Assembly: GCA_903912365.1 (NCBI GenBank)
Contig: CAIWGV010000046.1
Location: 10,707-74,706, forward strand
Length of the DNA: 64,000 nucleotides
Direction of reading: 5' to 3'
Origin: an uncultured Alphaproteobacteria bacterium
GTDB lineage: Bacteria > Pseudomonadota > Alphaproteobacteria > UBA7879 > UBA5542
Shown piece after piece: positions 1-64,000 of the stretch; within the stretch, counting starts at the first letter, position 1, and every line of letters begins with the position of its first letter. Both the position numbers and the translations under genes were made by a program. The notes under the pieces were generated by a model. The model saw only the letters and a program-made list of their open reading frames with translations. It had not been told where the DNA came from and searched no databases.

Positions 1-558
1 GGATCTTTCCCGAAGCGCATGCTCATACCGATACAGATGCTGGGTGTGCTCTGGAAAAAGCGTGGATACCAATCGGTCCAAAAATTTCCGCTGAACCCCC
101 ATCCCTTCATCAAAGAGCCCATCCATCTGAGGGGTCTGCCATAAAACACTAACCCACTCCGACAAAGCCGTCTGAGGACTCACCGCATGGTTGATCTTCA
201 CAATCCGCCGAGGATCTTCCAAGTTTTCCAAGGACTGAACCCCTGTCCCCACTTGAACCTCTTCGTCCGCTTTCATTATAACAGAAACAGACCAATTCTG
301 GGAGTCACTTCCCACACGGGCAAAATCAGAATTTTTTGCGCGCCTTAAGCCTTTCCCGGGAGTCAAAAGAGAGAGCGCTTCCAGGATATTGGTTTTGCCC
401 GCCCCGTTCTCCCCTGTCAGAACCACAGACCGTTGATCTGCTTCCAAATGAAAAATCTCATAATTCCTGAAATTCTGAAGAGACAAAGCGGCAATCCAAC
501 AGGAATGAACGTCCGTATCAAGAGATCTTTCTAGAGAAACCCCAGATCCAGGCCTCAC
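1..558 (-). CDS. recF: DNA replication/repair protein RecF, N-terminal part (gene runs off the window start)
   Basis: Minus-strand translation gives ...LSLQNFRNYEIFHLEADQRSVVLTGENGAGKTNILEALSLL..., the RecF N-terminal Walker A region (GxNGxGKTN). It lies immediately downstream of dnaN in the classic dnaN-recF order. The probable GTG start overlaps the dnaN stop (GTGA). The ORF continues past position 1. Confidence 0.8.
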   Translation of the reverse strand, partial: MRPGSGVSLERSLDTDVHSCWIAALSLQNFRNYEIFHLEADQRSVVLTGENGAGKTNILEALSLLTPGKGLRRAKNSDFARVGSDSQNWSVSVIMKADEEVQVGTGVQSLENLEDPRRIVKINHAVSPQTALSEWVSVLWQTPQMDGLFDEGMGVQRKFLDRLVSTLFPEHTQHLYRYEHALRERS

Positions 559-1673
559 AAACGCATGGGCATCAACACATACAGTGTGTTTTCTTCTGCC
601 CCCCCTTTGATAATGGTGGGAGAGTTTTCGTCCGACAGCCAGAACACCATATTTTCACCAGAAACCTGCTGCGCCACATCCAAAAGATACCGCGCATTGA
701 ACCCCATGATGATGCGCTTACCGTTATAGCTGGCATCCAGTTCTTCCGTTCCCATACCTTGCTCTGTGCTAGAGGCGGAAATAATAATTTTCTGAGGTTC
801 CAAGGTAATCTTCACCCCTCGGGATTTCTCGCTGGCAATGGTGGATACCCGATCCACGGCTTCCGCAAATTTCTTACAGTTCACCGTCAGCATATGGGGG
901 TTAGAGTTGGGGATGACTTTTTCATAATCGGGAAAAGTGCCATCAATCAATCGAGAGGCCAAGAGAACCCGCCCCACCGCAAAAGTGATTTGCGTCAAGG
1001 ACAGCGCCACCACTACATCCAGGTCAACCCCTTCTAGAAGTTTTGCCAGCTCTAGAATGGCTTTCCGAGGGACAATCACATCGGGCATGCCCGCGGCCCC
1101 TTCGGGCTCGGACACATCTGCCAAGGCCAACCGATGTCCGTCCGTAGATACGGCGCGCAAGACCAGCTCCCCTTCATGACTCCGGGTGTGCAAATAAATT
1201 CCATTTAAGTAGTAGCGGGTTTCCTCTGTGGAAATGGCAAACCGCGTGTGGTTAATGAGATTTCGAAGCTCGTCAGCCCTCAGCTTAAAATGGTGGGGGA
1301 GGTCCGATGTTTTAAGGTTAGTAAAGTCTTTGGCGGATAACACGGGAAGATTAAATTTGGACTTGCCACACTTAATCACCAGTTGGGAATTTTCCACTTT
1401 TTCAGAGAGTTCTATTTCTGCTCCATCGGGCAATTTTCGCACCACGTCATAGAAGGTGTGAGCAGAAACTGTCGTGGCGCCCCCCTTCTCTATGGTGGCG
1501 GGCAAAGATTCTACAATGGACACATCTAGGTCTGTGGCCGTGATGATGAGTTTTCCCTCTTCTGCCTTCAGTAAAACGTTTGATAAAATGGGGGACACGG
1601 CCCGACGTTCAACGATTCCCTGGGCATGGGATAAGGCTTTTAACAGAAGAGATTTTTCCACCAGCAGCTTCAT
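555..1673 (-). CDS. dnaN: DNA polymerase III beta sliding clamp
   Basis: 372-aa ORF MKLLVEKSLLLKALSHAQGIVERR... with three-domain beta-clamp architecture, followed by recF. Confidence 0.93.
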   Translation of the reverse strand: MKLLVEKSLLLKALSHAQGIVERRAVSPILSNVLLKAEEGKLIITATDLDVSIVESLPATIEKGGATTVSAHTFYDVVRKLPDGAEIELSEKVENSQLVIKCGKSKFNLPVLSAKDFTNLKTSDLPHHFKLRADELRNLINHTRFAISTEETRYYLNGIYLHTRSHEGELVLRAVSTDGHRLALADVSEPEGAAGMPDVIVPRKAILELAKLLEGVDLDVVVALSLTQITFAVGRVLLASRLIDGTFPDYEKVIPNSNPHMLTVNCKKFAEAVDRVSTIASEKSRGVKITLEPQKIIISASSTEQGMGTEELDASYNGKRIIMGFNARYLLDVAQQVSGENMVFWLSDENSPTIIKGGAEENTLYVLMPMRL

Positions 1674-1878
1674 ATAGGTACCTTTCTAGACGATCCTCTT
1701 TAAGATGCCTCGATTATAAGGGCCTACCCATTTTTAAGCAAGGGTTTCGGGAGGTGTTTTGGAGAAGCTCAGGCGCATCTCCTCCCTCCCCCACAAAGAA
1801 GCCCTAAGGTATCTGTTGTGCTAGTTCATATGGTTCGAGACTGGAGAGGAGCCTCGGATAGGGCTCGGGCATCCCTCT

Positions 1879-3807
1879 CTAGAGCGAGGCTCCCTCAAGC
1901 CAGGATTGAAACATAAGAACCCCCCAAAGTTTATATTGGTTGTTTTCTTTGCCATTCAAATGATTCGCCCAGGCTTTTTCTATAGGAGCCGCATTCAGAA
2001 TGCCCTGGCGAGCGATTAGGTCCGGCGACAAGAGATCTCCGGCCCATTCTTTTAAGTCGGACTTTAGCCAACTGCCTAAAGGAATACCAAACCCTTGTTT
2101 GGGTCGATCAAAATAGGACTCCGGTACATAGCGGGATAGAATTCTTTTTAAAATCCATTTGGTCTGTCCTTCGTGGATTTTGTATTTCTCTGGGATCCGC
2201 TGCCAGGCAAACTCTATGAGACGGTGATCCAAAAGAGGTTCCCGGGCCTCTAGGCTCACGGCCATGCTAGCTCGGTCCACTTTTGTGAGAATATCATCGG
2301 GCAAATAGGTCATCATGTCTGCCCATTGCATTTCCTCTATGAAGGAAAGACCGGAGTTTTTAAAATAGGGAGCCAAGGTGTCATCCCTCACATGCAAATA
2401 ACCTTTAAGGAGTTCCTCTGGATTGGGCCAATGGGAAACAAAATTCAGATACAAACCCTCCTCATTGCTGGCCTGGAGAAGCGCTGCAACTTTGCTAATT
2501 TTGTAGCTCAAGTCCGCATAAGGATTTTTGTAAAAAATGGTTTTGTTCAGAGTTTCTCCAAGAGCGGAAGGGAGCTTGTCCATTCCTCTCCCGATTCCCC
2601 GCCGTAAGGGGGCGGGGATACTTTGAATGCGGTTCCAGATGCCTGCCGCAATCTTATATCGGTTATAGCCCGCAAAGAGCTCGTCCCCTCCATCTCCAGA
2701 CAGAGCCACCGTCACTTGCTGGCGTGCCAATTTAGACACCAGATAGGTGGGGATTTGGGAAGAGTCTGCAAAAGGCTCATCACACCAATCCGAAATGGTG
2801 GGAATGACTTTTCGGCAATCTTCCGGCGTTACATAAAATTCCTGATGATCCGTTCCCAGGTGGGCGGCTATTTTTTTTGCGAAGGGAGCTTCATTATAAG
2901 CGTCCTCCGTAAAGCCAATGGAGAATGTCTTAATGGGTTGCCGGGAACCTGCCTGCATGAGGGCTGCCACCAAGGAGCTATCCGTTCCCCCCGACAGGAA
3001 GCACCCGAGAGGCACATCGGCAATCATCCGTTTCTGCACTGCATCTTTTAAGAGATCTTCCAGATCTTTTTCCAGCTCCGCAAGGGGTTCCTCTCTGGAA
3101 GGGCGGGTCTTGATAACTTTTGACAGTTCCCAATAGGGATGAATATCAATTTTCCCCGCCGCATCTATTCTTAAAATGTGTCCGGGTTTCAGTTTTTGGA
3201 AATCTTCAAAAATCGTATGGGGGGCAGGCACATAGTTGTACCGGAAATAGAGTCCCAAAGAATTCAGATCAAGGGAGGGATTGAAAGCAGGATGGCCCCG
3301 AAAACTTTTCAGCTGGGATCCAAAAAAGAAAACACCCCTGTGGAGACCCCAGTAGAGGGGCTTTACCCCCACCCGGTCCCGCACCAAATAAAGAGCTTTG
3401 TCTTGCTTATCCCACAGGGCAAAAGCAAACATGCCCACAAACTTTTGAACTGCTGCCTCTAGCCCGTAATGTTCTATGGCCGCAAGCATCACTTCCGTAT
3501 CAGAGGTGCCCTTGAAGGAGGCGCCTTTACGAACGAGATCTTCCTGAATTTCTGCAAAGTTGTAGACTTCTCCATTATAGGTCATCACATGCCGGCCGGA
3601 AGCCGATATCATGGGTTGATGGCCTGTAGGGGTTAAATCGATGATGGCAAGGCGCCGGTGAGCAAGAGCAAGGCCTTCTTCCCCCCAAACCCCACAGCCG
3701 TCAGGGCCCCGACTTTCAATGAGGGTTGCCATGTTTTGGGCAATGGAGGACTCTTCACCTGTCGTATGGCGCTGCTTAAATTCCCAAAACCCTGTAATTC
3801 CACACAT
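1879..3807 (-). CDS. asnB: Asparagine synthetase (glutamine-hydrolysing) / AsnB-family amidotransferase
   Basis: N-terminal MCGITG (class II glutamine amidotransferase Cys2) and the SGGTDSS PP-loop. 642 aa. Its start is separated by only 2 nt from the downstream membrane glycosyltransferase gene, so the AsnB-like enzyme may act on a glycan (WbpS-like role) rather than in Asn synthesis. Confidence 0.88.
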   Translation of the reverse strand: MCGITGFWEFKQRHTTGEESSIAQNMATLIESRGPDGCGVWGEEGLALAHRRLAIIDLTPTGHQPMISASGRHVMTYNGEVYNFAEIQEDLVRKGASFKGTSDTEVMLAAIEHYGLEAAVQKFVGMFAFALWDKQDKALYLVRDRVGVKPLYWGLHRGVFFFGSQLKSFRGHPAFNPSLDLNSLGLYFRYNYVPAPHTIFEDFQKLKPGHILRIDAAGKIDIHPYWELSKVIKTRPSREEPLAELEKDLEDLLKDAVQKRMIADVPLGCFLSGGTDSSLVAALMQAGSRQPIKTFSIGFTEDAYNEAPFAKKIAAHLGTDHQEFYVTPEDCRKVIPTISDWCDEPFADSSQIPTYLVSKLARQQVTVALSGDGGDELFAGYNRYKIAAGIWNRIQSIPAPLRRGIGRGMDKLPSALGETLNKTIFYKNPYADLSYKISKVAALLQASNEEGLYLNFVSHWPNPEELLKGYLHVRDDTLAPYFKNSGLSFIEEMQWADMMTYLPDDILTKVDRASMAVSLEAREPLLDHRLIEFAWQRIPEKYKIHEGQTKWILKRILSRYVPESYFDRPKQGFGIPLGSWLKSDLKEWAGDLLSPDLIARQGILNAAPIEKAWANHLNGKENNQYKLWGVLMFQSWLEGASL

Positions 3808-3809
3808 AA

Positions 3810-5231
3810 TTAAATCCGTCTAGCTATAGTTCTTAAGGTCTTCCAACATTTATAGGCGAAATAATGGGAGACGCTGACCAAGCAAATGGTCAGGTAGAGG
3901 TAGCGAGGCGTTCCCGCCATGGAGCAGAAAAAGAGCACAACCACAAGGGCAGATCCCACCAAATTAAGAAAGAATAAGGGAGCGGCATACACGCTTTTTT
4001 TCCAGGCCAAAAACCCGAGAACCACATAAAAGAATCCCAAAATAACCGGGATAAAATAGGCCAGCAAGAGAAAACTCACGGTCTTTGTAGCTCCATAACT
4101 TATTTTGTAAATAAGAGATCCTGGTATTAGGTGTTGATCCAACAAAGAAACAAGGGGACCAAACCCTGGAACGCCAAAGAGGACATAGGAGATGTTCATA
4201 ATCCTATGCTTCAAATAAAGGAGGGGATGGGTCACAACCGATTTTGCCCAGGTATTCCATAAGATCTTCATTTGAGCAGAATCCGAAGATTTCACCAAAA
4301 TCGCCTCTTTCCCAAAAACCAGCTCATCCACGCTTTGATGAGAGATTTTTTGGTGCAGAGTTTCCATGAGGAAAAGGGGTGTTTTGGAAAAATCTGGGAA
4401 TATATCTTCTCCTGTATCATGGGCAATAGACGCCATGTCATAGAGCTTCACATATTGCCAAGAATGATTCTCCTTAACAGGAGGGCTCAAGACTTTGATA
4501 AGAGCGAGGAGTCCATAAAAGAGAAGCCCAACACCAACAACATTCAGAATAAATCTTTTGCCAAAGGCGTTTCTACTGAGGACATAGGCCATCCAGAAGA
4601 GCACGAGGGGGGCTAAGTATTGGGCTTGAAATTTAACCAGAGTGCCGTAGGCAAGGATGATTAAAAGGGGGAGTGTTTTGAGAGGGGAATTTTGGGCATA
4701 GCATGTTTGGTATGTGAGACAAGCCCCCACAAATAAAAAACTAAAAGCACATCCCACATCTTTCCAGATCAAAAAGGAATAAATTAAAATTTGAGGGATA
4801 AAGGGAACTAATAAAAAGAAGATTTTTTTTTCGGGGGTTGCTTTCATGAAGTAAAAAAGAGCCCCATAAAACAGAGACAAATGAAAGAAAAGCATAAGTC
4901 CTGGACCTTTATGCAGCATATCTAAAAAGTGCCACAGGTAGGACATGATAAAGGGATGATGATCGCTGTAAGTTCCAGAGACCGCCATGGCATATTGGAC
5001 TTGACTGTCGGGAGTCATTTCTCCGGGCCAGAAAAAGAAAAGCTGAAGGAGAAAGAGCCCAAATAAAGCAGAGAAAGCATGCTGCGACAAAAAGCTAACG
5101 TATTTCAAACCTCGAGCGCTCCTGAGATGGATTGACAATTGAGACTCTATAATAGATTCTGAGCTCCATTGCAAAAGGTTTGTTATTATGAAAGAAATGA
5201 AATCAACCCCCCTCCACATTGTTTTTGCCAT
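3810..5231 (-). CDS. Polytopic membrane glycosyltransferase, GT-C fold (ArnT/PMT-like)
   Basis: 473 aa with many hydrophobic helices. The first loop region PDSQVQYAMAVSGTYSDHHP resembles the ArnT/GT39-GT83 periplasmic-loop signature. Tightly coupled to asnB and divergent from a GT4 gene. Confidence 0.5.
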   Translation of the reverse strand: MAKTMWRGVDFISFIITNLLQWSSESIIESQLSIHLRSARGLKYVSFLSQHAFSALFGLFLLQLFFFWPGEMTPDSQVQYAMAVSGTYSDHHPFIMSYLWHFLDMLHKGPGLMLFFHLSLFYGALFYFMKATPEKKIFFLLVPFIPQILIYSFLIWKDVGCAFSFLFVGACLTYQTCYAQNSPLKTLPLLIILAYGTLVKFQAQYLAPLVLFWMAYVLSRNAFGKRFILNVVGVGLLFYGLLALIKVLSPPVKENHSWQYVKLYDMASIAHDTGEDIFPDFSKTPLFLMETLHQKISHQSVDELVFGKEAILVKSSDSAQMKILWNTWAKSVVTHPLLYLKHRIMNISYVLFGVPGFGPLVSLLDQHLIPGSLIYKISYGATKTVSFLLLAYFIPVILGFFYVVLGFLAWKKSVYAAPLFFLNLVGSALVVVLFFCSMAGTPRYLYLTICLVSVSHYFAYKCWKTLRTIARRI

Positions 5232-6315
5232 TCATTCTCTTCGAGCAGGGGGAGCAGAGCGCGTCGTATCAATTCTTGTAAATCAGCTGTCCCAGAATCC
5301 ACGCTATAAAATCAGCATTATTACCTTCACCGGAGTTCAGGAAAGCCCTTTTTATCCCACTGATAAAAGAGTTAATCTGATTGGTCTTGGTGACATTGAA
5401 AATAAGAAAAAGTCTTTGCTTAAAAAAGCTTATAACATTGTGAACGGGTCTTGGAAATTTTGGAAGGCTCTCCGCGCGCAAAAACCGGATGTATTGATTT
5501 CATTTATTGACACAGTTAATTTCCTTTCCCTTTTGCTCACGCGGGGGTCCAAACTTCCCGTTATTGTGTCAGAGAGGTATGACCCCACAACCTTCAAAAG
5601 GAACTGGGTCACCAAGGTTTTGCGCCGTCTTACCTATCCTTTTGCCATGGGAATTGTGGCGCAAAGTTCTTTAGTGGCACGCTTTCTGGGAAAGAGACTT
5701 GCCTCTAAGGTCAAGATCATTGGAAATCCTGTTTCTCAACCAAAAAAACACGCGGATCAAAAGGTAAAATCCACTGCTGTAAAGATCATCAGCGTAGGGC
5801 GATTGATCCCTTCCAAACGCATGGATTTTTTGATTGCTGCGTTTCGGCAGGTACAGGCACGCTATCCAAAAGCACAGCTCGTGATTTGCGGAGATGGACC
5901 AGAACGAGAAAGCCTAGAAAGACTTATAAAGGAACTTGGCTTAGAGAAGAACGTTAAGCTCTTGGGGACCGTTAAAGATGTGGAAGGAGAGTTGACGAAG
6001 GCCCAAATATTTGCTTTTGCTTCTGAGAGCGAAGGATTCCCCAACGCGCTTTGTGAGGCCATGGCTGTGGGACTTGTGCCGGTGATTACAGATTACGGCA
6101 GCTCCACTCGGGATATTATTCAAGAGGGTAAAAATGGATTTGTGGTGGGACGAGATGATAAAGATGCCTTGGTTCACAAGATCTGCAGGCTGATTGAGGA
6201 TGAGAAGCTCCGACATAAGATAGCCAAAGAAGCCGAAAAAATTTCCCAGACCTATGGGGTAGGGTATGTGATAAAACAATGGGAAGAAGTCATTCATCGA
6301 GCAGTGAACAAATAG
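5188..6315 (+). CDS. Glycosyltransferase family 4 (GT-B, RfaG/WbuB-like)
   Basis: E-x7-E motif (ESEGFPNALCEAMAVGLVPV) and GT-B Rossmann signatures. 375 aa. The annotated start overlaps the divergent membrane GT start, so one start is probably further in (e.g. MKSTPL at 5197). Confidence 0.82.
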   Translation: MKEMKSTPLHIVFAIHSLRAGGAERVVSILVNQLSQNPRYKISIITFTGVQESPFYPTDKRVNLIGLGDIENKKKSLLKKAYNIVNGSWKFWKALRAQKPDVLISFIDTVNFLSLLLTRGSKLPVIVSERYDPTTFKRNWVTKVLRRLTYPFAMGIVAQSSLVARFLGKRLASKVKIIGNPVSQPKKHADQKVKSTAVKIISVGRLIPSKRMDFLIAAFRQVQARYPKAQLVICGDGPERESLERLIKELGLEKNVKLLGTVKDVEGELTKAQIFAFASESEGFPNALCEAMAVGLVPVITDYGSSTRDIIQEGKNGFVVGRDDKDALVHKICRLIEDEKLRHKIAKEAEKISQTYGVGYVIKQWEEVIHRAVNK

Positions 6316-6530
6316 GACTCCGGGCCTTACGGGGGCTCATTTTATCCTTGACTTTTTTGGAAAAATTCGATACATTGGGCTTCAACTTATTCCCGTCGTC
6401 CTTGGTGGGAACTTTATATAAAAATTTATAAAAACCAGCCAAACATCATCCAGAGGAGGGGCGACGAGGCCCGATTTCCTTAAAAAAATCTAACGTCGGG
6501 ATCCCTCTTTTTTACAAGAAGGTGTCGCAT

Positions 6531-7238
6531 ATGAATATCTCAAAATACACCTGGGCCCTTCACGCACGGCCCTCCCAAAAAATCCCTCCTGGCTCCTGGA
6601 CCACTTGGCTCATTATGGCCGGTCGTGGCTTTGGCAAAACCCGCACGGGCGCTGAAACCATCCGGCAGTGGGTAGAGCGGAGACATTGCAAAAGAATCGC
6701 CCTCATTGCGGAGACAGAACTTGAGGCCCATTCCGTCATGATCGCTGGTCCTAGCGGACTTTTAAGTGTCTGCCCGCCTCATCGTCGCCCCACATACATT
6801 GATCGTCGGAAAGAGCTCCTCTGGCCCTCCGGTGCCCGAGCCACCATTTACACAGCCCGTAACTACGAAAAACTCCGAGGGCCTCAGTTTGATGGGGCCT
6901 GGATCGATGAGTTGGCAAAATTCCCTCATGCCCAAGAAACCTGGGACCAACTCATGTTTGGCCTACGCTTGGGCCCTCACCCTCGTGTCATCATCACCAC
7001 AACGCCTCGCCCTATTCCTCTCCTCAAAACCCTAGTACACCATGCGGACACTTACCTGACTCAGGGAACTACTTATGAAAACGAAGCAAACCTTTCTCCC
7101 CGCTTTCTGGATCAGATTTTAAAAACCTATGAAGGAACGCCTTTGGGCCAACAAGAAATTCATGCCCAGCTCTTAATGAATCAGGAAGGCGCCTACTGGA
7201 CCCGATCCCTTATTCTCTATGGTCTACCAACCCCATGA
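6531..7238 (+). CDS. Terminase large subunit-like protein, ATPase domain only (GTA/phage type), C-terminally truncated relic
   Basis: Walker A GRGFGKTRTGAE and Walker B-like AWIDE in the arrangement typical of alphaproteobacterial GTA/phage TerL N-domains. It is only ~235 aa and the nuclease domain is absent. No other phage or GTA structural genes are nearby. Start placed at the ATG at 6531 (an SD-like AGAAGG lies upstream), rather than the GTG at 6522. Confidence 0.65.
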   Translation: MNISKYTWALHARPSQKIPPGSWTTWLIMAGRGFGKTRTGAETIRQWVERRHCKRIALIAETELEAHSVMIAGPSGLLSVCPPHRRPTYIDRRKELLWPSGARATIYTARNYEKLRGPQFDGAWIDELAKFPHAQETWDQLMFGLRLGPHPRVIITTTPRPIPLLKTLVHHADTYLTQGTTYENEANLSPRFLDQILKTYEGTPLGQQEIHAQLLMNQEGAYWTRSLILYGLPTP

Positions 7239-7312
7239 TGTGGTCCTCTTGCTTTTTATAAGGACTAGATTATAATCAGGGTCAGAGATTTTAACAAAAA
7301 GGAGACTTTCAT

Positions 7313-8053
7313 ATGTCAGATTCTCGTCATAAAATAATCGATCAATACACAGCCTCGTCCACCAGCGTGGATCAAGGACTTCGCTCTTATATGCTGAAAG
7401 TATATGCTTACATGTTCGTAGGGCTCAGCCTCACGGGTTCTTTGGCTTTCTTATCAACGCAGGTTCCGGCCCTTCAAAGCCTTTTGTTCACGCAAAATGC
7501 GGCAGGACAGTGGGGACCCAGTGGCATCACCTGGCTTTTGTCCTTTGTGCAGATTGGGCTCGTGCTCTTTTTATCCTTCCGCATCCAAAGCTTGAAGACT
7601 GCCACAGCCCAGATGATTTTCTGGGCCTATTCCGCCTTGATGGGGCTCAGCCTGTCTTCCATATTTCTCTTGTATACGGGCGCCAGCACAGCACGGGTAT
7701 TTTTAATTACCTCTGCCACCTTCGGAACTATGAGCTTGTACGGGTATGTCACAAAGCGAGATCTTTCCGGTCTTGGGTCCTTCCTCTTCATGGCCCTCAT
7801 TGGGATGATCTTGGCCTCTCTGGTGAATATATTCTTCCAAAGTTCTGTTACGGAGTTTGTCATTTCCGTCATAGGGGTTCTGGTATTCACAGGCCTCACA
7901 GCCTATGACACCCAACGGGTGAAGGAAATTTACTTGGAGCAAGATTCCGCTGAAGTAAAATCAAAGAAGGCTATCATGGGGGCCCTTGCTCTCTACCTGG
8001 ACTTCATCAATCTCTTCATCCTGTTGATGCGCTTCTTAGGCGATCGTAGGTAG
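7313..8053 (+). CDS. Bax inhibitor-1/YccA (TMBIM) family membrane protein
   Basis: 246 aa with 7 predicted TM helices and the conserved N-terminal YMLKVYAYM motif of BI-1/YccA proteins. Confidence 0.82.
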   Translation: MSDSRHKIIDQYTASSTSVDQGLRSYMLKVYAYMFVGLSLTGSLAFLSTQVPALQSLLFTQNAAGQWGPSGITWLLSFVQIGLVLFLSFRIQSLKTATAQMIFWAYSALMGLSLSSIFLLYTGASTARVFLITSATFGTMSLYGYVTKRDLSGLGSFLFMALIGMILASLVNIFFQSSVTEFVISVIGVLVFTGLTAYDTQRVKEIYLEQDSAEVKSKKAIMGALALYLDFINLFILLMRFLGDRR

Positions 8054-8154
8054 TTTAGCCCCCGTCACCCAAGCGCCACACCTCCCTCCTGCGTCGGTAT
8101 GGTGTATCGCGCTTGGTATTTTCGTTACGTTCGGGCAAAGTTTTTTAGAGAAGA

Positions 8155-9192
8155 TCATACAACTTCTTCCTTAATATTTTTAGAAAGCTCCACTTCAATT
8201 TCTTCAATGGTTGGCAAAGAAGATTTAATATCCTCCGGCAATATCTCGTGAAGCTTATACTCCGCAAGCCCTATGGGTTTGGTCATATCTCGCAGAGTAT
8301 ACTCAGCCAAAACATTATTTTTGGACCTACAAAGGATAAGGCCTATGGATGGCCGATCATCCTCATGCCTTAAAGTATCGTCAACGGCTGAGAGATAGAA
8401 GTTCATTTTGCCCGCATACTCTGGTTTGAAACTCCGATCTTTTAGCTCAATCACAACAAAGCAGCGGAGCTTTAGATGATAGAATAACAGGTCTATATAA
8501 AAATCCTGATCTCCCACATCCAAATGATATTGCCTCCCCACAAAGGCAAAACCATCTCCCAGTTCAAGCAAAAACTTTTCAACATGATTGACTAGAGCTT
8601 TCTCAACTTCCCGTTCATGAGCCTCCTTCCCTACACTTAAAAAGTCAAAAATATAGGGGTCTTTTAGAGTCGAGAGTGCTAAATCCGATTGAGGAGAAGG
8701 GAGTTTTTCTTGAAAATTTGTAACAGCTTGCCCCTCTCTCTTATGCAAAGCCGTTTCAATTTGCAGAACCAGAACGCTTCGAGACCATCCATATTCAATG
8801 ACTTTTTTCATGTAAAATATCTGATCTTGTTTGCCCTTGATACCATCCAAAATTGTTGCGATATGGAACCACGGCATTTGTGCAGCAACCTGCTGCACAA
8901 ATTCAGAATCAGGGTATTCTTCTGCAAATTTTCGCATGTATTTAAGGTTTCTCGTGCTAAATCCCTTCATCTCTGGAAATTCTGATCGCAAATCATGGCT
9001 AAGCTGGTCAATAACTTTTGCACCCCAACCATGGATCTTTTGAGACTTTAAGATCATGCTTCCAATGTGATGATAAAGCAGGATAAGCTCTCGGTTAACA
9101 GAAAGAGCCGCCTTGTATCTGGACGCCACAACGCGCGTTTTAAGAGAATCCAGAAATTCTATGTAGTCTTTGTTTGCAAGATTAGATGACAT
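8155..9192 (-). CDS. YhcG-like PDDEXK nuclease domain protein (DUF1016)
   Basis: 345 aa. The N-terminal DUF1016-type helical region and C-terminal ...DLLFYHLKLRCFVVIELK... are consistent with a PD-(D/E)xK restriction-endonuclease-like fold of the YhcG family. Confidence 0.7.
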   Translation of the reverse strand: MSSNLANKDYIEFLDSLKTRVVASRYKAALSVNRELILLYHHIGSMILKSQKIHGWGAKVIDQLSHDLRSEFPEMKGFSTRNLKYMRKFAEEYPDSEFVQQVAAQMPWFHIATILDGIKGKQDQIFYMKKVIEYGWSRSVLVLQIETALHKREGQAVTNFQEKLPSPQSDLALSTLKDPYIFDFLSVGKEAHEREVEKALVNHVEKFLLELGDGFAFVGRQYHLDVGDQDFYIDLLFYHLKLRCFVVIELKDRSFKPEYAGKMNFYLSAVDDTLRHEDDRPSIGLILCRSKNNVLAEYTLRDMTKPIGLAEYKLHEILPEDIKSSLPTIEEIEVELSKNIKEEVV

Positions 9193-9298
9193 TTTTCTCC
9201 TCCAAAATTAATCCTAATGGACGTGATTTTACCGTGAGATTAATTTAATTTGTAGATCAAATTTTCAAAAAACTACTCGAGCCTTCATAAACAGTATA

Positions 9299-9350
9299 AA
9301 CGGAACAAAGGTCGAGGTTCCCGAAGTAATAGATTTTTTTATGGACTCGG
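9299..9350. repeat. Internally deleted fragment of the ~130-bp palindromic repeat family (copy C)
   Basis: cggaacaaaggtcgaggttcccgaagtaatagatttttttatggactcgg matches the gaaacaaaggtcgagg core and the cgaagtaatag...ttttatgg(g)gctgg right end of the full copies at 10.7-10.9 kb and 22.9 kb. Confidence 0.55.
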
Positions 9351-19900: not shown

Positions 19901-20291
19901 CTATCAAATGGTTCAAAAGAACTACTTCCCAGCATTTAACTTTGGAAACCCCTGGTTTATAGACCAGTGGCTTTCAACGCCCTACTTAGGAAATGTTTCT
20001 TCTTACATTCCCTATTTATCATCAGATGCCTTGTATCTTTTTGGGGGGTTGTCAAACATCTTACAATCCATCGAAACCCTTCTTCACGATCATAGAACTC
20101 TAATTCCTTTGCAGGATCCCCTGAAGAGCGTCACCGTAGAAATGCCTAACTCCCAAGAAGATGGTATCAACTTATTTGGTCAGGACCCCACACCCCTTCA
20201 CCCTGAAATAACCCCCTCTCTAAAAGAGGAAGAAGAAGGAGAAAATCTATTCGGAATACCCCCCTTAGAGAGTATGGTGCTTGGCGGGTGA
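13914..20291 (+). CDS. Giant two-partner-secretion exoprotein (TpsA/FhaB-like) with N-terminal TPS (haemagglutination activity) domain and a long Gly/Ser/Thr/Asn-rich beta-helical repeat region
   Basis: TPS-domain signatures LTAIDWDSFSVG...VNSVVG...QVYILNPNGMVF (NPNGI motif), followed by ~1700 aa of degenerate ~20-25-aa repeats (YMGGFVG / GGLVGQTTG / SISNS...). The reading frame is open from 13710 and encodes a signal-peptide-like RGISFFRKVFPGIQFFLGGVLFSIFAQA|HEA upstream of the first ATG (13914). The true N-terminus is therefore probably upstream, with a non-ATG or slippage-dependent start. No autotransporter beta-domain is found at the C-terminus. Confidence 0.8.
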   Translation: MDITPHQSLTAIDWDSFSVGSKAAVSFHHGGSDYITVNSVVGSKLSEVAGQINVTGGGQVYILNPNGMVFHDGALVDSAVIVGTSTLDRTAFYEKGEVLLRASENAAPIIVNGTLTIKNAGLFRVVAPHFLNNGHIKGQLHVAAAEEVRVDLGDSRLTFTLNGKLKDAFLHTTKGSSVEGKTVTMTVGTVEEVLNETIRIDGDMRAVGLSEEGGRIILKGGDTGKTVVSGTLDASGKMDSDASPSAHVGGLVSVTGHTVEAEPTAHLKADGTTGGKIHFGVDEDFQRSSTDSVLKNPSVKATHVHIHSGAEMAAKATTGKGGSVIAIAKDTTTFQGKETLSEPSIFVTSQKGPGGFAEISGNKLRVEGLVDARSLETDEHGHVLFDPGSILISTAGGATMSGSALSTALIGANVTLQTTVGFSPGADLITIDDEVAWGNGTTLSLIGKDMLFTGNAQVQLIVGFLKIRTAYSTSIPQGAITLQPGYKIDSTDNPVLLFSSNGMDNITNSAGVHLTFGYTNYMNIYGANTVTNGPDTYYGLDLLINGTLPANGNYALMTDMTLVSPFSFPLSDPFTGILTATSLGVNPSPYTLTLPGGPQNLAVLGGNVYWGSLCPQLSGASIDSINFAIQGGSLTLNGPTGAGPITGGTYIGLLAGSATNSTITNVGVSSDSISYTNNIRSPNLYMGGLVGQATSTTPATVSISNITNSLNLYFTDRYVPPTSPPLDLYYIGGLVGSTSGSIFNSSSSGSLTYTQNPPTEGISSNLSAYVGGLVGQTTGSTINNSYYSGALQVSVPTDYGHINNLYVGGIAAYANSTGGLTISASNPTLAPVISISNSGGVVSSNGGVRGGVYMGGFVGASAQSITISNSVIPHGSNNILSLTNTGFVGGASMGGFLGQAFSTSTISNCSNAGTILLTNNNNFNNTGPSFGFISSTFLGGLLGAATGAVILTESHNSGNVTLANTNSATSGASFDSGDINYGGVIGAALSGLTSSLTYNSGALTFSNGGSIGFSGSSSIHMGGFAGALSGPNTITGSTYNSGNLTLSNGTNSNNGNSNNGNVTGGINLGGFVGSSTGAIDGTLGANSNTGTVAFTNGYNGGGTGTIGTYLYVGGFAGAMSANANLTGATSSSPVTVVDQNNSGNNSPPFCVGGLVGNTSSSISNSYATGSVSYTENSINTSALYIAGLVAQTTGAAITSSYYNQALSVTISSAHQLPSLLMGGLVAYNATPLSISSSYTSAGSSLSLTNSGTIAIAAVGGLVGSPGSTLVLSTTTKNAGNMTVTNTGTFGGLFYGGIIGVTKVAVTSTGTTNTGNLTLLNGTVNGAGSIGTVEMGGFVGGSSSAIDGTLGANSSSGTVAFTNGHTGGAGLPYTGTIVNNLSIGGFAGDMSANALIWATSSSPVTVIDANHVGAAPFCIAGLVGTTGAGASISNSSYNGALSATINPNNTLGVLNMGGLVAYSQYSPSISSSYVSAGSSLSLTNSGTLGGGANVGGLFGYLNSFNSSGNTYNAGTMTITNTGTFSSTLNYGGVIGSASQTTTSTGTCTNTGNLTLLNGTSDGPGTITGDVSMGGFFGLSAGSSGTVSSSGVLTFTNGADTGPTAILSGNLNVGGFAGFLNDNAPLSGQSSTGVTVTNNSNITTTKAWSIAGLVGNALNNIINSSASGTVSYVENAINDSTFAIGGLLGQNTGPATISNSSYNGALSATITNNGNSTNSFFLGGIAAVASANLTISGSSLGSNSSLLVTNNGTMYELGIGGISGKSEANIPLTISGSSVGTNASLGFINTGRILSNLRNFFFGGVVAVNGGTATLSKSYNQGNLFLNNSGTLNCTVYYGGIIASPSNGQTINQTFNTGNLSVTNSGTGTLTKPLYIGGFAGKEPGFLTSPFTAANNYTTGSININNSGNLTDVYMGGFMGSVSDPDSTISTSYTRTSLSLTNTGTIAGNTLVGSFAGSNSGTIATSYALIQPSAVAGFTSPLAPIGAGTMSGVTLLQPYQMVQKNYFPAFNFGNPWFIDQWLSTPYLGNVSSYIPYLSSDALYLFGGLSNILQSIETLLHDHRTLIPLQDPLKSVTVEMPNSQEDGINLFGQDPTPLHPEITPSLKEEEEGENLFGIPPLESMVLGG

Positions 20292-21407
20292 GGCTGCCTT
20301 CGGTAAAAAGATATAATACTGTCCTTTAGACTTCATCTTGCCTGCCTGTTCCATGGCTTCTTTTCCAAATCCCCAGAAAAAATCTCCCCGCACGGCTCCT
20401 CGAATGGCGCCCCCCGTGTCTTGCGCCACCATCAGGTGACGGTGATTAAAATGATTATCTGGGTGATAGCCATCAAACCAGATGGGGGCCCCCATGGGGA
20501 AAATTCTTTTGTCTACAGCCATACTCCGTTTGGGAGTCACGGGGATACCCATACACCCGATGGGGCCGTCGCCCGGAATTTCTCGGAAAAATACATAGGA
20601 TGGGTTTTGATGCATAAGCTCTCGGGCTCTCTTTGGATTATCCTTCATCCATTTCCGAATAGACTGCATGGAAACATCCTTCAGGTCCATATACCCCCCT
20701 TCCGCCAGCTTACGACCAATGGGGATAAAAGGATGTCCATTGACACCCGCATACCCTACCCGCATGACGCCTCCTTCTTTCAAATTCACGCGCCCAGATC
20801 CTTGGATGTGCAGGAAAAAGGCTTCAACAGGATCATCCACCCAAACAAGCTCTAGCCCTTGCCCTTCCAAGGCGCCCTCATCTATACTAGCGCGGTCATA
20901 ATAGGGGATAAGCCGTCCCCAGCTGAACCGTCCCCATTTTTTATCCGCCTCTGACATCACTAAGTCCGAGGGTTTTCTATAAAGGGGATAGGCATATTTT
21001 TCGCTGCGGACCCGGGATCCATGCAGCTCACTTTCATAGTACCCCGTGAAAAGCCCCTCATGATTTCCGTTATCACTAGCTTTGTAAGGCGTAAAATAGG
21101 TTTCAAAAAAATCTCGAACTTCCTGGGCTGATTTGGGGTGAAGCTCTAAGGCTTTACGACAGGCTGGATGCCAATCTCCTGCATTTGTACCAAGACCCAC
21201 GGGTCTATTGGCGGGCATTTTTAGCAGAACGGGGCAAGATTTACAGAAAGCTCGAAAGCCATCTATAATATCGTGATCCTGCTGCCAATCCGGAAGGGCA
21301 TAAAAAGAGGAGGGAGTTATTTTTAAGAGGGGCACCTGAGGGCTGCGGCTACAAGCTCCCAAGAGCAAGAGACCAACGGTGACTAGAAAAAATCTATGGG
21401 GCCTCAT
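20265..21407 (-). CDS. mltA: Membrane-bound lytic murein transglycosylase A
   Basis: Lipoprotein signal (LLLGACS), MltA domain and C-terminal 3D domain (DTGGAIRGAVRGDFFWGFG). Its 3' end overlaps the TpsA 3' end by 27 bp, convergently. Confidence 0.85.
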   Translation of the reverse strand: MRPHRFFLVTVGLLLLGACSRSPQVPLLKITPSSFYALPDWQQDHDIIDGFRAFCKSCPVLLKMPANRPVGLGTNAGDWHPACRKALELHPKSAQEVRDFFETYFTPYKASDNGNHEGLFTGYYESELHGSRVRSEKYAYPLYRKPSDLVMSEADKKWGRFSWGRLIPYYDRASIDEGALEGQGLELVWVDDPVEAFFLHIQGSGRVNLKEGGVMRVGYAGVNGHPFIPIGRKLAEGGYMDLKDVSMQSIRKWMKDNPKRARELMHQNPSYVFFREIPGDGPIGCMGIPVTPKRSMAVDKRIFPMGAPIWFDGYHPDNHFNHRHLMVAQDTGGAIRGAVRGDFFWGFGKEAMEQAGKMKSKGQYYIFLPKAASPAKHHTL

Positions 21408-22029
21408 AGGGCAATATCTCTGCCAGTTTCCATGCAGTCTCCTTGGCCTCTAGATTTTTTTCGACGATCCATACCTCATTGATACGGTCAATGGCATTGG
21501 GATCTCCCTCCACCACTTGGCTTTTTTTGTCCTTTCGGAGCTGCGTCTGATCAGAAACAAAGTGGATTTTTATCCGAGCCACGCCCTCTGCAACACCAAT
21601 ATCTTTAATGGTAGCTCCCACAAGGCGAAAGAAGTCCAGCTCCCCTAATAGTCCTTGTTTCTTTACGGCATCAATTTCTTTTTCGTATAAATCATACAAG
21701 GAAGGGGACAAAAGAGGTTGAAGCGTATCTTTGGCCCCTTGCACAAAGGACCGAATGATTACTTCAAAATTACCTTTCATTTCCGTTAAGAAGTTTTCCT
21801 GAGTAAATTTAGAGTCCACAGCCTGCACTTGCTTCATGCCGGTAATAAGGGGGATTTCGTCCAAATCGATCACGGGCCCCTCCCCCACGGAGAGAGACTG
21901 TTCTTTTTGGAATTGACGAACATAGCTGAGAGGACTTTTTTCCAGTCCCGTACGACGGCCAAGACGCATGTACAGCAAAACGGCCACCACAAGGGTAATG
22001 ACTAAAAAAACAATATCGATTATCTGCAT
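21394..22029 (-). CDS. Tim44-like domain protein (alphaproteobacterial, membrane-anchored)
   Basis: N-terminal TM helix IIDIVFLVITLVVAVLLY and C-terminal Tim44/SnoaL-like domain. Adjacent to mltA as in many alphaproteobacteria. Confidence 0.7.
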   Translation of the reverse strand: MQIIDIVFLVITLVVAVLLYMRLGRRTGLEKSPLSYVRQFQKEQSLSVGEGPVIDLDEIPLITGMKQVQAVDSKFTQENFLTEMKGNFEVIIRSFVQGAKDTLQPLLSPSLYDLYEKEIDAVKKQGLLGELDFFRLVGATIKDIGVAEGVARIKIHFVSDQTQLRKDKKSQVVEGDPNAIDRINEVWIVEKNLEAKETAWKLAEILPYEAP

Positions 22030-22091
22030 GGATTTCCCTTCTACTCCTTCTTTATACACACCCTCGTAGGATTACACAACTCTGCGGAGAC

Positions 22092-22592
22092 ATGGGGGTC
22101 AGTTCAGTTCAATTGCATCGGATTCTAAAAGATGCCGGAGTTAGGTCTGAATACTTTGAAGAAGTTAGAACGCAATCTCTACATAAATTTTATGAAAGAT
22201 CCTTTCACCAAGAAATAAATACCCACAGCAAAAATCTTTACGCTACTGAACATTACTTTCAGGCAGTCTTTGAAGCATGTAAGGCATATGAACAAGGAGT
22301 GATCAGAAAAGCAAAGTTGGAGGGACATGGAGTGCGTTTAATGGAAGAAGCCTGGGATAAAAAAGGACCTCTAGATCTAAAGAAGAGTAAAAGCAGAGCA
22401 GATGCTAACATACAAGAGGGGATCAAATCTCTCTCCATTGGATTAATGCAGGCTATAAGAAATCCGGGAGGTCATAAACTTTCTGAAGAATGGCCTATTT
22501 CTCAAGAAGACTGCTTAAACATTTTAAGCTTTTTAACATTTTTGTTTCAAAAATTAGATGAAGCAAGACACGTTGAAAAAGTAGCTCCATAG
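22092..22592 (+). CDS. HEPN-domain protein, Abi_C/TIGR02391-like (putative abortive-infection/RNase toxin-type domain), solo
   Basis: 166 aa. The C-terminal AIRNPGGHKLSEE carries the HEPN R-x4-H motif in the context typical of Abi_C family proteins (ALRNxxAH). No MNT/antitoxin partner ORF is nearby. Sits between a core gene and the 3' end of tRNA-Arg. Confidence 0.5.
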   Translation: MGVSSVQLHRILKDAGVRSEYFEEVRTQSLHKFYERSFHQEINTHSKNLYATEHYFQAVFEACKAYEQGVIRKAKLEGHGVRLMEEAWDKKGPLDLKKSKSRADANIQEGIKSLSIGLMQAIRNPGGHKLSEEWPISQEDCLNILSFLTFLFQKLDEARHVEKVAP

Positions 22593-22728
22593 ATTGAGTT
22601 CAGGATATATCACTTAAAGATTAAAAAAATCATTCTAATGTTATACCCTTTTTCCCCCAAAGGTAGCACCAGGGTAGCACGGAGGAAATTCTGGAATCCG
22701 CCACCACCTCTGAAAACGGCTCTGGCAA

Positions 22729-22805
22729 TGGTGCGCCCGAGAGGACTCGAACCTCTAACCTCTTGATTCGTAGTCAAGTGCTCTATCCAATTGAGCTACG
22801 GGCGC
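22729..22805 (-). tRNA. tRNA-Arg (anticodon ACG)
   Basis: Minus-strand sequence GCGCCCGTAGCTCAATTGGATAGAGCACTTGACTACGAATCAAGAGGTTAGAGGTTCGAGTCCTCTCGGGCGCACCA. 7-bp acceptor stem, anticodon loop CUACGAA, T-loop GGTTCGAGTCC, encoded CCA. Confidence 0.9.
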
Positions 22806-22868
22806 CTAATAGTTTGGGAAGGGTACCCTAAGATTCCTTATTTCGCAAGAAGTTTTTGAGATTTCATG

Positions 22869-23003
22869 CCATTTCCATTTATACCAGCCCCAGAAAATTT
22901 CTAGTACGCGCGAAACAAAGGTCGAGGTTCTCGACGTGTACATAGATGCACATGAGGGAACCGACCGTCTGTAGTTTCTCCAAGCAATAGAGGTTTATGG
23001 GGC
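22869..23003. repeat. Complete compact copy (~130 bp) of the MITE-like palindromic repeat (copy B)
   Basis: ataccagccccagaaaatttctagtacgcgcgaaacaaaggtcgaggttctcgacgtgtacat...gtctgtagtttctccaagcaatagaggtttatggggctggtact. Terminal inverted repeats taccagccccagaaaa / tttatggggctggta and a central hairpin gtcgag-gtt-ctcgac. Lies between tRNA-Arg and a transporter gene. Confidence 0.8.
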
Positions 23004-23008
23004 TGGTA

Positions 23009-24004
23009 CTATTTGAATAAAACCATCAAGACGTTGATGACCACAAAGGACATTAAAGTTGTCAGAACAATCAGAGTGTTCGCCTTTTTAACATCCAATC
23101 CATACCTATGAGCAAACAAAGATGCATTCCGGGGAGCCGGCATGGCCGCAATTAATGTGGTTGTCAAAAGCCAAAAGGGCGGCAAGTCAAATACATATTT
23201 CCCCAGGCAAAAAGCGGTGGCAGGCAAGATAAAATTTTTCAGGACAATAAGGGTTAGAACCTCCCGTCGAAAGCTTCCTTTCTGAAAACTTATCTTGTCC
23301 TGCGCCAGAGAAAGCCCCAGGGTGAACAAAGAAAGAGGCGGTGCCGTATCTCCAATCCAACTGAAGAGGGTTACCACCGTATCAGGAAACTTGAGATCAT
23401 AATAGGCAAAGGTAATTCCAATGAAAGACGCTGGAATGATGGGTGTTTTTAAAATAATCTTGGGAAATTCCTTTAAAAATAGCTTCTTGGCCACGGAGGG
23501 ATGCTTTTTCTTCCCCGACCGAGACATATAAAAATCATATTCAACCATGGCAAGAACTATAGGGGTAAAGGCGATTGTTTGAAAAATTAACACCATGATA
23601 ACAGGTGCCACGGTTTTAAAGAAAAGAGAAAAAATGGGGATAGCCAGATAGGTTACATTCACCTGAGCCACGGTCATGAAAGCAATTCCCAGTTCCGCTC
23701 GGCGTTGGGGGAAAAACTTTTTTACGATCAGAACCGTTAGAATGCCGATAACCGCCGTACTGATAGCAAACACCGCCATAAAGGAAAAATTGAACAGCTT
23801 ACTCAAAGGCGCATTGAGGAATTGAAATAAAAGCATAGAGGGAATGGCCAAGAAGAAAACAAAGTCAGAGAGAACAGATGTGGCCTTTTTCCCTAAAAGA
23901 CCGGAGATAGCACACAAATATCCGAAAATGATTGTCCCAAAAATGGGAAGATTATACTTTAGTAGATGTATCAATTTCTTCTTCTTTAAAAATAATAGGT
24001 CCAT
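23009..24004 (-). CDS. Auxin efflux carrier (AEC) family membrane transporter
   Basis: ~10 TM helices. N-terminal region ...LPIFGTIIFGYLCAISGLLG... and internal repeat typical of PF03547 (MdcF/malate permease-like). Start trimmed to the internal Met MDLLF. Confidence 0.72.
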   Translation of the reverse strand: MDLLFLKKKKLIHLLKYNLPIFGTIIFGYLCAISGLLGKKATSVLSDFVFFLAIPSMLLFQFLNAPLSKLFNFSFMAVFAISTAVIGILTVLIVKKFFPQRRAELGIAFMTVAQVNVTYLAIPIFSLFFKTVAPVIMVLIFQTIAFTPIVLAMVEYDFYMSRSGKKKHPSVAKKLFLKEFPKIILKTPIIPASFIGITFAYYDLKFPDTVVTLFSWIGDTAPPLSLFTLGLSLAQDKISFQKGSFRREVLTLIVLKNFILPATAFCLGKYVFDLPPFWLLTTTLIAAMPAPRNASLFAHRYGLDVKKANTLIVLTTLMSFVVINVLMVLFK

Positions 24005-24125
24005 ATCCCCATCGCTTGGGGAGAAGGCACTATACTGAACTTTTATAAAAAATTCAATCGGATGGGGAAATTCCTGGCGCACTTCTCATTCATAGGATAT
24101 CCTTGGAGGAATTAGAGAGACACAG

Positions 24126-25412
24126 ATGACCCTATCCCCCGACTTAGAGCTAGAGCCAAAAACAGACGAGCCGAAAGTATTTTCTGTGACGGAGCTTTCC
24201 GTTGCCCTAAAAAATACCCTTGAGCACACATTTGGGTATGTGCGGGTCAAAGGGGAAATTTCGGGGCTCAAGCTCCACACCTCTGGCCACCTCTATTTTT
24301 CTCTAAAAGACAAAGATGCCCTTTTAGACGGGATTTGTTGGCGGGGCACCCTCAGCAAATTTAGTCTGACTCCGGCCGATGGCATGGAAGTCATCTGCCA
24401 AGGTCGCATCACAACCTATGGGGCCCGCTCCAAATATCAAATGATCGTGGATCATATGGAAGTGGCCGGCATTGGAGAACTTCTGGCTCTTCTTGAGGAA
24501 AGAAAAAAGAAACTGGAAGCAGAAGGGCTGTTTGACCCATCTCGGAAAAAGAAACTTCCCTTTCTCCCTAATGTCATTGGCATTGTCACCTCCCCCACAG
24601 GGGCGGTTATCCAAGATATCCTCCATCGCCTCAAAGAGCGGTTTCCAGTGCATGTCTTGGTGTGGCCTGTCACCGTTCAAGGAGAGACTGCCGCACGGGA
24701 AGTAGCCCAGGCCATCGAAGGATTTAACACCCTCTCCTCCTTCCCAAAGCCTGATCTTTTAATTATTGCCCGAGGCGGCGGAAGCCTTGAAGATCTCTGG
24801 GCCTTTAACGAAGAAATTGTGGTGAGGGCCGCCGCCAGAAGTGAAATTCCTCTCATTTCTGCCATTGGCCATGAAACGGATACAACTCTTCTGGATTACG
24901 TGGCAGACCGCCGAGCTCCCACGCCCACCGCTGCTGCAGAGATGGCCGTCCCCGTTCTAAAGGATCTGTTGGAGATTTTGAACACAGGCGCCTATCGCCT
25001 TCGAAATGGCATGGTAAAAATTTTGCGTCATGGGGAGCTTTTTCTGCAGAGCCAAAGCCGTGGCCTTATCAGCCCTCAACGTCTTCTGGAAAGCAAACAA
25101 CAACTTCTCGATGATTATTTAGAGCGATTAACCGCAACCTTAGAGAATAAAAAAACAGCCTCCCAAAACCGTTTTGCCTTTTTGAATCATCGCCTCTCTC
25201 AGATCTCTGTGGGGCAGATTCATCAAGCTCGGTACAGGGAGCTCTCTCTTTTATTGGAGAGCTATTCCTATACGAAAACTTTGGAACGGGGATTTGTTCT
25301 TGTAAAAACTGAAGGAGGAGCCCCCCTCACTTCCGCTCAAAACCTCCATTCGAAAGATCATGTCCTCCTCCAATTCTTCGACGGTACCAAAAAAGTTGAG
25401 GTGGCGGAATAG
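24126..25412 (+). CDS. xseA: Exodeoxyribonuclease VII large subunit
   Basis: N-terminal OB-fold region VFSVTELSVALKNTLEHTFGYVRVKGEISG and the conserved catalytic core. 428 aa. Confidence 0.9.
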   Translation: MTLSPDLELEPKTDEPKVFSVTELSVALKNTLEHTFGYVRVKGEISGLKLHTSGHLYFSLKDKDALLDGICWRGTLSKFSLTPADGMEVICQGRITTYGARSKYQMIVDHMEVAGIGELLALLEERKKKLEAEGLFDPSRKKKLPFLPNVIGIVTSPTGAVIQDILHRLKERFPVHVLVWPVTVQGETAAREVAQAIEGFNTLSSFPKPDLLIIARGGGSLEDLWAFNEEIVVRAAARSEIPLISAIGHETDTTLLDYVADRRAPTPTAAAEMAVPVLKDLLEILNTGAYRLRNGMVKILRHGELFLQSQSRGLISPQRLLESKQQLLDDYLERLTATLENKKTASQNRFAFLNHRLSQISVGQIHQARYRELSLLLESYSYTKTLERGFVLVKTEGGAPLTSAQNLHSKDHVLLQFFDGTKKVEVAE

Positions 25413-25422
25413 GATCTACCCC

Positions 25423-26460
25423 CTATTCTTTAGAAATTTTTTCTCCAGCATTGTCTGTTCCAGCCTCTCTAGATTTAGCTTTTGCCCGTTGTTTCCTCGT
25501 CCTCGAATTAGGTCTCTTTTTCTTTTGAAGCTCGGTCTCTTGCGCATTTTCTTTCACCATTTCAGAATTTGATTGGACTGGCGTCTTCTCCCTTTTTGGT
25601 GCAGTTTCCTCTGACTCTGGAGAAAGCTCAGGCTGTCCGGAGCTTTCAATAACACTCACTTCTTCCCACTCACTCTTCAAAATTTTTTCTTCTCCTCTCT
25701 CTAAAACTTTTTGAAGCTGGATAGGGGTGAGTTCTCCAAAAACTTTTGAACGGAGAGTTCTTAAGGCCTCAGAGTCGTATCGACAGAGTTTTTCTGAAGC
25801 GACTGAAAATCTATTAAGAAGCTGCAAAGCCTCATCAGCCTCCTTTTCTTCCTCAGCAAGAACTGTTAGAAACACAAACTTGGGATTTCTAAGATAACAC
25901 CTTCGGGTTGAGTCGCTCCAAAATCCACCCGCAAAAATTTTTGCATCAAAAGCTTCAGAATCTTGAGCATAGATATCCATCAACCCTTCATAGTACGCCA
26001 TTCTTTGCTGTATTAAGGGAAGTGTGGCATTAATTTCTATATCATCTTGGAATGTTTTTTGGATCTCTAAAAGTTGATTAAAGCCGCCTCTGTAAATTTT
26101 TAGAAGCCTCTCATGAAAAGCTTCATTCACCTTAAGATTTTCTGTTCTCTCCTCTCTCATAAGACCCGTCAGTGTTTGAAATTCTTGAGCCACATGGTCG
26201 GTAAGATCTTTAAGGCGAGATTGAAGGCTCTCCTTACTTACCTGTATGTAGCCTTCCACTTTTTTGTGGTCTGGATTTTCTTCAATTTTCTTAAATATAC
26301 GTAATTTTTCTTCCAGTCGGGCTCCTTCTTCCCCTAAAAGTTGAGCAACAGACCTTATTGTTTTTGTTTTTTCTCTCTCATCCACGGGCATCCCATGAGA
26401 AGACTGGAGGCCTAAAGTCACGAGCATTACGAAAGTTAGTAAAGTATTCTTTTTTGTCAT
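25423..26460 (-). CDS. Secreted coiled-coil protein of unknown function, paralog A, with Lys/Arg-rich NLS-like C-terminal tail
   Basis: Signal peptide MTKKNTLLTFVMLVTLGLQSSHG. Shares blocks with the neighbouring 264-aa ORF (LPLIQQRMAYYEGLMDIYAQD ~ IPLVEQRIKYYGDLRDVYGAD; FLTVLAEEEKEADEALQLLNRF ~ FLAPLVEEERDMLEALNLLKKF; GELTPIQLQKV ~ GELTPPQLQEI). Carries an extra basic tail ...QKKKRPNSRTRKQRAKAKSREAG.... Confidence 0.6.
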   Translation of the reverse strand: MTKKNTLLTFVMLVTLGLQSSHGMPVDEREKTKTIRSVAQLLGEEGARLEEKLRIFKKIEENPDHKKVEGYIQVSKESLQSRLKDLTDHVAQEFQTLTGLMREERTENLKVNEAFHERLLKIYRGGFNQLLEIQKTFQDDIEINATLPLIQQRMAYYEGLMDIYAQDSEAFDAKIFAGGFWSDSTRRCYLRNPKFVFLTVLAEEEKEADEALQLLNRFSVASEKLCRYDSEALRTLRSKVFGELTPIQLQKVLERGEEKILKSEWEEVSVIESSGQPELSPESEETAPKREKTPVQSNSEMVKENAQETELQKKKRPNSRTRKQRAKAKSREAGTDNAGEKISKE

Positions 26461-26523
26461 GTTTTCTCCTTGTTTTTAGATTCTTCGTCTTCAGAATATA
26501 CAGATACTTATCAAAGTAAACTT

Positions 26524-35253: not shown

Positions 35254-36794
35254 GTTTCTGGATTCCGCACATCATTAAGGCGTGGAAAAATCCCCTGTGG
35301 CTCTTGAATAGGGGCCCCTGGTTTGAGGGCATCTACAGCCTCCAAATTCTTGAAAGTTCGCGCCTGTTCTGGAACGCCCAGTTGATCTAAAATTTTTGCA
35401 GCAGACGCAGGAATCAAAGGTTGCAGGAGAATTCCCAAAACCCGAATCACCTCACACAACGTATAAAGAACCACTTCCATACGGGGTGGATTGTTCTTCC
35501 GCAAGGCCCAAGGAGCCTGGGTATCCACGTACCGGTTAGCGTCCCCCACCAATTGCCACAGGAGGTCTACATATTTACTCAGAGCTTGATCCTTTTGAAG
35601 CAGGGGCCTGATATCTTCAATTAGAGAATAGGCCTTCTTCATTAATGCTTTATCTCCCTCTTCAAAAGGAATAGAAGGGGAGGGCATCTTTTCCTCACAA
35701 TTTTTCCAAACCATGCTGAGGGTCCGTTGGACCAAGTTCCCCAATTCGTTGGACAATTGGCTATTTACCCGACTGATGAGGGCCTCTTCCGAGTAGTCTC
35801 CATCATTCCCAAAAGGAACCTCCCGGATCAAAAAATACCGCACTTGGTCAACCCCATAGGTCTCTGCAATCTCATAAGGGTCAATGACATTGCCCAAGGA
35901 CTTGGAAATTTTTTGGCCCTTATTGGTCCACCATCCATGAGCAAAAATTTTCTTAGGGAGCGGCAAATCGGCTGCCATCAAAAAAGCGGGCCAATAGACC
36001 GCATGAAACCGCAAAATATCTTTCCCGACCATATGGACATCCGCGGGCCAAAAGGTTGTATAGTCTCTCTTCTCCCGATCAGGATATCCAAGAGCTGTAA
36101 GGTAATTCATCAGGGCATCCAACCACACATAGATCACATGGGATTCATTTCCCGGCACGGGAATTCCCCATTTAAAGCTCGTACGAGAAACGGACAAATC
36201 TTTGAGTCCCCCCTTCACAAAACTCAACACTTCATTCCGTCGACTGAGGGGCGCAATAAAGTCAGGGTGGGAGGCATAATATTCTAAAAGCTTATCTTGA
36301 AAAGCGGATAGTTTAAAGAAATAACTGGGTTCTTCTACCCATTCCACAGGAGCCCCCGTAGGGGCCTTTCCATCCACAAGATCCGACTCCGTATAAAAAG
36401 CCTCGTCCCGCACCGCATACCAGCCCGCATAGGATCCTAAATAGATATATCCCTTTTTTTCCAGAAGCTCCCAAAAATGCTGGACACCCCGTTTGTGCCG
36501 AAGTTCTGTGGTTCGGATAAAGTCATCCACAGACAAGTTATAAACCGCCAAAACATTGCGGAAACTTTTTGAAGCCTCATCCACAAATTCTTGGGGAGAC
36601 TTTCCTAGCTTTGTTGCCGTCTGTTCAATTTTCTGCCCATGCTCATCGGTGCCCGTAAGGAACTTAACCTCATGTCCATCCAACCTCATGAACCGCGCTA
36701 AAACATCACAACAGAGAGTTGTATAAACGGATCCAATATGGGGATCGCTGTTTGGATAATAAATGGGTGTTGTAATATAATAGGGCTTACTCAC
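35247..36794 (-). CDS. metG: Methionyl-tRNA synthetase, short form lacking the C-terminal tRNA-binding (EMAP/Myf) domain
   Basis: HIGH-type motif (PIYYPNSDPHIGSVYT) and KMSKS (KISKSLGN). 515 aa. Confidence 0.95.
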   Translation of the reverse strand: MSKPYYITTPIYYPNSDPHIGSVYTTLCCDVLARFMRLDGHEVKFLTGTDEHGQKIEQTATKLGKSPQEFVDEASKSFRNVLAVYNLSVDDFIRTTELRHKRGVQHFWELLEKKGYIYLGSYAGWYAVRDEAFYTESDLVDGKAPTGAPVEWVEEPSYFFKLSAFQDKLLEYYASHPDFIAPLSRRNEVLSFVKGGLKDLSVSRTSFKWGIPVPGNESHVIYVWLDALMNYLTALGYPDREKRDYTTFWPADVHMVGKDILRFHAVYWPAFLMAADLPLPKKIFAHGWWTNKGQKISKSLGNVIDPYEIAETYGVDQVRYFLIREVPFGNDGDYSEEALISRVNSQLSNELGNLVQRTLSMVWKNCEEKMPSPSIPFEEGDKALMKKAYSLIEDIRPLLQKDQALSKYVDLLWQLVGDANRYVDTQAPWALRKNNPPRMEVVLYTLCEVIRVLGILLQPLIPASAAKILDQLGVPEQARTFKNLEAVDALKPGAPIQEPQGIFPRLNDVRNPETC

Positions 36795-37717
36795 GGGGCA
36801 ACTCGCAATTCTTCCATCTTAAAAAATATGGTTAATAGGGTCTGTCGCTGATCAAGATGCAAGGTTTTCTCTGAATTGACAAGATGAAAAATGGAATCAT
36901 GAACATCCATTAGTTGATGAAAAGAAGTTCTTTGCGTTCCTAGTTTAATGGTTTGATGGAACCACTCCCTTAAAAGAAGAACAAAAATATTAAAATTTTC
37001 CTTCTTTAAAATTCCCTCCACAAAAGGGTACACTTCCGCATAAATGGGCGTTTCTTTGTTTAAAATATGACTTAAACACCTCAAAAAATCTTCCCTCAAC
37101 TCTAGAACGTGGGACTGCTGCAGTTGCCTGAGAGTTCCTGGAGACCCTTGAGAAAGACCACATAAAATCGCTTTTTGTTCCGGGGAATAGGCTCCTTCAA
37201 AAAGGGGCTCTAAGGCACTTTCATTTAGGGGGTAAAAAGGCAACAGGCAACAACGAGACCGAATAGTGGGAAGCAAAGATCCCTCTCCTTCGTGGGCAAT
37301 GAGAAAAAATAAAGTCCTATCCGTCGGCTCTTCCAAGGTTTTTAGAAGGGCGTTCATGCCATTGAGATTCATGTCATTTAAGCTATCAATAAGAATAACT
37401 TTCCACCCCCCATTTGCCACCGTCTGCCCCACAAATTTTGAAACCTCTTTCAACCGTTCCAAGGGAAGAGTCTTTGTATCCTCTGCGGGGGTGAGTCGTA
37501 AAAAATTTGTATGGGTATTAGATTTAATTTGATGTTGGGTATCTTCGCGAGATTCTCCCTCCATCTCTAAAAGATACTCCGCCATCTTTTCTGCAAAGGT
37601 TCTCTTTCCCATACCTCTACGGCCCCACAAAATCCAAGCATGATGAAGTCTCTGACTTTTCATCGCTTTCAAAAAAGTCTCTTGGGCAGCCGGATGGGAA
37701 AGAGCGACTAATGCCAT
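36791..37717 (-). CDS. holB: DNA polymerase III delta' subunit
   Basis: AAA+ clamp-loader fold with a Walker A-like GRRGMGKRTFAEKMAEYLL. Located in the conserved tmk-holB-metG order. Confidence 0.82.
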   Translation of the reverse strand: MALVALSHPAAQETFLKAMKSQRLHHAWILWGRRGMGKRTFAEKMAEYLLEMEGESREDTQHQIKSNTHTNFLRLTPAEDTKTLPLERLKEVSKFVGQTVANGGWKVILIDSLNDMNLNGMNALLKTLEEPTDRTLFFLIAHEGEGSLLPTIRSRCCLLPFYPLNESALEPLFEGAYSPEQKAILCGLSQGSPGTLRQLQQSHVLELREDFLRCLSHILNKETPIYAEVYPFVEGILKKENFNIFVLLLREWFHQTIKLGTQRTSFHQLMDVHDSIFHLVNSEKTLHLDQRQTLLTIFFKMEELRVAP

Positions 37718-37722
37718 AATTT

Positions 37723-38376
37723 TTACAGCGTAAGATGAAATCTCTCGCTTAAGGCGCGAAAGATCTGAGGGCTAACTTGGTCTAAGGGTAAATCTGCCTG
37801 AATATTAACAAACCGCTTGTTGTTATGGGAAAGGGCCTTAAATCCCTGGTAAATCTTTCGATGAAACTCCAAGTTTTGATCCTCAAAGCAATCATATTTC
37901 TGGGACTCTGGAGATGATTCGTATCTTTCCCTTAATCTCTTGAGTCCCCTTTCAGGAGGAATATCGAAGAAAAAAGTAAGATCTGGCTGAAAATTATGAA
38001 GCACTGCTTCGTGGATGGTTTTGACAAATTCTACCCCCAATCCTTGAGCATACCCTTGATACACCATAGAGGAATCGGCAAATCGATCGCACAAGACCCA
38101 AATATTGCGAGCAAGGGCTGGTTTAATCACTTTTTCCACATGGTCGTGACGCCCTGCGTAAAGAATGAGGAGTTGAGAAATTGCATCCCAATGGGCTTCT
38201 TTATGGTGCTGTAAAATGTTTCTTAAAAGCTCCGCTCCCACGGTTCCGCCTGGCTCTCGGGTCACAAGAACAGAAATGCCAACCGCTTTTAACGCTTTTT
38301 CCAAAAGGTGGATCTGCGTCGTTTTTCCGGCCCCCTCTCCTCCTTCAAAGCTGATAAATTTTGCGGATGTCTTCAT
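37723..38376 (-). CDS. tmk: Thymidylate kinase
   Basis: P-loop ISFEGGEGAGKTTQ, DRF-type motif (LCDRFADSS) and LID region. 217 aa. Confidence 0.93.
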   Translation of the reverse strand: MKTSAKFISFEGGEGAGKTTQIHLLEKALKAVGISVLVTREPGGTVGAELLRNILQHHKEAHWDAISQLLILYAGRHDHVEKVIKPALARNIWVLCDRFADSSMVYQGYAQGLGVEFVKTIHEAVLHNFQPDLTFFFDIPPERGLKRLRERYESSPESQKYDCFEDQNLEFHRKIYQGFKALSHNNKRFVNIQADLPLDQVSPQIFRALSERFHLTL

Positions 38377-38387
38377 GAATCCTACCC

Positions 38388-39467
38388 TTAATTTTTCATA
38401 ACGTAAGCGTCTGACAGTCCTTCAGCCTTTATTTTTTCTAAAGCATTTTGGGCTTCTTCTGAGTTATCAAAAGGCCCCACCTGTACACGGTACAAAACCT
38501 TTCCTCCCACATCCGACAGCCATGACTTGGCCTGTCCTATGGAACTCACCCTCTGCACTGTATTTTCCGCATTCTCTTGCTTCTTGAAAATACCCACCTG
38601 AATGTAAATAGGCTTTTCTGAGACATTCTCTGGCGCAGGGGTCGACAAGGCCCCAACCGAGCTTTCCGAACTCACAGCTGGCACGTCAAATAAATCTTTT
38701 ACATCTTGAGGAGCTTCCGATGTGGAGGGCTCAGATATCTCCTCTTCTTCGCCCAAGACTATGGCATCTTTTCCACGGAGACGAGAAAGGTTTTCCACCA
38801 GTTGTGTCTTTTGTTCAGGAACTGTCGTCGTCGGTGTTGCAAAGATCTTTTTACTGGTTTGCTGAGCCGCGATTTTAGATTCTTCTGGCAGAATCTGAAC
38901 CCGCACTCGGGTCACCCCTTTCCCTGGGAAATCCAGAAGCTTTGCCGCGTGCTCAGAAATATCAATAAGTCGATCACTCGTAAAAGGACCTCGATCATTA
39001 ATGCGCAAAATAACTGACTTGTTATTATCCACATTTGTTACACGCACAATGGAGGGTAGAGGCAAGGTTTTATGAGCCCCCGTGAGTCGATTCTTATCAA
39101 AAATCTCTCCATTTGCCGTACGTTTGTTATGGAACTCTGATCCATACCAAGAGGCATATCCAATTTCATCATAACGATCATTTTCCGCGGGAAAATACCA
39201 AACTCCGTTCACTTTATAGGGCTTTCCAAGCCTATAAACAGCGTCTCCTTGGGTTTTTAACCATTCTTCCTGAGGGGCCGCCATGGACCCACTTTCTTTC
39301 GCTTTTTCTTCTTGTTTGCTCTCTTCTTTTTTTTCATCTCCCTTTATTGAAATGGGTTCTGGAGGCGCCAGTCGTGCAGGGGGGGATGAGAATCGAGAGC
39401 AAGAAGATAGAAGCCCTCCCACCAAAAGTAAAAAAGAAAATGATCTATACAGGGACACAAATCTCAT
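38388..39467 (-). CDS. rlpA: Septal-ring lytic transglycosylase RlpA (DPBB domain) with C-terminal SPOR domain
   Basis: Double-psi beta-barrel region YGSEFHNKRTANGEIFDKNRLTGAHKTLPLPSIVRVTNVDNNKSVILRINDRGPF. SPOR-like C-terminus IYIQVGIFKKQENAENTV...YRVQVGPFDNSEEAQNALEKIKAEG. Lipoprotein-type signal peptide. Confidence 0.88.
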   Translation of the reverse strand: MRFVSLYRSFSFLLLVGGLLSSCSRFSSPPARLAPPEPISIKGDEKKEESKQEEKAKESGSMAAPQEEWLKTQGDAVYRLGKPYKVNGVWYFPAENDRYDEIGYASWYGSEFHNKRTANGEIFDKNRLTGAHKTLPLPSIVRVTNVDNNKSVILRINDRGPFTSDRLIDISEHAAKLLDFPGKGVTRVRVQILPEESKIAAQQTSKKIFATPTTTVPEQKTQLVENLSRLRGKDAIVLGEEEEISEPSTSEAPQDVKDLFDVPAVSSESSVGALSTPAPENVSEKPIYIQVGIFKKQENAENTVQRVSSIGQAKSWLSDVGGKVLYRVQVGPFDNSEEAQNALEKIKAEGLSDAYVMKN

Positions 39468-40522
39468 TCAGATGCTCCAATTTTATTAGCTAGAAGACAA
39501 ACAGACAAAGCAAAGTTCACAGAACGATTCCACTTCAAAATAACCCGGAAGTTATCATATACCAGAAAAACATCCTCTCCTCCATCAGGAATGATGATAG
39601 ATCCTTTCAGGTCAGGAAAGGAGAATGAAGAACCATCTCTCTTTCGAACACCCATATTTTTCCATTCTTCCGTAGATTTTTGCAAGGAAAGATCCGCAAG
39701 ATTTTTGTTAAAATTATCCGGCAATTGAACCTCCAGCCCCCAAGGCTCTTCTTCTTTCCAGCCCTGTTGATGAAGATAGTTGGCAATGGATCCAAACAAA
39801 TCAATATTTGCCTCCCAAATATTGCTAAATCCATCTTTGTCCTCATCGACCGCGTACCTATTATAACTACTGGGCATGAACTGACAGTGTCCTAAAGCCC
39901 CCGCCCAAGACCCCTTTAAGGTTTTATGAGGCATCTTATCCATATCTAAAATCTTAAGAGCCTCTAGAAGTTCAGCTCTAAAAAACTTGGAACGTCGTCC
40001 GTCAAAAGCCATGGTTGCCAAGGAATGGACAACATTGTACTTCCCCGTATCTTTTCCAAAATTTGACTCAATACCCCATAAAGAAATGATGATGGGGGCA
40101 GGAACCTTATAAGATTGCACTATTTTCTGCAGTTGTCCGCTGTGTTTTTTGCGCTTTCTGATGGCCCTTGCAATGCGGGGTGGCAATCGTTGATCCCGAT
40201 ACTTCACAAATGTTTGCTTTATTTCGGGCTGATTACGATCGAGCTCTACGATTCGTGGCATAAAAGAAGTGTCTTTGAAAGCCCTATCAAGGGTTTGCTT
40301 TCGAATGCCTTTTTGGGATGCCTCTTTTTTAAACTCCTCAAGCCAGCTATTAAAAGTGGGGGAAACCTTCTTCGGGCTTGAACACCCAGCAACCATGATT
40401 AAACAGAGGCAAAACCAACTTAGAAAATTTTTTTTTATCAATGTTATTCCCCACAAGCGAACTTTGCCCAATTTATGACATATTTCCCCCAGAGAAGGCA
40501 ATGAGATTAGAGAGGAAAACAA
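39464..40522 (-). CDS. mltB: Lytic murein transglycosylase B family (MltB/Slt35-like)
   Basis: Lipobox (IMVAGCSS). Catalytic region SLWGIESNFG (G[VI]ESxFG) and downstream MltB family blocks (…GALGHCQFMPSSY…). Its start overlaps the rlpA stop. Confidence 0.78.
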   Translation of the reverse strand: MFSSLISLPSLGEICHKLGKVRLWGITLIKKNFLSWFCLCLIMVAGCSSPKKVSPTFNSWLEEFKKEASQKGIRKQTLDRAFKDTSFMPRIVELDRNQPEIKQTFVKYRDQRLPPRIARAIRKRKKHSGQLQKIVQSYKVPAPIIISLWGIESNFGKDTGKYNVVHSLATMAFDGRRSKFFRAELLEALKILDMDKMPHKTLKGSWAGALGHCQFMPSSYNRYAVDEDKDGFSNIWEANIDLFGSIANYLHQQGWKEEEPWGLEVQLPDNFNKNLADLSLQKSTEEWKNMGVRKRDGSSFSFPDLKGSIIIPDGGEDVFLVYDNFRVILKWNRSVNFALSVCLLANKIGASE

Positions 40523-40534
40523 AATATAACTAGA

Positions 40535-40572
40535 CAGATGTCAGCTGGAGGTGTTTTATGGGGCTGGTCATC
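40535..40572. repeat. Solo right-end fragment of the MITE-like palindromic repeat (copy D)
   Basis: gacagatgtcagctggaggtgttttatggggctggtca shares the ...aggtgttttatggggctgg terminus with copies A and B. Sits at the junction between the mltB block and an orphan atpC-like gene. Confidence 0.55.
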
Positions 40573-40615
40573 TGTAATGATTGATACAAAATAACAATAA
40601 GCCTATAATCTCCCT

Positions 40616-41035
40616 ATGAGTTCTGCCTATACATGTATTTTTTCTTCCCCAAAGACTGAAAGTATTTTTCAGGAGACTGACCTTATCTTGTTGCCAGGGG
40701 CTCAGGGGAAGCTGGGCATTCTGCCCCAACATTCCCCCATGGTCATCATTTTACAGCCAGGCATTGCCCACGTGTATAAACGCAGCAGCATTATCGAAAG
40801 CTTCTTCTTATCAGGTGGCGTTGCTCATATTACCCCTGAAACATGTCGCGTTCTAACAGACACCTTCATTATTTTGGATGAGCTTGACCCTCTTCTTGTG
40901 GAAAATAACCTAAAAAGATATCATAACGATCTCGCGGGTCTCAGTATCGAATCAGAAAGACGGTGGATCACCTCTAAGATTGCCCTGGCCGAAGCTATGG
41001 TAGATGTAATCCGAAATGGAAAACATAGAAAATGA
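40616..41035 (+). CDS. atpC: F-type ATP synthase epsilon subunit-like protein (AtpC family), not adjacent to other atp genes
   Basis: Alignable along its length with AtpC N-domain blocks ([26 protein letters not shown] ~ [45 protein letters not shown] ~ [23 protein letters not shown]), plus a helical C-terminus. No atpD/atpG neighbours. Confidence 0.7.
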   Translation: [139 protein letters not shown]

Positions 41036-41406
41036 CGGCCCCCTACGACTCTTCCAATATATTCGCGAAAATTCTGAAGGGGGATATTCCCTGCAAGAAA
41101 GTTTTGGAAACACCCTATGCCCTTGCCTTTGAGGATCTTTACCCCAAAGCCCCCATCCATGTACTTATAATCCCCAAAGGACCTTATGTTTCCTTCTCTG
41201 ATTTTTCCCAGAACGCTTCCCCAGCTGAAATAGTCGGTTTTTTTAAATCCGTAGGAGACGTAGCAAAGAAATTAGGTCTTGAAGAATCCGGATACCGAAT
41301 TCTCTCAAACAGTGGTACTGATGCTCATCAAGAGGTTCCTCACTTCCATATCCATCTAGTTGGAGGAAAATCTCTGGGTCCTCTTTTAGCCACCCGCCAT
41401 GAATAA
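41032..41406 (+). CDS. HIT (histidine triad) family nucleotide hydrolase
   Basis: Histidine triad HFHIHLVGG (HxHxHxx) and an N-terminal HIT fold (…IFAKILKGDIPCKKVLE…). Start overlaps the atpC-like stop (ATGA). Confidence 0.9.
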   Translation: MTAPYDSSNIFAKILKGDIPCKKVLETPYALAFEDLYPKAPIHVLIIPKGPYVSFSDFSQNASPAEIVGFFKSVGDVAKKLGLEESGYRILSNSGTDAHQEVPHFHIHLVGGKSLGPLLATRHE

Positions 41407-42304
41407 CTCTTACATCGAAGGATTTCTTGAGATGATCTCCGTAGAACGGGGAAGCTCCCTTAATACTCTGGAGTCCTACGGACGTGACTTGCGGAATTGT
41501 GAAGCCTTCTTGAAAGAAAAAAACATAGAGCTTCACACAGCAAAAATATCTCATCTGCGAGATTATCTCATCTCTCTTCATGATCGGGGCATGAAATCTT
41601 CCTCCATTTCCCGACATCTCTCTGCCTTGCGGCAATTTTATCTGTTTCTGGTAAGCGACCAAATCCGGGAAGACAATCCTACATCTACTATGGAGAGACC
41701 TAAATCCGCGCACAGTTTGCCCAAAATTCTCTCTGAAGCAGAGGTGCGGCAACTTCTGGAAGAAGCACAGCGGAACGACTCCCCAGAAGGAAAACGTCTT
41801 CTGGCCTTACTGGAAATTCTTTATGCTACAGGACTTCGGGTTTCCGAATTGATTGGACTCAGATATGATTCCATTTCTTCCGACGGTGAGGTTCTCATTG
41901 TTCGAGGCAAAGGAGATAAAGAACGTATGGTTCCCCTCAGTTCTTATGCCCTGAAGGCCCTGAACGCCTACTTGAAAGAACGATCCACTTTTCTGAATCC
42001 AGGACAAGCCACCTCAAAATGGTTATTTCCCTCCTACGGAACATCGGGAAAATTAACCCGTCAACGATTCGGTCAACTCCTTAAGAATTTGGCAATACAG
42101 GCTAATTTAGATGCCAAGAAGATCTCCCCCCACGTAGTACGTCATGCCTTTGCCACTCACCTTTTAAACCACGGAGCCGACCTAGTAAGTCTTCAAAACA
42201 TGCTTGGACATGCAGACATTTCCACCACTCAGATCTATACTCATGTTATGAAGGATAAGTTGGAAGAAGCCGTGATGAAGCATCACCCTCTAAGCAAACC
42301 GTAA
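41399..42304 (+). CDS. xerD: Tyrosine recombinase XerD (XerC/D family)
   Basis: N-terminal FLEMISVERGSSLNTLESYGRDL (XerD-like). C-terminal catalytic HVVRHAFATHLLNHGADLVSLQNMLGHADISTTQIYTHV with R..HxxR..Y. Confidence 0.85.
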   Translation: MNNSYIEGFLEMISVERGSSLNTLESYGRDLRNCEAFLKEKNIELHTAKISHLRDYLISLHDRGMKSSSISRHLSALRQFYLFLVSDQIREDNPTSTMERPKSAHSLPKILSEAEVRQLLEEAQRNDSPEGKRLLALLEILYATGLRVSELIGLRYDSISSDGEVLIVRGKGDKERMVPLSSYALKALNAYLKERSTFLNPGQATSKWLFPSYGTSGKLTRQRFGQLLKNLAIQANLDAKKISPHVVRHAFATHLLNHGADLVSLQNMLGHADISTTQIYTHVMKDKLEEAVMKHHPLSKP

Positions 42305-42309
42305 TTTAG

Positions 42310-43317
<1,008 letters not shown>

Positions 43318-43318
43318 G

Positions 43319-43603
43319 ATGAGTTATGTAGGAGGCGTTGCTGCCGAACAATTGAAATCCATTGTGGAACGCATCGAGCGTTTAGAGCAAGACAAAACCA
43401 ATTTGGCCAATGATATTCGAGATGTCTATGCGGAAGCTCGAGGGAATGGATATGATACAAAGACGCTCCGCACAATCATTAAGCTCCGGAAAATGGATGA
43501 AAGCGATCGCTCGGAACAAGAAGAGCTTTTAGATCTTTATATGCACGCTTTAGGTATGACCGTAGAGGCCACGGAAAAAGTAGAAGCAGAGCTAGTATCA
43601 TAA
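43319..43603 (+). CDS. gapR: GapR-like nucleoid-associated protein (DUF2312/UPF0335)
   Basis: MSYVGGVAAEQLKSIVERIERLEQDKTNLANDIRDVYAEARGNGYDTKTLRTIIKLRK... closely follows the Caulobacter GapR pattern (QLKSIIDRVERLE...EVYAEAKGNGFD). Start set at the internal Met, not the upstream ORF start. Confidence 0.75.
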   Translation: MSYVGGVAAEQLKSIVERIERLEQDKTNLANDIRDVYAEARGNGYDTKTLRTIIKLRKMDESDRSEQEELLDLYMHALGMTVEATEKVEAELVS

Positions 43604-43606
43604 ACC

Positions 43607-44254
43607 ATGGAATTTTTGCAAACCCATTTTGCCAATATAAGTCATTTCATTTTTTCCTTATTTGATCCTGCTTTTTGGACTAATCTTCTCCAGGTTTATA
43701 AATATTGGATCGTTATTGGAGGGGCCCTCGTAGAAGGAGAAATGGTCCTTATTTTGGCGGGAGCAGCTGCCCAACAAGGGTATATGAGCCTTCACTTTGT
43801 TATTGCCATGGCCTTTATAGGCGCGGTCATTCACGATCACCTTCTGTTTATTCTAGGACGTCATTGGGGCAAAAAAATATTCAATCGTTTTCCCACGTGG
43901 CAAGTGCGTGTGGACAAAATAACCATCATGATTAATCGCTATGATCGACTTTTCATCATGGGATTTCGGTTCGTCTATGGCATACGCACAATCACCCCCT
44001 TAATCTTAGGAACCACTCGCATGCCTTTTTGGCGGTATAGTGTTTTGGTCACCCTCTCGGCGTTCATTTGGGCTCTTATCATTTCCTATTTGGGATACAC
44101 CTTCTTCATGGCGCTCGATGCCCTCTTAAAGGACTTCGACCTTTATAAGAAATACTTAACTATGGGCCTTATTGTGTTTGTGGCTCTTGTATCTTTATTC
44201 TTTACCTATCGGAGCTACTTAATCCGCAGAAGAAAGAGCCGGAAAAAGAAGTAA
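43607..44254 (+). CDS. DedA/SNARE-associated family membrane protein
   Basis: 215 aa with 4-5 TM helices and the DedA-type reentrant motif region (…GFRFVYGIRTITPLILG…). Confidence 0.72.
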   Translation: MEFLQTHFANISHFIFSLFDPAFWTNLLQVYKYWIVIGGALVEGEMVLILAGAAAQQGYMSLHFVIAMAFIGAVIHDHLLFILGRHWGKKIFNRFPTWQVRVDKITIMINRYDRLFIMGFRFVYGIRTITPLILGTTRMPFWRYSVLVTLSAFIWALIISYLGYTFFMALDALLKDFDLYKKYLTMGLIVFVALVSLFFTYRSYLIRRRKSRKKK

Positions 44255-44260
44255 GTTTTT

Positions 44261-44698
44261 GTGCATATTCAGAGAAAGCTAATTCTCCCCTATGCCCAAG
44301 AAGACCTGTACTCCCTCATTGCAACCGTAGACGCTTACCCCAACTTTGTTCCTGCTTGCAGGCACGTAAAAATCCTCGAACACACCTCGGACTTTTTACG
44401 AGCCGAGTTAACCCTAGGCTATGGACTTTTCAAGGAAAAATTTATCTCCAAAGTTTATCTCACCCCCTTTGACGCCATCGAAGCCATTGGCGAATCAGGG
44501 CCCTTTCATCATCTAAAAGTGGTTTGGAAATTCCAGGCTATTGGGCCTCAGGAAACTGAGGTAGCCTTTTCTCTAGAGGCGCAGTTTAAGTCGAAACTGC
44601 TTGGACATATGGTGGAACGAGGAATGAGGAGAGCGGACCTATCCTCATTTACAGAAATCATTGAAAAGCGGATGAGAGAGGGAACCATCCCATCTTAG
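44261..44698 (+). CDS. SRPBCC family protein (RatA toxin / COQ10-like ubiquinone-binding, polyketide_cyc fold)
   Basis: 145 aa. ...LPYAQEDLYSLIATVDAYPNFVPACRHVKILE... matches the START/Bet v1-like RatA/Coq10 family. Confidence 0.72.
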   Translation: MHIQRKLILPYAQEDLYSLIATVDAYPNFVPACRHVKILEHTSDFLRAELTLGYGLFKEKFISKVYLTPFDAIEAIGESGPFHHLKVVWKFQAIGPQETEVAFSLEAQFKSKLLGHMVERGMRRADLSSFTEIIEKRMREGTIPS

Positions 44699-44700
44699 AA

Positions 44701-46605
44701 TTACTTCTTCTCAAACCGCGCCAACCTAAGTTTCCGCTCTTCTTCCCTGGAAAGTGGCGCCGGCGACCTCTGAGTCTCTAAAGACACAACTGTAGTTGCA
44801 CGGGGAGCTTCTTCTGCAGCAGCAGCTCTGGATTCAGTTCCTTGGAATATGACAACCGGCGCCAGAGCTGGCGTCTGCAGAAGTTCAGTTGTTTGAATCC
44901 CTTTTAAGGCTTGATTTAGCAGACTATCTTCATATTTCAATTCTTCTTCAAGTGCACCTGCATAAATAGGGCCTTCTTCCTTAAAAGTTACGGCCTCTTG
45001 CAAACCATACTCTTGTAGTTTAGCTGCGAAACCGGCATGAAACCGCCTAATGATCTCTTCAGCAGCCATACCATGTCTAACACCAAGACTTCCCAAATAT
45101 TGGGCCATCTTTTCCGGCTCTCCAATCGGATTGAATGATTGGCGAGAGAATAGTTGCATGAGCATAGGTCCCTCTGACTGAGTGAAGAGATAATCTAGTT
45201 GTGAATCTATCGTACGCAGCCCTGTGACGATACGTTGTCGGATACCTTTAATACAACTCGTCGCGTTTCTTCTGCCTTTATAGGCCTCTAAGGATTCGCC
45301 TACAAATTGGCGCTTCCAAAGATCGACCTTATCAGGATAAAATTTTTCCAAAAAACTGTAGACGAGAGATGTTTGATCTTGAAAATCAGATCCTTCAGAT
45401 AGATCAAAAAAGACCATCCTTCTATCAAATTCCGCAATCTTTCCTAACCGTTCCACTACTACCTCAAAGGGAATGAGCTTTTCGCCTCCAAGTCTATTTT
45501 TAATATTTTCAAAAACTGCATCTTCCAAACCACGCTGAACATGTAGACCGCTGGATCCAGAAACCGGAACCGCTACTGTCTTTTCAGCATACTCATGTAT
45601 CTCGTTTGCCACACCCCTTTCAGGACTAACGGCTCCTGTCATCACTTGATGGGGCATATACGGCCATAAAAATTTTCCTATAAACTGCAAATAGAGTATT
45701 CCAGGATACATGGAGGGATCAACAAAGGAGAAGAAGCGGGATAGATCCTGCGAAGAACGCGATCTAATTCGAGAGTTATAGAGGCGCCATTCCGTTCCTT
45801 CCAAAACATTTACTATCGCATCTCTCTGAGGTTTCGGGAGCATGTAAAGATTACCAAGCATATTTTTATCCAGGGGCAAAAGGGACTGACTTACCAGCCG
45901 ATGAGAAAACATTAAGTAAGATGCCAATTCCCGGGAACCAACAAAAGTCTTTCTTCCCTCTGTTTTTAATGAAATACTCTTCGCCCACCCCAATAGATTT
46001 TGAGTCGCAACTGACAAAGGAGGTCTTTGAGAGATGCCAGAGGGCCGCTGAATAAGAAGGTCGGCAAAGGATTCTTGGGGTATTTCAAGAGCCCAAACTA
46101 TCCTTTCCATACGGTCACAGTTCATGGAATGAATATCGCCTGCAATTGAACTAAGAGCCAAAACAGCTCTATCCAAAAGATCCCATTTAAATTGATGACG
46201 AGTAGGGTCCTGGAAATATCCTCCAAGAAGGTTGAGAAACTTTATAACACCTTCTTGGTCGGCCAATTTTCCCATAGAAACTGCCAAGATCAGGTTTTGG
46301 TGTTCTAAGTCAGCAACTGATGTTCGTACCACTTCCCAGGAAGCGCTCAGAGGATCCCTATTAGCAACAAAAGTTTCTTGAAGCCTTTCATAAGAAGTAC
46401 GCGTGGAGTCGTTGGCCTTTCTTACTAAATCCTCACAATTTCTTTGAAAATATTCGTAATATCTTTGTGGAGAAAGGCGATAGTACTCAGCAGTTGGAAT
46501 AGAAAAATCTTCCTCTCCAGCTCTAGCCTCGGCAACACTCTGTGCCTCCATTGTGAAACAGAAACTTAGAGCCGCGAAAAAAATTCCAAAAAAACCTTTA
46601 ATCAT
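44701..46605 (-). CDS. Large secreted protein of unknown function (634 aa), no recognisable domain
   Basis: Signal peptide MIKGFFGIFFAALSFCFTMEAQS and mostly alpha-helical composition. No catalytic motif recognised. No adjacent functionally linked gene. Confidence 0.55.
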   Translation of the reverse strand: MIKGFFGIFFAALSFCFTMEAQSVAEARAGEEDFSIPTAEYYRLSPQRYYEYFQRNCEDLVRKANDSTRTSYERLQETFVANRDPLSASWEVVRTSVADLEHQNLILAVSMGKLADQEGVIKFLNLLGGYFQDPTRHQFKWDLLDRAVLALSSIAGDIHSMNCDRMERIVWALEIPQESFADLLIQRPSGISQRPPLSVATQNLLGWAKSISLKTEGRKTFVGSRELASYLMFSHRLVSQSLLPLDKNMLGNLYMLPKPQRDAIVNVLEGTEWRLYNSRIRSRSSQDLSRFFSFVDPSMYPGILYLQFIGKFLWPYMPHQVMTGAVSPERGVANEIHEYAEKTVAVPVSGSSGLHVQRGLEDAVFENIKNRLGGEKLIPFEVVVERLGKIAEFDRRMVFFDLSEGSDFQDQTSLVYSFLEKFYPDKVDLWKRQFVGESLEAYKGRRNATSCIKGIRQRIVTGLRTIDSQLDYLFTQSEGPMLMQLFSRQSFNPIGEPEKMAQYLGSLGVRHGMAAEEIIRRFHAGFAAKLQEYGLQEAVTFKEEGPIYAGALEEELKYEDSLLNQALKGIQTTELLQTPALAPVVIFQGTESRAAAAEEAPRATTVVSLETQRSPAPLSREEERKLRLARFEKK

Positions 46606-46794
46606 AAAATCCTCTTTGAGTTGTTGTGAGTAACATGTAGTGTTAAAAATATTAAATTCAACCCCTGCTGACCAAAAAGATGGTAAAAAATTAAAAGGGT
46701 GTCCAGAATTATAAAGAGCCTATTGCTCTTTATGCTAGTAGCCCCTCTTATTAAATGGTATAAAAAATTAAGAATTTTGAACAAGAGAATCCAA

Positions 46795-47247
46795 ATGTTT
46801 CGCACAAAACTCAGTGACTCCATAAAAGACGCTATGAAAAGCGGTGAGAAGGATCGGCTTTCCGTCCTTCGCCTCATGTCCTCTGCCATAAAGCAAAAAG
46901 ACATTGATGCCCGTCCCACCGGCAAAGGCGATATTACGGATGAGCAGATCATGCAGCTCTTTCAAACCATGATCAAGCAGCGCCGGGAAAGCATCTCTAT
47001 GTATGAAAAAGGCAACAGGCCTGATCTGGCTGCCAAAGAGCATGCAGAAATTGTCGTTATTGAGTCTTTCCTTCCCCAGCAGATGACCGATGAGGAAATT
47101 GATTTGGTGGTAAGTGAGGCCATTCAAGAATCTTCGGCCGCAGCGCTCAAAGATATGGGAGCTGTTATGGGCATCTTAAAAGATAAATACACAGGAAAAA
47201 TGGACTTCGGCAAAGCTTCCGGTATTATTAAGCGGCACCTTTCCTGA
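46795..47247 (+). CDS. yqeY: GatB/YqeY domain protein
   Basis: MFRTKLSDSIKDAMKSGEKDRLSVLRLMSSAIKQKDID... is the typical YqeY N-terminus. The start is trimmed from the longer ORF, which overlaps an antisense ORF. Lies upstream of dnaG. Confidence 0.82.
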   Translation: MFRTKLSDSIKDAMKSGEKDRLSVLRLMSSAIKQKDIDARPTGKGDITDEQIMQLFQTMIKQRRESISMYEKGNRPDLAAKEHAEIVVIESFLPQQMTDEEIDLVVSEAIQESSAAALKDMGAVMGILKDKYTGKMDFGKASGIIKRHLS

Positions 47248-47251
47248 CCTC

Positions 47252-49018
47252 ATGTATCCCCCCGCCCTTCTAGATAAGATCAAACATTCTCTGACCTTAT
47301 CAGAGATCATTGGCCGTACGGTCCCTTTGCGGAAAAAAGGCCATGAATTTGGGGGCTGCTGCCCCTTCCATCAGGAAAAAACGCCTTCCTTCACTGTCAA
47401 TAATCAAAAAGCTTTTTACCATTGCTTTGGGTGTGGGGCTCATGGGTCCATCTTTGATTTTCTCCAACATCAAAACAATCTCACCTTTATGGAGGCCGTT
47501 CGCCAGGCAGCAGAGATGGCGGGAGTTCCTTTACCCATCCTAAAAAAAACAGCTCGGAATTTATCAGAAGAGAAACTCAAAGAAGCCCTGTTTCAAGTTT
47601 TGGAGAGGGCCTGTGGTTTTTTTGAACAACAGCTCCAATTGGGCACGGGGACAGAAGCTAGAGACTACCTCCTGAACATACGTCATCTCACCCCCCAAAC
47701 CATCCAGACCTTTCGCTTAGGATTTTCTCCTGCAGAAAGAAGTGGTCTAAAAACCTTTCTTCTCAGCCAAGGGTTCTCTTTAGATTTGATCCTACAAGCA
47801 GGCCTTCTCAGCACTCCCGAAGATAGCCGAGATAGTTACGACAAATTCAGGAACAGAATCATGTTCCCCATCTGCAATCGCCGGGGGAAAGTGGTGGGAT
47901 TTGGAGGTCGTATTTTAGGATCTGGGGAACCTAAATACTTAAACTCTCCCACAACACTCCTCTTTAACAAAGGGGCCATGCTTTACAATTTTGACAAGGC
48001 CTCTATCTCAGTCCATCGTCAAGATCCCCTTTTGGTGGTAGAAGGATACACGGATGTCATCAGCCTCTATCAACAGGGATATGAGCGCGTAGTAGCTCCT
48101 TTAGGTACCGCCTTAACGGAAGATCAGATCCATGAACTTTGGCAAATCTCTCCTGAACCTCTACTTTGTTTTGATGGGGATACCGCCGGTCATCGGGCGG
48201 CTCTCCGAGCTGCAGAGCGGACCATACCCCTCCTCGAACAGCCGGGAAAATCTCTTTCTTTTTTATCCTTACCGAAGGGCGAAGATCCTGACACCCTTAT
48301 TCAAAAGATAGGGCCTCAGAAGTTTCGAGACCTTTTTTCTGCGTGCGACCCTCTAATTGAAATGATTTGGAGAAATGAAACGGAGATCCACCCCAGTAAA
48401 ACTCCAGAACAAAAGGCTCTTCTCCAGCAGTCCATAGAAAAACTCCTGCTTCAGATCAAGAACCCTGCTATTCGTCATTATTACACCCGTGATCTGAAAA
48501 ATCGCCTCTATGCATGGGGATCTTCTTCCTTCAAAAGACCTGTCATTCTTCAAGCTTCTACCCTTAACGTTTTACAAATTTACGAAGGGATCTTAATGGC
48601 CACCGTTCTGATGCATCCTTCCCTTTTAGAAGAGATTCAGGAAGATTTTGCTCTTTTTGAATTTCGCACGAAAAACTACGGAGCTCTTCAAAAAGAAATT
48701 TTATTTTACTTTTATGACGTTTCTCCTATTGAAAAAATACCCCTCACTTCCTATCTTAAGGGATGTGGATATGCTGCGGATCTAGAAAAGATCTTGGGAA
48801 CGCACTTAAGGGTACATGCTCCCTTCCTTGAAAAAGGAGAGCCCCAAGAGATTTTAGAAGGTTGGCACCAGATCCGGGATCTTTATCAGGCAAAGTCCCA
48901 TGGCCCCTCTGAGCTTCGAGTGGCCTTGGACACCTTAGACAAAGACTTTTCTGAGGAAAGTTGGCGTCGGTATAAACACCTAAAACAGGTGTTATCTACC
49001 GTAGATGAAGAAAAGTGA
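47252..49018 (+). CDS. dnaG: DNA primase
   Basis: Zinc-binding CHC2 motif (CCPFHQEKTPSF...YHCFGCGAHG), TOPRIM domain (EGYTDVISL...DGDTAGHRAA). Conserved dnaG-rpoD order. Confidence 0.95.
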   Translation: MYPPALLDKIKHSLTLSEIIGRTVPLRKKGHEFGGCCPFHQEKTPSFTVNNQKAFYHCFGCGAHGSIFDFLQHQNNLTFMEAVRQAAEMAGVPLPILKKTARNLSEEKLKEALFQVLERACGFFEQQLQLGTGTEARDYLLNIRHLTPQTIQTFRLGFSPAERSGLKTFLLSQGFSLDLILQAGLLSTPEDSRDSYDKFRNRIMFPICNRRGKVVGFGGRILGSGEPKYLNSPTTLLFNKGAMLYNFDKASISVHRQDPLLVVEGYTDVISLYQQGYERVVAPLGTALTEDQIHELWQISPEPLLCFDGDTAGHRAALRAAERTIPLLEQPGKSLSFLSLPKGEDPDTLIQKIGPQKFRDLFSACDPLIEMIWRNETEIHPSKTPEQKALLQQSIEKLLLQIKNPAIRHYYTRDLKNRLYAWGSSSFKRPVILQASTLNVLQIYEGILMATVLMHPSLLEEIQEDFALFEFRTKNYGALQKEILFYFYDVSPIEKIPLTSYLKGCGYAADLEKILGTHLRVHAPFLEKGEPQEILEGWHQIRDLYQAKSHGPSELRVALDTLDKDFSEESWRRYKHLKQVLSTVDEEK

Positions 49019-49079
49019 TTTAATTGAAAAGGTGGGTGTGTTAGAGTTGATCTTTCACCCAGAATTTTAGAGAGAGAAA

Positions 49080-51104
49080 ATGTCAAAGTTAACAGACGAA
49101 ACAGTTTTTGATGTAGAACAGGATTTAGATCTGGACGAGGGACTCCCTCTCTCCAGAGAGAAGGTTTCTGTTGAGCTTAAAAAGCTCATCGAGGATGCAA
49201 AAGAACGGGGATTCATCACCCAGGAAGAAATCAACCGTGTAATTCCCAAGGGTAAAAACCATGAGGAGTTGATGGAATCAATCCTAGAAACTTTTGCAGA
49301 AATGGGAATTGACGTCACGGATGATGACGCTCCTGATAGTTTGGGAGAAGAAGAGCTAAGTATCGTTCCCGCTGTCGAGGAAGATGTTGAAGCAATTGTT
49401 GACCTATCTGCCGGAGATATTGTGGGCCGCACAGATGACCCTGTTCGCATGTACTTGCGTGAAATGGGAAGTGTGGAGCTTTTATCTCGTGAAGGCGAAA
49501 TTGAAATTGCAAAACGAATTGAGTCTGGAAAAGAAATGTTGGCCCGGGCCCTTTATTCAAGCCCTCGGACCATTTCAACCATTTTACATTGGATCAAGGC
49601 CCTCAAGGAAAATAGAATTTTCTTAAGGGACATCGTGTCCCTGGATGCCCATTCTGAAGAAGAACCTTCTTTTGATGAGGAACCAGTAGATTTTGAAAGT
49701 TTGGAGAAAAAGTCCTTTGTTCCTCGGCCAAAGACCCAGAAAGAAATGCGGCCTCGAGCTTCCAAGAAAGCTTCTTTGCGGCGCATTAAGGAATCAGAAG
49801 AGGGATTAGACTCAGAAGAACTCGGAGAGGAAGAGGGCAGTGCTTCTCTTGCTTTGATTGAGGCAACAATTCTTCCAAAAACTATGGAGATCTTTGAAAG
49901 CATTGAAGAGCTTAGCCAGAAGATGCAAAAACTCCGCCTTAAAAAATTGGAATGCCTTTCAAAGAGAAAGCCCGTTTCTCCAGATGTGTTGAAAGAATAT
50001 GCCGCTGCACAAGAAAAAATGATTTCCTTCATCGGCGATCTGCACCTCAACAGCAGTCGCGTTGAAGAGCTCACAAGTGAGTTAACGGAGTTTGGAAAGA
50101 CCGTTACAGCCCATGAGATTGATCTCTTGAAGCTGGCTGAGTCTTTGAAAATCAATCGCAATGCTTTTATCAAGATCTACACGGATCAGGAACTCGATTC
50201 CTACTGGTTAAAATCTCTCAATGATATTGATGAGAAATGGGAACCCCTTTCCAAGAGTCCGGAAGCCAAGAAAATCATCAAGAAGATTCAGGAAATTCCA
50301 GGACAATTAGAACTTTCTTTGTTGGAATTCAAAGAGCTAATCGCCTCTGTTCAAAAGGGCGCTCGGTTGTGCAATCGGGCCAAAACAGAAATGATTGAAG
50401 CGAATCTTCGCTTGGTGATTTCCATTGCCAAGAAATATACAAACCGTGGATTACAATTCTTGGATCTCATCCAAGAAGGAAACATTGGGTTGATGAAGGC
50501 TGTGGATAAGTTTGAGTACCGTCGTGGATATAAATTTTCGACCTATGCTACTTGGTGGATTCGTCAGGCTATCACCCGCTCCATCGCGGACCAGGCCCGG
50601 ACCATCCGTATTCCAGTGCACATGATTGAAACCATCAATAAGCTGGTACGTATGTCTCGTCAGATTTTGAATGAAGTGGGCCGGGAAGCAACGCCAGAAG
50701 AGTTGGCAGAAAAACTAGGCATGCCCCTGGACAAGGTTAGAAAAGTTCTAAAGATCGCCAAAGAACCCATCAGTCTTGAAACCCCCATTGGAGATGAAGA
50801 AGACAGTCATTTGGGAGACTTTATCGAAGATAAAAGTTCCATCGTTCCCTTGGACGCGGCCATTCAGTCTAACCTGAAGGAAGCTACCACTCGGGTTCTC
50901 TCCTCTTTGACACCTCGGGAAGAGCGGGTGCTCCGCATGCGCTTTGGCATTGGCATGAACTCAGACCATACTTTGGAAGAAGTGGGTCAGCAGTTTTCCG
51001 TCACGCGGGAACGTATTCGGCAGATTGAAGCCAAGGCGCTCAGAAAACTGAAGCACCCCAGCCGGTCTCGGAAACTTCGCAGCTTCATGGATGTGGCGCC
51101 GTAA
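49080..51104 (+). CDS. rpoD: RNA polymerase primary sigma factor sigma-70
   Basis: Regions 1.1 (acidic N-terminus), 1.2, 2.x ([54 protein letters not shown]), 3 and 4.2 ([24 protein letters not shown]). 674 aa. Confidence 0.97.
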
Positions 51105-51163
51105 GCGTTCACATCCCTTTTGCTTTTCGATAAAAATTTAGCTAAAGTGGGGCATTCCCTTGG

Positions 51164-51240
51164 GGGCCTGTAGTTCAGTTGGTTAGAACTCACCGCTCAT
51201 AACGGTGCTGTCGTAGGTTCGAGTCCTACCGGGCCCACCA
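51164..51240 (+). tRNA. tRNA with CAU anticodon (elongator tRNA-Met, or tRNA-Ile2 if C34 is lysidinylated)
   Basis: GGGCCTGTAGTTCAGTTGGTTAGAACTCACCGCTCATAACGGTGCTGTCGTAGGTTCGAGTCCTACCGGGCCCACCA. The G1-C72 pair and lack of three G-C pairs in the anticodon stem argue against initiator identity. CCA is encoded. Confidence 0.85.
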
Positions 51241-51264
51241 TATGTCAAAGAAACAGAAGGAAAC

Positions 51265-51861
51265 ATGATGACATTTAAATTACCCCCTCTCCCCTATGAC
51301 CTCAGCGCTCTAGAGCCACACATTTCAGAGAAGACTTTAAGCTTTCATTACGGCAAGCACCATCACGGATATGTAAACAAACTTAATGAGCTCTTAGTCG
51401 ACTCTCCTCTGGCTTCTAAGGATTTGGAAACCGTTATTCTGGAAACCTCGGGGGATGCGCAAAAGGCAGCCATCTTTAACAATGCCGCTCAAGTGTGGAA
51501 CCACACCTTCTATTGGAACAGTATGAAGCCTGCGGGCGGTGGTGAACCCGGTAAAGATCTTTTGAAACGCATTGAAAAAGACTTTGGCGACTTTGATGGG
51601 TTTTGTACAAAATTCAAAGAAGCCGCCATCACCCAGTTTGGCAGTGGATGGGCTTGGCTTGTGGAAGATCAAGGTCATTTAAAAATTCTTAAAACAGGTA
51701 ATGCGGAAACTCCTTTGACGCACAAGGGTGTTACCCCTCTTCTCACCTGCGATGTGTGGGAACATGCCTACTATTTGGACTATCAAAACCGCCGGCCCGA
51801 TTACTTGGATATTTTCCTGAAAAATCTTGCCAACTGGAACTTCGCGGAACAGAATCTGTAA
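51265..51861 (+). CDS. sodB: Superoxide dismutase (Fe/Mn family)
   Basis: Metal ligand contexts (HHGKHH, ...WEHAYY...) and [18 protein letters not shown] signature. 198 aa. Confidence 0.95.
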
Positions 51862-53022
51862 GTGACTCCCGCCTCCCCCATCGTCATCCTTGGCGGAGGG
51901 TTTATTGGATCCCTCATGGCGATCGCCCTGGGAAGGATAGGCATTTCTACAAAAATTCTGGAACGCACGTCGCGCTCAACCAAAACAGGTGGGGGACGTG
52001 CCATTTCCATCACTTATGCTTCTCGACAATTCTTGGAATCTCTGGGGCTATGGCAAGGGCTGAGCCTCCAGGCTCAGCCTCTCTTAGAAATACATACGTC
52101 GAATGGGGAAGGGCAAACTCTCATTTTAGATCAAAAAGATAGTGGCGGAGAACCCTTCGGTCACATGATTGAGGAGCATCTCTTGCGGGAGGTCTTAGCA
52201 GAAGCCGTTCAAAAATGTCCCTTAATAGACTGGCAAGAAGCTCTATCCATTTCCCAACTGAACCTCCACCAAGATTTTGTGGAAATCACCTTGTCTGATA
52301 AGACAACTCACCAAACGTCCCTTCTCATTGGGGCCGATGGTCGCCAGTCTGCCATACGGGAGTTTCTACAGTTCCCCAAATTTGAATGGTCTTACAATCA
52401 GTGGGGAATCGTGTGCACCTACGCCCATTCCAATTCTCACCATGGTAGAGCCTATGAAAAATTCCTTTCCACAGGACCTTTTGCCATCCTCCCTTTAACA
52501 GGAAATAGATCCGCTATAGTGTGGAGTGCAGAAAATTCCCTGGCTGAGAAATTAAGAGGACTTTCCGAAGGTGAATTCCATAAGGAGGTAGCCTCTCATA
52601 TGGACGGCTTTCAAAACATTCAGCCCCTCACGGAACGGCAGATGCATCCTTTAGGAGCTCAAATAGTACCAAAATTTACAAGACCTCGGATTGCTTTGGT
52701 AGGAGACGCAGCCCATGTCATTCATCCTCTTGCAGGCCAGGGGTTGAATCTAGGTATTCAAGATGTAAACGCCTTAACTGAAACCCTACAAAAGGGAAAA
52801 TCTTTGGGCCTTGATCTGGGAAACACTGGTCTTTTAGGGCAATATGAGAGCGCTCGAAGCTTTGATCACCTAAAGTTTCTTACCATCACGGATGGGCTCA
52901 ACCGCCTTTTTTCCAATGAGAATAGAACATTAGATACGTTCCGAACCTTCGGCCTTAAATGGGTCCAGGAATCTCCAGGGTTACGGGAATTTTTTTCACA
53001 TCACGGAATGGGGATAGTATAA
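51862..53022 (+). CDS. ubiH: FAD-dependent monooxygenase of the UbiH/UbiF/Coq6 family (ubiquinone biosynthesis hydroxylase)
   Basis: GTG start directly after the sodB stop. FAD-binding GxGxxG (VILGGGFIGSLMAIAL). C-terminal DAAHVIHPLAGQGLNLGIQD motif. Confidence 0.82.
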   Translation: MTPASPIVILGGGFIGSLMAIALGRIGISTKILERTSRSTKTGGGRAISITYASRQFLESLGLWQGLSLQAQPLLEIHTSNGEGQTLILDQKDSGGEPFGHMIEEHLLREVLAEAVQKCPLIDWQEALSISQLNLHQDFVEITLSDKTTHQTSLLIGADGRQSAIREFLQFPKFEWSYNQWGIVCTYAHSNSHHGRAYEKFLSTGPFAILPLTGNRSAIVWSAENSLAEKLRGLSEGEFHKEVASHMDGFQNIQPLTERQMHPLGAQIVPKFTRPRIALVGDAAHVIHPLAGQGLNLGIQDVNALTETLQKGKSLGLDLGNTGLLGQYESARSFDHLKFLTITDGLNRLFSNENRTLDTFRTFGLKWVQESPGLREFFSHHGMGIV

Positions 53023-53079
53023 AAGGTTTCTTCTCAAATCTATGGTATACTGCAAGCGGAAAATCAAAGGAGACGTACC

Positions 53080-53334
53080 ATGCAATCACTCGAAATCATA
53101 GGACTTATAGCAGGCGCCTGCACCACTTTTTCTTTTGTGCCTCAGATTTTGAAAATGTGGAAAAGTAAATCTGCGAAGGACATTTCCTTAGGTATGTACT
53201 GTATTTTCTCAACGGGGGTGATTCTTTGGGTCATTTATGGAGCCTATATAAACTCCCTCCCTTTAATGATTTGGAACGCTGTCACTCTTCTCTTCGTCCT
53301 CCTCATTGTCTACTTCAAGCTCCGCTGGAAATAA
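53080..53334 (+). CDS. SemiSWEET / PQ-loop (MtN3-like) small membrane transporter
   Basis: 84 aa with three TM helices and a single PQ motif (FSFVPQILKMWKSKSAKDISLGMY). Confidence 0.78.
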   Translation: MQSLEIIGLIAGACTTFSFVPQILKMWKSKSAKDISLGMYCIFSTGVILWVIYGAYINSLPLMIWNAVTLLFVLLIVYFKLRWK

Positions 53335-53404
53335 GAAACACTTTGCTAATCTTCTGAAATTTAGGTAGAAATAAGCTAAATTTCAGAATAGGAGACAAAA
53401 GACC

Positions 53405-54007
53405 ATGAGCACACTCGTTGGCAGACTAGCCCCAGATTTTACAGCCCCCACAGTTATGGGTGACAATACACTCAATGAAACCTTTAACTTAAAAACTTAT
53501 CTCTCGGGAAAGCCTTGCGTCCTATTCTTTTACCCCTTGGATTTCACCTTTGTGTGTCCCTCTGAAATCATTGCCTTCGATCACAGGCTCGACCAATTTG
53601 AAAAGCGCGGCGTGAAAGTGATTGCCGTCAGTGTAGACTCTCACTTCACCCACCTCGCTTGGAAAAACACCGCCGTTAAGGACGGCGGCATCGGCAAAGT
53701 TGGATTCCCCATGGTAGGCGACCTCACCAAAAGTATCGCTCGGGATTATGGTGTTCTCCTGGAAGGCGGCGTGGCTTTACGTGGGACCTTCCTCATTGAT
53801 AAAGAAGGAGTTATCCGTCATCAGCTCATCAATGACCTTCCCTTGGGCCGGGATGTGGACGAAACCTTGCGTATTGTGGATGCCCTTCAATTCTTCGAAG
53901 AAAACGGCGAAGTCTGCCCTGCTGGATGGACCGAGGGCAAAGCTGGCATGAAGGCTGACGCTGAAGGTGTTTCTGCCTACCTTTCAAAGTTTGCGGAAAA
54001 ACTGTAA
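53405..54007 (+). CDS. Peroxiredoxin, typical 2-Cys (AhpC/Prx1 family)
   Basis: Peroxidatic Cys motif FTFVCPSEI and resolving Cys near the C-terminus (EVCPAGW). 200 aa. Confidence 0.95.
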   Translation: MSTLVGRLAPDFTAPTVMGDNTLNETFNLKTYLSGKPCVLFFYPLDFTFVCPSEIIAFDHRLDQFEKRGVKVIAVSVDSHFTHLAWKNTAVKDGGIGKVGFPMVGDLTKSIARDYGVLLEGGVALRGTFLIDKEGVIRHQLINDLPLGRDVDETLRIVDALQFFEENGEVCPAGWTEGKAGMKADAEGVSAYLSKFAEKL

Positions 54008-54076
54008 AAACCCTTGACCGGAACGGGATTTTCCGTTAAAAAGGAGCACGAGTTTTTGTAAGTAAAGGAAATTAAG

Positions 54077-54364
54077 ATGTCCCGTCGTTGTGAAATTACT
54101 GGAAAAGGCGTTATGGTTGGCAACAATGTGAGTCATGCCAATAATAGAACACGCCGTCGTTTTTTGCCAAATTTGCAGCATATCTCTTTGATGAGTGAAG
54201 CTTTGGGTGTGAACATCCCTGTGCGCAGCAGCGTTCATGGAATGCGCATTGTGGAATCTAAAGGGGGGCTCGACGCTTACCTTGCGGTTACACCAAAGTC
54301 TAAGCTCACAGAAAAGATGCTTAAACTGAAAAGAAAAATCGAAAAGAAAGCTGTTGTAGCATAA
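54077..54364 (+). CDS. rpmB: 50S ribosomal protein L28
   Basis: [34 protein letters not shown] is the canonical L28 N-terminus. 95 aa. Confidence 0.9.
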
Positions 54365-54392
54365 ATTGCGACGATTCTTTTCCGTTCTAAAA

Positions 54393-54412
54393 CCCGCAGG
54401 CGCGGGTTTTTT
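54393..54412 (+). terminator. Rho-independent terminator after rpmB
   Basis: cccgc-aggc-gcggg GC stem-loop followed by tttttt. Confidence 0.75.
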
Positions 54413-54428
54413 AATTTAGGGCCTTTAC

Positions 54429-55154
54429 ATGAACTTGTCTCCGGAACTCGTCCTTCTTCTCAAATTCTTCCTCTGTGGCGGGCTTTTGCTCCTTTGCTTT
54501 CGCTTCGCAGGCTTAGTGGGGCTTTATCTCTATACGGGCATTGGGGTCATTGCCTCCAACATCGCGGTTCTAAAGCAGGTCCAGTTTTCTTTCTACCCCA
54601 CCTCCATGGCGGTGGGCACCGTCATCTTCACGTCCCTCTTTCTCTGCAGCGACATCATCAATGAATATTACGGAAGGCGCGCCGCCTTAAAAGCTGTGAT
54701 GTATGGTTTCTTGGCCTATTTCCTCATGACCGTCTTCATGATGAGTGTCTTGGCCTATGGGGATGCCCCTTCCAGCCCCGACGCCCACAAGGCCATCCAG
54801 GTTCTCTTTACACCAGCCCCGGCCCTCTTTATCTCCAGCCTCATTGCGTACTTCACCAGCCAGTATACGGATATCTTTATCTATCGGCTCATTCGACGGC
54901 AAACGGGGGCTTCTTGGCTCGGGCTTCGGGCCCTGGGTTCGTCCCTCATCGCTTCCTTCTTAGATAACGCTGTCTTCAGTTTCTTTGCCTGGTACCTATT
55001 TTCTCTCAACGCCCTGTCCCTTTCCGAGATCTTCTGGAAATATATGCTGGGCACCAGTATTTTAAGAGTCCTCCTTTCCATGGGAAATGTGGGCTTCATG
55101 TATCTTTCCCGCCTTTGCAAACCCCAAAATCATGACCTCACCCCGATATCCTAA
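54429..55154 (+). CDS. yhhQ: Queuosine precursor transporter (YhhQ/DUF165 family)
   Basis: 241 aa, ~6 TM helices with the YhhQ pattern (…YLYTGIGVIASNIAVLKQV…FTSQYTDIFIYRLI…). Its 3' end overlaps the start of tgt. Confidence 0.78.
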   Translation: MNLSPELVLLLKFFLCGGLLLLCFRFAGLVGLYLYTGIGVIASNIAVLKQVQFSFYPTSMAVGTVIFTSLFLCSDIINEYYGRRAALKAVMYGFLAYFLMTVFMMSVLAYGDAPSSPDAHKAIQVLFTPAPALFISSLIAYFTSQYTDIFIYRLIRRQTGASWLGLRALGSSLIASFLDNAVFSFFAWYLFSLNALSLSEIFWKYMLGTSILRVLLSMGNVGFMYLSRLCKPQNHDLTPIS

Positions 55155-56325
55155 TTTTTCCTTTGAGTTTACGGAGTTCCCCATGGCCCACCGGGCCCGC
55201 TTGGGATCTCTAAAGACACCCCATGGCGCCATCCAGACCCCTGCCTTTATTTTCTGTGCCACGAAAGGTGCCATGAAGGCCGTGAATATGGACCAGGTAA
55301 AGGATGCAGGAACCCAAATCATTCTCTCCAACACCTATCACCTCATGATCCAACCCACGGCGGATCTTGTGGAAAAAATGGGAGGACTCCACAAATTTTG
55401 TGGGTGGGATGGCCCCATGTTGACCGACTCTGGGGGATTTCAGATTTTCAGTCTGGGTCATGGGTCCGTGGCAGAAGAAATAAAAGGCAAACGCCAAGGG
55501 GGCCGTGCCAATTCCCTTCTAAAGATCACGGAAGAAGGGGCTAAGTTCCGATCCTATACGGATGGCAGTTATCATCTCCTCACCCCAGAAAAATCCATGC
55601 AGATTCAAAAAAAACTAGGGCCCGATCTGGTGGTGGTTTTGGACGAATGTACCCCCTTTCATGTGGACAAAAAATATACCCAAAAATCCATGCAGATGAG
55701 TCACCGATGGGCGCTCCGTAGCCTTGCAGAATTTGATCGCGGCAATGATGGGAAGCAAGCTCTTTATGGCATCATTCAAGGAGGGGTGTACCCTGACCTC
55801 CGCCAAGAAAGCGTAGATTTTGTGAATTCCCAAGATTTCTTTGGCCATGCCATTGGAGGATCCCTAGGGGCCGACAAAGATCAAATGGCGGAAGTAATCT
55901 CCCTCACAGCACCGCGCCTAGACCGTGCCCGCCCCATTCATCTTTTAGGCATCGGGGGCATCTCAGATATTTTCATGGGCGTACGCCAAGGCATTGATAC
56001 CTTCGACTGTGTCCACCCCACCCGCATGGCACGCCATGGAGGCGCCCTTGTGAAAGGAGCCCCCAAAGAATCTCTCCAGATCCGAAATGCCCAGTATCGG
56101 GAAGACCCGACGCCCCTCGAAGCTGATTGTGGATGCTTCACCTGCCAACGGTATTCCAAAGCTTATCTCCATCATCTCTTTAAAGCCAAAGAACTTCTGG
56201 GCATGCAGCTCATCACCCTCCACAATATATATTTCATGAATCAGCTCATGACTGAAATCCGAGAGGGTCTCCGAACAAACACCCTTGATGTTGTAGAAAC
56301 CAAATGGCAAAGTTGTAAGAGATGA
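55132..56325 (+). CDS. tgt: Queuine tRNA-ribosyltransferase
   Basis: N-terminus FSFEFTEFPMAHRARLGSLKTPHGAIQTPAFIF (cf. KFEL...ARRGRL...TPCFMPV). Zn site CxCxxC...H (CGCFTCQRYSKAYLHHL). Catalytic Asp contexts present. Confidence 0.9.
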   Translation: MTSPRYPNFSFEFTEFPMAHRARLGSLKTPHGAIQTPAFIFCATKGAMKAVNMDQVKDAGTQIILSNTYHLMIQPTADLVEKMGGLHKFCGWDGPMLTDSGGFQIFSLGHGSVAEEIKGKRQGGRANSLLKITEEGAKFRSYTDGSYHLLTPEKSMQIQKKLGPDLVVVLDECTPFHVDKKYTQKSMQMSHRWALRSLAEFDRGNDGKQALYGIIQGGVYPDLRQESVDFVNSQDFFGHAIGGSLGADKDQMAEVISLTAPRLDRARPIHLLGIGGISDIFMGVRQGIDTFDCVHPTRMARHGGALVKGAPKESLQIRNAQYREDPTPLEADCGCFTCQRYSKAYLHHLFKAKELLGMQLITLHNIYFMNQLMTEIREGLRTNTLDVVETKWQSCKR

Positions 56326-58256
56326 ACATGCAAAATCCTCTTTGGTCCCCTTCTTCTGAACGCAAAGACAAAACTTTGTTAAAAAAATTCATGGGGACTG
56401 TTCATAAGAACTCCTATGAAGATCTCCACGCTTGGTCCATTGAAAACTTGGAAGATTTTTGGTCCCAAGTTTGGGATTTCTGTGGGGTGATCGGAGACAA
56501 AAAAGAACCTTATCTCACAAACAAATCCGAGATGGAAAGGGCCACCTTTTTCCCCCACACCCATCTAAATTACGCCGAAAATCTTTTGCGACGCCGGGAT
56601 GAAGAACCCGCCCTCATTTTCTGGGGGGAAGACCAGGTAAAACGGTCTCTCACGTTCAAACAGCTCTATGACAAAGTTTCCCGCTTGGTCCAAGCCATGA
56701 AAACCTTTGGCATTCAAAGGGGTGACCGGGTGGCCGGCTATGTCCCTAACACTCCTGAGGCCATCATTGCCATGCTCGCCACGGCCACCTTGGGCGGTGT
56801 CTGGTCTTCCTGCTCTCCCGATTTTGGTGTTACGGGTATTCTCGATCGCTTTGGCCAGATCGAACCCAAGCTTTTGTTTGCCGCCGATTGTTACGTTTAT
56901 AAAGGCAAGATCCATTCTTGCTTGGAAAAATTGGCAGAGATCCAGAGAGAGCTTCCCTCCCTCCAACAAACCATTGTGTTTTCCTATGAGGGCAATCCCT
57001 CTGTTGACGCCGACCTCCCCAAGACAACCTCTTGGAGCGATTTCCTAAAACCTTTCCCGGCGGATGAGATTGAGTTCCAACGATCCCCCTTCAACACCCC
57101 CCTCTTCATCATGTTTTCTTCCGGAACAACGGGGGTTCCCAAATGCATCGTCCATGGGGCCGGCGGCACGCTGCTACAGCATATGAAAGAGCACCAGCTT
57201 CAGTCTAACCTGAAGCCCCGGGATCGCTTGTTTTACTTCACCACCTGTGGCTGGATGATGTGGAATTGGCAAGTGTCCGGTCTTGCGTCGGGTCTCACCC
57301 TTCTCCTCTATGATGGGTCGCCCTTTGCCCCCACTCCTTCCATCCTTTTCGATTATGCAGAGCAGGAAAAAATGACTCTATTTGGCATCTCCGCCAAATA
57401 CATTGATTCCCTGCGAAAAGAAAATATTTCTCCCCTCACAACCCATGACCTCTCCTCCCTCCAGGTCCTGGCCTCCACGGGGTCGCCTCTGGTATCGGAA
57501 AGCTTTGATTACATTTATGACCACATTAAAAAAGACCTTTGTGTGGCCTCTATCTCCGGCGGCACGGATATTATCTCTTGTTTCGTTTTAGGCAATCCCA
57601 TGGCCCCCGTCTGGCGGGGCGAGATCCAGGCTCCGGGCTTGGGCATGGCCGTGGAGATCTTTGATGATAAAGGCCATTCCATTCAAGGTGAAAAGGGAGA
57701 GCTCGTCTGCACAAAACCTTTCCCCTCCATGCCTCTGGGTTTTTGGAATGATCCACAGGGCACCAAATATCATGAGGCCTACTTCTCCCGCTTTCCCAAC
57801 GTCTGGTGCCACGGTGACTTTGCAGAACGAACGGAGCATGGAGGATTCATCATCTATGGCCGGTCCGATGCTGTCCTAAATCCCGGCGGTGTTCGCATTG
57901 GCACGGCGGAGATCTACCGTCAGGTGGAAAAAATCTATGAAGTCCTCGAGAGTATCGCCATTGGCCAAGACTACAACAATGATGTGCGGATTGTTTTGTT
58001 CGTGAAATTGAAAGACGGAGTTTCCCTAGATGAGTCTCTCAAAACTAAAATCAAACACCAGATCCGCACTCACACCACGCCCCGTCATGTGCCTGAGGTA
58101 ATTGTCCAGGTCGCTGATATTCCTCGCACCAAAAACGGCAAACTCGTTGAGCTCGCGGTGCGCGAAGTGGTCCATGGCCGCCCCGTCCATAACAAAGAGG
58201 CCCTGGCCAACCCGGAAGCGTTGGCGTATTTTAAGAATTTAGAAGAGCTAAAATAA
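56322..58256 (+). CDS. aacS: Acetoacetyl-CoA synthetase (AMP-forming acetoacetate-CoA ligase)
   Basis: N-terminal block ...FMGTVHKNSYEDLHAWSIENLEDFWSQVWDFCGV... is typical of acetoacetyl-CoA synthetases. AMP-binding motifs (FSSGTTGVPKCIVH; ...YGRSDAVLNPGGVRIG...). 644 aa. Confidence 0.82.
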   Translation: MNMQNPLWSPSSERKDKTLLKKFMGTVHKNSYEDLHAWSIENLEDFWSQVWDFCGVIGDKKEPYLTNKSEMERATFFPHTHLNYAENLLRRRDEEPALIFWGEDQVKRSLTFKQLYDKVSRLVQAMKTFGIQRGDRVAGYVPNTPEAIIAMLATATLGGVWSSCSPDFGVTGILDRFGQIEPKLLFAADCYVYKGKIHSCLEKLAEIQRELPSLQQTIVFSYEGNPSVDADLPKTTSWSDFLKPFPADEIEFQRSPFNTPLFIMFSSGTTGVPKCIVHGAGGTLLQHMKEHQLQSNLKPRDRLFYFTTCGWMMWNWQVSGLASGLTLLLYDGSPFAPTPSILFDYAEQEKMTLFGISAKYIDSLRKENISPLTTHDLSSLQVLASTGSPLVSESFDYIYDHIKKDLCVASISGGTDIISCFVLGNPMAPVWRGEIQAPGLGMAVEIFDDKGHSIQGEKGELVCTKPFPSMPLGFWNDPQGTKYHEAYFSRFPNVWCHGDFAERTEHGGFIIYGRSDAVLNPGGVRIGTAEIYRQVEKIYEVLESIAIGQDYNNDVRIVLFVKLKDGVSLDESLKTKIKHQIRTHTTPRHVPEVIVQVADIPRTKNGKLVELAVREVVHGRPVHNKEALANPEALAYFKNLEELK

Positions 58257-58586
58257 TTTCTGCCCCTTCGGCACCTCAGGCTCTGCCGTAATTAAACACA
58301 CATCCCCTGTACTATCTGGGAACCCTACCAGCAAAAACTCTGACATGAATCCCGCAATGTTTCGGGGTGCCAAGTTAACACATCCCACCACCAATCGCCC
58401 CAGGAGGGTCTCTGGAGTATAGTGCTTCGTAACTTGGGCCGAGGTCTGCTTCACACCAATAACATCGCCAAAATCCACCCATATTTTATAGGCTGGCCTT
58501 TGGGCCCGGGGAAATTCCTCCGCCTTCACAACAACGCCAGACCGTAAGTCAACTTTAGAAAAATCTTCATAGCTAATGATATTCAT
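58248..58586 (-). CDS. csaA: Stand-alone tRNA-binding protein (CsaA/YgjH, Myf/EMAP-II-like OB domain)
   Basis: MNIISYEDFSKVDLRSGVVVKAEEFPRAQRPAYKIWVDFGD... is the characteristic tRNA-binding OB-fold found as the C-terminal appendage of long MetRS. Confidence 0.78.
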   Translation of the reverse strand: MNIISYEDFSKVDLRSGVVVKAEEFPRAQRPAYKIWVDFGDVIGVKQTSAQVTKHYTPETLLGRLVVGCVNLAPRNIAGFMSEFLLVGFPDSTGDVCLITAEPEVPKGQKLF

Positions 58587-58797
58587 GAACGTCTCCTTAA
58601 ATAAAAACTTCGTAACTTTCTGGGCCCCTACGGGCACCACAAAATCCCAAAGCCTTATCGCTTATAGAGAAAACACAAATTTTTTGTATAGGAACTAAGG
58701 ATCATAGGCCTTGAATAATACAAACCATACCCAATGTCAACGCTTGAAGAGTTGCGGCCGCCATGGTAGGGTTAGCTGATAATTACAAAGGATAAAC

Positions 58798-59679
58798 ATG
58801 GGAACATCACGCGAAAAAAATCGGCTCAAGCAGCTGTCCGTGACGGCCGCCATTTCTGTGGCCGTTGTGCTCATCGTCATCAAACTTTTTGCCTGGTACC
58901 TCACAGATTCCATCAGCCTCCTGTCGAGCCTCGCAGACTCCTTCCTTGATTTCGGGGCCTCGGTCATCAATATGATTGCCATTTACCATGCGGCCCAGCC
59001 CGCCGACGATGAGCACCGCTTTGGCCACGGAAAAATTGAAGCCCTTGCCGCTCTTCTCCAGTCCGTCATCGTCATTGGATCCAGCTGTTTTCTCATCAAA
59101 GAATCCATCGAGCGATTCTTTAACCCTCAACCCCTCCAACATACTCTCGTGGGAATTTTTGTCATGGTGGCGTCCATAATTTTATTGATCGGCCTCGTGG
59201 CCTTTCAACGCCATGTGATCCGCAAAACAAATTCTCTCACCATTATGGCGGACTCTACTCATTATAAAGGAGATCTTTTGCTGAACTTGGGCGTTCTGAT
59301 TTCATTGGGAAGCTATCACCTCTTTGGATGGGGCAGCATTGATGCGGTGTTTGGGGCCATCATCTCCACTTATATCATCTATACGGCCTACGACATTTCC
59401 AAGTCTGCCTTTAATATTTTGCTGGATCGAGAACTTCCTCTGGAAGACCGTACGCAAATTTTAGAGATTATTGAGGGGCACCCCAAAGTAAAAGCATGTA
59501 CAGATCTCAGGACCCGCTCCTCGGGCACCTCGGAATTCATTTATGCCAACGTGGTATTTCCGGCCACCATGAGCATTAAGGAGTCTTCTCAAGTGGTCAA
59601 AGAAATTGAGAAAACTATTTTAAAAGTGTACCCTGATTCAGAAATCTTGTTGCACTCAACCCCTCATAAAAAGGATTAA
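58798..59679 (+). CDS. Cation diffusion facilitator (CDF) family transporter
   Basis: Six TM helices with metal-binding Asp/His contexts (SLADSFLDFGAS; HYKGDLLLNLG). C-terminal cytoplasmic domain. 293 aa. Confidence 0.85.
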   Translation: MGTSREKNRLKQLSVTAAISVAVVLIVIKLFAWYLTDSISLLSSLADSFLDFGASVINMIAIYHAAQPADDEHRFGHGKIEALAALLQSVIVIGSSCFLIKESIERFFNPQPLQHTLVGIFVMVASIILLIGLVAFQRHVIRKTNSLTIMADSTHYKGDLLLNLGVLISLGSYHLFGWGSIDAVFGAIISTYIIYTAYDISKSAFNILLDRELPLEDRTQILEIIEGHPKVKACTDLRTRSSGTSEFIYANVVFPATMSIKESSQVVKEIEKTILKVYPDSEILLHSTPHKKD

Positions 59680-59682
59680 TCC

Positions 59683-60318
59683 ATGGATCAAAATAAAAGT
59701 CTTTTTACAAAGCTTCGGAATAGTTTTTTTGCCGGCCTTCTTTTTTCAGCCCCCTTGTTTTTAACGATCTCTCTCGTCATTTGGTTTGTCCAGAGTGTGA
59801 ATGGCCTGGTACGCCCTCTCTTCCCGGAAGATTACTTTTTTCTAGAACAATACATTCCCGCCTATGGCATCATTGTGGTTCTCATTGGCTCCACTATTAT
59901 TGGATTCCTGTGTCAGGGTGTCTTGGGAAAATACCTCATGAGACATAGTGAAAATGTTCTTTCTAAAATGCCTATTATCAGCAGCATTTACAACACCATT
60001 AAGCAGGTGTCCCAGGCGGTCTTGGATAAAGACTCTTCCTCTTTCCGGGAAGTGGGCCTCATTGAATACCCCCGCAAGGGCACCTGGTCTTTGTGTTTCA
60101 TCACAGGCACCACCTCTGGAAAGGTGGCGGAAGAATTGCCTAAGGGCGTCGTCAATGTCTTTGTCCCCACCACACCAAACCCCACCTCCGGCTACCTTCT
60201 ATTCATCCCCCGTAAGGAAATTATTCTTCTTGATATGACGGTGGAGCAGGGCTTCAAAATGGTCATTTCCATGGGAGTTATCGTGCCTCCGAAGCAGGTG
60301 GGGAAGAAAGGTGATTGA
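59683..60318 (+). CDS. DUF502 family membrane protein
   Basis: N-terminal two TM helices (FFAGLLFSAPLFLTISLVIWFV; YGIIVVLIGSTIIGFLCQGVLG), then the conserved soluble domain (…EYPRKGTWSLCFITG…). Starts 4 nt after the CDF stop. Confidence 0.65.
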   Translation: MDQNKSLFTKLRNSFFAGLLFSAPLFLTISLVIWFVQSVNGLVRPLFPEDYFFLEQYIPAYGIIVVLIGSTIIGFLCQGVLGKYLMRHSENVLSKMPIISSIYNTIKQVSQAVLDKDSSSFREVGLIEYPRKGTWSLCFITGTTSGKVAEELPKGVVNVFVPTTPNPTSGYLLFIPRKEIILLDMTVEQGFKMVISMGVIVPPKQVGKKGD

Positions 60319-60919
60319 TCAATCATTTCCGCTCCTGCCAGAAAAGGAGTTGAAACAACTAGAAACTTCTTTGAATTTTTTCCACGTGGAAGAATTAAAA
60401 GATATTGCCCTTAAACTTTCCCTCCCTAAAAAAAGCAAGAAGGGTGCCTTAATTCATCGAATTGTGCATTTTTTGAGGACCGGTGATACAAAATCAGATT
60501 CTGAAATTCCCACAATTTCTTGCGCAAAACGAGGCCAAGAATATCCTCTTACCTCCAATACTCTCATCCTTAAAGGCGCCTACAAAAATGATCTCGCCAC
60601 TCGATTGTTTTTCAAAAAACTCATTGGAACTTATTTTCATTTCACAGCTTTTGGCATAGACTGGGTCAATGAACGATGGCTAGAAGGAAACCCACCCACC
60701 TATCAAGAATTTGCGGACATGTGGATTAAAGAATATACACGCCGCAAAGAAGAAGGGAGCCAGCCCAAACACGAATGGGCTTATATAAATCTCGCTCAAA
60801 AATTTATGAAAGAGCACCCGAATGGTTCAAAGAAAGATCTTTTGGAAGCCTGGGATCGAACACGCAAAAAGAACCTAGAGATAGCTCATGAAATTTTGGA
60901 GAAGGCTTTGAGAGGGTAA
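60311..60919 (+). CDS. Hypothetical protein with N-terminal SAP/HeH-like motif
   Basis: …FFHVEELKDIALKLSLPKKSKKGALIHRIVHFL… resembles a SAP (LxxLxVxELRxxLxxRGL-type) helix-extended loop-helix. No catalytic motif recognised. Overlaps the DUF502 gene end by 8 nt. Confidence 0.4.
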   Translation: MIDQSFPLLPEKELKQLETSLNFFHVEELKDIALKLSLPKKSKKGALIHRIVHFLRTGDTKSDSEIPTISCAKRGQEYPLTSNTLILKGAYKNDLATRLFFKKLIGTYFHFTAFGIDWVNERWLEGNPPTYQEFADMWIKEYTRRKEEGSQPKHEWAYINLAQKFMKEHPNGSKKDLLEAWDRTRKKNLEIAHEILEKALRG

Positions 60920-60926
60920 GGCTGCT

Positions 60927-62216
60927 CTACGCCCACAAGGCTGAAATCGGAATAGCATACATATTTTTCTTATAGGGAATTATCTTATCTCCTCCATACA
61001 GAATGATACCTCGAAAAAAAGCATCCGGCATTTCTTGTTCGAAATGCTCTAACCCCTTAAAAGAAGAAGGATTGACACTCGTACTAGATTTAATTTCAAT
61101 TGCAATGATTCTAGAGTCATATCCTTCCAGGATAATATCTACTTCCTGACCAGACTGACTCCGATAATGGTACAAACGTGCTCTGATCTTAGACCACGTG
61201 AACAACTTCATCAGCTCTATAATAACAAAATTTTCTATAAGATGGCCTAAATGATGATGCTGTCGAAGCAGCGCTCCCGTGTCTTGACCCCTCAAATGAC
61301 AGAGCAGCCCAGTATCATTTAGATATATTTTAGGCGATTTTATCGCTCTCTTAGAAAGATTTTTTGTCCAGGCGGGCAAGAGTTCAACAATATAAATCTT
61401 CTCTAATAAAGTGAGGTACCGCCTCAGGGTTGTTGTTGATAAAGATAGGCTGCGTGAAATTTCAGCCGTATTCAAAAGGCTCCCTACACGAGCGGCCAAA
61501 ACATTCAAAAAATTTGGGATCTCTGTTAAGCCCTCAATATTTGAAAGGTCTCGAATATCTTTTTCTATCAACGTCGTAATATAAGAATGAAACCATTCAT
61601 CCCGTCTCTTGTCACTCTGTTTTAGGATGGAGGAAGGGTATCCTCCTATGGTTAGGGCATTTAACAAGTCGGCAGACGCATTTGGGCTTTCGATTCTTTT
61701 AAAGTCCGGTAACTTCTGTTCAAAAATCGAATCTATAAAACATTGCGAAGCTTCATGAATCTCTGCTTGTGCCAAAGGCCATAGAGTATGCACCTCCATG
61801 CGTCCTGCTAAAGAGTCCGCCATTCGTGGCAACGCGAGAACATTGGCAGAGCCTGTTAAAATAAATTGGCCCGGCTTTCTATTTTGATCCACCATAACTT
61901 TAATGGGTAAAAAGATTTCAGGGAATCTTTGCACTTCATCAATAATAAGTGGCCTCTCTGCTTCAGATAGAAATCGCGCAGGGTCATTTTTAATGAGACT
62001 GAGAAGAGAAGGATCATCCAACGTCCAATAGGCATGCGTCTCGGAGAATAACTCTTTGACTAAGGTGCTCTTGCCAGATTGTCGAGCTCCATTCAAGAGC
62101 ACAACGGGCGTATCCTGAGCCGCTTCCATTATTTTGGATGATAAATATCTTTTAAACATGGGCCTAGTATAATCATGTTTTGGGAATTTTGTCAATCTAT
62201 TGTGGTTGATATTCAA
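60927..62216 (-). CDS. AAA+ ATPase with DUF4143 (COG1373 family)
   Basis: Walker A GARQSGKST, Walker B LIIDEVQ, and the C-terminal DUF4143-like region. Start is either TTG at 62216 or the internal ATG (MFKRYL, ~62159). Confidence 0.75.
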   Translation of the reverse strand: MNINHNRLTKFPKHDYTRPMFKRYLSSKIMEAAQDTPVVLLNGARQSGKSTLVKELFSETHAYWTLDDPSLLSLIKNDPARFLSEAERPLIIDEVQRFPEIFLPIKVMVDQNRKPGQFILTGSANVLALPRMADSLAGRMEVHTLWPLAQAEIHEASQCFIDSIFEQKLPDFKRIESPNASADLLNALTIGGYPSSILKQSDKRRDEWFHSYITTLIEKDIRDLSNIEGLTEIPNFLNVLAARVGSLLNTAEISRSLSLSTTTLRRYLTLLEKIYIVELLPAWTKNLSKRAIKSPKIYLNDTGLLCHLRGQDTGALLRQHHHLGHLIENFVIIELMKLFTWSKIRARLYHYRSQSGQEVDIILEGYDSRIIAIEIKSSTSVNPSSFKGLEHFEQEMPDAFFRGIILYGGDKIIPYKKNMYAIPISALWA

Positions 62217-62241
62217 CCATTTAGTGGTTGAATATCAACCA
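62203..62241. promoter_or_regulatory. Double palindrome (putative operator) at the 5' end/promoter of the DUF4143 ATPase gene
   Basis: tggttgatattcaacca-tttag-tggttgaatatcaacca: two 17-nt arms that are exact reverse complements, and each arm is itself nearly palindromic. Confidence 0.45.
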
Positions 62242-62378
62242 CTTGGCCCCCCAACCCAAAAAACTTCCCACCAAATAACCCCAGAGTTTTGAGGCAGAAC
62301 TAGGAACGAGGAACGACGCGTAGTCAACCTACGTGAGCGACACTGTGACGACAGGGATGGCTCAAAAGAATGGGGTTA

Positions 62379-63119
62379 TTAATATTCTACCCCTACAAAA
62401 TACAACCCCTCCGCCGGCGCCGTAGGGCCCGCTTTGGCCCGATCTTTAGACGCCAGAATTTCCGTCATATACTCAGGCGCCCATCGTCCCAACCCCACCT
62501 GCACCAAAGTTCCTACCATATTCCTCACTTGGTGATGTAAAAAAGAGGGCGCGTGGACGAAGACCTCAATCAAATCCCCCTTCTTTTGAATCTTAATACT
62601 CTCCAGGGTCTTCTCGGGATTTTTGGATTGGCAATGCACGGTCCGAAAGGCGGAAAAGTCATGCTTTCCAATTAAATACGCGGCCCCCTTTTCCATGGCT
62701 ATCACATCCAAGGTTCGGGGCACATGCCAGGCCCATCCCTCATCCAAGGCCAGCTTATCGGGACGGTTGATAATACGATAAACATAAAACCGTCTTTTTG
62801 CAGAAAACCGGGCATGAAACTCAGAGTCTACCTTTTCCGATTTCACCACTGATACAGGGTAGTCCTTCAGATGAGCATTCATGGCACGCCGGACCGTCGT
62901 GGGGGAAAAGTGCGGGGGCAAATCCACATGGATCACTTGGCCCTGGGCATGAACGCCCGCGTCCGTGCGGCCGGCACAATAAACTTGGACCTCAGACAAC
63001 TGCGTAAAGGCACAAATTGCTTCTTCAACCACTTGCTGAACGGACAGGGCATTTTCTTGCCGCTGCCATCCGGCGAAAGGAGCCCCTCCATATTCTATGG
63101 TCAGTTTAAATCTTTGCAT
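62379..63119 (-). CDS. truA: tRNA pseudouridine(38-40) synthase
   Basis: MQRFKLTIEYGGAPFAGWQRQ... and the catalytic Asp context (RTDAGVHA). 246 aa. Confidence 0.9.
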   Translation of the reverse strand: MQRFKLTIEYGGAPFAGWQRQENALSVQQVVEEAICAFTQLSEVQVYCAGRTDAGVHAQGQVIHVDLPPHFSPTTVRRAMNAHLKDYPVSVVKSEKVDSEFHARFSAKRRFYVYRIINRPDKLALDEGWAWHVPRTLDVIAMEKGAAYLIGKHDFSAFRTVHCQSKNPEKTLESIKIQKKGDLIEVFVHAPSFLHHQVRNMVGTLVQVGLGRWAPEYMTEILASKDRAKAGPTAPAEGLYFVGVEY

Positions 63120-63126
63120 GAAATCT

Positions 63127-64000
63127 CTATTTTATGGTGTCGCCCGCAGGGATGGGGAACCCCCTCAAGAAAACATCCCGGTTGAGAGGCCTCCCCCCAG
63201 GACGCTGCAAAACTGTTGGGACAAAAATTCCCCAGGAACAGGAGATCTCTAAATTATCAGAAAGTGCCCTTCCCCTTTCCTCCTCCATAAAGTAAAGAAA
63301 TGGCTCTTTCACTTCTGCCTCCAAAACTTTAATGCGCTCCCCTTTATAATGAAAATAAGTGCTATAAAAAGGATTCAAGGCACGAACCTTTCTTTCTAAA
63401 GCTGTCGCTGAATCGCTCCAGTCCAAAAAACCTTCCTCTTTCTCAATTTTAGGAGCAAGCGTTACGAACTGATCCAACTGTTCTTTTGGTTTCAGTTTTT
63501 TTGCCAAGTAGGCTGGTAATGTCCTAATTAAAAGCTCTGCCCCTTTTTGGGAAAGATCATAGTAAAGTTCTAGTCCTTTAGTGGTTTCCTCAAGAGGAAC
63601 TTTGGTCCAGGTTAGCAAAGGACCCGTGTCCATACCCGTATCCATCTGCATAATAGTAACGCCGGTGGTTTTCGCCCCAGACATAATTGCCCGCTGAATA
63701 GGCGCCGCTCCCCTCCAACGGGGAAGGAGAGACGCATGAACATTAATACATCCATACTTCACCCCTTTCAAGAGAGCGTGGGGCAACAGAAGACCATAGG
63801 CAACGACCACAACTAAGTCTGGTTTAAAAGATAGAATTTCCGAAATAGTACTCATGGGTCTCAACGTGGGAGGCAAACGGATGGGAAATCCCATTTCTTC
63901 CGCATATCGGTGAACAGGAGTAAGGTTTAATTTATAGCCTCGACCGGAGGATCGAGGGGGTTGCGTATAGACCGCTGCAATTTTACATCCAACATCTACA
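63127..64000 (-). CDS. fmt: Methionyl-tRNA formyltransferase, 5' end beyond the window
   Basis: Formyltransferase core (…DLVVVVAYGLLLP…INVHASLLPRWRGAAPIQRAI…) and C-terminal Fmt domain. The frame stays open to position 64000 (…VYTQPPRSSGRGYKLNLTPV…). Confidence 0.88.
   Translation of the reverse strand, partial: VDVGCKIAAVYTQPPRSSGRGYKLNLTPVHRYAEEMGFPIRLPPTLRPMSTISEILSFKPDLVVVVAYGLLLPHALLKGVKYGCINVHASLLPRWRGAAPIQRAIMSGAKTTGVTIMQMDTGMDTGPLLTWTKVPLEETTKGLELYYDLSQKGAELLIRTLPAYLAKKLKPKEQLDQFVTLAPKIEKEEGFLDWSDSATALERKVRALNPFYSTYFHYKGERIKVLEAEVKEPFLYFMEEERGRALSDNLEISCSWGIFVPTVLQRPGGRPLNRDVFLRGFPIPAGDTIK

Follow-up and report, generated by a model that had tools for sequence, protein, structure and literature searches.

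A stand-alone terminase ATPase gene in an alphaproteobacterial chromosome segment, candidate motor half of a naturally split large terminase

Why does a gene of the large-terminase family stop at the end of its ATPase domain, and why does it lie among the ordinary genes of a bacterial chromosome? The question is raised by an ORF at 6531-7238 in a stretch of 64 kb from an uncultured alphaproteobacterium (hereafter the window, which means the whole stretch of DNA analysed). In the textbooks, the large terminase subunit (TerL) stands for the fusion of a motor with a nuclease in a single chain. The original prediction, made from the letters of the window, had left two readings for the ORF, a decaying remnant of a GTA or prophage, or a domesticated fragment of a packaging ATPase. 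Here we describe the gene, its relatives and the separate nuclease genes of these relatives, and weigh what the ORF could be.

The ATPase-only gene and its chromosomal surroundings

The gene (6531..7238, forward strand) starts with ATG at 6531, stops with TGA at 7236-7238 and encodes a product of 235 aa, which is also predicted by the database gene calls (P0001). A Shine-Dalgarno-like AAGAAGG at 6516-6522 lies 8 nt 5' of the ATG, and an alternative in-frame GTG at 6522 has no Shine-Dalgarno-like site. The product matches Pfam Terminase_6N (PF03237) with E=2.6e-26 and 93.1 bits against a cut-off of 22 bits, and since positions 1-213 of the 215 in the profile are covered, the ORF holds the entire ATPase domain; it also matches PHROG_2, ‘terminase large subunit’ (E=4e-16). 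Three motifs can be read from the sequence and were followed through an alignment of 34 homologues. The Walker A motif or P-loop AGRGFGKT, with its in-loop Arg32 (residues 30-37; 6618..6641, forward strand), falls in the stretch from A30 to R38, which is invariant. Walker B with the catalytic Glu, GAWIDE (residues 122-127; 6894..6911, forward strand), aligns with the Walker B region of T4 gp17, D126 being invariant and E127 conserved in at least 90% of the homologues. The coupling (C) motif TTT (residues 156-158; 6996..7004, forward strand) aligns with the ‘TTTP’ of T4 gp17, and T156, T158 and P159 are invariant. In total, 47 columns of the alignment are invariant in the 34 sequences, all catalytic motifs among them. 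The AlphaFold (AF2) model of the protein, built on the 34 homologues, has a pLDDT of 89.4, and its best Foldseek matches in the PDB are the TerL ATPase domains of P74-26, T4 gp17, D6E and Sf6 (E about 1e-9, TM 0.61-0.68); the match to T4 gp17 at the sequence level is weak (E=0.008). The C-terminal tail (residues 211-235; 7161..7235, forward strand) consists of the last conserved motif, WTRSLILYG, and a 4-aa remnant of the interdomain linker, and the last 25 or so residues are disordered in the model (pLDDT 54-71). No match to the nuclease domain Terminase_6C (PF17289) was found in the same chain, whose stop comes 4 aa past the last motif of the ATPase domain, and none of the NCBIfam and PADLOC models matched the ATPase half. 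The product of 6531-7238 is a complete TerL ATPase domain and nothing else. In this respect the original prediction, which had described a TerL ATPase domain of the GTA/phage type of about 235 aa with intact Walker A, Walker B and coupling motifs and no nuclease domain, was right, and the best matches are terminases, not other P-loop proteins. Such ORFs are labelled by annotation pipelines merely as ‘terminase large subunit domain-containing protein’.

The 5' neighbour is a gene for a GT4 glycosyltransferase. In the upstream intergenic region (6316..6530, forward strand), consensus scans, in themselves weak evidence, mark two candidate expression signals besides the Shine-Dalgarno-like site, a terminator-like hairpin of the preceding glycosyltransferase gene at 6318-6338 and a promoter-like TTGACT-17-TACATT at 6348-6376. 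On the 3' side, a spacer of 74 bp (7239..7312, forward strand) leads to a Bax1-I/BI-1 gene (7313-8053; PF01027, E=3e-61), as had been stated before. The spacer contains neither a nuclease-coding remnant nor a terminator-like site, and because of the latter, co-transcription of the ATPase gene with the BI-1 gene is possible. A conserved operon with BI-1 was considered and rejected, since the 3' gene is different in every relative, being BI-1 in the window, YhcG in L010 and an outer-membrane protein in L005, where the neighbour of 242 aa is outer-membrane-protein-like and not BI-1. The neighbouring YhcG gene matches the PADLOC candidate system PDC-S02. An upstream candidate for a small terminase was not supported: the ORFs of 60-62 aa in L099 and L008 have signal-peptide-like N-termini and no counterpart in the window.

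Pfam scans of the window ORFs of at least 150 aa found housekeeping or effector-like/defence-like genes only, including dnaN, asnB, topA, dprA, xseA, metG, holB, tmk, obg, dnaG, rpoD, sodB, tgt and truA, and tblastn searches with head-module proteins from the relatives (portal, protease, capsid, connector and head completion) found nothing in the 64 kb. The window is an ordinary segment of an alphaproteobacterial chromosome, and the gene is stranded among housekeeping genes with no portal, capsid or other GTA gene in the window, as the first reading had it. The missing nuclease domain was searched by tblastn in all frames of the 64 kb, using 22 full-length TerLs and a stand-alone nuclease half (see below), and no nuclease domain was found; with E up to 100 the search for nuclease remnants gave chance matches only. 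One of these, a match of 18 aa at 21194-21247, antisense to mltA, was recurrent. One metagenome contig reaches 9.4 kb past the left end of the window, with recF, gyrB, genes for PBP1, tdk and others, and tblastn found no nuclease half, portal, protease or capsid gene in this extension either. Taken together, the ATPase gene has neither a nuclease half nor a portal or capsid gene in the roughly 16 kb upstream of it or the 57 kb downstream. Furthermore, contigs from four independent metagenome assemblies match the window with 100% identity through the ORF and its flanks on either side, which excludes a truncation by mis-assembly, and no full-length terminase gene exists at this locus in the independent assemblies. 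As to the host, TopA of the window has at most 67% identity to any other sequence, the nearest named genera being Rhodospirillales with 57-60%, and the nearest named genome with the ATPase gene is a MAG of an ‘uncultured Holosporaceae bacterium’ (73% identity).

Split large terminases in related genomes

Among 5.8 billion proteins searched, 5,223 came up as homologues of the 235-aa protein, and the best 41 of these are 55-100% identical to it, have 189-338 aa and show no Pfam match to a nuclease domain; several of them lie on contigs of 0.1-0.6 Mb. When the end points of the best 120 of the 5,223 were projected onto a fused TerL reference of 412 aa, 75 of the 120 fell at positions 229-257, most of them at 229-246, and positions 229-257 are the ATPase/nuclease junction of the reference. 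About 40 stand-alone ATPase-only homologues with 55-73% identity all end at this linker, and in the alignments the fused TerLs run on into the linker and the nuclease domain where all split forms stop; the fused TerLs of Alphaproteobacteria are 50-59% identical to the 235-aa protein. A neighbour-joining tree built from the ATPase domain places the window among short forms exclusively, in a clade that has 40 tips. The exact 40-tip clade has a bootstrap support of only 28%, and the median size of the purely short clade around the window is 29 in 100 replicates; a second all-short clade has about 20 tips. After clustering at 50% identity, the split forms amount to essentially two representatives among the best 150 of 2,945 strong TerL matches, so the split form is a rare and lineage-restricted variant.

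In the relatives, a Terminase_6C-only ORF of about 175 aa lies near the ATPase-half gene on the same strand, and the distance between the two halves differs from genome to genome. It is 321 nt in L099/L100 (the groundwater ‘Alphaproteobacteria bacterium RIFCSPHIGHO2_01_FULL_41_14’), where the C half has its own Shine-Dalgarno site and ATG, and 529 nt in L023, while an 85-aa ORF lies between the halves in L109. In L005 the halves are 2.5 kb apart with two unrelated genes between them, and in L008 they are 5.2 kb apart with three. In case of L011, the C half is outside the locus of about 20 kb; P0022 and P0146 each list a longest contig of 165,308 bp, and from these matching lengths we infer that the two are partners, unlinked on one contig. 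No nuclease partner was found within 3-10 kb of the ATPase half in the closest relatives L010, L012 and L016, and in the window it is absent from the 64 kb and the left extension. The candidate nuclease halves P0130, P0136, P0131 and P0132 are from other samples than P0001.

The stand-alone nuclease halves keep the D...E...D catalytic triad, and 66 of the 120 best nuclease matches have at most 195 aa. According to the alignments, the N halves end and the C halves begin inside the 13-aa linker of the fused TerLs with no residues lost, and the lengths of the N tail and the C leader sum to that of the linker. The identities of the N and C halves between pairs of genomes are 74/76, 80/80, 71/69 and 61/66%, the two halves diverging in parallel and at equal rates. 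Moreover, the upstream synteny infA-yacG-ubiH-sodB (with a ubiH-like gene) is common to L099, L005 and L008, so these are orthologous loci and represent one locus pulled apart. What lies between the halves in L005 and L008 codes for proteins of the secreted or outer-membrane kind, which carry signals of their own. The window has its sodB and ubiH-like genes at 51.3-53.0 kb, 44 kb from the ATPase gene, and the acyl-CoA-synthetase gene that is a neighbour of the ATPase half in L011 at 56.3-58.3 kb, so the ATPase gene has been relocated by rearrangement. The window copy has been parted from its ancestral neighbours and now lies between the glycosyltransferase and BI-1 genes. These comparisons establish that, in an ancestor of a Holosporales-related clade of Alphaproteobacteria, a TerL gene of about 410 aa was cut in two at the flexible linker that joins its ATPase domain to the RNase-H-like nuclease, that the division yielded two independently translated genes, and that insertions and rearrangements moved the halves progressively apart.

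Since the relatives carry a conserved separate nuclease gene, the ORF in the window is better described as one half of a lineage-wide split terminase than as an orphan fragment. On balance, we regard the ORF as probably encoding the motor, or ATPase, subunit of a GTA/phage-type large terminase that is split by nature. The proposal of a domesticated packaging-ATPase fragment came nearer to this than that of a remnant, and it was incomplete in that the relatives keep the nuclease domain as a separate conserved gene. TerL genes elsewhere carry inteins and introns, and many TerL representatives of 600-1200 aa have two matched stretches, suggesting insertions in the ATPase domain; one could thus suppose that the split is only apparent or that the protein is rejoined, by way of an assembly break, a group I or II intron, a split intein or a programmed frameshift or bypass. 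This is extremely improbable. The four assemblies agree base for base, the N tails (about 4-20 aa) and C leaders (about 3-20 aa) hold no intein blocks, and the halves are unlinked or separated by kilobases of unrelated, separately transcribed genes. With such short junction tails, a C half that has its own Shine-Dalgarno site and ATG, and no Rfam intron at the window locus or in the 321-nt spacer of L099, rejoining by intron, intein or frameshift was rejected.

Selection on the two halves, head modules and origin

In all comparisons between genomes dS is saturated, and in the least saturated pairs dN is 0.13-0.19 and dS 1.5-2.1, which gives an omega of about 0.08-0.09. Omega in the sub-lineage of the window is the same as in the lineages with a known nuclease partner; the metagenome copies with 100% identity have zero differences, so that dN/dS is uninformative among them. 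Both halves have been kept under purifying selection. A single domain with no partner in view and unrelated genes around it could be a decaying, functionless pseudogene of a GTA or prophage terminase, as the original prediction had considered. The data contradict this reading, and we hold it to be very improbable: the 235-codon ORF is intact with its Shine-Dalgarno site and ATG, the stop has the same position, in the linker, in dozens of lineages down to 55% identity in the clade of about 40 members, the 47 invariant columns include all catalytic motifs, omega is low, and there is no nuclease-coding debris 3' of the stop.

What the motor half does is a more difficult question. In the mechanism we propose, the 235-aa protein would form a ring motor that still binds and hydrolyses ATP, seated on a capsid/portal complex of the GTA-like, head-only kind, the cutting of DNA would be supplied in trans by the separate nuclease subunit of about 175 aa, encoded elsewhere in the genome, and the two polypeptides would associate non-covalently via the surface at which the two domains of a fused TerL meet. 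A two-piece terminase of this kind, in which the motor and the headful nuclease are separate, are encoded up to tens of kb apart or unlinked, and fill GTA-like heads in a Holosporales-like clade, is a serious possibility, which we put forward tentatively. The chief difficulty is the precedent of T4 gp17, for which a split at the linker is reported to keep the ATPase and nuclease activities and to abolish DNA translocation (PMC3012670), so a working two-piece motor is not a given. Either this family tolerates non-covalent coupling, or the halves now have separate roles.

The latter leads to another reading, namely that the ATPase half was exapted for a cellular job, for example as a DNA- or nucleoid-directed ATPase, with no need of a nuclease or a capsid, and that the nuclease half may have been lost from the genome of the window. 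We consider this unlikely, though it deserves attention. The gene stands fully apart from its ancestral neighbours and from anything of phage or GTA type, no partner is found near it in the three closest relatives, selection on it is as strong as in the lineages with a known partner, and enzymatic activity without translocation is just what the separated domains of T4 gp17 keep (PMC3012670). However, wherever the contigs of the wider clade are long enough, they retain a nuclease half that is catalytically intact and diverges along with the ATPase half, the neighbours are not conserved (BI-1, YhcG, outer-membrane protein), so there is no new operon partner, and no PADLOC or NCBIfam match points to a new system.

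A cluster of portal, protease and capsid genes headed by the ATPase gene is absent in the window, present in L023 and partly present in L011. The gene order in L023 is N half, C half, a 265-aa ORF, portal, S78 protease, HK97-type capsid, gp6-like connector and head-completion protein, with no recognisable tail genes and none of the tail or baseplate genes that are hallmarks of GTAs; a PHROG search with the unknown ORFs of L023 and L109 gave no tail gene or adaptor. In L011, 9 kb of DNA with housekeeping genes separate the N half from a portal gene. This is the pattern of the head-only GTA gene sets described in Holosporaceae symbionts, in which the terminase is encoded apart from the cluster and for which purifying selection and transcription are reported and no particles were seen (George et al. 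2022, PMC9254644). The GTA label for the split family is provisional and not exclusive, since a Brevundimonas phage TerL, 55% identical to the 235-aa protein, is as close as the fused chromosomal homologues. Moreover, of 40 fused relatives from metagenomes, only 6 have a related portal gene directly 3' of the terminase.

Among annotated phage proteins, the closest are the TerLs of Brevundimonas phages vB_BpoS-Polewnik and vB_BpoS-Strzyga, with 55% identity over the ATPase domain, the phage protein being a single chain of 545 aa with the portal gene directly 3' in a phage genome of 62 kb. Together with the lack of GTA-hallmark tail and baseplate genes in L023, they could speak for an origin of the split family from the head module of a siphophage left as a cryptic prophage, unrelated to RcGTA-like GTAs. 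We rate such an origin as improbable. The loci are chromosomal and vertically conserved, with the infA-yacG-ubiH-sodB synteny in genomes at 60-80% protein identity, integrase, tail and lysis genes were not detected at L005, L008 and L099, and the pattern matches the head clusters of Holosporaceae GTAs (PMC9254644). This alternative bears on origin alone and can hold together with the split-subunit mechanism.

Comparison with known packaging systems and meaning

As for known systems with comparable features, an interrupted terminase is found in herpesviruses, where pUL15 is encoded by two exons that flank other genes and are spliced to one mRNA, giving one polypeptide. There too a TerL homologue has unrelated genes lying between the parts of its coding sequence, but the exons are rejoined by splicing, whereas the split clade shows no sign of rejoining. 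Another is gp16 of phi29, which works with pRNA on a protein-primed genome. Like the protein of the window, phi29-type gp16 is a packaging ATPase polypeptide without DNA cutting, but it reportedly keeps a vestigial C-terminal domain of nuclease fold in the same chain (PMC7672431), whereas a C-terminal domain is altogether lacking in the protein of the window. In the Foldseek comparison, the related gp11 motor of phi28 matched the window protein with E of about 1e-4, against about 1e-9 for the cutting TerLs.

Further systems of this kind are RcGTA g2 and the ‘singlet’ GTA terminases of Holosporaceae and Rickettsiales (PMC9254644), which belong to the same Terminase_6N/6C TerL family and lie on alphaproteobacterial chromosomes. 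Like the split clade, the terminases described there lie away from the head cluster, are under purifying selection and accompany head-only modules, as the split pair does in relatives of the window; in contrast to it, they are described as one gene, while in the split clade there are two, adjacent, interrupted by other genes or unlinked. That paper makes no mention of a split terminase, and no description of a TerL with its domains as separate genes was found in the literature searched. The copy in the window is one highly dispersed member of this split variant. The cut of T4 gp17 was made at the same site, in the flexible linker that connects the ATPase domain with the RNase-H-like nuclease (PMC3012670), and differs in that it is artificial and is reported to abolish translocation, whereas the cut in the split clade is natural and old, with selection maintained in both halves.

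For those who annotate such genomes, the result is a warning that ATPase-only ‘terminase fragments’ in them are conserved genes and not pseudogenes. In the model drawn for T4, the translocation of DNA is driven through the hinge, as the nuclease domain moves relative to the ATPase (PMC3012670). Two-piece packaging, if true, would mean that the covalent coupling of the TerL domains is not required for translocation, contrary to T4 gp17, and the split lineage would then be a possible natural counter-example favouring models in which the ATPase ring alone translocates the DNA. The lineage is informative either way, since the alternative meaning is that the two activities may be re-used separately after the loss of packaging. 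In both cases the split terminase bears on the role of the head-only GTA gene sets in obligate symbionts.

Displaced neighbours and repeats around the terminase halves

In the relatives, the stand-alone gene for the ATPase domain of the large terminase subunit TerL (the ATPase half) has direct neighbours that lie elsewhere in the window. The pair of sodB and a ubiH-like gene (51265-53022), which adjoins the ATPase half in the loci L099, L005 and L008, and the gene for an AMP-binding ligase (56322-58256), which adjoins it in the locus L011, are located 44-50 kb away from the ATPase half in the window, and a tRNA-Met gene (51164-51240) adjoins the displaced sodB/ubiH-like region. These displaced genes mark the trace of a rearrangement that orphaned the ATPase half of the window.

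Repeats are found both in the window and in the relatives L099 and L010. Two copies of a 78-nt direct repeat (window 10684-10761 and 10831-10908, 88% identical) are bracketed by a 27-nt inverted repeat (10681-10707 and 10931-10957), and the whole is intergenic, with a rumA-like gene on one side and an outer-membrane-protein gene on the other. In L099, a segment (9693-9783) of the 321-nt spacer between the terminase halves occurs inverted in L010, the closest relative, at 1912-2001 with 75% identity, directly 3' of the ATPase half, and a further 47 nt are found again elsewhere in L099, at 6437-6483. This spacer sequence is a small dispersed repeat, which may have had a role in splitting or moving the terminase genes.

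Terminase halves and full-length terminases of other loci

The separate gene for the nuclease domain (the nuclease half) has an open reading frame in L023, a marine or lake relative, at 11213-11740, and no ATG, GTG or TTG start is present 5' of the first catalytic Asp; it has either a non-canonical start or a recent disruption. In L109, which belongs to the second split clade, an ORF of 85 aa (10777-11034) sits right between the ATPase half and the nuclease half, and its start overlaps the stop of the former. No Pfam match is recorded for its gene call and the search of the PHROG phage protein families gave none, and it could encode an adaptor or be a mere insertion.

Among the TerL matches listed, many representatives of 600-1,200 aa have two separate stretches that match the ATPase profile (for example, P0385, P0404, P0440 and P0479). 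This suggests large insertions inside the ATPase domain of TerL in other lineages, which are probably inteins. Furthermore, with the portal of L011 as the probe, a portal gene was found right after TerL in only 6 of the 40 loci, among L014-L094, that have both domains fused in one chain and a downstream sequence of 1.5 kb or more. Many of the full-length relatives may also be singlets, or have a different portal family.

Defence-like and host-interaction-type genes

A gene for a YhcG/DUF1016 PDDEXK nuclease (window 8155-9192, minus strand) matches PDC-S02, one of the candidate defence systems of PADLOC (E=3e-152), and a homologue in L010 (121-1158, 33% identity) lies directly 5' of the ATPase half. 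The same mobile/defence gene type therefore adjoins a terminase half in two genomes. The gene for an AAA_14/DUF4143 ATPase (60927-62216, minus strand) matches the PADLOC candidate system PDC-S01 (E=4e-158), and the product of another (22092-22592, plus strand), a Hypoth_Ymh-domain protein, resembles PD-Lambda-3_B and HEPN-type defence components. The latter gene is adjoined by a tRNA-Arg gene (22729-22805), possibly the mark of a small island.

Three further genes of the window are of the host-interaction type, in keeping with a symbiotic or intracellular way of life. They encode a GLUG-motif protein of 2,125 aa (13914-20291, plus strand), a Fic protein (30951-32117, minus strand) and an S8 peptidase with a eukaryote-type IQ calmodulin-binding motif (32996-34480, minus strand).

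Follow-up and report, generated by a model that had tools for sequence, protein, structure and literature searches.

A 5'-truncated HEPN gene of the TIGR02391/Ymh family, probably an inactive remnant, in a variable slot beside tRNA-Arg of an uncultured Holosporaceae bacterium

Introduction

An open reading frame (ORF) of 166 codons, situated between a tRNA-Arg gene and a Tim44-like gene of an uncultured alphaproteobacterium, raises the question of whether it encodes a working HEPN toxin that arrived on mobile DNA or is what is left of one. An earlier note on this DNA had taken it for a solo HEPN gene of an Abi_C/TIGR02391-like kind, placed where integrative elements insert. We located every feature that the note had listed, namely, the 166-aa ORF, its R-x4-H motif, the tRNA-Arg gene, a short direct repeat, and a MITE copy (Table 1). 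Ymh (PF09509) has been listed among the HEPN families; its Rx4-6H motif is conserved, and its members occur as solos, as fusions, and in restriction-modification (R-M) operons (Anantharaman et al. 2013, PMC3710099). The literature that we searched contained no biochemical characterisation of any Ymh/TIGR02391 family member. Here, we describe the ORF and its surroundings in the window, by which we mean the whole 64,000-nucleotide stretch of DNA that was analysed, together with the orthologous loci of relatives and the contexts of full-length homologues.

Table 1. Features of the locus, numbered from the first nucleotide of the window (L008 and L024 are orthologous loci in relatives)
Feature	Position	Strand	Remarks
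MltA gene	20265-21407	-	
Tim44-like gene	21394-22029	-	Core flank; in an operon with MltA
Conserved leader of the Tim44-like gene	22030-22089	-	Left boundary of the variable slot; common to all relatives
Window-specific segment	22090-22723		634 nt; occupied form of the slot, where L024 has 11 nt
HEPN ORF	22092-22592	+	166 aa, ATG start; TIGR02391/Ymh family, 5'-truncated, HEPN domain complete
R123-N-P-G-G-H128 codons	22458-22475	+	R-x4-H; predicted HEPN RNase active site
Conserved block	22655-22700		~45 nt, ~91% identical to L008; includes GGTAGCAC-CAG-GGTAGCAC (22662-22680)
tRNA-Arg (anticodon ACG)	22729-22805	-	Intact, CCA encoded; ARAGORN and Rfam
MITE-like insertion	22870-23013		144 nt, 5' side of the tRNA; terminal inverted repeats
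AEC-family transporter gene	23009-24082	-	

Results

The ORF carries a HEPN domain of the TIGR02391/Ymh family

The ORF matched the Pfam family PF09509 (Hypoth_Ymh) along the entire profile (positions 1-119 of 119; E = 3.5e-25; 88.6 bits against a cut-off of 25 bits) and the NCBIfam family TIGR02391 (E = 7e-20; 71.4 bits against a cut-off of 39.45 bits). Because both scores are above their cut-offs, this is no chance ORF. The protein models as a HEPN fold, having the all-alpha up-and-down helical bundle of that superfamily, and the superfamily's R-x4-6-H motif is present as R123-NPGG-H128, with R123 encoded at 22458-22460 and H128 at 22473-22475. The ORF had been said to end with this motif; the motif is there, but it lies in the C-terminal third (residues 121-133, AIRNPGGHKLSEE) and not at the very end. 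In an alignment of 146 family representatives, the R, N, P, and H of the motif are conserved in 89-99% of the sequences (R and H in 99%), and the ORF keeps 19 of the 20 positions that are conserved at 80% or more, R123, N124, P125, and H128 among them.

Abi_C (PF14355) was absent from the Pfam matches of the ORF even at E <= 10, and the same scan readily detected it in the neighbour of a homologue (locus L028). The HepT-like family PF01934 scored 15.3 bits, below its threshold of 23.5. Given these HMM results, the conserved motif, and the published description of the family (PMC3710099), the HEPN/TIGR02391 half of the label proposed earlier is right and the Abi_C half is wrong. Among the PADLOC models, PD-Lambda-3_B was matched by the ORF in its C-terminal part (profile positions 139-266 of 270; E = 6e-20), and an Argonaute-associated HEPN model was also matched, again through the C-terminal domain only. 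A PDB sequence search with the family profile returned no solved relative (best E = 0.41, unrelated).

The ORF is a truncated copy of a two-domain protein

The protein cluster of the ORF is a singleton. An index of 5.8 billion proteins yielded seven proteins, including the ORF itself; the other six are 241-248 aa long and 43-53% identical to it, so that the closest homologue among the 5.8 billion is 53% identical. When the full-length homologue P0002 was used as the query, there were 715 matches, with many bacterial phyla and an archaeon among the best 120. These best 120 of the 715 matches are 237-292 aa long and cover at least 96% of P0002, its N-terminal domain included, and the two-domain architecture of ~243 aa is therefore strongly conserved. 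Short members of 130-190 aa occur in the wider TIGR02391/Ymh family.

The ORF aligns only to residues ~90 to the end of its homologues, with the first ~85-90 residues missing. Its first five residues (MGVSS) have no counterpart in the alignment, and the HEPN homology begins at about residue 6. In an AF2 model of P0002 (pLDDT 90.7), helices at residues 7-18, 24-34, 50-64, 69-83, 86-98, and 105-116 precede the HEPN domain. The break falls within the fifth of these helices (86-98), in the N-terminal domain, and because the window ORF begins inside that helix, the break is not at a domain boundary. The N-terminal helical domain of ~100 aa that belongs to the ~243-aa subfamily is lacking from the ORF, and tblastn found no remnant of it anywhere in the window (chance matches only, E > 0.3). 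The ORF had been regarded as a solo gene; it is not a complete one, but the 3' two-thirds of a gene for a two-domain protein of ~243 aa, truncated at its 5' end.

We also compared the ORF with its subfamily position by position. At 63 subfamily positions conserved at 90% or more, the ORF keeps 49 and has changed 14, and in the other subfamily members the median number of changed positions is 1, and the maximum 13, over the 71 such columns counted. By these alignment counts, the ORF is the most divergent member at subfamily-conserved positions. Around the motif, the subfamily consensus RNPTAHEPA has become RNPGGHKLS. Four of the substitutions (T to G, E to K, P to L, and A to S) are at positions that flank the catalytic residues R and H.

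The start codon lies at a junction with host DNA

The tRNA-Arg gene faces the ORF in a convergent arrangement, its 3' end 136 nt beyond the ORF stop, and the placement of the ORF directly in the 3' flank of the tRNA, as proposed earlier, is borne out. A blastn comparison with the empty locus L024 matched 22001-22089 and 22724-22756 of the window, the two stretches that flank the 11-nt gap in L024. On the left side, homology with the relatives stops at 22080-22089 (at 22089 for L024). With its ATG at 22092, the ORF thus starts at the very junction with host DNA, and similarity to HEPN proteins begins ~15 nt past that ATG. On the right side, the 67 nt that adjoin the tRNA region (22657-22723) are common to the window and L008 but not to empty or filler-type sites.

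GGAG stands only 2 nt 5' of the ATG, with no well-spaced ribosome-binding site; a promoter scan found no plus-strand promoter-like site upstream of the ORF, and a terminator scan found no terminator between the tRNA and the ORF, the counts of both scans not being above those in shuffles. The leader of the Tim44-like gene probably holds the promoter of the Tim44/MltA operon, judging from a minus-strand TTGTGT-17 nt-TATAAA arrangement that the promoter scan did not call.

The 699-nt gap between the Tim44-like gene and the tRNA contains no ORF besides the HEPN fragment, and no integrase was found. There is likewise no adjacent partner ORF, of MNT type or any other, the neighbours being the Tim44-like gene and tRNA-Arg. 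The remark that no MNT antitoxin is adjacent therefore stands, but the expectation of an MNT partner does not, as MNT pairs with the DUF86/HepT family (PMC3710099). With the operon proteins of homologues as tblastn queries, no remnant of Mod, Res, or RhuM was found in the window (chance matches only, E > 0.3). Queries of 25 nt and 16 nt from the tRNA-Arg 3' end, with up to 3 mismatches allowed, found no second copy of that end in the 64-kb window and matched only an unrelated tRNA-Met. In an Rfam search of 21900-23200, the tRNA alone was above gathering; matches to sroE (E = 0.15) and to Plastid-ycf2 (antisense to the tRNA) were below it and were dismissed.

The gap between tRNA-Arg and the Tim44-like gene is a variable slot

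Orthologous loci were recovered through MltA and Tim44; the Tim44 genes of these relatives are 72-76% identical to that of the window at the nucleotide level. The flanking genes (AEC transporter, tRNA-Arg, Tim44-like, and MltA) are syntenic in relatives, and tRNA-Arg is conserved in L006, L007, L008, and L024, although the tRNA is absent altogether from the more distant L009. The spacer, measured from the Tim44 ATG to the tRNA-Arg 3' end, is 699 nt in the window, where it holds the truncated HEPN ORF. It is 76 nt and empty in L024, 208 nt with an unrelated 157-nt filler in L006, L007, and L022, 933 nt in L008, and more than 359 nt, up to the contig end, in L023, where it holds another unrelated sequence with no long ORF. 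The one short locus returned by a metagenome scan with the Tim44-like protein was L022, which is of the filler type. Over these six related Holosporaceae loci and the HEPN fragment, the slot thus has at least five states.

In L008, the spacer contains two overlapping ORFs that are fragments of a frameshifted HipA-kinase pseudogene. Taken separately, they gave weak matches to HipA (Pfam E = 5e-4; PDB E = 0.17-0.27) and nothing in NCBIfam. Joined across the frameshift, they matched HipA_C (E = 9.8e-8; 32.3 bits against a cut-off of 30.5; profile positions 1-50 of 213), and nine of nine PDB matches were HipA.

Tblastn detected no HEPN remnant at any of the orthologous loci (L006, L007, L008, L022, L023, and L024). 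The ORF has a GC content of 37.5%, which places it in the 2nd percentile of 501-nt windows, and a GC3 of 0.287, against 0.39-0.56 in 12 host genes (about 0.49). The HEPN gene is foreign and was probably acquired from a donor of lower GC content. The view that it is acquired and not core is hence upheld by its absence from all of the relatives' orthologous loci and by its GC3, and orthologues at the same position, which had been named as grounds for abandoning that view, were not found in any of the six loci.

The locus combines presence/absence polymorphism with atypical base composition, as a tRNA-targeted island does, but the integrase and the direct repeat of the tRNA 3' end (attL/attR) that also mark such islands are not found within the 64-kb window. 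Neither an integrase nor another sign of an intact element was seen, and the integrative-element setting proposed earlier is not supported. Capture by illegitimate recombination may explain the insertion as well as a tRNA-targeting integrase would.

A conserved block and a MITE-like element adjoin the slot

The two copies of GGTAGCAC lie at 22662-22669 and 22673-22680 and nowhere else in the window. As an 8-mer count, they are not above chance, with at least two copies held by 18 of 100 shuffles, and the repeat in L008 is imperfect (GGTAGCGC / GGCAGCAC). This repeat is not an att duplication; the tRNA 3' end has no copy elsewhere in the window. The ~45-nt block that includes the repeat is more conserved between the window and L008 than the neighbouring genes are, the two Tim44 genes being only 74% identical. 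Rfam contains nothing that matches this block, it occurs only once in the window, and a scan of viral contigs did not find it.

On the other side of the tRNA, the MITE-like element has imperfect terminal inverted repeats of 24 nt that are 79% complementary, and partial copies of it are present at 9301-9327, 10671-10744, and 10831-10954. It is precisely absent from two relatives. Its insertion is independent of the HEPN segment.

Intact relatives are often found with type III R-M genes

We examined seven genomic contexts of full-length relatives. Three of them (L002, L025, and L027) are type III R-M loci: P0184 is encoded between mod and res (Mod - Ymh - Res), P0002 lies in a Mod - Ymh - RhuM - Res arrangement within a larger defence island, and P0172 is directly upstream of Res, after a HEPN/MNT pair. 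P0205 (L026) is in an island that adjoins a tmRNA gene and also holds a PemK pair and an IS21 fragment. P0004 and P0006 (L003 and L004) stand alone among housekeeping genes. The copy in L028 is on a viral contig, and its neighbours are an Eco57I-type methylase, a GIY-YIG protein, an AbiJ protein (AbiJ_NTD3 plus Abi_C), and HamA. This was the one subfamily match in 2.9 million viral contigs, and the subfamily is therefore not typically phage-borne. Family members occur on 59 of 72,556 plasmids, 30 of which are conjugative. The N-terminal domain of the intact ~243-aa subfamily gives death-fold-like structural matches.

Discussion

We consider it probable that the ORF is a horizontally acquired, truncated remnant of a defence-type RNase gene and that it is inactive. 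Intact members are single polypeptides of ~243 aa in which a domain of six helices precedes the HEPN domain, and the latter is predicted to act as a metal-independent RNase through the R-x4-H dyad. On the model of PrrC and RloC, the full-length protein is likely to be a latent suicide or back-up RNase, which would be restrained via its N-terminal domain and its partners, and in many cases this control may be exerted via the type III R-M complex. A fragment of such a gene would have landed, or been left, in the gap that separates the tRNA-Arg(ACG) 3' end from the promoter region of the Tim44-like gene and MltA, a gap that tolerates insertions and whose content differs in nearly every relative examined. 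The event at the left junction would have cost the gene its first ~85-90 codons, and so most of the N-terminal domain, along with the native promoter and ribosome-binding site. The ATG now in use is at the junction. Because the N-terminal domain, its own expression signals, and any partners have been lost, the ORF is most likely inert, a recent relic that is either not expressed or not active. Residual RNase activity is possible since the HEPN domain is still intact.

Two findings speak against a relic: the frame is fully open over 166 codons, and all but one of the residues conserved family-wide are kept. By a rough calculation, if the 14 subfamily-level changes had built up neutrally since the truncation (d ~0.11), an open frame of 166 codons would survive in ~4% of cases from stop codons alone and in far fewer once indels are counted. 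A long-decayed pseudogene was rejected on this basis. Either the truncation is recent, then, or the divergence pre-dates the truncation. Put in terms of selection, the improbability of the open frame leaves a recent truncation, which is favoured by the un-ameliorated GC3, or an ORF under selection. If the gene arrived recently, as the un-ameliorated GC3 indicates, its open frame tells us little about selection.

A functional stand-alone toxin or abortive-infection effector is unlikely, though the least unlikely of the alternatives. The 166-aa protein would be expressed, would dimerise, and would cleave RNA through R123 and H128, either constitutively at a low level or upon phage attack, and any partner would be unrecognised or encoded elsewhere. 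A HEPN-only protein is not necessarily dead, because short family members and the solos of Anantharaman et al. exist, and the intact frame, the complete Pfam domain, the retained catalytic residues, and the improbability of an open frame after long neutral decay are what one would expect of a working gene. So is the match to the C-terminal part of PD-Lambda-3_B, a component of a system described as abortive infection (PMC13190303). However, all close homologues possess the N-terminal domain that is absent here, and the break is inside that domain and not at a boundary between domains. The start codon at the insertion junction, the 2-nt spacing of GGAG, and the want of a promoter-like site also count against this reading, and the convergent tRNA gene faces the ORF with no terminator detected between them. 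Subfamily-invariant positions beside the catalytic motif are changed, and there is no PD-Lambda-3_A, MNT, or R-M partner.

The surroundings of the ORF, too, admit other explanations. That it is a core or lineage-conserved gene that merely adjoins the tRNA has next to no probability: the synteny of the AEC transporter, tRNA-Arg, Tim44-like, and MltA genes would suit it, but the absence of the ORF, without a tblastn trace, from all six orthologous loci, its singleton cluster, and its low GC3 refute it. It is improbable, but by no means as improbable as that, that the ORF is the cargo of a family of small elements targeting tRNA-Arg. The ~45-nt block would form the end of such an element, possibly as an att arm or a site bound by an integrase. 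Toxin genes, such as HEPN here and HipA in L008, would be interchangeable, and truncation of the HEPN gene would have come only with later decay. The block is better conserved between the window and L008 than Tim44 while the cargo differs, it is absent from empty and filler-type sites, both cargoes are toxin-type genes, and one full-length homologue resides in a tmRNA-adjacent island, all of which is consistent with such elements. Against them stand the lack of an integrase and of a duplicated tRNA 3' end in the window, the single copy of the block in the window, and its absence from viral contigs. Moreover, the block is common to two loci only, and common descent with loss in other lineages therefore explains it equally well. 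More improbable still is either of two further proposals, that an endosymbiont has kept a live, de-regulated HEPN RNase or that the block marks a family of miniature tRNA-Arg cassettes in Holosporaceae. For a live RNase, the lost N-terminal domain might have been auto-inhibitory or an adaptor, and antisense read-through from the convergent tRNA-Arg could serve as a check. As for cassettes, the block with its interchangeable toxin cargo would constitute a previously undescribed family.

The TIGR02391/Ymh family is already known and would be annotated automatically; what is new is a truncated member of it and the description, for an uncultured lineage, of a variable slot. A standard pipeline would name the ORF "TIGR02391 family protein," to which we add the one correction that the copy is truncated and probably inert. 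The locus itself matters little, being ordinary genome litter and not a new system. In these uncultured Holosporaceae, the tRNA-Arg/Tim44 gap serves as a natural landing pad that collects the debris of toxin genes, both HEPN and HipA, and defence or toxin DNA therefore still flows into these bacteria. Experiments would be better spent on the intact ~243-aa subfamily, with its 715 matches in bacteria and archaea and its frequent place inside type III R-M operons, than on the remnant.

Among known systems, the HepT/MNT (DUF86) pairs differ from the locus both in the HEPN family, the HepT-like match of the ORF being below threshold, and in having an adjacent MNT gene. Abi_C, which AbiJ-type proteins carry as their C-terminal HEPN domain, is another HEPN family linked to abortive infection, but the ORF is not one of its members; a true AbiJ_NTD3 plus Abi_C protein stands beside the Ymh homologue in L028. 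Component B of PD-lambda-3 from E. coli resembles the ORF in the C-terminal part of its PADLOC model, whereas the ~138 N-terminal profile positions and component A are absent here, and no same-strand gene is adjacent. A PrrC-like role has been proposed for some Ymh proteins (Anantharaman et al., PMC3710099), and full-length relatives, lying between or next to mod and res in L002, L025, and L027, do resemble the PrrC/RloC-type anticodon nucleases of R-M operons. Any likeness in tRNA cleavage would be by analogy, however; the Ymh subfamily has no ABC-ATPase domain, and the window has no R-M genes or remnants, unlike the loci of P0002, P0184, and P0172, which are embedded in R-M operons. From the ~243-aa Ymh subfamily, the ORF differs in being without the N-terminal domain carried by the best 120 of the 715 matches to P0002. 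With the Ymh/TIGR02391/PF09509 family it has in common scores above the cut-offs of both HMMs, the HEPN helical fold, the R-N-x-x-x-H motif, sporadic occurrence, and a context of acquired DNA.

Contents of the tRNA-Arg/Tim44 gap in related Holosporaceae

In one related Holosporaceae metagenome-assembled genome (locus L008), the gap between the tRNA-Arg 3' end and the Tim44-like gene holds fragments of a HipA-type kinase toxin gene disrupted by a frameshift and an internal deletion. Once the frameshift was mended, a profile search matched it to HipA_C above the cut-off (E value of 9.8e-8). In three other relatives (L006, L007, and L022), the gap is filled instead by an unrelated 157 nt with a GC-rich hairpin (GCCCCGTGCCACGGGGC), no copy of which was found within the window.

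Just past the tRNA-Arg 3' end, a block of ~45 nt is ~91% identical between the window and L008, even though identity falls to ~74% in the genes on either side and the neighboring cargo is not the same. The block is missing from the empty and filler-type sites of relatives and occurs as a single copy within the window; searches of Rfam and of viral contigs returned no match to it.

Coordinates of features in the window and at related loci
Feature	Locus and position	Strand	Remark
Repeat-rich exoprotein gene, 2125 aa	window 13914-20291	+	adjoins MltA
~45-nt block	window 22655-22700		just past tRNA-Arg 3' end; identity to L008
MITE-like insertion, 144 nt	window 22870-23013		
HipA-type kinase toxin gene fragments, two overlapping ORFs	L008:1885-2452	minus	tRNA-Arg/Tim44 gap
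157-nt gap filler	L006:1609-1765		also L007, L022
Type III restriction-modification operons with intact subfamily member	L002:6111-12752; L025:4073-9666; L027:6001-9803		

Neighboring genes

L006 and L008 lack exactly the MITE-like element. In the window, the AEC transporter gene takes its stop codon (window 23009-23011) from the edge of this element, and the protein ends in ...MVLFK, versus ...MVLFSIES in L008. The exoprotein differs strongly in size between relatives, from 2125 aa in the window and 2081 aa in L006/L007 to 1300 to 1312 aa in L023/L024, where the counterparts match Pfam TPS.

Intact subfamily members

At three loci (L002, L025, and L027), a type III restriction-modification operon carries an intact member of the TIGR02391/Ymh subfamily, inserted between mod and res or immediately beside them; one of these operons also contains a RhuM-like gene. 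Their placement at mod/res of type III operons resembles that of PrrC, and no experimental characterization of this arrangement was found in the searched literature.
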